Made by a program: the position numbers and the translations under genes
The notes under the pieces: generated by a model
The model's database searches: none
Told to the model about the DNA's origin: nothing
What the model saw: the letters and a program-made list of their open reading frames with translations, nothing else
Source: a virus
Direction: 5' to 3' (one strand)
Virus genome (UHGV): UHGV-0075699
Length of the DNA: 19,854 bases
Shown: positions 1 through 19,854 of the stretch, piece after piece
Numbering within the stretch: position 1 is the first letter of the stretch
How the letters are laid out: each line of letters starts with the position of its first letter

Positions 1-558
1 GTCCTCATCGAATGCCGCCAGTTCGTCATATCCGGCAACATCAACCGATTTCTCACGATAGTTCTTTGCAGCCTTACCGCCGAGACACCAGAAACCGCGA
101 CCGTTAGAGAATCGCTTCATGCTGAGCGTGTTATTGCGGTGCTTTTTCCCATACCACGGCGCCAGCGCCAGCAGTGCGGGAATATCACGGATCGTCGGCT
201 CAACATGCGACTTCATGAAGTTTTCGGCATCGCCGTCGGTCGGCAGCCAGATGAGGGAATTTCGCTGCTTATGCTCAATAAAATAGGAATAGACGCCCAG
301 CAGCATCTTCGAGTAACCGACACGGGCAGATTTCACAACGTTCACTTCCCGTATGTAGTCATTCCCCATCGCATTCATTATTGCGCGCTGGAAAGGCAGC
401 GTGACCCAGCGCCCTTCCTGGTAAGCTGATTCTTTCGGCAAATAATAATTATTGTCTGCCCACTCCACTGCCGTTTGCGGCTCCGGGCGATAGAGTGAGC
501 GCAGCCCGGCGCGCGCGGATGACTGCAGCCCCTTAATCTGACTGTTCGATATATTCAC
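1..558 (-). CDS. A: Terminase large subunit (lambda gpA-like), N-terminal portion; CDS continues past window start
   Basis: Minus-strand translation from GTG at 558 reads VNISNSQIKGLQSSARAGLRSLYRPEPQTAVEWADNNYYLPKESAYQEGRW...DVAGYDELAAFDED, collinear with the recalled N-terminus of lambda gpA; the frame runs open to base 1. The plus-strand ORF 139..429 is antisense to it. Confidence 0.9.
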   Translation of the reverse strand, partial: MNISNSQIKGLQSSARAGLRSLYRPEPQTAVEWADNNYYLPKESAYQEGRWVTLPFQRAIMNAMGNDYIREVNVVKSARVGYSKMLLGVYSYFIEHKQRNSLIWLPTDGDAENFMKSHVEPTIRDIPALLALAPWYGKKHRNNTLSMKRFSNGRGFWCLGGKAAKNYREKSVDVAGYDELAAFDED

Positions 559-1078
559 TCAGCAACCCCGGTATAATTTCATCCAGCGCAGCTGCCTTGT
601 TCATGGCTTTGATTACGTCCTTTTTAAGGAAATCAATGTGTCGATTCTCCAGCTCAGGAAACCGCCGCTGCACCGACAGGGGGATCCCGTCCAGGATACT
701 GGCTATTTCGCCGGCCACGCGTGAAAGCACGAACGTGCAGAATGCGGTCTCCACCACCTCAGCGGAACTTTTGGCGTTTTTTAGCTCCTGGGCATCAGCC
801 TGCGAGCGGGTCAGACGGTAGCGCTCATAATCAATTGTTCCTGGCTGCAGATCAGATTCACCAGCCTTACGGAGCTCTTCAACTTCCTTTCTCAACTTTT
901 CGTTTTCGATGTCAGCATCACGTTGGGCAAACCACTTAATCACGGCAGCGGAATCGTAAAGAACCTCATTACCTTTGCCACCACCACGCACAAACGGCAT
1001 CCCCTGATCCTGCCAGTTCTGAATCGTACGAATGCTGACACCAAAAATATCGGAGAGCAGTTTTTTGTTCACCTCCAT
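533..1078 (-). CDS. nu1: Terminase small subunit (lambda Nu1-like)
   Basis: ORF-track protein MEVNKKLLSDIFGVSIRTIQNWQDQGMPFVRGGGKGNEVLYDSAAVIKW... (181 aa from the ATG at 1078) matches recalled lambda Nu1 in sequence and length. AGGAG Shine-Dalgarno lies 5 nt upstream; the 3' end overlaps the gpA start as in lambda. Confidence 0.9.
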   Translation of the reverse strand: MEVNKKLLSDIFGVSIRTIQNWQDQGMPFVRGGGKGNEVLYDSAAVIKWFAQRDADIENEKLRKEVEELRKAGESDLQPGTIDYERYRLTRSQADAQELKNAKSSAEVVETAFCTFVLSRVAGEIASILDGIPLSVQRRFPELENRHIDFLKKDVIKAMNKAAALDEIIPGLLSEYIEQSD

Positions 1079-1099
1079 ACGCACTCCTTAGGCGAAAAC

Positions 1100-1290
1100 G
1101 GGGTACGGAAACGATCATGGGTGATCCGGACAGGAAACGGTCTGATGGTTTCCTTTCTTTTCAGGCATCAACCAATTAATAAACAATGAGTTAAAAAGTA
1201 GAAGAACGGAAACGCCTTAAATCTCAAAATTTTCATATGTAGCGAGAATCCGCGAGGTCGCCGCCCCGTAATCACTCGAACTTCTGGAAA
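1100..1290 (-). other. cos site (cosN cohesive-end sequence plus cosB-like terminase-binding region), lambda-type
   Basis: Reverse complement of 1249-1270 reads ACGGGGCGGCGACCTCGCGG, followed by ...TATGAAAATTTT...TTTAAGGCGTTTCCGTTCTTCT...CTGAAAAGAAAGGAAAC..., nearly collinear with the recalled lambda left end (GGGCGGCGACCTCGCGGGTTTTCGCTATTTATGAAAATTTTCCGGTTTAAGGCGTTTCCGTTCTTCTTCG...CTGAAAAGAAAGGAAACGACAG). It sits immediately upstream of the Nu1 start. The 12-nt cohesive end maps to about 1255-1266. Confidence 0.75.
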
Positions 1291-1371
1291 GGACCCGTAA
1301 CGATAATGGTTATCATTAATGTTTGAATGGTCATTCATCGAGGCCGCTCATTGAACAGCCTCTGTGAATGC

Positions 1372-1791
1372 TCAGTCTGAGGACGCGCCGCCGTCAGCCT
1401 GCAGAACAGCTTCGGGAATGTGAGTTTCCAACGTCTCATTCTCGAATACCTTCAGACCATTGAAACCAATCCAGGTGGAGGACTGATTCACATTTCCCGC
1501 AATGAAGTCAGCAACGTCAGCCAACAGGCCACCAACCACTGCCTCTGTGTTCTGCCGCCAGTAGTTTTCGATAGCGACCAGCAGCGGATCAGAGCCGTTC
1601 TTTGTCATCTGTTCGCCTACTGAATAGGCCTTTTTCTTGGCTTTGTTGGTGACGCAAAGCAGCTGGCTGGTTTGCACTGCCACCGATTCAAGGTTATTCA
1701 CCTGCACCGTGATGGCGGCGACTTTATTACCGTCATTGTTGGTGCTCGACGCGTAGAACATCGAGATGGTCAGCTCATTACGGTTAAACAT
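1372..1791 (-). CDS. Hypothetical protein (139 aa), second gene of a coupled pair between lysis genes and cos
   Basis: Intact ORF whose ATG overlaps the stop of the upstream gene (ATAATG at 1789-1793), indicating translational coupling. No recognisable motif. Confidence 0.5.
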   Translation of the reverse strand: MFNRNELTISMFYASSTNNDGNKVAAITVQVNNLESVAVQTSQLLCVTNKAKKKAYSVGEQMTKNGSDPLLVAIENYWRQNTEAVVGGLLADVADFIAGNVNQSSTWIGFNGLKVFENETLETHIPEAVLQADGGASSD

Positions 1792-2117
1792 TATTGGCTC
1801 CGATGATTTCGATGGTTGCGGTTACGGCGTGAACGTTGCTTTTGGTTCTCCTCCTGAGGTAGGAGCTCACCCTCGCGCGCTGGTGGCTGCTCACTCACCC
1901 GAGCAGATGCGGGCGCTGCTGCTGCTGGTGCTGGTGCCTGTTTCGCTGGTGGTGTATATGGCTCGCCACCAGCTTCAATTTCGACCTTGAGATAAGGGGT
2001 CGTTTTCATGCTATGAGTGAAGTGAACCGTGCTGACAGGTAGGCCCATATAGGACTTGCCATCGCGTTCAAGGCTCACCAGCACCCCGTTAACGTATTCA
2101 ATTTTTAAACTCTGCAT
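1791..2117 (-). CDS. Hypothetical protein (108 aa) with Pro/Ala-rich linker and basic low-complexity C-terminus
   Basis: ORF with AAAGG-type RBS about 8 nt upstream of the ATG at 2117. Globular-looking N-terminal 55 aa followed by PPAKQAPAPAAAAPASA. Translationally coupled to 1372..1791. Confidence 0.45.
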   Translation of the reverse strand: MQSLKIEYVNGVLVSLERDGKSYMGLPVSTVHFTHSMKTTPYLKVEIEAGGEPYTPPAKQAPAPAAAAPASARVSEQPPAREGELLPQEENQKQRSRRNRNHRNHRSQ

Positions 2118-2135
2118 CGGGTTACCTTTTACGAA

Positions 2136-2160
2136 TAAAAAAGCCCCGCGTATGCGAGGC
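2136..2160 (-). terminator. Rho-independent terminator (minus-strand sense) upstream of the 2117 gene
   Basis: Minus-sense RNA forms GCCUCGC-AUAC-GCGGGGC (7-bp stem with one G-U pair) followed by UUUUUUAUU; plus coordinates 2143-2160 stem, 2136-2142 A-run. Confidence 0.5.
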
Positions 2161-2292
2161 TACTGGCTAAATATCAGGGTGTTACTGTGAAACCTCAGCG
2201 TGTAAGGTTACGGCTCAGCCCGTCCGTGGTGGGACACTGACGAACATGTAATGGCAGAGAACTGGCTGATTAGTTCTGCTTAAGGAAATGAG

Positions 2293-2754
2293 ATGGCAAT
2301 TAATTTACCAGTGTACTTTATGAACAGCAGCGGGGAATTTTCAACTACACCGCAACCAATGGCTGTACCCGTGATAGTTGTCACATTTGCAGCGGTTGAC
2401 AAAGATAATCATTATCAAATACCGAACCCCGAGAAACATGAATCAGCTATGGTTCTGATCGATACTGGTGCTACCGCCTGTTATATCGATAATGATTTTG
2501 CTGATGAATTAGAACTCCCAGTTACCAGCGAAATCCAAGTTCGGGGAGGAACTTCTACAATTAATTCAACAGCTCGCAGGGCGGTTATGAGCCTAACAAA
2601 CGACGGGCGCCTTTTTTCTCAAGAATTTCATGCAACCCCTTTAGTTAATAATGGGCGACACTTCAAAGCAATTCTTGGGATGGAGTTTCTTCAACACTGC
2701 TCATTCACGCTTGACTACAAAAATAACAAATTCGAGTTGTTGTTTAATAGTTAA
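2293..2754 (+). CDS. Retropepsin-like (clan AA) aspartic protease, moron gene
   Basis: Protein contains VLIDTGATACYID (D-T-G-A catalytic motif in hydrophobic context) and a C-terminal AILGMEFL motif resembling the retropepsin I-I-G-R-D-x-L element. AAGGAA RBS 5 nt upstream of ATG. Gene is visibly AT-richer than its flanks and opposite in orientation to the late operon. Confidence 0.65.
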   Translation: MAINLPVYFMNSSGEFSTTPQPMAVPVIVVTFAAVDKDNHYQIPNPEKHESAMVLIDTGATACYIDNDFADELELPVTSEIQVRGGTSTINSTARRAVMSLTNDGRLFSQEFHATPLVNNGRHFKAILGMEFLQHCSFTLDYKNNKFELLFNS

Positions 2755-2929
2755 GCCATGCCGGTAGAAATACTACTGTGGTTTCTGAGTGCGGCTCCCC
2801 CATCAGCGGCTTGCTATCACATGGTGCTTGCCGCTGTCCCCAGATATTAATCATTCTCAGATCTATAACCTCCACATCCTTGTTACATATTGCATCTTCC
2901 TGCATTTTAATGCACTGGGCTAAGGTCAT
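2744..2929 (-). CDS. Hypothetical small protein (61 aa), uncertain
   Basis: ORF with GAGGA RBS 4 nt upstream of ATG at 2929, just downstream of the Rz stop; no motif recognised. 3' end overlaps the convergent protease gene by 11 nt. Confidence 0.25.
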   Translation of the reverse strand: MTLAQCIKMQEDAICNKDVEVIDLRMINIWGQRQAPCDSKPLMGEPHSETTVVFLPAWLNY

Positions 2930-2968
2930 ATTGTCCTCGGTTATCCCCTAGTAGGGATTTTGATTATG

Positions 2969-3481
2969 TTATCCCTTAGCAGGGATAGAAGTTCTCACCG
3001 ATTTGTAAATCCGCTCACAGATCATTCCTGCGGTGTAGCGTTCGTCAGCGATTTCAGCATACCGTCGAGCTTCTTCTGCAAGGTCTCCAAGCATGTCGGC
3101 GAGCATTCCGGCGGTGGTGCCGGTTGTTTTGCTTCTGACGGTAGCGGCAAGACTTGTGGTGTGCTTTGCGGCGTCCAGGCGGGTGGCAAAGGCTTTTGCC
3201 TGCTGGCGCAGCTGGTTAACAGTGCCAGAGAGATTAGCAGCAGCAGCACGCGCTGCAGCGGTTTGAGCTTGAGCATCTTGTACGGCCTCATCGCGGGCGA
3301 TCAAGCGCCCCTGTTCAATCATCCGGGCGACGGTTTGCGCATTCACTGCCTGTGCCGATTCGTCAATATCACGTTGCAGCCATTTGGATTGCCACTGTGT
3401 ATCCTTCCAGAATGCACCTGCGCCAAATGCACCGGTGAGGATCAAACCAATCACAAAACCTTTTGCTTTAGCGCCCATCAT
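2969..3481 (-). CDS. Rz-like inner-membrane spanin (i-spanin)
   Basis: N-terminal TM segment ([18 protein letters not shown]) followed by an Ala/Gln-rich predicted coiled-coil periplasmic domain; located immediately after the lysozyme gene with overlapping start; a second gene is embedded in another frame. Start placed at the ATG at 3481 (ORF track begins at TTG 3484). Confidence 0.8.
3022..3276 (-). CDS. Rz1-like outer-membrane lipoprotein spanin (o-spanin), embedded in Rz
   Basis: Alternative-frame ORF wholly inside Rz; [23 protein letters not shown] has a signal peptide ending in a lipobox-like LLTSC, followed by a Pro-rich mature region ([18 protein letters not shown]). Classic embedded Rz/Rz1 architecture. 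Confidence 0.7.
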
Positions 3482-4007
3482 CAAGCCCCCAGCACGTCAG
3501 CGCACTTTCCTGATCACGGCGCGTTACCTGCCCGTAGCAGTTATTGGAGCGCACCCGGCAATCCTTCCCTCCGTCTTTAATCCACCAGCGAATCGCTTCA
3601 CATGCGCCTTTACGGTCGCCAGCGTTAATCCGCTGGTAGAACGTCGACGGGAAGCAGCGACCGGGACCGATGTTGTACGGACAGAATGAGGCAATGCCGA
3701 CTTTTTGCGGTGGGGTCAGTGGAACGTGGATATTCCGATCAACCCACGCCAGCGCCTTATCACGTTCGACAGCATTCACCTCATCGCATTTGGTCTGGGT
3801 CAGTTTCATACCCTGCGTGACGGGTTTACCATCAATACGCGTGGCACCGCGGCAAATAGTCCAGATCCCCTGGCTGCCATCGCGATACGCGGTCAGCCTG
3901 TTCCCTTCTTTCTCATCAAGGAACTGATCCATTAGAGTAGGCGCAGATGCACCGGCAGCAATGAGCGCCAGCATGGCAGCGCTGAGTTTTGTTTTCATCG
4001 ATGCCAT
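3468..4007 (-). CDS. Endolysin, GH24 lysozyme (T4/P21-type) with N-terminal secretion signal or SAR domain
   Basis: [23 protein letters not shown] matches the E..D..T catalytic triad spacing of T4-type lysozymes; the N-terminus [21 protein letters not shown] is hydrophobic and Ala/Gly-rich with an AxA site. Confidence 0.85.
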
Positions 4008-4008
4008 G

Positions 4009-4257
4009 TCAGTGATCCTGCGGTGGCGGGGTTATATATCCGCGCGCCAGGGCTTTTTCATATGCTCTGGTCTGGCGCCGCTTGAAATAGAAGTTAACGA
4101 AAAATGTCAGCAGGCCAATTACAAATCCTCCGATAACCGCTACCAGGTTCCAGTCGAGATCATGAATCCATTTGGCAAGACCACCCCAGCAGATGAGGCC
4201 GCCCGAAGTGCAATAACCCACTGCCGAAGCAATTTTGTCAGGCATGGTTCTGTTCAT
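4009..4257 (-). CDS. Class II holin, phage-21 S-like (pinholin-type) with dual-start motif
   Basis: Starts MNRTMPDKIASAVGYCTSGGLICWGGLAKW...: two in-frame ATGs 4 codons apart (4257 and 4245) as in holin/antiholin pairs. Two TM segments, the first Gly/Ala/Ser-rich, and a basic C-terminus. AGGAGG SD 7 nt upstream. Pattern resembles recalled S21 ([26 protein letters not shown]...). Confidence 0.75.
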   Translation of the reverse strand: MNRTMPDKIASAVGYCTSGGLICWGGLAKWIHDLDWNLVAVIGGFVIGLLTFFVNFYFKRRQTRAYEKALARGYITPPPQDH

Positions 4258-4311
4258 CCGACACCTCCTGTTGAGGTGCTGTGTGCGTGAAATGAAGTGA
4301 GGAATGAGGGC

Positions 4312-4340
4312 AATAAAAAAGGCCGCCACAGAGGACGACC
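4312..4340 (-). terminator. Probable intrinsic terminator downstream of hicB (minus-strand sense)
   Basis: Minus-sense RNA GGUCGUC-CUCUGU-GGCGGCC (7-bp stem with two G-U pairs) followed by UUUUUUAUU; lies between the hicB stop (4365) and the holin RBS. Confidence 0.45.
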
Positions 4341-4364
4341 TTTTGATAGTGGGGACTGCACTGA

Positions 4365-4772
4365 TTACCGGACAATTATTTCCATTTTTTGTCCTAGTAC
4401 CGATAGTGCTTTTTGAATGGTGTCGATCTTGGTGCTATGACCAAGAGACACGATTCGCTGTACCTCCTGAGGGCGCGTATTAATCATGCGGGCCAGTTCA
4501 GCGTTACTGGTATTGGTACTGACCAGGCGGTTTAGCAATAATACCTTCGCCGCCACGCTTGATGGCACTTCAACAAACGCCTCACCCTCTGCTGAAGGTG
4601 CGGGGATCTCCCGGCGGTCGTCAAAATAGAAATCAAACGCCGTAACCAGGGCATCCTGCGCCATTTCTAACGCTTCCTCCCTGGTTGCCCCTCCCGTCAT
4701 TGCCTCGGGGATATCTGGGAAAAATACCGCCCAGCCGGTTTCGTCATGCTCAAAATTTACCGGATATCTCAT
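4365..4772 (-). CDS. hicB: HicB antitoxin
   Basis: From the internal ATG at 4772 the protein reads MRYPVNFEHDETGWAVFFPDIPEAMTGGATREEALEMAQDALVTAFDFYFDD...LSVLGQKMEIIVR, matching the recalled E. coli HicB pattern (MRYPV...FVDIPEA...DAL.TAFDFYFED...). Directly downstream of hicA. Confidence 0.85.
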   Translation of the reverse strand: MRYPVNFEHDETGWAVFFPDIPEAMTGGATREEALEMAQDALVTAFDFYFDDRREIPAPSAEGEAFVEVPSSVAAKVLLLNRLVSTNTSNAELARMINTRPQEVQRIVSLGHSTKIDTIQKALSVLGQKMEIIVR

Positions 4773-4819
4773 ATTGATTAAGTGAATCTCCACGAGTACC
4801 AGCCCCGGAGGGCTGGTTT

Positions 4820-4996
4820 TTATTTGATACCGAGTTGCTTCAAAATTGCTTTTCTCAGCGGCTCCGGGATTTCCTTGCCCGGGTGTCTCGGCATTATCGT
4901 TTGCTTGCCGTTGAGGTAAATTTTTAAGTGGTTGGTACCATCTTTAAACTCTGCCCCTTGAGCTGCAAGCCAACGCCTGAACTCGCTTTGCTTCAC
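4820..4996 (-). CDS. hicA: HicA mRNA-interferase toxin
   Basis: 58-aa ORF (below the ORF-track size cutoff) found by manual translation: VKQSEFRRWLAAQGAEFKDGTNHLKIYLNGKQTIMPRHPGKEIPEPLRKAILKQLGIK, closely matching recalled E. coli HicA (MKQSEFRRWLESQG...NHLKL...MPRHP...EPLRKAILKQLGL). GTG start preceded by AGGAGGAGG. Confidence 0.85.
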   Translation of the reverse strand: MKQSEFRRWLAAQGAEFKDGTNHLKIYLNGKQTIMPRHPGKEIPEPLRKAILKQLGIK

Positions 4997-5026
4997 TCCT
5001 CCTCCTGTCTGTTTAACTTGAGATAA

Positions 5027-5080
5027 TAATAAACATTTTTGTTTATTAAATCAAGCTAAAATATAAACATTTTTGTTTAT
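5027..5080. promoter_or_regulatory. Two palindromic operator-like sites upstream of hicAB
   Basis: TAATAAACA-TTTT-TGTTTATTA (5027-5048, perfect 9-bp arms) and ATAAACA-TTTT-TGTTTAT (5063-5080), same core repeated about 35 bp apart, located between the late terminator and the hicA RBS. Confidence 0.5.
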
Positions 5081-5110
5081 CCAGAGAGAGGGAGAGTGCG
5101 AGATAAACCA

Positions 5111-5134
5111 ACAAAAAACCCCGCCGAAGCGAGG
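5111..5134 (-). terminator. Late-operon terminator (tR'-like) downstream of the late promoter
   Basis: Minus-sense RNA CCUCGC-UUCG-GCGGGG (6-bp stem, UUCG tetraloop) followed by UUUUUUGUUGG; plus coordinates 5119-5134 stem, 5113-5118 A-run. Confidence 0.6.
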
Positions 5135-5171
5135 TTATTTATAAAAATGGCAAGATATCAAATTACCTCAA

Positions 5172-5200
5172 AATATCGCTCATTTTGTTGCATTTTGCAA
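5172..5200 (-). promoter_or_regulatory. Candidate late promoter (pR'-like) immediately downstream of Q
   Basis: On the minus strand TTGCAA (-35, 5195-5200), 17-bp spacer, GATATT (-10, 5172-5177), about 25 nt after the Q stop and about 55 nt upstream of the terminator; the position is analogous to lambda pR'/qut. Confidence 0.4.
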
Positions 5201-5225
5201 GCCTGATTAAAGGAGATAGCCAACT

Positions 5226-5945
5226 TTAATCACATTTTTCCGTTCTGACCTCTTCTATTTGCTCATGATATGTGTAGATGTTCTGCAATGCGTTGTTATC
5301 CATCTCAATGAAAGCCGTTTTAAGTCGTTCCCAATGCCCGGCATAAACCCTTTTCCAGGTTGAGCGGTCAACTGAAACCATACGCGCCAGAGCTGCGCCA
5401 GCGTAGGTTTTATACGTCTCATTATTCCGGGTCGCTGCAACCTCCTGGCCAGCCAGCCAGACCAGCCCCACAAGCTTTTTTATTACTCTCGATTGGATCG
5501 CCCTGCCTACTTGATAGTTCTGATATTCAGTCCAGACGTGTTCACACATCAGCGTCTGGTAACGGAAATTTAGATCGAAGCCATAGCAATAGCGCACCCA
5601 TGCCTGGTGATGTTCTTCCAGCAGGTTTACAGCGCGCCTCCACGGTGAATAACCGAATTCAATATCATTGATGGGCGGCATTGGCCGGCGGCGGCTGCGG
5701 GTCTCCATCACATAAACTGGAGTAGTCAGTGCCTTAACCACCGACGGGCCACAACCAATCCCCCCTTCCAGATCGACAAGATTGCGAGAGCACCGCGGAT
5801 TTTTATTCTTATCTGCCGGTGGGTTCTCGCTGAATGCCTCGAGTTGTCCCTTTGTTGCGCCGGATAAATCCAACAACGCTCGACGCACTTCAATACGGGT
5901 ATATTCCAGGTTTTGTAGGTTCATACTGCTCAACGCTCCATACAC
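5226..5945 (-). CDS. Probable late antiterminator Q (Qin/82-type Phage_antitermQ-like)
   Basis: 239-aa ORF located exactly where Q sits in lambdoid phages (after the nin-region genes, directly before a promoter-terminator pair and the lysis cassette). Assignment rests mainly on position and size; start could be GTG 5945 or ATG 5924. Confidence 0.5.
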   Translation of the reverse strand: MYGALSSMNLQNLEYTRIEVRRALLDLSGATKGQLEAFSENPPADKNKNPRCSRNLVDLEGGIGCGPSVVKALTTPVYVMETRSRRRPMPPINDIEFGYSPWRRAVNLLEEHHQAWVRYCYGFDLNFRYQTLMCEHVWTEYQNYQVGRAIQSRVIKKLVGLVWLAGQEVAATRNNETYKTYAGAALARMVSVDRSTWKRVYAGHWERLKTAFIEMDNNALQNIYTYHEQIEEVRTEKCD

Positions 5946-7006
5946 TATGCTTTTATAATTGCGCCGATCGCCATAGCTCGATCAAGAAAACGGAACAGCA
6001 GCTCCAACTGCGTGCCATTCTTCTCTTCAAAGGCGTTAACATCGGCATGTAGCTCGTCGTGGCACTCTCTGCACAGAGGAAACACGAAGAGATCGTGGGC
6101 TTTGGTTGCGGTACCGCCCATGCCATGGCCGATGACATGATGCGGATCGTCAGCTGGTCTGCGGCAGCATTCGCATGGTTGATGCTTAACCCAGTCGGTA
6201 TAAGTCTTGCTTACCCAGCGACGGCGCTTTGGCCTGAGCATGAAAGATTCCGGCGATTCCGGATCGGCAGTCAGCGCAAGCCCCTTCGGCTGGTCCTGGT
6301 GCGCCTGGACATTTTCGTTGCGCCTGCATTGCCTTGCTGTGCCTGCAGCTGGCAGTTTCTCCTGCAGAATGCTGGTGGCCGGTAAAGTAGGCCGGATATC
6401 GCTTTCTTTATACACCGACAGGAACGGCTCTTCAGGCAACCCTAGACCACGCTGCGCCATCGTCTCCGTAATGGCATCGGCTATACCTGACTGAACTGCC
6501 CACCAGCACAACTCTGCGATTGAAAGAGAGCGTTCTTTGTTATAACCGAGCCCGATCAGCACAGTATCTATTACCCAGTCGACTACATTACGAAGTGCCA
6601 GCGCCTCGATAGCTGGAGTCGACTGCTCCCGCAGTTTATTGTCACAATGCCAGCACACCAGCAACGCACCAGGCGGATGTCGCATCGTTACCATCTCGTT
6701 ATGGTGGTACTCGGAATGAGGGTACTGGCACCTCTTCAGCCGGAGAAACAGCCACCGTTCAAGCGCTGGCAATCCACCAGCAGCACGAATCACACGCTCA
6801 TCGGAAAAGAATACGTGCAGGCTGGAATCCTCCGCTAAAGGTTGTCGGGCATCAGGGACACGACCAGATGGCAAGCGGGCCATATTTTGTGGTTCAGCCT
6901 CGACTAAAACACGCCCGGCAGAAAACAGGTGCATCAGATCACGGCCGGGCTTAAATAGAACCACGCCGAGGCGTGGCACAATCTCAGGGGTGAGTAACGC
7001 TCTCAT
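5945..7006 (-). CDS. Cys/His-rich nin-region protein, DUF968-like with HNH-like metal-binding C-terminus
   Basis: C-terminal region HQPCECCRRPADDPHHVIGHGMGG...FPLCRECHDELH has paired CxxC and His clusters typical of HNH/zinc-binding nucleases; a second Cys cluster (LLVCWHCDNK) lies mid-protein. Start overlaps the MTase stop. Confidence 0.45.
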   Translation of the reverse strand: MRALLTPEIVPRLGVVLFKPGRDLMHLFSAGRVLVEAEPQNMARLPSGRVPDARQPLAEDSSLHVFFSDERVIRAAGGLPALERWLFLRLKRCQYPHSEYHHNEMVTMRHPPGALLVCWHCDNKLREQSTPAIEALALRNVVDWVIDTVLIGLGYNKERSLSIAELCWWAVQSGIADAITETMAQRGLGLPEEPFLSVYKESDIRPTLPATSILQEKLPAAGTARQCRRNENVQAHQDQPKGLALTADPESPESFMLRPKRRRWVSKTYTDWVKHQPCECCRRPADDPHHVIGHGMGGTATKAHDLFVFPLCRECHDELHADVNAFEEKNGTQLELLFRFLDRAMAIGAIIKA

Positions 7007-8853
7007 GCAACCTCACGCCGACCAGAAACACAAATTTCAGGAAGGTTTGCTCTTACAATCGCCTCAGCAAAGGGCGGCGGCACGGCGTTTCCGCACCTGG
7101 CGACTTGTTTCTCTTTCGAGTACCTCTTGCCGCGGTAGTCACGATCAATGATGTACCAGTCAGGGAATCCCTGAGCGCGGTAAAGTTCATGCGGCTGCAG
7201 CATGCGCATTCCGATATCAACAATGCGGTAAACAATACCCTTAATCGTCACCAGTTCGCTGACGCCAAAAGAATTCAGGAACTCTTTGACCTGATCCGCC
7301 CGGCGCTCGTCGTAATCATTAGCCGCCAGCAGCGCGCGAACCTCTCCAACATGCTGACCTCCAGCGGTGATTGTCGGCATTGGTTCACTGGTGCGCTGGC
7401 CATCGCGGCAGGTACCGCGCAGTTTAACCAGATGAGACGTAACCAGCGCATGGTGATCGACTGTGGTAACTGAGTGTGCAGGATCGTCCAGTCCGACGCC
7501 CGGGCCGGTATAGTTCCCGCCGTAGTGTTTCGCCAAAAACGCAGTTGTTACGGCAAATTTATTGCCACCAGCTACAACTGTTCCCAGCGGTTTACGCAGA
7601 TTTAGAACGCGCGGCGACTGCCCTACACGTTCGCCATACCCCATCTGAATAAGTGTGGCCGCGACAAGCTGTGACTTCCCCCCGCCGCCAGCGGTAATTG
7701 TTGCGCTGGGTTCATCCGCCCGGTGGCCGATGCTGGCGCCGAACTGACGCGCGATAACTGGCGCAACCAGGCAGGAGCGAGACTGTTTAAGGATGGTATG
7801 AGCGGGTTTATTCAATGGCCGCGGTTTCGCCTGGTACTCGCTACCCCCATTACCTGCCAGGAATGGAACCAACGTCGGTAACGCCAGCGCATAACCGTGG
7901 GTTTTGGTGATGGTTTGCAGGGGATCGGCCAGCGACTGTCCGCGGAAGCAATCATATTTACCGCGTGTTGTGGTGTGGTTGCATTTGACGATGAACGGAT
8001 TATCACTTTCGACGACAAACCGCTGGATGCCGCGCGCTATCCGTTTCAACGTGTTAATGGCCAGCGGCTTTTTACGGTCAAATATCGATGGTGCAGGAAT
8101 AGACCAGTCGATACACTCAGCAGCTGTCCGCCATGGTGCCAAATTTCCGGATTTAACTGCTGCGGATTTAGGGTCACCGTGAGTGACTCCCGGCCAGGCA
8201 ATGGGTTTATCGTCACAACGCATCAACATGAAGAATCGCTTGCGGATCGTCGGAGCACCATAATCACTGGCACGCAGTTCGCGATATTCGACCTTATACC
8301 CGAGGCCAGCAATCAGTCGTTTGGCTTGTTTGCCATCCGAGGATATGCCGAGAAATTCGCAACATTCGTACAGAGCCGGGTGATCCGCAGGTATACCAGT
8401 GGAAAGCATTCCAACAAATGCCAGGAAGGTTTCACCAGAACGCTTAGGATCAGGACGCATCTCACATGAAAGCAGCGGGCCCCACGTTTTAAATTCTTCA
8501 ACATTTTCGAGAGCCATTACACGAGGGCGAACATCCAATGCCCAGCGAACAGATACCCAAGCCAGGCCACGAATCTCACGTTTTACCGGTTTACTGCCGC
8601 GCGCCTTTGAATAGTGGGTACAATCCGGGCTGAACCATGCAAACCAGACAGCCTTTCCACCTGTCGCAGCGACAGGGTCAACGTCAAAGACGTTTTCACA
8701 ATAATGAAGCGTGTCCGGGTGATTCGTCCGGTGCATGGCCACGGCGTTTTCGTCGTGGTTAATGGCAATATCAACGCTGCGGCCGATCGCCATTTCTATC
8801 CCGGTAGATGCCCCACCACCGCCAGCAAAATTATCAACAATCAGCTCACGCAT
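7003..8853 (-). CDS. DNA (cytosine-5)-methyltransferase with large variable/target-recognition region
   Basis: Motif I DNFAGGGGAS (AdoMet binding), motif IV SPDCTHYS (catalytic Pro-Cys), motif VI ENV, C-terminal CGNAVPPP (motif X). About 400 aa lie between motif VI and the C-terminal motifs. Confidence 0.85.
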   Translation of the reverse strand: MRELIVDNFAGGGGASTGIEMAIGRSVDIAINHDENAVAMHRTNHPDTLHYCENVFDVDPVAATGGKAVWFAWFSPDCTHYSKARGSKPVKREIRGLAWVSVRWALDVRPRVMALENVEEFKTWGPLLSCEMRPDPKRSGETFLAFVGMLSTGIPADHPALYECCEFLGISSDGKQAKRLIAGLGYKVEYRELRASDYGAPTIRKRFFMLMRCDDKPIAWPGVTHGDPKSAAVKSGNLAPWRTAAECIDWSIPAPSIFDRKKPLAINTLKRIARGIQRFVVESDNPFIVKCNHTTTRGKYDCFRGQSLADPLQTITKTHGYALALPTLVPFLAGNGGSEYQAKPRPLNKPAHTILKQSRSCLVAPVIARQFGASIGHRADEPSATITAGGGGKSQLVAATLIQMGYGERVGQSPRVLNLRKPLGTVVAGGNKFAVTTAFLAKHYGGNYTGPGVGLDDPAHSVTTVDHHALVTSHLVKLRGTCRDGQRTSEPMPTITAGGQHVGEVRALLAANDYDERRADQVKEFLNSFGVSELVTIKGIVYRIVDIGMRMLQPHELYRAQGFPDWYIIDRDYRGKRYSKEKQVARCGNAVPPPFAEAIVRANLPEICVSGRREVA

Positions 8854-9742
8854 GGCTCACCCCCTGCATGCTTTCTACCAGTCCACCAGCAACAGTGATG
8901 ATCTCGCTGGTGGGCATACGCTCCAGCCACAGCTGGTTAATTTGCGCCATCAGCTTGTTTTGCTGGGACGGCTCCAGTCCTTCGGATCCTTCTACCTGTC
9001 GAAACACAAGCCCTACCTCCAGTGGCCAAATACGCGATTCCGTCTCTGGTAATTGCGTAGGCGTTGCGAGTGGTTCTACTGCCGCCGGCTGCGACATTAC
9101 CTGTGCTGGAGTATTGCCAACAGCAAACTGCGCCAGCATCATGAACGCTTGCCCTTTCCTTTCCAGATCCGCACGGTGGATATAGCCGAACCGCTCCCCG
9201 CGCCAGGCCTTATCAAACACGGCAATGGCGCCCGCAAAAAACGCGCTGGTGGGCTTTTGCTTATCATCAGCAGGGACAAACCACGCCGGGAGGTCGAATC
9301 CAATACGACCACGAATAAACATGATGTGATCGGCATCTTCTGGCCACCATGTTTCGCTCGGTGCTGCTTTGATGAGAAATACATAGCGCCCGCCCTTCTC
9401 ACGCTGCGCTGACGCGTAATTCATGATGTGCGTCATGCCAGTTATCGCCTGCTTTTCGTGGTACTGGGAGCGGCTATACGGTGGGTTGCCAAAGCCAGCG
9501 CCGCCAAGTTCTTCCAGACGAGCGGACCAATCTTGCGTCAGCGCGTTGTCTTCGGCGGTGAACCATACCGGGCATTTTGCGTTGCTATCGTCAGCAAACA
9601 GGTCCAGTACCAGCGGTCCAAACATTGCGTTAACGCCCCAGAACAGCAGATCAGGCGTGCGCCACTGATCACCAACGTCTTTCAGAAAATGGGACGGTGC
9701 AGCGCGCATGGCCGCCAGCGATTCACAATATGCATTCGTCAC
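8846..9742 (-). CDS. Phage-type DNA N6-adenine methyltransferase
   Basis: Contains GFGNPPYSRSQ (the NPPY motif of N6-adenine / N4-cytosine amino-MTases) with upstream AdoMet-binding-like segment. 8-nt overlap with the downstream C5-MTase gene. Confidence 0.8.
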   Translation of the reverse strand: MTNAYCESLAAMRAAPSHFLKDVGDQWRTPDLLFWGVNAMFGPLVLDLFADDSNAKCPVWFTAEDNALTQDWSARLEELGGAGFGNPPYSRSQYHEKQAITGMTHIMNYASAQREKGGRYVFLIKAAPSETWWPEDADHIMFIRGRIGFDLPAWFVPADDKQKPTSAFFAGAIAVFDKAWRGERFGYIHRADLERKGQAFMMLAQFAVGNTPAQVMSQPAAVEPLATPTQLPETESRIWPLEVGLVFRQVEGSEGLEPSQQNKLMAQINQLWLERMPTSEIITVAGGLVESMQGVSHA

Positions 9743-9996
9743 GCCAGCACCTCCTGCACTACTTTCTCGACATGAGACACTCGGCCTTCCAGATCTGCAA
9801 CACTATCAACCAGCTCATCAACTGCCAGCTGTGCGCGATGTTTGGCCTGCATCAGTTCACGCAACGCCGGTACCAGCGCTTTTTTAAGCGCGTCCTTTGT
9901 GGCCCCCGTCTTTTCCAGTTGTTCGGCACGTTTGAGCATGTCTTCAGCCTGGCGGCGCAGTTGTTCAGGGGTTAGTGATATAACCTGCGATTTCAT
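9739..9996 (-). CDS. Hypothetical small coiled-coil protein (85 aa)
   Basis: ORF whose ATG overlaps the stop of the replication gene (ATGA) and whose stop overlaps the MTase GTG start; predicted helical, charged. Confidence 0.5.
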   Translation of the reverse strand: MKSQVISLTPEQLRRQAEDMLKRAEQLEKTGATKDALKKALVPALRELMQAKHRAQLAVDELVDSVADLEGRVSHVEKVVQEVLA

Positions 9997-10874
9997 GAAC
10001 GGAATCCTTTTGGCACGGTGTAATTGACATCTGAATAGCTGGACTTGAATGCCTGGTCTTCACTTCCGGCTTTAGCCCATTTTCCATCAACACATTTCGG
10101 GCGACCGGCAGCGGCCCACTTGGTTGCAGACTGGAGATATCCAGGGAATTTTGACGGCAGAAAGAGCGTGGTTGGTCGCAGATATTCAGCCATTTTTAGA
10201 TCTTTTCCCCACTTCTCAGCGCTGTAATCGACCACCAGCGCCAGTTCGTCAGGTGTAAATCCTTCGCGCAGCCTCCCCCGGATATGTTCCAGGGAGGTTT
10301 TGCATACCTGAAAACGTGAACCGGTTGTGAGGTTCAGGTGTGAAAGGGCCTGCTTAGCAAGATCGGTAATAACCACTTCCGGGTCGGGTTCCGCAGGAAC
10401 CGGACAAAGGGGTTTAGATCCTACTGATGGATCTGGTTTTGAATTTACTGACGGATCGTGTCCAGTTTCTGGACCCTGAGAACCCTGTTTTTTTGGCTCT
10501 TTCGGACGTTCAGTTTCTGGACGTCCAGATTCCGAAGGTTCAGATTCTGAACGTCCAGATTTTGGACCCTCATAATGTTCATTTGCAGCCTGCCGCAGCT
10601 TAGCCACATTCAAGGTGTAGAGATTGCTGGTGCTGCGCTGACCGAGACGCCGTTCTTTTTTGGTCAGCCAGCCATCTTTAACCAGCTCGCCGATCAAAGT
10701 GATAACGGTACTGCGCCCGGCGCCGAGCTGGCGCGCAATCGTCGCAACGCTTGGGTATGCGATCCCCTCATCACTGGCGTAATCAGCCAGGCGAAGCATG
10801 ATCAGTAATTTATTGCCTTTGATGCCTGCCGCGGCGCAACCATCCCAGACATATGCGGATAATTTAACGCTCAC
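9993..10874 (-). CDS. Replication initiation protein (N-terminal HTH, repeat-containing linker, conserved phage C-terminal domain)
   Basis: N-terminus LLIMLRLADYASDEGIAYPSVATIARQLGAGRSTVITLIGELVKDGWL is a winged-HTH of the phage replisome-organiser type. The central low-complexity repeat linker is encoded by DNA iterons. The C-terminus (LAKQALSHLNLTTGSRFQ...GFTPDELALVVDYSAEKWGKD) resembles the phage conserved C-terminal domain family. Confidence 0.65.
   Translation of the reverse strand: MSVKLSAYVWDGCAAAGIKGNKLLIMLRLADYASDEGIAYPSVATIARQLGAGRSTVITLIGELVKDGWLTKKERRLGQRSTSNLYTLNVAKLRQAANEHYEGPKSGRSESEPSESGRPETERPKEPKKQGSQGPETGHDPSVNSKPDPSVGSKPLCPVPAEPDPEVVITDLAKQALSHLNLTTGSRFQVCKTSLEHIRGRLREGFTPDELALVVDYSAEKWGKDLKMAEYLRPTTLFLPSKFPGYLQSATKWAAAGRPKCVDGKWAKAGSEDQAFKSSYSDVNYTVPKGFRS
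10422..10567. repeat. Iteron array (candidate replication origin) inside the replication gene
   Basis: Four perfect tandem 15-bp units at 10508-10567 (GTTCAGTTTCTGGAC, GTCCAGATTCCGAAG, GTTCAGATTCTGAAC, GTCCAGATTTTGGAC), a fifth copy at 10460-10474 (GTCCAGTTTCTGGAC), and a second repeat pair TACTGATGGATC / TACTGACGGATC at 10422-10433 and 10446-10457. Each unit is internally palindromic. Confidence 0.6.
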
Positions 10875-11050
10875 TTATCAATCCTCTTGAATCGGGCGCG
10901 GAAGATGATCATCGGAGCAGCACACTCCCACTCATATCCCGGGCGGCGGTAAATAACACGCTGGCGGCCAGCGTCGTATCCAGTCACATGCACAACGATG
11001 CCGTGTTGGTCACGATAAAGTAGGTCCATCGGTTGAATATGCTCTTCCAC
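10871..11050 (-). CDS. Hypothetical small protein (59 aa)
   Basis: Manually translated: GTG start at 11050 preceded by GGAGG at 5-nt spacing; stop TGA overlaps the GTG start of the replication gene (GTGA). VEEHIQPMDLLYRDQHGIVVHVTGYDAGRQRVIYRRPGYEWECAAPMIIFRARFKRIDK. Confidence 0.35.
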   Translation of the reverse strand: MEEHIQPMDLLYRDQHGIVVHVTGYDAGRQRVIYRRPGYEWECAAPMIIFRARFKRIDK

Positions 11051-11051
11051 A

Positions 11052-11756
11052 TCAGCCTCCCATCAGTTCAGAGGCATAGCGCTGTGCAATCCACTGGACG
11101 CCGCGGGGGGTTACTCGCGTTTGGGTGTAGGCATGACCAAAATCTGAAGTACCCGTTTTGACGGTAAACAGACCTTCACGCTGGCGCAGGGCATGAGGGA
11201 GCAGATTGCCGGACTGGCGAAACAGCACCTTGTCACGCAGTAGCGTGTCAATCATGGCCTTTTCTGGCATGTTGAGGATCTTCGCCGTCTCACGCAGACT
11301 TTTGGCACCGCCGGACTCTACGTAGTGGTTTACAAACGCTACCTTAGGCGCATCCTGCTGAACCTTATGCGCCAGCTGCGCATTCTGTTCAGCCATATCG
11401 GCAGCGAGTCGCAAGGCTTCAGGTAACGTTTGAGGAATGGCCGATTTGTTCTCAAGCTCCTGCCAGCGATCCACAACCGCCGCGGTAAACTCAGGAGACA
11501 GACGGGCAACCAAAACCAATGAGTCGCGCTTATTGAAGCGGTACTCCTTATACACGTTTCCGTTATGCTCAAAATCGAACTGCGCCAACGGCGCGGTTAA
11601 AAGACCAGCAGCTTTCAGGCGCTCAGCGGAGCGTTTGACATCACCATGTTTACTCTGAACCAGAGCGGCGATTTCCCGACTGCTCATTGTCACTACGCCG
11701 CCGAACACAGGGGAAAATCCAACAGCCGGGGCACGATTAATTGATTGCTGAGTCAT
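11052..11756 (-). CDS. Rha-family phage regulatory protein / antirepressor (KilA-C-like C-terminus)
   Basis: N-terminal segment [27 protein letters not shown]...[23 protein letters not shown] follows the Rha pattern; the C-terminal segment ([27 protein letters not shown]...GLFTVK...[13 protein letters not shown]) resembles antirepressor C-terminal domains. Confidence 0.6.
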
Positions 11757-11934
11757 TCGGTTTCACTCCTCTGGATCTATAGTCACCCACAGCCCACTCG
11801 GTAAAACTGTGGTTCACCTCTTCCCAGCCACCGGGTACTCTTACGGCATAGCAATACGTGACCGCGCCTTTGCCACCACGAACCGGCAATGCGCGGAGTT
11901 GCGAACGCGGGATATTTGCGGTTAAATTGCTCAT
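11737..11934 (-). CDS. Hypothetical small protein (65 aa)
   Basis: ATG at 11934 overlaps the TGA stop of the upstream regulator (ATGA coupling). [40 protein letters not shown]...; no motif recognised. Confidence 0.4.
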
Positions 11935-12488
11935 GCGGATTTCTCCATACACATTGATTTATTCGCCACGACGCCCGGAGCTGCACACTCGCGGGCGTCA
12001 CTCTTTTCTGGCTGGCAGAAAATGCGATAAACAAGAATCGAATGCTCCTGAAGTTTTTGAATAGAGCTATACAGCTCTCCATCGATCGCCGCGCGTTCAT
12101 GCGGCTCAATCACACCATCTTCGATCGCTACCCGAATCTGTTGCGAATAGGCTGTAATCTGTTCGATAACCTCAAGCAGTCCCTGATTGATATCTGCGTT
12201 ATCCACTTCTTCAATATCCGCTAGCGGAACAAAGACCCCGCCGGACTGGCGCGCGACCGCATCGGTGATGTGACTTGCGCCACCAGCACGCTGCAGCACC
12301 ATCGCCCACTCAAGCGGGAAGATCTGATCACCAGCGACGCGCAGGCGGTTGAATAAGGCGTTTTCAGTTATACCCAGCCATTCAGCCGCCTCGGCATAAC
12401 CTCCAGGCAGTTCAGTAATCGTTTTCTTGATCGCGGCCACCAACCAGGCTGGTTGACGCTCTACTTTCCAAATTGGCTCATTACCCAC
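11931..12488 (-). CDS. CII-like phage regulatory protein (Phage_CP76 / 186-CII-like family)
   Basis: Segment [55 protein letters not shown]...[18 protein letters not shown] fits the remembered conservation pattern of this family; position directly after cro; GTG start with AGGGGGGG RBS. Confidence 0.55.
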
Positions 12489-12532
12489 GGTTCCCCCCCT
12501 TTTTCTGTGGTTCTTGCTGTTGCAAGTACCTG

Positions 12533-12733
12533 TTATGTTTTGGAATAGATATCTGGCCTAAGCTGCGATCTGGTGATGGCACCGGAGGTGCTTTTCTCCA
12601 ACTTTTTTGCTAGGTCAAAACCAGCTTTCTTGTAGCCATTGAAAACCAAACGTAGGTAACCGGTAGTGGAGCCAACGTTTGTTGCTAATTTGCTCTGTTG
12701 TTCTTTGGTTAATGAATCCCAAAACTCTTTCAT
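12533..12733 (-). CDS. Cro-like repressor (YdaS-type HTH)
   Basis: 66-aa protein from the ATG at 12733 (MKEFWDSLTKEQQSKLATNVGSTTGYLRLVFNGYKKAGFDLAKKLEKSTSGAITRSQLRPDIY), strong AGGAGG SD 7 nt upstream; divergent from the CI repressor gene across an operator-rich intergenic region. Confidence 0.7.
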   Translation of the reverse strand: MKEFWDSLTKEQQSKLATNVGSTTGYLRLVFNGYKKAGFDLAKKLEKSTSGAITRSQLRPDIYSKT

Positions 12734-12820
12734 ATATGTACCTCCTGTGTACATATTACACGAAAGAAATGAACCTTCAAGGTACTTGTACCTTTACGGT
12801 ACACGCGGTTTAATTTCCCT
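12734..12820. promoter_or_regulatory. OR-like divergent promoter/operator region between cro and cI
   Basis: Palindromes ATATGTAC-N7-GTACATAT (12734-12756) and AAGGTAC-TT-GTACCTT (12779-12794). Candidate pR on minus (-35 TTGAAG 12775-12780, -10 TAATAT 12753-12758) and candidate pRM on plus (-35 TTGTAC 12786-12791, -10 TTTAAT 12809-12814) that would start at or next to the cI ATG (leaderless). Confidence 0.55.
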
Positions 12821-13495
12821 ATGAAAACAATCCAGGAAATCAGGCGTTTAAACGCCAGAAAGTTGAGAGATGGTGTTGGTGGAAATACTTTTTTTGCCAA
12901 TATGATTGATCGCGAGCCTACTCAAACAAGCCGGTTCATGGGGGACGGCGCGACAAAAAACATCGGCGATGCTATGGCAAGGCACATTGAAAAATGTTTC
13001 GACTTGCCAACTGGGTGGTTAGATCAAGAACACCAAACCACAAACGTGGCAAAGGCCCCTGATGTCTCCGATACAAATAGAAATATCACGATGGTTCCGG
13101 TTATATCCTGGGTACAGGCAGGAGCATGGACCGAAGTTGGTTATGCTGAGGTAGATTTGAATAGTACGGAAAACTATCCCTGTCCTGTCCCTTGTGGCCC
13201 GATGACATACATCCTTCGAGTAATTGGCGACTCCATGATCGATGAGTATCGCCCTGGTGATATGATTTTTGTTGACCCTGAGGTCCCCGCAGTCCATGGC
13301 GATGATGTTATCGCTTTGATGCACGACTCTGGAGAAACAACATTTAAGCGCCTGATTGAAGATGCCGGTAACCGTTATTTAAAAGCTCTTAATTCGAACT
13401 GGCCTGAACCCTATATAAAAATCAACGGTAATTGCTCAATCATTGGAACCGTGATTTTTTCAGGAAAACCAAGAAGATATAGAATAAAAAATTAA
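12821..13495 (+). CDS. CI-type prophage repressor (N-terminal HTH, C-terminal LexA-like S24 peptidase domain)
   Basis: C-terminal domain has the Ser-Lys dyad context (VIGDSM ... TFKRL) of S24 autocleaving repressors; N-terminal region is a small DNA-binding domain; divergent from cro; followed by a strong terminator. Confidence 0.85.
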   Translation: MKTIQEIRRLNARKLRDGVGGNTFFANMIDREPTQTSRFMGDGATKNIGDAMARHIEKCFDLPTGWLDQEHQTTNVAKAPDVSDTNRNITMVPVISWVQAGAWTEVGYAEVDLNSTENYPCPVPCGPMTYILRVIGDSMIDEYRPGDMIFVDPEVPAVHGDDVIALMHDSGETTFKRLIEDAGNRYLKALNSNWPEPYIKINGNCSIIGTVIFSGKPRRYRIKN

Positions 13496-13505
13496 TCCTT
13501 CCCTC

Positions 13506-13530
13506 AAAACCTGCTGCGGCAGGTTTTTTT
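13506..13530 (+). terminator. Rho-independent terminator of cI
   Basis: AAAACCTGCTGCGGCAGGTTTTTTT: perfect hairpin (CCTGC-UGC-GCAGG) flanked by an A-run and a 7-T run, 11 nt after the cI stop. Confidence 0.75.
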
Positions 13531-13534
13531 ACGC

Positions 13535-13570
13535 TTGACAATGTACCTATCAGATACATAATGTACCTAA
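13535..13570 (+). promoter_or_regulatory. pL-like early-left promoter with operator repeats
   Basis: TTGACA (13535-13540), 16-bp spacer, CATAAT (13557-13562); two copies of ATGTACCTA (13541-13549 and 13561-13569) overlap the spacer and start region. The same TGTACCT motif occurs in the OR palindromes. Confidence 0.55.
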
Positions 13571-14005
13571 AAGAAACAACATGAAAGCGCATTCCATCTT
13601 CATCCGTCGTGGGGACTGGTTTGTTACTGAAGGAGTGCGCTTCCAGTTGTGGTAATTGCGGCTATGCGCACGTGACGAGCCAAACCCGTTCAATGAATGC
13701 GTTTCCGGGTAGTGTACGTCGCCGGTTATGGCTTAACCCGGCAGGTGGAGGCAAGGGCTTTACCCGGGCGGGTGGAGCCCCCCCCGCCACAACTCGAATT
13801 GCTGTGTGTAGTCTTTGCCCAGTCTCCCCGATGGGCCCTTTTTTTACACAACAGGAAAGAGCACCGCCGGCGCCGGGAACTAACCCAGTCCGGATCCGGG
13901 TTCAAAGTGTGGACCCTCTCTCCTTCAGGCTCTGAACTGGTGCTCTCCCCTGTTGTGTATGGAGAAACTAATGGCGGTGGCAGCCGCCTTTCGAGAGGGT
14001 AAACC

Positions 14006-14377
14006 ATGAGTAATGATCGTATGACAGTCGTACCCGATTTCCTGGGTGAGCTGGACGCCGGCGTGTTCATGAACAAGATTGCGGCGGCTCTTAATACCAC
14101 CGCGCTCGGCGTTCTGAACAACGGCAACAAAGGCAAGGTAGTCCTCACCTTTGATTTTGAGCGTATGGGCAACTCTGTTGAAGAGAAGCGCGTCAAGATT
14201 AAGCACAAGCTGAACTACAGCACACCAACTCCCCGTGGCAAAGCGTCGGAAGAGGACACCACCGAAACACCAATGTGGGTCAACAAAGGCGGAAAGCTCA
14301 CCATCCTGCAGGAAGATCAGGGGCAGCTGTTCGGGATCACCGGCACGGTGGATGGAAAGCTTAAAGCGGCTCAGTGA
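14006..14377 (+). CDS. Hypothetical early-left protein (123 aa), YfdP-like by size and position
   Basis: ORF with GAGGG RBS 7 nt upstream; first gene after the pL leader; followed by DUF2303-like and HD-domain genes in the order recalled for E. coli CPS-53 yfdP-yfdQ-yfdR. Confidence 0.5.
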   Translation: MSNDRMTVVPDFLGELDAGVFMNKIAAALNTTALGVLNNGNKGKVVLTFDFERMGNSVEEKRVKIKHKLNYSTPTPRGKASEEDTTETPMWVNKGGKLTILQEDQGQLFGITGTVDGKLKAAQ

Positions 14378-14433
14378 TCCGCACCAACAAATTCACTGAT
14401 ACCACTTCGCTCATCAGTTAATAAGGAATTTTT

Positions 14434-15261
14434 ATGTCTCAGTTAGACAGCGGTACTTTTCAGCAGGTTAAAGACCTGGTGCTTTCCGGTTATCACCTGA
14501 ACGATATCCACGGTCTGGCCTGTCCGACGACCATTCTCCCGGAGGGAACCGAGGTCGCGAGTCTTGAGCGTTTCTCCCTGGAACGCTTCCGCTTCCGTGG
14601 CGCTATGGACACTACCAGCATTGATGATTTCGTTCGCTATTCCGCTGGCTATGCCAAAGAAGATGAAAAAGCACGTTGCTTCATCGATGCCGATAACATG
14701 CTGGCGCGCTCTATCTTCAACATCGGTACGCTGGATAACCCAGGCCACGCTGATAACGTCGCGTCAATCAAACTGAAAAAAACCGCCCCATTCCGCGCGC
14801 TGCTGTCGATCAACGGCGATCACCTTAATCAGAAGCAAATCGCCGAATGGCTGGAAGACTGGAGTGATTACCTTATTGCGTTCGATGCCGACGGCAAAAC
14901 GATGAAAATCGCCCAGGCAGCACAGGCAGTTCGCCGCGTCACCATTCAGCAAACTAACGCCTCCGATCATGAGGATGGTGATTTCAGTGGCAAAAAATCG
15001 CTGATGCAGAGTATCGAAGCCAGCAGTAAAGACGTGATGCCGGTAGCGTTCGAGTTCAAATGTGTGCCGTATGAAGGACTCGGCGAACGTGCATTCAGCC
15101 TGCGCAACAGTCTGCTGAAAAGTTCTGACCCGGTATTCGTCCTGCGTATCGTCCAGCTGGAAGCCCAGGAAGAAGCTATCGCTAATGAGTTCCGCGATCT
15201 GCTGACTGGTAAGTTCGACGGCAAGCCAGTGGAAACCTTTATCGGCAACTTCAAAGCCTGA
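14434..15261 (+). CDS. DUF2303-like protein (YfdQ-like), 275 aa
   Basis: ORF with TAAGGAA RBS; size and gene order correspond to the recalled CPS-53 yfdQ; no catalytic motif recognised by eye. Confidence 0.5.
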   Translation: MSQLDSGTFQQVKDLVLSGYHLNDIHGLACPTTILPEGTEVASLERFSLERFRFRGAMDTTSIDDFVRYSAGYAKEDEKARCFIDADNMLARSIFNIGTLDNPGHADNVASIKLKKTAPFRALLSINGDHLNQKQIAEWLEDWSDYLIAFDADGKTMKIAQAAQAVRRVTIQQTNASDHEDGDFSGKKSLMQSIEASSKDVMPVAFEFKCVPYEGLGERAFSLRNSLLKSSDPVFVLRIVQLEAQEEAIANEFRDLLTGKFDGKPVETFIGNFKA

Positions 15262-15275
15262 TTGCTCTCCATTAA

Positions 15276-15300
15276 ATCCCCGGCGCCGCGGGGATTTATT
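15276..15300 (+). terminator. Possible intrinsic terminator or attenuator after the DUF2303 gene
   Basis: ATCCCCG-GCGCCG-CGGGGAT hairpin (7-bp stem) followed by TTATT; weak U-tract, so it may be a partial terminator. Confidence 0.35.
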
Positions 15301-15393
15301 AAAGCGTAATCCTGCAATTAATCGCCACCTAGCGAGGGATTTCTACACCCAAAATTCAGCGCTATGCAGAGCGCTATTAAACGGAGAAATACG

Positions 15394-15921
15394 ATGAGCT
15401 TTATTCAAACACTGTCTGGCAAGCACTTTAACTATAACGATATTCAAGAGGACGCTATCGTCATTGAGGACATTGCAACAGCCCTCTCGCACATCTGCCG
15501 CTTTGCCGGCCATCTGCCGGAATTCTACAGCGTCGGGCAACATAGCGTTCTGGTTAGCCACCTTGTGCCGCAGGAGTTCGCACTCGAGGCTTTACTGCAT
15601 GACGCGGCAGAGGCTTATATGCAAGACATCCCTGCACCACTCAAGCGATTGCTGCCCGACTATCAGGTGATAGAAGCACGTGTTGATGCGGCGATCCGCA
15701 AAAAGTTTGGTCTGCCGGCGGAGCAGCACCCTACCGTTAAATATGCCGACTTAGTCATGCTGGCCAGCGAACGCCGTGATTTCGAGATCGACGACGGCAC
15801 TCACTGGCCTATGCTCGACGGAATTATTCCCACCGACCAATTCGTTATCAATCCCGTTCGCCCAGGTCAGTCCTATGGGATGTTCATGAACCGATTCCAC
15901 CAGCTGATGGAGCGGCGCTAA
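15394..15921 (+). CDS. HD-domain phosphohydrolase (YfdR-like)
   Basis: From the ATG at 15394 (GGAG RBS): MSFIQTLSGKHFNYNDIQEDAIVIEDIATALSHICRFAGHLPEFYSVGQHSVLVSHLVPQEFALEALLHDAAEAYMQDIPAPLKRLLPDY... has the H...HD metal-binding signature (HSVL...LLHDAAEAY) and is collinear with the recalled E. coli YfdR sequence pattern. Confidence 0.7.
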   Translation: MSFIQTLSGKHFNYNDIQEDAIVIEDIATALSHICRFAGHLPEFYSVGQHSVLVSHLVPQEFALEALLHDAAEAYMQDIPAPLKRLLPDYQVIEARVDAAIRKKFGLPAEQHPTVKYADLVMLASERRDFEIDDGTHWPMLDGIIPTDQFVINPVRPGQSYGMFMNRFHQLMERR

Positions 15922-16118
15922 TGGCACACGTAAAAGTAAAAGACCTCGTTGCGGCAGCTCATGCCGCATCACAGGGTTTGCCACCAGCAGAGGCAAAACT
16001 GATGCGTGATATCGCTACCCGTCTGGATGTGACTTATGTCGCGCTGACTGAATCGATGGATATCAATACCGCGCTGTCCGCCGATATTGCCAAGCTGCGC
16101 GAGGTTAGCAATGACTGA
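15921..16118 (+). CDS. Hypothetical small protein (65 aa)
   Basis: ATG overlaps the stop of the HD-domain gene (TAATG); stop overlaps the next gene start. Confidence 0.45.
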   Translation: MAHVKVKDLVAAAHAASQGLPPAEAKLMRDIATRLDVTYVALTESMDINTALSADIAKLREVSND

Positions 16119-16656
16119 TATCGCCCGACTGTTAACCAGTATCAAGCGCCGAGCAGCCCACGTAAAAGAATTCGGTGACGATATTACGTTTGTAAAGCTC
16201 GAAGACCTCGACGCGCTGGTAGAGGCGCTGGAGAAGGCGCAGACCCAATCCTCGAAGTGGCTTGAGGCCTACCACAAAGCCGTATCGATTGGCGCCCGAT
16301 ATGAGGAGCGCATCGCCGAGCTGGAGTTTATCCGCACCAGCGCTGACAAGGTGCAACGTGAGTTTGCCGAAGAACTGGGATGTGCTGGCGACAACGAGTC
16401 GATTTTGCAGGCTATTGAAGACCTGAAGGTACAAAGCGAAACCGCGCTCGAACTGAAGCAGGCAGCATTAGCCGATAATGCCCACCTCAAGCTTGAGCTG
16501 GAGATTCTGGGGTCCCGCACCGTCACCGTGAAGCTGCCTGACTTACGGCAGATTGTATCTGGGGACAGATATGTCTGGTCTGATGGCGTTTATAACTACA
16601 GCCAGGACGTAAAGGTAGCGCTGGCCTCCGCTGGCATCAAGTGGGAGGCTGAGTGA
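16111..16656 (+). CDS. Ead/Ea22-like coiled-coil protein (hypothetical)
   Basis: Start placed at ATG 16111 (ATGACTGA overlap with upstream stop). Long predicted coiled coil (LEDLDALVEALEKAQ...IEDLKVQSETALELKQAALADNAHLKLELE) and conserved-looking C-terminus (TVTVKLPDLRQ...); resembles the Ead/Ea22 family commonly found in this region of lambdoid phages. Confidence 0.45.
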   Translation: MTDIARLLTSIKRRAAHVKEFGDDITFVKLEDLDALVEALEKAQTQSSKWLEAYHKAVSIGARYEERIAELEFIRTSADKVQREFAEELGCAGDNESILQAIEDLKVQSETALELKQAALADNAHLKLELEILGSRTVTVKLPDLRQIVSGDRYVWSDGVYNYSQDVKVALASAGIKWEAE

Positions 16657-16856
16657 TGGCAGATACAACCGCTGAGTGGAGCCTTTCCCTCGATACGCAA
16701 TGCCCGAATTGCAAACACGTTTTCGATTTACGCCCAGAACTGGTTGATTGTGCTTCACCTGTCGAGGCTTGCGAAACAAATACCGTTGCTACGCGCGACT
16801 ATGAGACAGCGTGCCAGGAGTGCGGTCATGAGTTCACTGTCGATTTCATCTACTGA
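16656..16856 (+). CDS. Small zinc-ribbon protein
   Basis: CPNC ... CQEC pairs (two CxxC motifs about 35 aa apart); GGGAGG RBS 8 nt upstream of the ATG; start overlaps the previous stop. Confidence 0.5.
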   Translation: MADTTAEWSLSLDTQCPNCKHVFDLRPELVDCASPVEACETNTVATRDYETACQECGHEFTVDFIY

Positions 16857-16868
16857 AGGAGCCAACCA

Positions 16869-17045
16869 ATGACCAAATCAACCATAACCAGAGAGCGCCT
16901 GGAAAAAATTAAATCATGGCGTGAAACCTATGGAGCTGGAAGCAACGTAATGCTGCCAGCGGAAGAGGCTGAAGAACTGGCGCGTATAGCGCTGGCCGCA
17001 ATGCTCGCAGCCGTTCCACCAGCGTCGACACAGGAGAATATTTAA
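16869..17045 (+). CDS. Hypothetical small protein (58 aa)
   Basis: Manually translated ORF (below ORF-track cutoff) MTKSTITRERLEKIKSWRETYGAGSNVMLPAEEAEELARIALAAMLAAVPPASTQENI with GGAG RBS; fills the gap between the zinc-ribbon and exonuclease genes. Confidence 0.4.
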   Translation: MTKSTITRERLEKIKSWRETYGAGSNVMLPAEEAEELARIALAAMLAAVPPASTQENI

Positions 17046-17046
17046 C

Positions 17047-17616
17047 GTGAACCATTTAATGATCGACCTCGAAACTATGGGCAATAAGCCTGCTGCGCCA
17101 ATTGTTGCGATCGGCGCTGTATTCTTCGACCCGAAAAACGGTGAGCTGGGAGCCGAGTTCTATGTGGCCGTCGACCTCGCTAGCGCTATGGGTCAGGGGG
17201 CAACTCCTGACGGTGACACAATTCTGTGGTGGCTGAAGCAATCAGCTGAGGCCAGGGCCGCGATTTGTACCGACGACACTCATCACATCGATGAAGCACT
17301 TTATGAACTGAGTGACTTCATCAGTCGCAACTCTGAAAACCCGCGTTATCTGAAGGTCTGGGGCAACGGCGCCAACTTCGATAATGTCATTCTGCGAACT
17401 GCGTATGAACGAGCGGGCCGTATATGCCCATGGCAGTTCTGGAATGATAGCGACGTGCGCACCATGGTGCTGCTTGGTCGCCAGTTGGATTTCGATCCGA
17501 AGCGCGATATGCCGTTCGATGGTGTAGCCCACAATGCGCTGGCTGATGCTCGCCACCAGGTGAAATACGTGTCAGCAATTTGGCAGCGCCTGCTGCATAC
17601 CAGCACCGAAGAATAA
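17047..17616 (+). CDS. DnaQ-like 3'-5' exonuclease (DEDDh family)
   Basis: MIDLETMG (Exo I Asp/Glu), VWGNGANFD (Exo II Asp) and GVAHNALADARH (Exo III His and Asp, DEDDh type) in the expected order and spacing. Confidence 0.75.
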   Translation: MNHLMIDLETMGNKPAAPIVAIGAVFFDPKNGELGAEFYVAVDLASAMGQGATPDGDTILWWLKQSAEARAAICTDDTHHIDEALYELSDFISRNSENPRYLKVWGNGANFDNVILRTAYERAGRICPWQFWNDSDVRTMVLLGRQLDFDPKRDMPFDGVAHNALADARHQVKYVSAIWQRLLHTSTEE

Positions 17617-17659
17617 ACCAAAACGCCCGGGTGCAGCCGGGCTGTATGGAGATCCTGTC

Positions 17660-17869
17660 ATGGCAAAACTAATGAAGGCGAGTCAATGGGGCAAACGCGA
17701 ATTTGCCAAAGACTCTATTCCGGATAACCGAACCATTAAACGTTGGGTTGAAAATGGGCTACTCACAGGGAAGATCGTCGACGGTTCTGTTTTCGTCTTC
17801 GAGTCTGAAAAATGGGGAGTCGACTCAATGGTTAATCATACGGTTCGACAGCTAATAAATGAAGGTTGA
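17660..17869 (+). CDS. xis: Excisionase (Xis-like DNA-binding protein)
   Basis: 69-aa protein immediately upstream of and overlapping int; segment NRTIKRWVENGLLTGKIVDGSVFVFES resembles lambda Xis (ETVRRWVRECRIFPPPVKDGREYLFHES). Confidence 0.65.
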   Translation: MAKLMKASQWGKREFAKDSIPDNRTIKRWVENGLLTGKIVDGSVFVFESEKWGVDSMVNHTVRQLINEG

Positions 17870-17871
17870 CC

Positions 17872-19050
17872 ATGGCAGCCAGACCAAGAAAAAGAGAATA
17901 TCGCCACCTTCCAGAATATCTTTTATTTGATAAAGATCGCGGTGTTTATAAATTTACTCTTATAACAGGAAAGAAAAAGAACCTTGGTAAAGATCGAGCT
18001 ATGGCGATTGCTGTAGCTCGCGAATACAACCTAAGAATGAGACCATTAAACGTACCATCTGTTGATGTATTAATTAGGGAATCAGGTGGTATCGCTGGTG
18101 AGGCCAAACCATTTGCTGAATATGTAGACCATATTATGAACCGAGCAATTGAGAATGAGCGGCCATCACAAAATACCCTCGACGATTGGAATAATGATGC
18201 CATTCGTGTGAAAGAATTTTTTATCAATATTCCCGCTTGCGATATTGAACTGGAGCATGTAAACGCCTACATAAACCATTATCATGCTGAAGCTTCAGCA
18301 AACGTACAGAATAGGAAAGTCAGCTTCCTTAAAAAACTTTTCTCCTATGCGGTCGATGAATCATTAATGTTTGATAACCCGGCCACACGTAAAAAGATGC
18401 GCAGGACTGAGGAGAAGAAACGGCAGCGCCTGTCACTCGAACACTTTAAAGCCATCAGACGCGCCGCCGAGCCATGGCTACGGACTGCGATGGATTTAGC
18501 ATTGCAGACGACGCATGCGCGCCTTGAGGTGTCACGAATCCGATATTCAATCAGTGAGCCAAAAGATGGCGTCTGCGGGTGTGTATGGCTTGCACAGCCG
18601 GAAAACGGGATTTATGGCACGCTGTACATTCACCGCCAGAAAGTACAGAAGAAAGAGGCCTCGCATGTCGCAATCCCGATCGGGGAAGAGTTGAAGCGGA
18701 TTATTGACGAAAGCCGCGATAATGTAGCCAGCCCGTTTATCGTTCACCGGATTCCAGATAGGCAGGTTAAGCGTAGTAAAGAAGTTTCACACCCAACACA
18801 GGTTGCGCCGGACTATCTGAGCCGGTCCTTTTCAGCGGTGCGCGACAAACTTGGCTTATGCGACAAACTGGCGATGGACGAAAGACCAACCTTTCACGAA
18901 ATTCGAGCGCTGGCCGCCCATCTTTTTGATCAGCAAGGTATCGATCCGCAAGGACGAATGGCGCACAGTGATGCGAAGTCGACCAAGATTTACACGCAAA
19001 ACCATATCGATTGGGTTGTCGTTCCACATGGTGAAATTAAAGCCGGATAA
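17872..19050 (+). CDS. int: Tyrosine integrase (lambda Int family)
   Basis: C-terminal catalytic region contains PTFHEIRALAAHLF (H-x-x-R box, compare lambda PTFHELRSLSARLY) and the tyrosine-containing STKIYTQNH; arm-binding-type basic N-terminus. Start placed at ATG 17872 (GAAGG RBS); ORF track begins at TTG 17866. Lies next to the tRNA-derived att core. Confidence 0.9.
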   Translation: MAARPRKREYRHLPEYLLFDKDRGVYKFTLITGKKKNLGKDRAMAIAVAREYNLRMRPLNVPSVDVLIRESGGIAGEAKPFAEYVDHIMNRAIENERPSQNTLDDWNNDAIRVKEFFINIPACDIELEHVNAYINHYHAEASANVQNRKVSFLKKLFSYAVDESLMFDNPATRKKMRRTEEKKRQRLSLEHFKAIRRAAEPWLRTAMDLALQTTHARLEVSRIRYSISEPKDGVCGCVWLAQPENGIYGTLYIHRQKVQKKEASHVAIPIGEELKRIIDESRDNVASPFIVHRIPDRQVKRSKEVSHPTQVAPDYLSRSFSAVRDKLGLCDKLAMDERPTFHEIRALAAHLFDQQGIDPQGRMAHSDAKSTKIYTQNHIDWVVVPHGEIKAG

Positions 19051-19203
19051 CTGCTGTTATCTCTAAAATTTGTTGGGGTGAAACTCCCCCCTAACTCATT
19101 GATGTATATAGAGCATATTTTGCTAAAAAAGCACTGTTTGTTTATACATGCAAACATCCCTCTCCACCAGCAATGGCGCGGCTTTCAGCGTTTTGAAAGC
19201 GGT

Positions 19204-19251
19204 GTCATGGGGTGTCGGGGGTCGGAGGTTCAAATCCTCTCGTGCCGACCA
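19204..19251 (+). tRNA. 3' fragment (about 48 nt, anticodon loop to CCA) of tRNA-Pro(GGG); prophage attachment core, not an intact tRNA
   Basis: GTCATGGGGTGTCGGGGGTCGGAGGTTCAAATCCTCTCGTGCCGACCA matches the recalled 3' portion of enterobacterial proL (anticodon GGG, T-loop GGTTCAAATCC, acceptor CGTGCCG-A-CCA). The upstream 30 nt cannot pair with the acceptor 3' strand, so the 5' half of the tRNA is absent here. Confidence 0.55.
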
Positions 19252-19298
19252 AATCATTCACCGGTAGGTTATCTTAACCACCGGTAACCCCTTAAGAA

Positions 19299-19329
19299 CC
19301 CGCATCCTCTCTGAGCCTGCGGGTTTTTT
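19299..19329 (+). terminator. Probable terminator of the host tRNA locus
   Basis: CCCGCA ... TGCGGG inverted repeat followed by TTTTTT, about 50 nt after the tRNA 3' end. Confidence 0.4.
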
Positions 19330-19484
19330 AATGCCCGAATCCGCCCCACCGACACGGTCGCGGTCCGCGCTCGAATCCATCCCCGTTTCCGTGCTGCCGA
19401 TGAACAAACTCCGACCTTACTGATTGTAAAACGAAGAATAGCTTCTATTATTCGTCGTACTTGCCTGACACCGGAACAATTAAT

Positions 19485-19854
19485 ATGAGAGTTAATGGAC
19501 TTACGAAGGGATTTTTTATCCTGATTTTGCTGATGGTCAGCCTCGCCTTTTTTAATGTTCTTTCGCCTTATTATTCAGCCATACTGTGGGCCGCGATTCT
19601 GTCGGTCATCTTCAACCCGGTAAAGAACAAATTGCGGGCTCGCCTCGGTGAGCGCAATGACCTGGCATCGTTGTTGACCGTGGTGATTATCTGCCTGATT
19701 GTTTTCACGCCGCTGGCGATCATCATTTCATCGCTGGCGTTCGAGCTAAACCTGGTTTACACCCGGCTTCAGCATAATGACACCCAGTTTCCGGTGGTGG
19801 TGGCAAACCTGTTTGCCCATCTGCCCGAGTGGGCCAGAAGCTTTCTCTCCGAAC
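19485..19854 (+). CDS. Host inner-membrane protein, probable AI-2E (PerM/YdiK-type) transporter family; N-terminal part, CDS continues past window end
   Basis: Open frame from ATG 19485 to the window end: MRVNGLTKGFFILILLMVSLAFFNVLSPYYSAILWAAILSVIFNPVKNKLRARLGERNDLASLLTVVIICLIVFTPLAIII... shows alternating TM helices and the conserved loop pattern of AI-2E family proteins. Not in the ORF track because no stop codon falls within the window. Confidence 0.45.
   Translation, partial: MRVNGLTKGFFILILLMVSLAFFNVLSPYYSAILWAAILSVIFNPVKNKLRARLGERNDLASLLTVVIICLIVFTPLAIIISSLAFELNLVYTRLQHNDTQFPVVVANLFAHLPEWARSFLSE

Follow-up and report, generated by a model that had tools for sequence, protein, structure and literature searches.

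A non-coding structured RNA leader with a predicted RprA-like small-RNA module in the early-left operon of a lambdoid phage

The window analyzed here is a 19,854-nucleotide stretch of viral DNA (UHGV-0075699) which spans cro to Q and the lysis genes, with Q recognized by Pfam Phage_antiter_Q. We found that positions 13563–14005 of this window are a modular non-coding structured RNA leader built from five modules (M1–M5), lying between a putatively repressor-controlled promoter and the first early-left gene. Our best reading is that this leader is of the same kind as the ydfC–dicB stretch of the Qin dicBF operon and, judged from its sequence, that its M3 module is a candidate Hfq-type base-pairing small RNA (sRNA) matching the last ∼47 to 50 nt of RprA ("RprAproc").

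The early-left leader is a modular structured RNA

The features of the leader and its surroundings are as follows.
13508–13530, + strand: intrinsic terminator of the repressor gene (stem 13508–14/13519–25, loop UGCG, then a U-run), read directly
13535–13562, + strand: pL-like sigma-70 promoter TTGACA-16-CATAAT, 11 of 12 consensus positions, predicted start ∼13569
13540–13569, no strand assigned: two direct copies of AATGTACCTA (13540–49 and 13560–69), candidate operator, read directly
13576–13650, + strand: M1, long hairpin, arms ACAACAUGAAAGCGCAUUCC / GGAGUGCGCUUCCAGUUGU, apical part 36 nt, from MFE and centroid folds
13646–13793, + strand: M2, five-helix pseudoknotted tRNA-like domain, from a 36-sequence alignment and covariance model R1
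13754–13780, + strand: 27-nt window-specific insertion in the P4 loop of M2, from comparison with relatives
13794–13846, + strand: M3, predicted small-RNA module, from a sub-threshold Rfam RprA match and alignments
13846–13958, + strand: M4, 20-bp helix ACACAACAGGAAAGAGCACC / GGUGCUCUCCCCUGUUGUGU with a 73-nt structured insert, from folds
13973–13988, + strand: M5, hairpin GGCGG-UGGCAG-CCGCC, 17 nt 5′ of the start codon of the first early-left gene
13994–14377, + strand: Shine-Dalgarno-like GAGAGGG (from 13994) and the first early-left gene, yfdP family (14006–14377), from Pfam
14434–15261, + strand: yfdQ/DUF2303, following the yfdP-family gene

The terminator at 13508–13530 ends a cI-like (S24/LexA-family) repressor gene (12821–13495), and in Shigella phage SfV the homologous stretch carries the annotation of a putative rho-independent terminator following cI; the same promoter likewise follows cI in SfV. 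The pL-like promoter, already named in the original prediction, was the top-scoring promoter-like site of the entire window. The AATGTACCTA copies flank and overlap its −35 and −10 hexamers and, as sequences, appear operator-like. As had been proposed, the early-left genes have no promoter of their own: no other promoter-like site was found between the pL-like promoter and 14006. The leader thus lies between the sole promoter and the genes, and it contains a strong intrinsic terminator and must therefore influence early-left gene expression, in agreement with the controlling role first suggested for it. Besides the terminator of M3, no further strong + strand terminator was found in the early-left operon, nor was a second promoter. 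The Pfam YfdP and DUF2303 assignments are precomputed matches on the identical genes of locus L110, and the annotation of LLS was also used.

The GC richness noted downstream of the promoter was confirmed (GC content 0.54 in 13550–13849 and 0.60 in 13700–13999, vs 0.41–0.47 in 12500–13699). The + strand RNA of 13563–14005 folded at −184.9 kcal/mol vs −157.2 ± 7.0 kcal/mol for 100 dinucleotide shuffles (z −3.97), none of which folded as well, and the leader helices covary among relatives. The reading of this region as a non-coding structured RNA is supported. The original prediction had named an absence of conserved structure as a result that would speak against it; comparison of homologous prophages found compensatory changes and conserved structure in abundance. 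No match at Rfam gathering thresholds was found over the window. Most of the sequence features first noted were recovered at or within 1 nt of their positions, and several now have a structural role: GCCGG/CCGGC is helix P3 of M2, GGCGGG/CCCGCC is real and lies inside the window-specific insertion, GCCGGCGCCGGG and CCGGATCCGG fall within the M4 insert, and GGCGG-TGGCAG-CCGCC, shifted by 1 nt, is M5. The element read as GGGCCC+T7 is present as sequence but actually comprises the U-run of the terminator and, before it, the 3′ arm of the terminator's stem (GCCCAGUC/GAUGGGC).

The leader cassette occurs in prophages of Kluyvera, Klebsiella, Enterobacter, Citrobacter, Raoultella, and E. coli and in Shigella phage SfV. 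At ∼50 loci, an S24 repressor (29–100% identity) lies 0.75–2.3 kb upstream, and yfdP and yfdQ lie downstream, 60–370 nt 3′ of M2.

M3 matches the 3′ end of the host small RNA RprA

M3 consists of an RNase-E-like CGA↓AUU (13795–13800; the arrow marks the presumed cut), an unpaired seed GCUGUGUGUAGUC(UU) (13801–13815), a terminator hairpin (13817–13836) and a U-run (13839–13845). The Rfam RprA model (RF00034) matched the window at 45.7 bits (E 1.9e-4), below its gathering score of 70, and the 3′ half alone of this 108-position model aligned with high posterior probability. In 5424 of 5426 E. coli genomes, M3 aligned with annotated rprA over 54 nt at 90.9% identity, and its alignment with the published RprA sequence contained 52 identities, 0 substitutions and 4 small indels. 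Beginning at ACAAC, this identity takes in the seed, the terminator stem and the U-run and covers approximately the last 50 nt of RprA. The original prediction had overlooked it.

In the host, RNase E cuts RprA to a shorter form (PMC6202311), and its last 47 nt are active alone (PMC9262595). M3 carries the 3′ seed GCUGUGUGUAGUCUUUGCCC and the terminator as in this processed 47-nt form, and it has the same CGAAUU context around its presumed cut point. It differs from full-length RprA in lacking the 5′ stem-loops and the region at nt ∼30–70 with which the targets rpoS, hdeD and narP (start region) pair; the 3′ part of M2 occupies that place and aligns weakly. Any mimicry would therefore be limited to the RprAproc subset of targets, which includes narP(+1+50) and Salmonella ricI. 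The two also differ in setting: rprA is a stand-alone, Rcs-controlled chromosomal gene annotated as an sRNA gene in essentially every E. coli genome, whereas M3 is prophage-borne, behind a repressor-controlled pL-type promoter. Descent could have run from host to phage or from phage to host.

Among 31 distinct M3 variants, the 13-nt seed was identical in 26, and each of the other five had a single substitution. The variants keep the seed outside the terminator hairpin while using at least four unrelated GC terminator stems, each followed by a U-run. When we scanned the window with RNAduplex for seed targets in the phage itself, the energies were unremarkable.

M2 is a conserved pseudoknotted domain

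Five helices make up M2: P1 (GUUGUGGU/GCCACAAC), P1a, P2 (GACG/CGUC), P3 (GCCGG/CCGGC) and P4 (GGUGG-AGGCA-CCACC), with a pseudoknot in which AGCC pairs with the P3 loop GGCU. In the alignment of 36 sequences, 96.6% of cells were paired, vs 28–56% in slid controls, and double changes occurred at 9 pairs, a result equaled by 0 of 500 shuffles. R1, the covariance model of M2, scored 109.8 bits on the + strand of the window and 9.3 bits on the − strand; this was the sole copy in 19.8 kb, with none on the pR side. M2 was found in more than 100 phage and prophage loci, and at approximately half of them no seed or terminator follows. It also adjoins tRNA genes in lytic-type and P1-like phages (LASTA, D6), again with neither seed nor terminator, and BLAST with the related D6 element as query placed the M2-type family in 4673 of 5426 complete E. 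coli genomes. No annotation of the M2-type family was found in the sources examined.

The window copy of M2 has a U·C mismatch in the otherwise invariant P4 and the 27-nt insertion in the P4 loop. The insertion resembles a diverged partial duplication of the P3′–P4 segment and ends in a C run; it is missing from every other aligned copy, including that of L110, whose repressor is the same and whose leader is otherwise near-identical. One metagenome contig (L111) terminates precisely at the insertion point, and the insertion may be a real variant or an assembly artifact.

The topology of M2 is cloverleaf-like, with an acceptor-like P1 contiguous with a T-like P4, and a tRNA-like element with a 68-nt insert is present in a leader of the same type. 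ARAGORN found no tRNA or tmRNA in the window, Rfam recognized no tRNA there, and M2 has no CCA end and no apparent anticodon-like arm. As modeled, M2 is tRNA-like in helix topology only and is not a tRNA. sRNAs of the 3′ETS-leuZ type are cut from the spacers of tRNA operons, and the P1 c4 and P4 CI leader RNAs are processed by RNase P. The leader resembles these systems in placing a tRNA-like fold before a predicted small regulatory RNA that extends to the operon terminator, with the putative processing boundary at an acceptor-like helix; it differs in that M2 is not a tRNA, and Rfam C4 gave no match.

R1 also matched elements which score 34.7–39.6 bits for Rfam STnc100 (RF02076; gathering score 47); STnc100 itself gave nothing in the window at E ≤ 10. 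Four M2-type elements scored 46–51 bits with R1, and the two of these scanned with Rfam (D6, strain 143) were sub-threshold STnc100 matches. STnc100 shares with M2 the closing helix, the AAU linker, a first hairpin with GCGGCU.GCGCAC, the inner arms and the last-hairpin loop GGAGGCACC, and side-by-side model alignments recovered the STnc100/PasD core architecture. PasD was detected with Hfq by RIL-seq and is related structurally to STnc100 by the authors of that work; it typically lies near Q and lysis genes, and STnc100 lies beside Fels-1 prophage genes (preprint 10.64898/2026.05.13.724894). Like the leader, these sRNAs are prophage-borne, and all Pas sRNAs end in a terminator; unlike it, they are located outside a pL leader and have seeds different from that of M3. 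M2 and M3 together would have the layout of an STnc100/PasD-class sRNA, a structured core followed by a seed and terminator.

We weighed whether the functional RNA is M2, as a stable tRNA-like or STnc100/PasD-type molecule acting in trans (as an sRNA core, or as a decoy or substrate for tRNA-acting enzymes), with M3 as an add-on. The cloverleaf-like path from P1 into P4, the tRNA gene neighbors in LASTA and D6, the leader element with its 68-nt insert, the STnc100 scores and the recovery of PasD with Hfq would all suit such a product. We nonetheless regard it as unlikely, given the negative ARAGORN search, the missing CCA end and anticodon-like arm and the disrupted P4 loop of the window copy; STnc100 and PasD are themselves without known function, and a trans role for M2 would add to, and not exclude, an sRNA in M3.

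M1, M4, and M5 are conserved flanking hairpins

M1 and M4 are hairpins of ∼20 bp with a conserved ACAAC/GUUGU base and variable inserts. A duplex-energy search located M1-type hairpins directly 5′ of M2 at 52 of the 58 distinct loci. In these hairpins, 93% of cells are paired, vs 39–57% in slid registers, with compensatory double changes in 10–12 of 17 pairs and frequent G·U pairs. The window M1 has a 1-nt bulge in its 5′ arm. The window M4 helix has two A·C mismatches, and in L110 the same helix is perfect through compensating changes; M4 changes that compensate were also seen in LLS, Kp4866-6 and SfV, where the pair is ACAAAAC/GUUUUGU. cmscan detected the M4 long inverted repeat on both strands. 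The long-range 20-bp helices of M1 (13576–95/13632–50) and M4 (13846–65/13939–58) had escaped the original prediction. M5, which is preceded by a conserved single strand GUGUAUGGAGAAAC (13955–13968), is kept in LLS, Kp4866-6 and ∼40 other loci, and a GACGG/CCGUC variant retains the pairing.

The leader resembles the dicBF operon leader of Qin

In the Qin prophage of E. coli K-12, an M1-type hairpin (read directly) and then a domain closed by GUUGUGGC/GCUGCAAC precede DicF and its terminator, which are followed by an M2-type domain and then the first gene. R1 matched the dicF–dicB spacer at 46.3 bits in K-12 Qin and at 50.5 bits in strain 143, and at the level of this model M2 is homologous to that spacer. 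The relationship to Qin is visible by covariance model only: blastn of the leader against K-12 dicBF returned nothing at 1e-3, and megablast against complete E. coli genomes returned essentially nothing. Rfam DicF (RF00039) likewise gave nothing in the window at E ≤ 10, and its gathering score of 48 bits was not reached. One M3 variant (L011) aligned end to end with this model at 29.1 bits (E 0.012), and many M3 variants keep their seed on a DicF-like terminator; for scale, a genuine DicF (L138) scored 75 bits.

The resemblance extends to genetic organization. In Qin and here, transcription of the early operon leads away from the immunity repressor, and ahead of the first downstream gene lies an embedded unpaired seed with an intrinsic terminator of its own; throughout the family of the window, this sRNA module lies downstream of the repressor and upstream of the first early gene. 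The flanking order is also alike, with an M1-type hairpin, a closed domain, the sRNA and a closed domain. Termination and an RNase E cut at the 5′ end generate DicF, and RNase III produces a 72-nt form from read-through transcripts (PMC9438474). By our own count from review-quoted lengths (about ±2 nt), the 72-nt form ends 1 nt before P1 of the K-12 M2-type domain. In the window, the counterparts of these maturation steps are sequence signals only: CGA↓AUU, the terminator and the 20-bp helices.

The two leaders also differ. The seed is GCUGUGUGUAGUC here and UUUCUGGUGAC in DicF, and ftsZ is therefore not the expected target of M3. The window terminator is RprA-type, and the order of sRNA and M2-type domain is opposite, with the domain first here and second in Qin. 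Downstream lie yfdP/yfdQ rather than dicB, and no small ORFs (ydfABC) separate the promoter from the RNA.

Antitermination, attenuation, and coding potential

HK022 put offers a second comparison, being likewise a structured RNA just 3′ of pL in a lambdoid phage with no N-type antiterminator protein. put consists of two simple stem-loops and is present in both early operons. The leader, in contrast, is a single multi-module cassette confined to the left side, and it contains a terminator, whereas put merely precedes terminators. Searching the leader with HK022 putL found nothing at E ≤ 10 (blastn, word size 7), R1 gave no match to putL, and direct reading showed no resemblance.

The original prediction offered a put-like antitermination element as one candidate, and a version of it would have M2, alone or with M1, act as a processive antiterminator which carries polymerase through the M3 terminator and the operon, replacing N. 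M2 is suitably promoter-proximal in the pL operon of a phage with Q and no N-like gene, a strong terminator lies within the leader, and the stems and loops of M2 are invariant, as they would be in a protein- or polymerase-binding RNA. Against this stand the missing putL similarity, the single copy in 19.8 kb with none in the pR operon, the location of M2 among tRNA genes in LASTA and D6, the SfV cassette lying ∼600 nt from pL behind an ORF, and an operon with no other strong + strand terminators to override. In Qin-type prophages, moreover, the M2-type domain follows the sRNA terminator, and overriding that terminator therefore cannot be its conserved role. We consider this reading distinctly unlikely, and the comparison gave the proposed put-like element no support.

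The leader is also lambda-like in that the long helix M4 separates the promoter-proximal RNA signals from the first early-left gene, at the place where RNase III processes the N leader of lambda. It differs from lambda in having no boxA on the transcribed strand, no assigned boxB and no N gene, and the earlier failure to recognize a boxA/boxB-like nut site stands: boxA (YGCTCTTWA, at most 1 mismatch) had no + strand match in 13563–14005, and the window total was 12 vs 14.4 expected. The 3′ arms of M1/M4-type hairpins often read UGCUCUUUCC, but we rejected them as boxA sites: each arm changes in concert with the opposite one, D6 reads CGCCGUUUCC, and the leader contains no match to the consensus on the + strand.

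An aptamer-like, pseudoknotted, conserved domain directly 5′ of a terminator might instead be a cis-acting attenuator or riboswitch-like element, with M2 as the sensor that sets M3 termination and the seed conserved for pairing with 13660–13672. Both MFE and centroid folds do pair GCGGCUAUGCG (13660–70) with UGUGUGUAGUC (13803–13), and the P1-like D6 has the Watson-Crick complement AUAUAGCCGC after M2. The comparative fold, in contrast, forms 13658–13673 into a separate hairpin (P1a) in which one double compensatory change occurs; the change that LLS has in this segment is uncompensated in the seed; and the proposed pairing leaves the terminator stem untouched. Since approximately half of M2 loci have no seed or terminator to control, and since the identity to a known trans-acting sRNA continues through the terminator, we judge such an attenuator very improbable.

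The leader encodes no protein. The three frames noted originally exist (13581–13655, 13609–13935 and 13697–14002), but no reading frame is conserved among close relatives, where 1-nt indels switch frames. A 1-nt insertion changes frame mid-ORF in L023, L039, L045 and L073, and LLS has 16-, 2- and 1-nt indels plus early stops. The 24-codon ORF (13581–13655) corresponds to the 5′ arm and loop of the M1 hairpin, which the original prediction had likewise overlooked, and its ATG is GTG in some relatives or is removed or followed by a 1-nt deletion. Pfam gave no match to the leader frames, and gene callers placed no gene in the leader of L110, of the E. coli prophage L109 or of LLS upstream of gene 39; the Flotzy and Eeyore records have "hypothetical protein" calls beneath the leader match. 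A 16-codon upstream ORF (13959–14009) overlapping the yfdP start as ATGA was rejected as unconserved, being fused in frame in L110, frame-shifted in LLS and altered from ATG to ACG in Kp4866-6 and L045. The frame-breaking indels settle the protein-coding question. That one of the frames encodes a small or N-like Arg-rich protein, as all three being open in the window and the resemblance of HNRKEHRRRRE in 13697–14002 to an N-protein RNA-binding motif had suggested, is exceedingly improbable and on sequence comparison already contradicted, with the frames traversing an intrinsic terminator and helices that covary at the RNA level; the atypical N-like gene is not supported.

Discussion

We think it likely that the leader is a dicBF-type early-operon leader from which an RprA-mimicking sRNA would be produced on induction by termination and RNase processing, leaving the downstream genes dependent on read-through. 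Loss of the cI-like repressor would allow the pL-like promoter to transcribe M1–M2–M3. Most polymerases would stop at the M3 terminator (U-run 13839–13845), giving a primary RNA of ∼275 nt. By analogy with RprA and DicF, RNase E may cut at CGA↓AUU near 13797/98, and the long M1/M4 helices and the acceptor-like P1 helix of M2 could be cut by RNase III and/or RNase P. The M3 product, presumably Hfq-dependent, would then force part of the RprA regulon upon the host at an early stage of lytic growth, with M2 perhaps marking processing boundaries and/or stabilizing the RNA. Only transcripts that pass the M3 terminator would express yfdP–yfdQ. The 5′ end and translation start of this mRNA might be shaped by M5 and by M4, whose position matches that of the RNase III site in the leader of lambda N.

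Several observations speak against this reading. The window falls below the Rfam thresholds for RprA, DicF and STnc100; M3 lacks the region with which several well-studied RprA targets pair; the window copy of M2 is altered by the 27-nt insertion and the P4 mismatch; the MFE pairing of 13660–70 with 13803–13 means that seed conservation could serve intramolecular pairing; and the occurrence of M2 beside tRNA genes with no seed or terminator indicates a role not tied to M3.

A broader and more speculative extension, which we hold as doubtful but worth stating, is that M2-type domains and ACAAC/GUUGU hairpins form an unrecognized class of RNA "punctuation", comparable to the tRNA punctuation of mitochondrial transcripts. 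tRNA-derived folds would direct leader cleavage (by RNase P, RNase III or self-cleavage) around interchangeable sRNA cargoes (a DicF seed, an RprA seed, tRNA-like inserts), and the cargo here would be a deliberate RprA mimic, released at induction, that reprograms envelope-stress and biofilm regulation. If so, these modules would let temperate Enterobacteriaceae phages swap small-RNA cargoes in one scaffold.

In widespread N-less lambdoid prophages, then, the N/nutL position holds a non-coding RNA cassette and not a missing gene. The K-12 dicF–dicB spacer belongs to a conserved, covarying, pseudoknotted RNA family related to STnc100/PasD, and the coincidence of an M2-type boundary with a known DicF processing site provides a handle on how prophage sRNAs are excised from operon transcripts. 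The analysis points to a core host sRNA whose active 3′ half exists as a phage copy, a concrete and testable case of host-sRNA mimicry, and if that mimicry is real, it would tie prophage induction to the RprA network.

Prophage setting of the leader

The window comes from a lambdoid prophage and spans its immunity and early region; the leader (13563-14005, plus strand) separates a pL-like promoter from a yfdP-like gene. The genes from the HD hydrolase-like one to the integrase-like one were named by comparison with the related phage LLS and the E. coli prophage L109 and from their translations.

5226-5945, minus: Q antiterminator gene (Pfam Phage_antiter_Q)
Also minus: cro-like gene, CII/CP76-family gene, replication genes, methylases, lysis genes
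12821-13495, plus: cI-like repressor gene, S24/LexA family
13508-13530: terminator of the repressor gene, hairpin and U-run
13535-13562: pL-like promoter, TTGACA-16-CATAAT, 11/12 consensus matches, best promoter-like site in the window
13576-13650: M1, ~20-bp helix with variable insert
13646-13793: M2, helices P1 (8 bp, joining the two ends), P1a, P2, P3 and P4
13794-13846: M3, RprA-like seed and terminator
13846-13958: M4, ~20-bp helix with variable insert
13973-13988: M5, small hairpin with conserved loop, 17 nt 5' of the start codon
14006-14377, plus: yfdP-like gene, first of the early-left operon
14434-15261, plus: yfdQ/DUF2303, second
Then, plus, in order: HD hydrolase-like, exonuclease-like and excisionase-like genes
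17866-19050, plus: integrase-like gene, last of the operon

The promoter was bracketed by two copies of AATGTACCTA, and phage SfV carried the same cI, terminator and promoter. We found no other promoter-like site between it and 14006, in keeping with the original prediction that the early-left genes have no promoter of their own.

The leader is an RNA and not a protein gene

The GC content of the leader (0.54-0.60, versus 0.41-0.47 upstream) and the folding energy of its plus-strand RNA (-184.9 kcal/mol versus -157.2 +/- 7.0 for shuffles, z -3.97) confirmed that it is GC-rich and structured. The three open reading frames listed originally were present where they had been placed; the suggestion that they might include an atypical N-like gene failed when we collected close leader relatives from viral contigs, genomes and GenBank phages. 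A 1-nt insertion within M2 moved the long open frame to another frame in four of these (L023, L039, L045 and L073), the LLS leader had indels of 16, 2 and 1 nt together with early stops, and the ATG of the 24-codon ORF was GTG in L045 and LLS and was followed by a 1-nt deletion in L039. None of the three frames matched Pfam, and no gene was called in the leader of L109 or of L110 (a contig with the same repressor), nor in the part of the LLS leader that precedes gene 39; in the records of Flotzy and Eeyore, "hypothetical protein" calls underlie the leader match. The frames also traverse covarying RNA helices and an intrinsic terminator. Protein coding by the leader is excluded by the frame-breaking indels and start loss.

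A 16-codon uORF, MEKLMAVAAAFREGKP (13959-14009), has a stop that overlaps the yfdP start as ATGA. Its counterpart in L110 is fused in frame to yfdP by one extra A, that in LLS is frame-shifted, and other relatives have ACG for ATG; the nucleotides, including the M5 hairpin, are conserved and the peptide is not.

The leader is a chain of modules closed by ACAAC...GUUGU

BLAST against phages gave differing relatives for different leader segments, and the alignments read as a chain of modules, each closed by ACAAC...GUUGU. We extracted the hairpin directly 5' of M2 from 58 distinct loci; 52 formed a duplex of -20 kcal/mol or lower, with inserts of 1 to 214 nt. In two register classes of these M1-type hairpins, 93% of cells paired (39-57% in slid-register controls), with compensatory double changes at 10-12 of 17 pairs and a recurrent A.C or U.U mismatch 8-10 bp from the base. 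U.G pairs were common, which fits an RNA made from the plus strand. Even the conserved helix base covaried in SfV (ACAAAAC/GUUUUGU), M4 of L110 was a perfect 20-bp helix through changes on both arms, and M5 had a compensated variant, GACGG/CCGUC.

Directly 5' of the M1 CACAAC, many relatives carry a conserved motif, CCACC-N2-GCCUGAUGUGGUGAAAAG(A)CAGGC (L001:~2400-2440, L002:2465-2492, L139:2150-2190 and many IMG/VR loci), with a possible H-type pseudoknot (CCAC/GUGG plus GCCUG/CAGGC). The window, in which M1 directly adjoins the promoter, lacks this motif.

M2 is a widespread pseudoknotted domain

An exact 17-mer of the M2 5' end occurred in 103 viral-contig stretches. An independent 19-mer of its 3' end matched genomes of Kluyvera, Scandinavium, Klebsiella, Enterobacter, Buttiauxella, Silvania, Raoultella, Pseudocitrobacter and Citrobacter, and the M2 5' segment was conserved in these too. 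In the structure derived on a 36-sequence alignment, 96.6% of cells paired and nine pairs had double changes, a result that none of 500 shuffles equaled; slid controls gave 28-56%. A four-base pseudoknot between the strand after P2 and the P3 loop covaried as well (AGCC/GGCU, GGCC/GGCC, GACC/GGUC, GGCU/AGCC). With P1 contiguous with a 5-bp T-like arm, short linkers and five helices at one junction, the topology resembles a class II tRNA cloverleaf; ARAGORN called no tRNA in the window. R1, a covariance model built on M2, scored the window M2 at 109.8 bits on the plus strand versus 9.3 on the minus, and found no second copy in the window.

In the window M2, the P4 loop, invariant elsewhere, is interrupted by a 27-nt insertion (13754-13780, AGGGCTTTACCCGGGCGGGTGGAGCCC then a run of C). 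It is missing from L110 (L110:3924-3946), whose repressor is identical and whose leader is nearly so, and the human-gut metagenome contig L111 breaks exactly at the insertion point. The insertion resembles the neighboring P3'-P4 segment in diverged form; it is either genuine variation or a misassembly at a GC-rich hairpin.

At about 50 M2 loci, an S24 repressor lay 0.75-2.3 kb upstream on the same strand, and yfdP and yfdQ lay 60-370 nt downstream; the repressors were 29-100% identical, and therefore represent many immunity types. SfV (L139 1661-1957 and 2140-2560) had the whole cassette ~600 nt from pL, behind orf33 (98 aa), so the cassette travels with the yfdPQ operon and not with the promoter. 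The SfV cassette is unannotated, upstream of the yfdP-like orf32, and its P4 is CCGGG-AGGCA-CCCGG as in the STnc100 consensus.

In LASTA and D6-like phage-plasmids, M2 and M1-type hairpins lay within 400-650-nt non-coding stretches beside tRNA genes. These stretches are unannotated (Klebsiella phage LASTA, L003 ~1560-2135; phage D6, L004 ~1790-2122 and 828-952), had no Rfam match, and share blocks UGGCACAUGC...GUUAGCGG and GGAAUGUGCAAGCC and a GAAGAG-loop hairpin before CACAAC, all upstream of the M1-type hairpin and M2; the stretches may form one large structured RNA. The longer leader of the sister variant L011 (1800-1925) had a tRNA-like element ~130 nt upstream of M2, which at 40 bits passed the gathering score of the Rfam tRNA model and had acceptor, D and T arms and a 68-nt insert replacing the anticodon arm. 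The matching hairpin insert of Kp4866-6 (L002) has T-arm-like GGTTCGATTCC motifs.

M3 resembles the 3' end of RprA

M3 matched Rfam RprA below threshold (45.7 bits, gathering score 70), with an essentially exact 3' half: ACAAC..CGAAUUGCUGUGUGUAGUCUUUGCCCA..UCUCCC..CGAUGGG..CUUUUUUU shared 52 identical aligned bases with published RprA, with no substitution and four small indels. A BLAST match to annotated rprA, 54 nt long and 90.9% identical, was obtained for 5424 of the 5426 E. coli genomes. An RprA 3'-half query hit 5889 places in 5425 E. coli records, up to three per genome, and thus several hundred copies beyond rprA itself. The extra copy that was looked at, in L109, is an LLS-type prophage leader.

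Of the 87 distinct M2 loci, 45 had the 13-mer seed GCTGTGTGTAGTC (up to two mismatches); it lay 6-29 nt downstream of M2, except in L079 (169 nt). Among 31 distinct variants it was exact in 26 and had one substitution in the other five, and within 3 nt downstream of it lay a GC hairpin and U-run whose stems were of at least four unrelated types. Such constancy of the seed, while the terminator drifts, is the hallmark of a base-pairing sRNA. RNase E cuts RprA to a shorter form (PMC6202311), and its last 47 nt are present alongside the full-length RNA and are regulatory by themselves (PMC9262595). M3 has no counterpart of nt 30-70, through which RprA pairs with rpoS, hdeD and the narP start site.

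The dicBF leader has the same plan, and M2 resembles STnc100

R1 found a second, divergent M2-type copy in the P1-like phage D6 (51 bits), coincident with a sub-threshold Rfam STnc100 match (39.6 bits, gathering score 47). Both models contain the closing helix, an AAU linker and the first hairpin, and the last hairpin of each carries GGAGGCACC. The prophage sRNAs STnc100 and PasD are regarded as having a common ancestor; PasD was found with Hfq by RIL-seq, and neither has a known function (Zhu, Shabalina and Storz, bioRxiv 10.64898/2026.05.13.724894).

In other prophages, sRNAs of the STnc100/PasD type have been reported close to Q; R1 found no M2-type element near the window Q gene. A strong hairpin and U-run (5136-5117, minus strand) lie within ~90 nt 3' of this gene, the usual pR'-tR' layout, where a short constitutive RNA would arise.

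BLAST located the D6 element in 4673 of the 5426 E. coli genomes, with a median of two sites in each. In strain 143 it separates a genuine DicF (75 bits) from dicB, with a LexA-family repressor upstream. R1 scored the M2-type domains of strain 143, K-12 MG1655 Qin and SfV at 50.5, 46.3 and 51.1 bits. The K-12 ydfC-dicB intergenic region (L140 943-1351) was built of window-type modules: an M1-type hairpin (AUAACGCGAAAGCGCAUGG...CCGUGCGCUUCCGGUUGUGG), a domain closed by GUUGUGGC/GCUGCAAC, DicF and its terminator, the M2-type domain (1224-1351) and dicB, the same leader plan as the window M1-M2-M3-M4-gene. A sister M3 variant also aligned end to end with the DicF model (29.1 bits, E 0.012). DicF is made by early termination and an RNase E cut at its 5' end, and a 72-nt form by RNase III processing of read-through RNA (PMC9438474). 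A count of 72 nt from the K-12 DicF start would stop 1 nt short of P1 in the M2-type domain (about +/-2 nt).

A proposed model for leader function

The data above establish that the leader is an RNA, its structures, its sequence identities and the order of its modules; we infer the termination, cleavage, Hfq and target steps. Upon derepression, pL would transcribe M1-M2-M3, and most transcripts should end at the M3 terminator, the sole strong plus-strand terminator seen in the operon. Cleavage by host RNases would yield an RNA of about 47-55 nt like RprAproc, the RNase E-processed 3' form of RprA; alternatively, the product could be a ~200-nt M2-M3 RNA, the layout inferred for STnc100/PasD. 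Read-through transcripts, trimmed at M4, would express yfdP onward.

An autonomous role of M2 would add to this sRNA reading and is compatible with it. Pairing of the seed with 13660-70 in the MFE fold makes a cis attenuator possible; the comparative data favor a local hairpin there, and M2 often has no terminator after it, both of which argue against attenuation. A put-like antiterminator RNA like that of HK022, as first proposed, is disfavored by the lack of putL similarity, the single copy and the Qin order, in which the terminator precedes the M2-type domain.

Literature searches by sequence and for RprA-like or phage-encoded RprA found no description of this element; in RefSeq and GenBank records M2 was unannotated and the STnc100-like element mostly so. 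Prophage early-operon sRNAs are a known kind of system, with DicF as the model. What appears to be new is an RprA-type seed and terminator on a dicBF-like scaffold, and the recognition of M2, the dicF-dicB spacer and STnc100/PasD as one structured family.

Follow-up and report, generated by a model that had tools for sequence, protein, structure and literature searches.

A yfdP-yfdQ-yfdR-like gene trio opens the early-left operon of an ST64B/phiNP/LLS-type lambdoid prophage

The early-left operon in the stretch of viral DNA analysed here (the window, 19,854 nucleotides, UHGV-0075699) opens with three genes that, on sequence comparison, are orthologues of the yfdP, yfdQ and yfdR genes carried by CPS-53 (KpLE1), a cryptic prophage of E. 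coli K-12. The gene block itself was already known, through RefSeq names, Pfam and PHROG families, a study in K-12 and a 2025 phage description, and the finding of the trio mainly confirms annotation. What is new is that the yfdP-yfdQ pair, and not the trio, is the invariant evolutionary unit. We infer that the most likely function of the trio is control of host replication.

The three genes and their protein families

The trio occupies the following positions:

14006-14377, plus strand: yfdP-like gene, 123 aa (phrog_204 and BLASTP to K-12 YfdP)
14434-15261, plus strand: yfdQ-like gene (DUF2303), 275 aa (Pfam and BLASTP to K-12 YfdQ)
15394-15921, plus strand: yfdR-like HD-domain phosphohydrolase gene, 175 aa from the ATG at 15394 (BLASTP to K-12 YfdR)

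The CPS-53 reference proteins were taken from NC_000913.3 and compared by BLASTP. Pairwise alignment gave clear similarity to the E. coli proteins in all three cases, with 59% identity over 122 aa for YfdP (E 2e-49), 57% over 277 aa for YfdQ (E 3e-113) and 65% over 175 aa for YfdR (E 9e-88). The K-12 proteins have 120, 274 and 178 aa, and their genes have the same order, strand and sizes as in the window. Thus, the correspondence in order and size proposed in an earlier note, made from the sequence alone, is borne out. The gap between yfdP and yfdQ in the window is 56 nt.

The YfdP family is PHROG 204 (window protein to phrog_204, E 1.6e-41); it has no Pfam model and comprises 396 cluster representatives. 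The middle protein had been called DUF2303-like, correctly, as it scores 215.2 bits against Pfam DUF2303 (PF10065) with a cut-off of 26.6, residues 31-273 covering profile positions 28-269 of 269. Residues that are invariant in a 59-sequence alignment of the YfdQ family (identity range 27-92%) are all present, these being T60, P103, H105, D142, R167 and G271 in window numbering. A profile search from a three-sequence alignment gave largely the close Klebsiella relatives that the single-sequence query had also given. The family is moderately acidic, with a median pI of 5.4 and a net charge of about -9.

YfdP is predicted to be a small alpha plus three-strand beta protein. The predicted folds of YfdP and YfdQ gave no informative match to PDB releases up to April 2026, in fold libraries from which 9o7m was absent, and fold comparison detected no nucleic-acid-binding fold. 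By profile-profile comparison the YfdP and YfdQ families are unrelated (probability 0.2%). The newer PDB entry 9o7m, 'YfdQ Protein', is 34% identical to window YfdQ over residues 34-273 and contains 36 chains; a YfdQ homologue therefore forms a large homo-oligomer in a solved structure. Its sequence comes from a Xanthomonas phage of the MET23-P3/Soumapaz type, and a literature search found no publication for PDB 9o7m or MET23-P3.

The yfdR reading frame is open from 15364 (15364-15921, 185 aa), but the start is most likely the ATG at 15394 rather than 15364, because this ATG has a GGAGA Shine-Dalgarno sequence 7 nt before it and is also where the alignment with K-12 YfdR begins. Numbered from there, the HD motif (H..HD..D) consists of H50, H69-D70 and D119. 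None of these residues varies among 56 distinct homologues or in Atu1052 (PDB 2gz4), in agreement with the HD motif noted earlier for the third protein. YfdR matches phrog_318, 'deoxyribonucleoside 5' monophosphate phosphatase', with E 7.6e-97, and Atu1052 with E 7e-10 over residues 5-171. Its match to Pfam YfbR-like (PF12917) is limited to residues 66-114 and, at 19.5 bits, falls under the curated cut-off of 25.9; these comparisons place it in a YfdR lineage separate from YfbR-like PF12917. The earlier statement that the activity of the HD protein is not established went too far, since RefSeq names K-12 YfdR a 5'-deoxynucleotidase and the protein is thus no biochemical blank. PMC4776307 also cites Zimmerman 2008 on dNMP-specific phosphatase activity. 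By homology to K-12 YfdR, the window protein would be both a 5'-deoxynucleotidase and a DnaA-binding protein.

Promoter, leader and downstream genes of the operon

The trio is flanked by the following features:

12821-13495: cI ORF
about 13509-13530, just 5' of pL: cI terminator hairpin and T-run (read from the sequence)
13535-13568, plus strand: pL promoter with two operator copies (promoter scan)
13569-14005, plus strand: untranslated structured pL leader (alignment with nine related loci, folding)
13795-13846, plus strand: RprA-like segment with intrinsic terminator (Rfam, similarity to rprA)
15274-15297, plus strand: GC-rich 9-bp hairpin AAAUCCCCG / CGGGGAUUU, then AUUAAAG (read directly from the sequence)
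15921-19050, plus strand: remaining operon, tightly packed or overlapping (ORF list, Pfam, PHROGs)
15921-16118, plus strand: 65-aa gene
between the 65-aa gene and the exonuclease, plus strand: 189-aa gene, 67-aa Zn-ribbon gene and 58-aa gene
17047-17616, plus strand: Rv2179c-like DEDDh 3'-5' exonuclease (Pfam/PHROGs)
17660-17869, plus strand: 69-aa ORF in excisionase position, directly before int
17866-19050, plus strand: integrase

In the promoter scan, the -35 (TTGACA, 13535-13540) and -10 (CATAAT, 13557-13562) elements of pL matched 11 of 12 consensus positions. Exact copies of the operator word AATGTACCT lie at 13540-13548 and 13560-13568, both within pL, and the interval between cro and cI has two copies with one mismatch each, at 12735 and 12768. 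The trio had been described as the first three genes from pL; these are indeed the first protein-coding genes, but a non-coding leader of ∼435 nt precedes them. Aligned with nine related loci, the leader shows conserved blocks, indels that are not multiples of three and a 5' stem (13584-13596 paired with 13631-13643) with one compensatory change; its fold has z = -2.7. Three leader ORFs (24 codons at 13581-13655, 101 aa and 108 aa) were rejected as genes, because the relatives vary by non-triplet indels and keep the paired segments. An antiterminator RNA like put of HK022 was also considered for the leader; the HK022 record carries no put annotation.

The 3' half of RprA, a host sRNA, is also present in the leader as a copy that includes the terminator. 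Segment 13743-13846 scores 45.7 bits against Rfam RprA (RF00034; E 1.3e-4), short of the gathering threshold of 70. Nearly all E. coli genomes searched (5424 of 5426) have a chromosomal rprA that matches a 54-nt stretch of the leader with 90.9% identity, and the leader is identical to K-12 rprA at 27/27 positions (rprA nt 57-83), the likeness being close only in the 3' half (rprA nt 57-105). A literature search on 'RprA-like' found no paper. If the leader yields a stable RNA, it would join StxS, the known precedent, as a phage transcript from close to a promoter that takes part in the sRNA networks of the host.

The hairpin at 15274-15297 lies in the 132-nt spacer between yfdQ and yfdR and may serve as a weak terminator or act in the processing or stability of the mRNA. 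Downstream, the 65-aa gene comes after yfdR in 49 of 80 closely related viral-contig loci. A check of the nine operon ORFs inside the window for recombination functions (Pfam and PHROGs) returned only the DEDDh Rv2179c-like exonuclease and unknowns, with no SSAP, lambda-Exo/YqaJ-type nuclease, SSB, Gam/Abc2 or other RecBCD inhibitor. Comparison of the operon products with YfdS, YfdT, YpdJ and TorI by BLASTP gave no YfdS or YfdT homologue (best E 0.05), and Pfam gave no DUF551 match in the operon. NCBIfam matched no operon protein, and PADLOC did not match the trio. As a separate observation, the Chi sequence GCTGGTGG occurs 17 times in the 19.9-kb window, where 0.64 sites are expected (mean of 200 shuffles, 0/200 of which reached 17).

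Distribution and possible functions of the pair and the trio

Of the 163 loci compared, 161 have yfdP immediately 5' of yfdQ; they include phages of Vibrio, Xanthomonas, Pseudomonas, Thalassomonas and Acinetobacter. In these phages the pair sits among recombination or replication genes and has no HD gene beside it: the neighbourhood is ERF-YqaJ-DnaQ in Vibrio and Thalassomonas phages, ERF, exonuclease and SSB genes are near the pair in the Xanthomonas phage, and the order in the Acinetobacter phage is DUF2800-DUF2815-P-Q-PolA. Overall, 23 of 166 loci lack an HD gene beside the pair, among them every locus of Vibrio type. All 78 close relatives keep the full P-Q-R order, as do 62 of 80 lambdoid loci at greater distance; the genes downstream are mosaic. 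Since many phages have the pair without any HD gene, its function is independent of YfdR. Among conserved genes of unassigned function in the early operons of temperate phages, YfdP-YfdQ is one of the commoner, and its only phenotype to date is inhibition of chromosome initiation on over-expression. Recognition of the pair as a unit within replication and recombination neighbourhoods narrows the range of worthwhile experiments.

That phenotype comes from K-12. Multicopy yfdQ and yfdR together with yfdS or yfdT block oriC initiation, yfdQ and yfdR both being required and yfdP dispensable (Noguchi & Katayama 2016, PMC4776307); the statement in the earlier note that the CPS-53 yfdQRST cluster inhibits initiation via DnaA was accurate. 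YfdR binds DnaA domain I; the purified protein, which binds via Phe46, has a moderate inhibitory effect on both DiaA-DnaA and DnaB-DnaA binding (PMC4776307). In the same study, oriC replication in vitro was inhibited by YfdQRST extracts but not by YfdR alone, over-initiation was not suppressed by yfdQR on its own, YfdR was the only one of these proteins to be recovered with DnaA in pull-downs from YfdQRST extracts, and the effects required multicopy expression, deletion having no replication phenotype (PMC4776307).

By analogy, we tentatively favour, at somewhat less than an even chance, a model in which the early module damps host oriC initiation, YfdR acting on DnaA and YfdQ (with YfdP) contributing a second activity. 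On loss of CI, transcription from pL would pass through the structured leader of 435 nt, then yfdP, yfdQ and yfdR, and continue to int, and the module would act on DNA replication early after induction. YfdR, presumed to be a low-affinity dNMP phosphatase, would bind DnaA domain I in competition with DiaA and DnaB, as has been demonstrated for K-12 YfdR, its orthologue with 65% identity. YfdQ, probably with YfdP in a high-molecular-weight assembly, would provide the second activity needed against oriC initiation. Host chromosome initiation would thereby be damped, leaving DnaB and precursors for the phage replicon.

Consistent with this model are the orthology, the promoter, operators and operon packing, the P-Q-R order in 78/78 close relatives, the K-12 experiments, the invariant HD residues, the 36 chains of 9o7m and the position of the P-Q pair inside recombination or replication modules of distant phages. 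Against it, K-12 yfdQR alone is insufficient, and the phenotype, which needs yfdS or yfdT, is not simply transferable to a window that has yfdQ and yfdR of the CPS-53 inhibitor set and lacks both yfdS and yfdT. The multicopy requirement in K-12, the recovery of YfdR only in DnaA pull-downs, the many phages that have the pair but no HD gene and the uninformative YfdP and YfdQ folds also count against it. Moreover, yfdP is dispensable in K-12 but is the tightest partner of yfdQ, so the DnaA phenotype may not be the native role of the pair.

A less probable reading, to which we would give about one chance in a few, is that YfdP-YfdQ is an accessory of phage recombination or replication, for instance an assembly for the protection, organisation or transfer of DNA ends or replication intermediates, with YfdR a separately acquired nucleotide-pool enzyme and the K-12 DnaA effect a side effect of over-expression. 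All the non-enterobacterial phages examined have the pair, with no HD gene, in the company of genes for ERF, YqaJ- or DnaQ-type exonucleases, SSB, DNA polymerase or helicase. In Burkholderia phage JC1, RecT and YqaJ precede the DUF2303 gene by a few genes (PMC9144972). The large YfdQ oligomer fits such a role, as does the weak sensitivity of a K-12 yfdQ deletion to MMS and H2O2, in the form in which PMC4776307 cites it. However, the YfdQ family is moderately acidic and no nucleic-acid-binding fold was detected, and the pair occurs both with complete Rec modules and with none, from which Zheng et al. judged an unrecognised recombinase unlikely (PMC12315714). The trio-bearing phage LLS grows better with RecBCD, so the pair is no RecBCD inhibitor there. 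Two narrower candidates were set aside on the same observations, the pair as a novel recombinase and the pair as a RecBCD inhibitor.

It is improbable that the trio is an anti-defence module, in which the HD enzyme would cut a (cyclic-)nucleotide immune signal or a modified dNMP and the YfdQ oligomer with YfdP would either sequester a signal or block a protein of a defence system. The role in host manipulation or anti-defence proposed in the earlier note is a hypothesis, and no result here favours anti-defence. The trio lies directly after pL, a position that in lambdoid phages is often taken by host-takeover genes; some HD enzymes act on cyclic nucleotides, and the HD site is intact; and large homo-oligomers, such as that of YfdQ, are common among known signal sponges. 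Nevertheless, PADLOC, NCBIfam and the literature gave no anti-defence link for the trio, the closest characterised HD relative acts on dNMPs, in distant phages the surrounding genes belong to DNA metabolism and not to accessory or anti-defence islands, and the pair is conserved too evenly across hosts for a system-specific counter-defence. Least likely of all is a co-inherited mosaic block with no joint function, YfdR alone reshaping deoxynucleotide pools as a dNMP phosphatase. In its favour, YfdR homologues are annotated as such, the HD gene is missing from the 23 loci and a hairpin-bearing spacer separates yfdQ from yfdR. Against it, the P-Q-R order persists despite variable downstream genes, and in K-12 a single phenotype depends genetically on both yfdQ and yfdR (PMC4776307).

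A further, more novel reading has a rather low probability. YfdP and YfdQ might form a two-component, megadalton-scale assembly with its own fold that controls a DNA transaction (replication initiation or recombination intermediates) in many gammaproteobacterial phages, and that in enterobacterial lambdoids is coupled to a DnaA-targeting HD protein and gated by an RprA-mimic pL leader.

Comparison with known systems

The YfbR-type HD 5'-deoxynucleotidases and Atu1052 (2gz4) share the H..HD..D motif and overall length with window YfdR, whereas the YfdR lineage differs from the YfbR type in the additional DnaA-binding property of K-12 YfdR. The phage of 9o7m resembles the window in that its DUF2303 gene is preceded by a yfdP homologue, but it has no HD gene beside the pair, and the neighbours include ERF, exonuclease and SSB genes.

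CPS-53 has the same three families in the same order, strand and sizes, with the HD motif conserved. There, however, yfdS (DUF551), yfdT and torI follow, whereas unrelated genes follow yfdR in the window; and CPS-53, a defective prophage, has no cI-pL context, while the block in the window stands behind an apparently intact cI-pL.

A further likeness is to phages of the kind to which the window itself belongs, the ST64B/phiNP/LLS-type lambdoid prophages. Its host is probably Klebsiella. The best protein matches are from Klebsiella and Raoultella, and Klebsiella phage Kp4866-6 matches 89% of the region at 92% identity. Because the trio at the head of the early-left operon has been published for this same phage type, as sb35-37 of ST64B and gp37-39 of LLS (the 'LLS functional type'), the arrangement was already known (Zheng et al. 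2025, PMC12315714). As in the window, these phages have the trio directly after the immunity region, with 75-78% DNA identity across it, no recognisable Rec module and a very high Chi density. They differ from it in host range and in their mosaic downstream genes, and there is no difference in kind.

The early-left operon and its first three genes

The window can be read as part of a lambdoid prophage, namely its immunity and early-left region, with the following features.

11931-12488, minus strand: cII-like gene
12533-12754, minus strand: cro-like gene
12821-13495, plus strand: cI-like repressor gene
about 13509-13530: terminator hairpin with a T-run, located by reading of the sequence
13535-13562, plus strand: pL, a near-consensus sigma-70 promoter (TTGACA at 13535, 16-nt spacer, CATAAT to 13562)
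14006-14377, plus strand: first open reading frame after pL, yfdP-like, 123 aa
14434-15261, plus strand: second open reading frame after pL, yfdQ-like, 275 aa
15364-15921, plus strand: third open reading frame after pL, yfdR-like, 185 aa
17866-19050, plus strand: integrase gene, ending the tightly packed gene run downstream of the trio

The promoter at 13535-13562 is pL. It is overlapped by two exact copies of AATGTACCT, and one-mismatch copies lie in the cro-cI interval. The trio lies downstream of pL on the same strand, where the earlier note had placed it. That note had equated the three genes, in size and order, with yfdP-yfdQ-yfdR of CPS-53, a cryptic prophage of E. coli K-12, and pairwise protein comparison bears this out: identity to the K-12 proteins is 59% for YfdP (E 2e-49), 57% for YfdQ (E 3e-113) and 65% for YfdR (E 9e-88), with the same gene order and near-identical lengths. 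The proteins match PHROG families 204, 210 and 318, respectively, the last annotated as a deoxyribonucleoside 5'-monophosphate phosphatase. The middle protein, described as DUF2303-like, is a full-length member of that family (Pfam PF10065; 215 bits). The HD motif claimed for the third protein is intact, with H50, H69-D70 and D119 invariant in 56 distinct homologues and aligning with the HD protein Atu1052 (PDB 2gz4). The sole coordinate correction concerns the start of the third gene, which is most likely ATG 15394 rather than ATG 15364; the former is preceded by a GGAGA Shine-Dalgarno sequence and matches the K-12 YfdR start, while the latter has neither. Thus, the observation and family assignments of the note are correct, and its account of the literature is sound.

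The 132-nt yfdQ-yfdR spacer contains a 9-bp GC-rich hairpin (15274-15297, plus strand) followed by AUUAAAG, which may act as a weak terminator, or as a site of mRNA processing or stability that sets the YfdQ:YfdR ratio. The trio's operon also carries, just ahead of the small open reading frame preceding int, a gene for an Rv2179c-like DEDDh 3'-5' exo(ribo)nuclease (17047-17616, plus strand; PF16473, E 3e-74; phrog_255), a homologue of which is found at 34 of 83 related loci.

The pL leader

The 435-nt stretch from pL to yfdP was read as non-coding because relatives show non-triplet indels and keep the paired segments. Conserved structured blocks span the first ∼180 nt of the pL transcript (13576-13760, plus strand), with a 13-bp stem at the extreme 5' end of the leader (13584-13596 with 13631-13643) that has a compensatory change in one lineage (locus L035).

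Rfam gave a match to RprA at 13743-13846 (plus strand) with a score of 45.7 bits (E 1.3e-4), obtained in E-value mode and below the gathering score of 70. Positions 13795-13848 are 90.9% identical over 54 nt to chromosomal rprA (5424 of 5426 E. coli genomes), and nt 57-83 of K-12 rprA are matched 27/27, with an RprA-like terminator hairpin and U7 following. The core ATTGCTGTGTG[T/A]AGTCTT occurs about 210 nt upstream of the yfdP start at 49 of 169 related loci, and is kept even where a different stem replaces the terminator stem. Judged by its sequence, the 3' half of RprA, a host sRNA, is present in the leader as a copy (core 13795-13846). Given the RprA-like terminator hairpin, the trio sits behind a terminator, and a terminated pL transcript of about 280 nt would carry this half of a host sRNA. 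Three readings of the element are conceivable: an sRNA mimic produced from pL, a terminator that has been borrowed, or one part of an attenuator. StxS (PMC7547250) is a precedent in concept for a phage transcript of this kind; a limited literature check found no published description of the leader element itself. Since no N-like open reading frame lies between pL and the leader terminator, a cis-acting (put-like) antiterminator RNA in the leader is conceivable. The leader block 13633-13753 recurs with 77-89% identity in unannotated DNA of other phages, namely the lytic Klebsiella phages LASTA, SJM3, SopranoGao and ZX1 and the P1-like phage D6. The RprA-like leader merits separate attention.

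Conservation and protein properties of the yfdP-yfdQ pair

Among 80 viral contigs with a YfdQ 77-96% identical to that of the window, the order yfdP-yfdQ-yfdR is kept at every locus with enough flank, and the genes downstream of yfdR are mosaic. A distant set combined eight phages from the phage collection (Escherichia phages Flotzy and mEp460, an Stx2-converting phage, and one phage each of Xanthomonas, Vibrio, Thalassomonas, Pseudomonas and Acinetobacter) with another 80 contigs that a divergent alignment brought up. Overall, YfdQ has a YfdP homologue directly upstream at 161 of 163 loci, and in one of the two remaining cases YfdQ is frameshifted. The HD gene (yfdR) comes next after the pair at 143 of 166. 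It is absent from 11/11 Vibrio-type loci and from the Xanthomonas, Pseudomonas, Thalassomonas and Acinetobacter phages examined. Thus, the evolutionary unit is the yfdP-yfdQ pair, not the trio, and among the phages examined yfdR has been added only in the enterobacterial lambdoid ones.

In three ST64B-like contigs (L042, L047 and L057, about 6965-7123), the yfdR homologue is cut to about 52 codons with int directly next, so the HD gene can be lost with yfdP-yfdQ intact.

A PDB sequence search found entry 9o7m ('YfdQ Protein'), with 36 chains, all of a single sequence that shares 34% identity with the window YfdQ and comes from a Xanthomonas phage of the MET23-P3/Soumapaz type. In Soumapaz (locus L002, 5475-6729) a yfdP homologue is directly upstream of yfdQ; this YfdP has no PDB entry, and the literature search found no publication for 9o7m. 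Neither of the two fold libraries contains the entry, and the newer one extends to 8 April 2026; a later release would fit this. In the AlphaFold2 model of YfdQ (pLDDT 82), the N-terminal helix and linker are weakly predicted and lead into an alpha/beta core whose loop at 174-194 is disordered; that of YfdP (pLDDT 91.6) has three long antiparallel strands, one long helix packed on them and an extended tail. Profile comparison gave no relationship between the two families. Members of the YfdQ family are moderately acidic. The YfdP family comprises 396 cluster representatives; because nearly all of the matches listed are stand-alone proteins of 105-135 aa, domain fusion offers no functional hint. 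A DUF2303 protein was unexpectedly present in purified virions of Burkholderia phage JC1 (PMC9144972), and in an E. coli strain under beta-lactam exposure another was reported as the protein with the strongest induction; both observations would suit a large assembly that is abundant and made early after induction.

Possible roles and comparison with known phages

The inhibition of replication initiation given in the note for CPS-53 yfdQRST is accurately described. In multicopy, yfdQ and yfdR with either yfdS or yfdT suppress over-initiation and inhibit initiation at oriC, yfdP being unnecessary; purified YfdR binds DnaA via Phe46 and competes moderately with DiaA and DnaB, in vitro it does not inhibit initiation on its own, and deletion of the genes in K-12 gives no replication phenotype (Noguchi & Katayama, PMC4776307).

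The expression context, gene linkage, intact HD site and oligomeric state of a YfdQ homologue are established, and the rest is inference. The likeliest reading, which we hold tentatively, is that the trio acts on DNA replication early after induction: DnaA domain I would be the target of YfdR, a second necessary activity would come from YfdQ with YfdP, and host initiation would be damped in favour of the phage replicon. This is weakened by the lack of a yfdS or yfdT homologue in the window, since K-12 yfdQR alone is inactive; by yfdP being dispensable in K-12 yet the tightest partner of yfdQ; and by the wide occurrence of the pair without the HD gene.

Less probable is the main rival, in which the pair functions in recombination or replication of the phage itself, and the DnaA effect is an artefact of over-expression. 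In the distant phages examined, the pair lies inside DNA-transaction modules. It follows ERF, a YqaJ-domain protein and, at some loci, a DnaQ-like exonuclease in the Vibrio and Thalassomonas phages; in Soumapaz it precedes ERF, an exonuclease and SSB, which lie a few genes further downstream. The module of Acinetobacter phage 4316 comprises DUF2800, DUF2815 (which we take to be a T7 gp2.5-like SSB family), the pair, DNA polymerase I, VRR-NUC, DUF551 and a helicase. Zheng, Casjens, Davidson, Amundsen & Smith (PMC12315714), who note that YfdQ and YfdP have no known function, argue that they are unlikely to be hidden recombination proteins. An anti-defence role for the trio is improbable and has no direct support, and a purely coincidental block of three genes, the most doubtful of all, is hard to square with the conserved gene order and the joint genetic requirement in K-12.

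In phage 4316 (locus L088, 4527-5754) the annotation splits the YfdQ homologue, which lies between DUF2815 and DNA polymerase I, into two DUF2303 fragments, apparently through a frameshift or a sequencing error; the DUF551 gene of this module is of the YfdS type.

What the YfdP-YfdQ pair does is a real question, made more tractable by the finding of a pair rather than a trio, by the replication and recombination neighbourhoods and by the new oligomeric structure.

Chi (GCTGGTGG) occurs 17 times in the 19.9-kb window against 0.64 expected, a count reached in 0 of 200 shuffles (positions include 1879, 6371, 8883, 12280, 15897, 15981, 17016 and 19164, 8 of the 17). As the early-left operon in the window also has no Rec module, the prophage belongs to the 'no Rec module, high Chi' class of Zheng et al. 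(PMC12315714). An anti-RecBCD function is unlikely, because phage LLS, which has the trio, shows better growth with RecBCD (PMC12315714).

Nothing in these results would surprise a phage specialist. Exactly these three genes are common at the head of the early-left operon among lambdoid phages of the ST64B/phiNP/LLS type (PMC12315714), and K-12 YfdR is named 5'-deoxynucleotidase in RefSeq. The window's region has 92% DNA identity to Klebsiella phage Kp4866-6 and 75-78% to LLS, Flotzy, phiNP and ST64B, and its YfdQ shares 92% identity with Klebsiella entries annotated as 'YfdQ family protein'. With the trio published for these phages and its close matches annotated, the window holds a further copy of a known, named block in an arrangement already known and annotated.

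Follow-up and report, generated by a model that had tools for sequence, protein, structure and literature searches.

The window analysed here, a stretch of 19,854 bp from a metagenome contig, is an ordinary lambdoid prophage arm that runs from terminase to int and then gives way to host DNA. Its minus strand carries the genes for the terminase small subunit, endolysin, holin, a Q-like antiterminator and DNA methyltransferases, together with replication genes, an antirepressor gene and a Cro-like gene; its plus strand carries a CI-like repressor gene, YfdP/YfdQ-like genes, an exonuclease gene, a 69-aa ORF and finally the integrase gene int. Early, lysis and packaging genes of lambdoid type form a complete ordered set within the 19 kb between terminase and int. 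The features at and around the end of the element, which comprise the integrase gene, a short arm of phage DNA, a partial tRNA-Pro(GGG) and the chromosomal flank of the host, are collected in Table 1.

Table 1. Features at the int-proximal end of the prophage and in the adjoining host DNA (coordinates of the window).
Feature	Coordinates	Strand	Basis
69-aa ORF directly 5' of int, candidate excisionase by position only	17660..17869	+	position
Tyrosine integrase of 392 aa, lambda Int type, its gene directed towards the att site	17872..19050	+	PHROG_1; lambda Int structures
int-proximal attP arm, phage DNA kept at the junction	19051..19203	+	homology to free phages
Candidate arm-type integrase site TTGGGGTGAAAC	19073..19084	+	conserved block TGGGG(A/T)GAAAC in relatives' alignment
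Conserved block TAACTCATTGATGTATATAG (TAAnnCATTGATGTATATAG)	19092..19111	.	nearly invariant in 25 relatives
Conserved block GCACTGTTTG	19131..19140	+	CACTGTTTG invariant in 25-relative alignment
Inverted repeat GCTTTCA-N6-TGAAAGC	19181..19200	+	subgroup only
Displaced 3' fragment of tRNA-Pro(GGG), tRNA positions 29-76 including CCA	19204..19251	+	48/48 vs proL
Identity block common to the closest relative's attP and Raoultella attB, 50 bp	19204..19253	+	side-by-side comparison
Anticodon loop, ATGGGGT, with GGG at 19209-19211; likeliest overlap region (7 bp)	19207..19213	+	inference
proL 3' flank of the host, with a hairpin at 19260-19285 and a terminator hairpin at 19294-19328 that enters T6 at 19324-19329	19260..19329	+	folding
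Host AI-2E family transporter gene, 5' part, running off the window	19485..19854	+	Pfam PF01594; 100% identical to R. planticola

The protein encoded by int matches the PHROG_1 integrase family (E=1e-30) and, over its full length, the lambda Int structures 1Z1G and 5J0N (E=1e-11). It shares 28% identity with lambda Int and can be aligned with it from end to end, residues 3 onward falling in register with the lambda N-terminus. An arm-binding domain is recognised over residues 1-55 (Pfam PF09003, Arm-DNA-bind_1; 22.7 bits against a cutoff of 22), and the orthologue in E. coli LD91-1 bears the RefSeq name 'phage integrase Arm DNA-binding domain-containing protein'. Of the remaining Pfam models, Phage_int_SAM_5 scores 25.3 bits and the catalytic domain Phage_integrase (PF00589) 20.5 bits, below its cutoff of 27.1; when the protein is aligned with lambda Int, its Lys, HxxR and second His fall in invariant columns, and an Arg and a Tyr each lie one column off the lambda catalytic residues, presumably R212 and Y342. 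The ORF is intact, and an identical protein is encoded in several independent genomes and assemblies, among them GCA_044387495.1 (contig DBASTH010000002.1) and GCA_048538025.1 (contig JBLWNL010000096.1).

The 69-aa ORF directly upstream of int is a candidate excisionase by its position, a position that is held in relatives by ORFs of similar size (69 aa in L005-L009 and in E. coli LD91-1, 74 aa in the phages Eeyore and Flotzy). Searches of Pfam, PHROGs, NCBIfam and PDB, as well as BLASTP against lambda Xis, detected no excisionase similarity: Pfam returned only a weak HTH match (E=0.008), PHROGs nothing and NCBIfam nothing usable. We rejected the ORF as a lambda Xis homologue (BLASTP E=0.73) and regard its PDB sequence matches to WD40 proteins as spurious, being artefacts of summed short repeats; a single-sequence AF2 model, with a pLDDT of 52, was unusable.

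Downstream of int, whose stop lies 153 nt before the tRNA fragment, the initial annotation had placed a prophage-host junction inside tRNA-Pro, at which the 3' part alone of the tRNA is present beside the integrase gene. Alignment bears this out. From 19204 through the CCA that ends at 19251, the sequence is identical at 48 of 48 positions to proL of E. coli K-12, the annotated tRNA-Pro(GGG) gene, and it is likewise identical at all 48 to proL of R. planticola, R. ornithinolytica and Raoultella sp.; left of 19204, the alignment with K-12 proL shows no real identity. The identity therefore runs unbroken to the CCA, as had been described, but its start has to be moved: rather than within the anticodon loop, it begins 3 nt earlier, at G29, on the 5' side of the anticodon stem. 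The last 32 nt of the tRNA are present a single time in the window and are absent from all 200 shuffled versions of it. A tyrosine integrase inside the element adjoins the tRNA fragment.

This fragment is not accompanied by the rest of a gene. ARAGORN, run on the whole window, called 0 tRNA or tmRNA genes, which is the result that the initial annotation had anticipated from a tRNA finder, and among Rfam covariance models searched against 18950-19500 the sole tRNA-clan match was tRNA-Sec, which scored 16 bits where the gathering cutoff is 47 (E=2.5). Neither search recognised a complete cloverleaf of a functional tRNA gene in the sequence it covered. An intact tRNA at 19175-19251 specifically is ruled out by the ARAGORN result, the Rfam score and a minimum-energy fold that is not a cloverleaf. 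Neither of the two findings that would have been at odds with a junction inside tRNA-Pro, a complete cloverleaf at these positions or a 3' fragment that departs from tRNA-Pro on alignment, was made.

To the right of 19203 the DNA is that of the host. The 651 bp from 19204 to 19854 are identical at every position (651/651) to R. planticola ATCC 33531, where proL is intact, and the same stretch shows 95% identity to R. ornithinolytica and 85% to Raoultella sp. This alignment with an uninfected strain, which had been suggested as a means of defining attB, does define it, as homology to unoccupied Raoultella sites begins precisely at 19204. A scan of one genome per species with the tRNA 3' end plus the first 15 bases of the flank matched only in three Raoultella genomes, in each of which an intact tRNA-Pro(GGG) is followed by the 3' flank of the window; three metagenomic Raoultella contigs are likewise unoccupied at proL. 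The junction itself recurs, with the same host flank at 99.8% identity or more, in two independent assemblies (L009, L010).

The host flank is composed as first read, with a host-type terminator and a host membrane-protein gene after the tRNA. The hairpin that runs into the T6 tract folds at a dG of -17.8 kcal/mol (z = -5.8), and the larger interval 19252-19332 at -31.6 kcal/mol (z = -6.2); the hairpin-bearing flank is identical in unoccupied R. planticola. A consensus terminator scan reported nothing at 19294-19329 because the hairpin contains an internal loop. The membrane-protein gene encodes an AI-2E family transporter, and in two relatives with an identical integrase (L005/L006) it is followed by ecotin and mqo and then by alkB and ada, an order that we take to be the neighbourhood downstream of proL in E. 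coli. Judged by these sequence matches, the host is Raoultella planticola or a very close relative, and the site is proL.

Phage DNA, as the initial annotation had it, lies on the other side of the junction. The 153 bp between the int stop and the tRNA segment are homologous to the corresponding attP arm of the free phages Eeyore, Flotzy and Phi06_2987 and to that of 25 distinct IMG/VR relatives, and they have no counterpart in the unoccupied Raoultella attB. The free phages have this tRNA segment too, with phage DNA and not host DNA after it; such an attP, with the tRNA segment set between stretches of element DNA, is found in L108/L012 (integrase 99% identical), L032, Eeyore, Flotzy and Phi06_2987. 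The attP of the closest relative, L012/L108, consists of the window's own arm, the 48-nt segment and then a distal arm that holds a terminator hairpin (CCAGCC...GGCTGG followed by a T-run) and the repeats ACGGGGAGTTA, TTGGGGTGAAAC and TGGGGTGAAAAC. Comparing attB (L100), attR (the window) and attP (L108) side by side delimits an identity block of 50 bp; to the left of 19204 and to the right of 19253 the sequences diverge.

As attP and attB do not differ anywhere in these 50 bp, the position of the crossover is not fixed by their sequence. The relatives provide a further line of argument. In all 24 informative relatives, identity to proL starts at tRNA position 28, 29 or 31, that is, 1-4 nt before the anticodon loop (position 29 in the window, 31 in Eeyore and Flotzy, 28 in LD91-1); from there it is unbroken, also over positions that the survey did not require, and the proximal arm is heavily diverged. 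Since a regenerated tRNA receives only the phage sequence to the right of the crossover, selection should keep identity from the crossover rightwards, and an identity that starts just before the anticodon loop would then place the overlap region at or near 19207-19213. The crossover thus most likely falls within the anticodon loop, and the range of 19200-19215 that had been estimated for it is consistent with this comparative inference. A crossover there would correspond to the class of islands with an anticodon-centred attP, to which 2,083 of 3,919 mapped islands belong (PMC4383910).

Conservation among the relatives also points to several candidate protein sites within the proximal arm. The 12-mer TTGGGGTGAAAC recurs unchanged in the attP of L108, whose int-distal arm has three ~11-bp repeats in tandem with this 12-mer as the middle copy. 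In the clade of L086-L089, the same site reads ATGGCGAAAC and the distal arm carries ATGGTGAAAC-type repeats, so that an ATGG(C/T)GAAAC version is present in both arms; with the site and the distal repeats both switched, the two arms co-vary. The degenerate arm-type motif occurs only 2 times in the 19.9-kb window. Predicted arm-type sites are therefore repeated in both arms of attP, apart from the core. An IHF-like site, CATCAATGAGTTA, can be read on the minus strand at 19092-19103, within a nearly invariant block, and fits the IHF consensus WATCAANNNNTTR save at its first position; IHF may bind here. The block GCACTGTTTG is possibly the site of an accessory protein.

The initial annotation had instead looked to two inverted repeats as integrase sites, and neither holds up in that role. 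The GCTTTCA/TGAAAGC repeat is present as described, except that its spacer is 6 nt and not 7, and it is found only in the window, L005, L012, L032 and L038, the sequences of the others being non-complementary there. Of TGTTTG and its proposed partner CAAACA (19151-19156), the former is kept within CACTGTTTG and the latter changes without constraint from relative to relative, so that a single half-site is conserved here and the inverted repeat is not. With just one half of each repeat conserved across the 25 relatives and no compensatory changes, both repeats are poor integrase-site candidates, and TTGGGGTGAAAC appears to be the better one. Cargo of 1.1-3.2 kb separates int from the att site in some relatives, and the window carries none.

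Relatives in which both ends of the element can be seen place the intact tRNA where the initial annotation expected it, at the distal junction beyond the structural genes. In the finished chromosome of E. coli LD91-1, yejM/lapC is followed by an annotated tRNA-Pro (77/77 against K-12 proL) and then by a 40-kb prophage, in which a DinI-like gene leads into tail, head, lysis, Q, replication and repressor genes and, at the end, int (88% identical); after int come an 870-bp cargo ORF, an unannotated 49-nt fragment and yejO. A second case, IMG/VR 3300029450_000003 (40 kb), starts at tRNA position 5 and continues through the D-arm and the rest of the gene into a phage-type distal arm, and its other end shows int (92% identical), the proximal arm, a 49-nt fragment and a K-12-type host flank. 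Across 80 integrase-bearing loci surveyed, 24 were informative, the rest being trimmed before the att site, and in 24/24 of the informative loci a partial tRNA only follows int. Of the 28 integrase loci that lack the fragment, every one stops within a cargo gene, at the trimmed edge of a provirus, and says nothing on this point. At the int-proximal junction of 28 related loci, ARAGORN called no tRNA.

The contig of the window ends in packaging genes, inside the prophage, and the far end lies beyond it. A scan of metagenome contigs specific for attL (Raoultella 5' flank, full tRNA, phage-type AAAA) gave no match, and a relaxed version of it gave three Raoultella loci, all of them unoccupied; among viral contigs there were 10 intact-tRNA matches, whose 5' flanks are E. 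coli-like or other and in no case those of Raoultella. As the metagenome scans thus gave only unoccupied Raoultella sites, regeneration of the tRNA in this element rests on analogy with its relatives, by which an intact copy would be expected at its own far end.

We propose that 19051-19330 is, very probably, the int-proximal junction (attR, in the direction of the tRNA) of a lambdoid prophage in a proL of Raoultella planticola type, produced by exchange between the attP of a lambda-type integrase and the tRNA gene. The attP of the free phage would consist of three parts: an int-proximal arm, a copy of about 50 bp of the tRNA that reaches from the anticodon stem to just past the CCA, and an int-distal arm that would bring its own terminator and three tandem arm-type repeats. 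The integrase, with its N-terminal arm-binding domain, would exchange strands between this attP and the tRNA gene of the host, most likely in the 7-nt anticodon loop. Joining the 5' half of the host gene to the 3' copy of the phage would then give a full-length tRNA at the distal prophage end, and the host's own 3' part, together with its native terminator, would be left beside int, as seen in the window.

It is conceivable that the junction is real and the element behind it cryptic or defective, its far end having been deleted or rearranged without a regenerated tRNA, or its ability to excise having been lost. Such a history would fit with a far end that was unobserved in the metagenome scans and with an element in which no excisionase is recognisable by homology; furthermore, E. 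coli can do without tRNA-Pro(GGG), so that a host might tolerate losing it. We nevertheless consider a remnant quite improbable, given an intact int ORF whose protein recurs unchanged in several independent genomes and assemblies, an att arm that retains all conserved blocks, the complete and ordered lambdoid early, lysis and packaging genes of the 19-kb window, and the full tRNA present in those relatives whose two ends are both visible. An error of assembly would be another origin, with phage and host reads joined by a metagenome assembler through the shared 48-nt tRNA segment, a repeat that would exist in the free phage too. The coverage of this metagenome assembly, from sample ERZ1745588, is indeed low (cov 3.8 in the record name), but the chance of such a chimera is close to negligible: the same junction and host flank are present in two other independent assemblies (L009 and L010, at least 99.8% identity), which by itself argues that no chimera is involved, and an equivalent junction exists in isolate genomes from NCBI as well as in one finished chromosome of E. 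coli.

The fragment might also be read together with the phage DNA before it (19174-19203) as a chimeric, tRNA-like RNA that is functional in its own right and might, for instance, mark the 3' end of the int transcript for processing. What commends this reading is that TGGCGCG (19174-19180) can pair 7/7 with the 3' strand of the acceptor, that the equivalent 7-mer of 26 relatives pairs at a mean of 5.9/7 against 2.6 +/- 0.8 at other offsets, and that Rfam aligns 19175-19246 end to end with a tRNA-clan model. That alignment, however, falls far below threshold (16 vs 47 bits, E=2.5), ARAGORN is silent at the junction both in the window and in 28 related loci, and the minimum-energy fold is not a cloverleaf; moreover, the likeness to the 5' half of a tRNA is marginal (p about 0.01-0.1 on sequences that are non-independent), the D-arm-like hairpin is unconserved, and transitions that break the pairing, such as TAGCGCG, do occur. 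A chimeric RNA is accordingly extremely unlikely, and the insertion of a prophage into proL by its integrase is the reading that we carry forward.

Insertion of this kind has a well-known counterpart. Anticodon-centred integration into tRNA genes by tyrosine integrases, the class A of Islander, is described by Hudson, Lau and Williams 2015 (PMC4383910) and reportedly by Williams 2002. The junction at proL is the standard outcome of tRNA insertion by a tyrosine integrase and therefore of an already known kind; deposited phages carry the same attP. As in Islander class A (PMC4383910), a tRNA gene is the target, its 3' part from the anticodon stem onwards is carried by the element, int adjoins the att site, and a 3' fragment is displaced at one end, with the gene expected to be regenerated at the other; nothing of substance sets the present case apart, which is an instance of the class with R. 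planticola proL. Indeed, a 3' tDNA fragment remains at 3,760 of the 3,919 islands that were mapped, the principle that underlies Islander (PMC4383910), and the prophage sites listed for E. coli include proL, in STEC O121 (PMC8767318). Close known systems also include the phages Eeyore (PP925821) and Flotzy (PP925827) and the E. coli proL prophages (LD91-1; STEC O121, PMC8767318), which have a homologous int-proximal arm and share the tRNA-Pro(GGG) segment and the site; the integrase is 79% identical to that of Eeyore and 88% identical to that of LD91-1, and one difference lies in the host genus, which is Raoultella here.

The likeness to lambda is one of machinery. Like lambda Int, the integrase has an arm-binding and a core-binding domain and a probable catalytic domain, its gene is transcribed towards attP, and one arm of the attP has three tandem arm-type repeats, the other a single copy, along with an IHF-like site, all of these sites being predicted in the present system. 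The target, by contrast, is intergenic between gal and bio in lambda, with 15 bp of identity, and a tRNA gene with about 50 bp here. The tandem repeats lie in the int-distal arm here, whereas the widest annotated arm feature of lambda ('int 4', 41 bp), which we take to hold its three tandem sites, overlaps the 3' end of int. Unlike lambda, the element has no recognisable Xis homologue.

For annotation, the junction fixes one boundary of the prophage to the base, at 19203/19204, and identifies both the host of the metagenome contig, Raoultella planticola, and its attachment site, proL. It follows that an annotation of 19204-19251 as a tRNA gene, or as a pseudogene of unknown origin, should be avoided; tRNA fragments of integrative origin are a recognised annotation pitfall (PMC9897764). 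The comparative set additionally describes the attP of this integrase family, with its core, its candidate arm-type repeats and its phage-borne terminator, a description that could aid the delimitation of prophages in Enterobacteriaceae or the design of integration vectors that target proL. The practical value is limited, and no new biological question is opened.

A separate, minor observation concerns the proximal arm, which weakly resembles the 5' half of the tRNA, at a significance no better than marginal. It seems very unlikely that this arm keeps a degenerate tRNA 5' half, recognisable by its acceptor-complementary 7-mer and a spacing of 32 nt against 31, that would form a tRNA-like element downstream of int. 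Were it so, the element might be a vestige of the origin of this attP family from a complete tRNA-Pro gene, or, alternatively, an RNA processing signal of the int transcript, analogous in role to the sib retroregulator of lambda.

Some indication of where this phage acquired its attachment site comes from the terminator that it carries for the tRNA regenerated upon integration. We compared the first ~45 nt past the CCA in the int-distal arm (the phage DNA on the other side of the tRNA segment in attP) across five loci: L108, the attP of the closest relative (read on the reverse strand), L002, L003, L091 and L103. The phage-borne terminator, AACCAGCC-loop-GGCTGG-T7, is similar to that of the proL gene of E. 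coli itself (AACCAACC-loop-GGTTGG-T7) but unlike the Raoultella proL terminator, and this is so even in the relative that shares 99% integrase identity with the Raoultella prophage. The resemblance suggests an Escherichia-like proL locus as the original source of attP.

The same phage type is found in more than one host. Two loci, L005 and L006 (NCBI GCA_044387495.1 and GCA_048538025.1), encode a 392-aa integrase identical to that of the window and share 98% DNA identity with it from xis, a candidate excisionase gene by position, to the terminator. DNA similarity goes no further than window 19333, at the proL terminator, and divergence of the flank is evident immediately past the CCA (AAAATTTAACCGG... 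vs AATCATTCACCGG...). An identical integrase beside a diverged host flank indicates that proL has served this phage type as integration site in two or more different enterobacterial hosts.

Use of proL seems to extend to other integrases. Among at least 120 viral contigs (L104-L217) carrying the proL 3’ end followed by a phage-type terminator, the length of perfect proL identity falls into two clusters, 29-36 nt and 45-55 nt; this grouping suggests that proL serves integrases of at least two classes that differ in crossover sublocation (T-arm region vs anticodon region). The 84-kb IMG/VR contig 2916441648_000002 encodes two related integrases ~42 kb apart (L086 and L087), each with a 46-nt piece of proL and then a phage-type arm downstream of it, in what looks like a pair of tandem prophages at proL.

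The interval that separates the end of int from the att arm was compared in L012, L025, L030, L047, L073, L075, L078, L103 and others. Measured from the int stop codon to the tRNA segment, its length is bimodal, being either 132-165 nt, the short class to which the window belongs, or 1.1-3.2 kb. In the long class, cargo is inserted in this interval, as in the related proL prophage of E. coli strain LD91-1, where it is an 870-bp hypothetical ORF; through such insertions, the int-att interval serves as a slot for accessory genes. Elsewhere in the window, several further ORFs were noted.

Additional ORFs of the window
Feature	Coordinates	Strand	Context
HicB-like antitoxin ORF	4365-4793	-	between Q-like antiterminator and holin
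616-aa DNA methyltransferase directly adjoining Dam-type methylase	7003-9742	-	
153-aa ORF amid minus-strand genes, without PHROG match	2293-2754	+	between endolysin and terminase small subunit

The tRNA segment after int varies in two relatives, with two substitutions in L082 (TTCGAATCC and CTCATGCC) and one, in the T stem, in L025; these variants could come from host species in which proL itself differs, or from decay of a displaced fragment.

Directly 5’ of the proL fragment, the phage arm (window 19174-19205) bears a weak likeness to a tRNA 5’ half. Compared globally with the proL 5’ half, it shows only marginal similarity, and no tRNA finder made a call there. Its first heptamer, TGGCGCG (19174-19180), can pair with the acceptor 3’ strand at 7/7 positions, and the spacing is near-native (32 nt vs 31); in 26 relatives, the equivalent 7-mer has on average 5.9 of its 7 positions paired, compared with 2.6 +/- 0.8 at other offsets. 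The stretch may be what is left of a whole tRNA in the ancestral attP, or may instead be a GC-rich protein-binding site.
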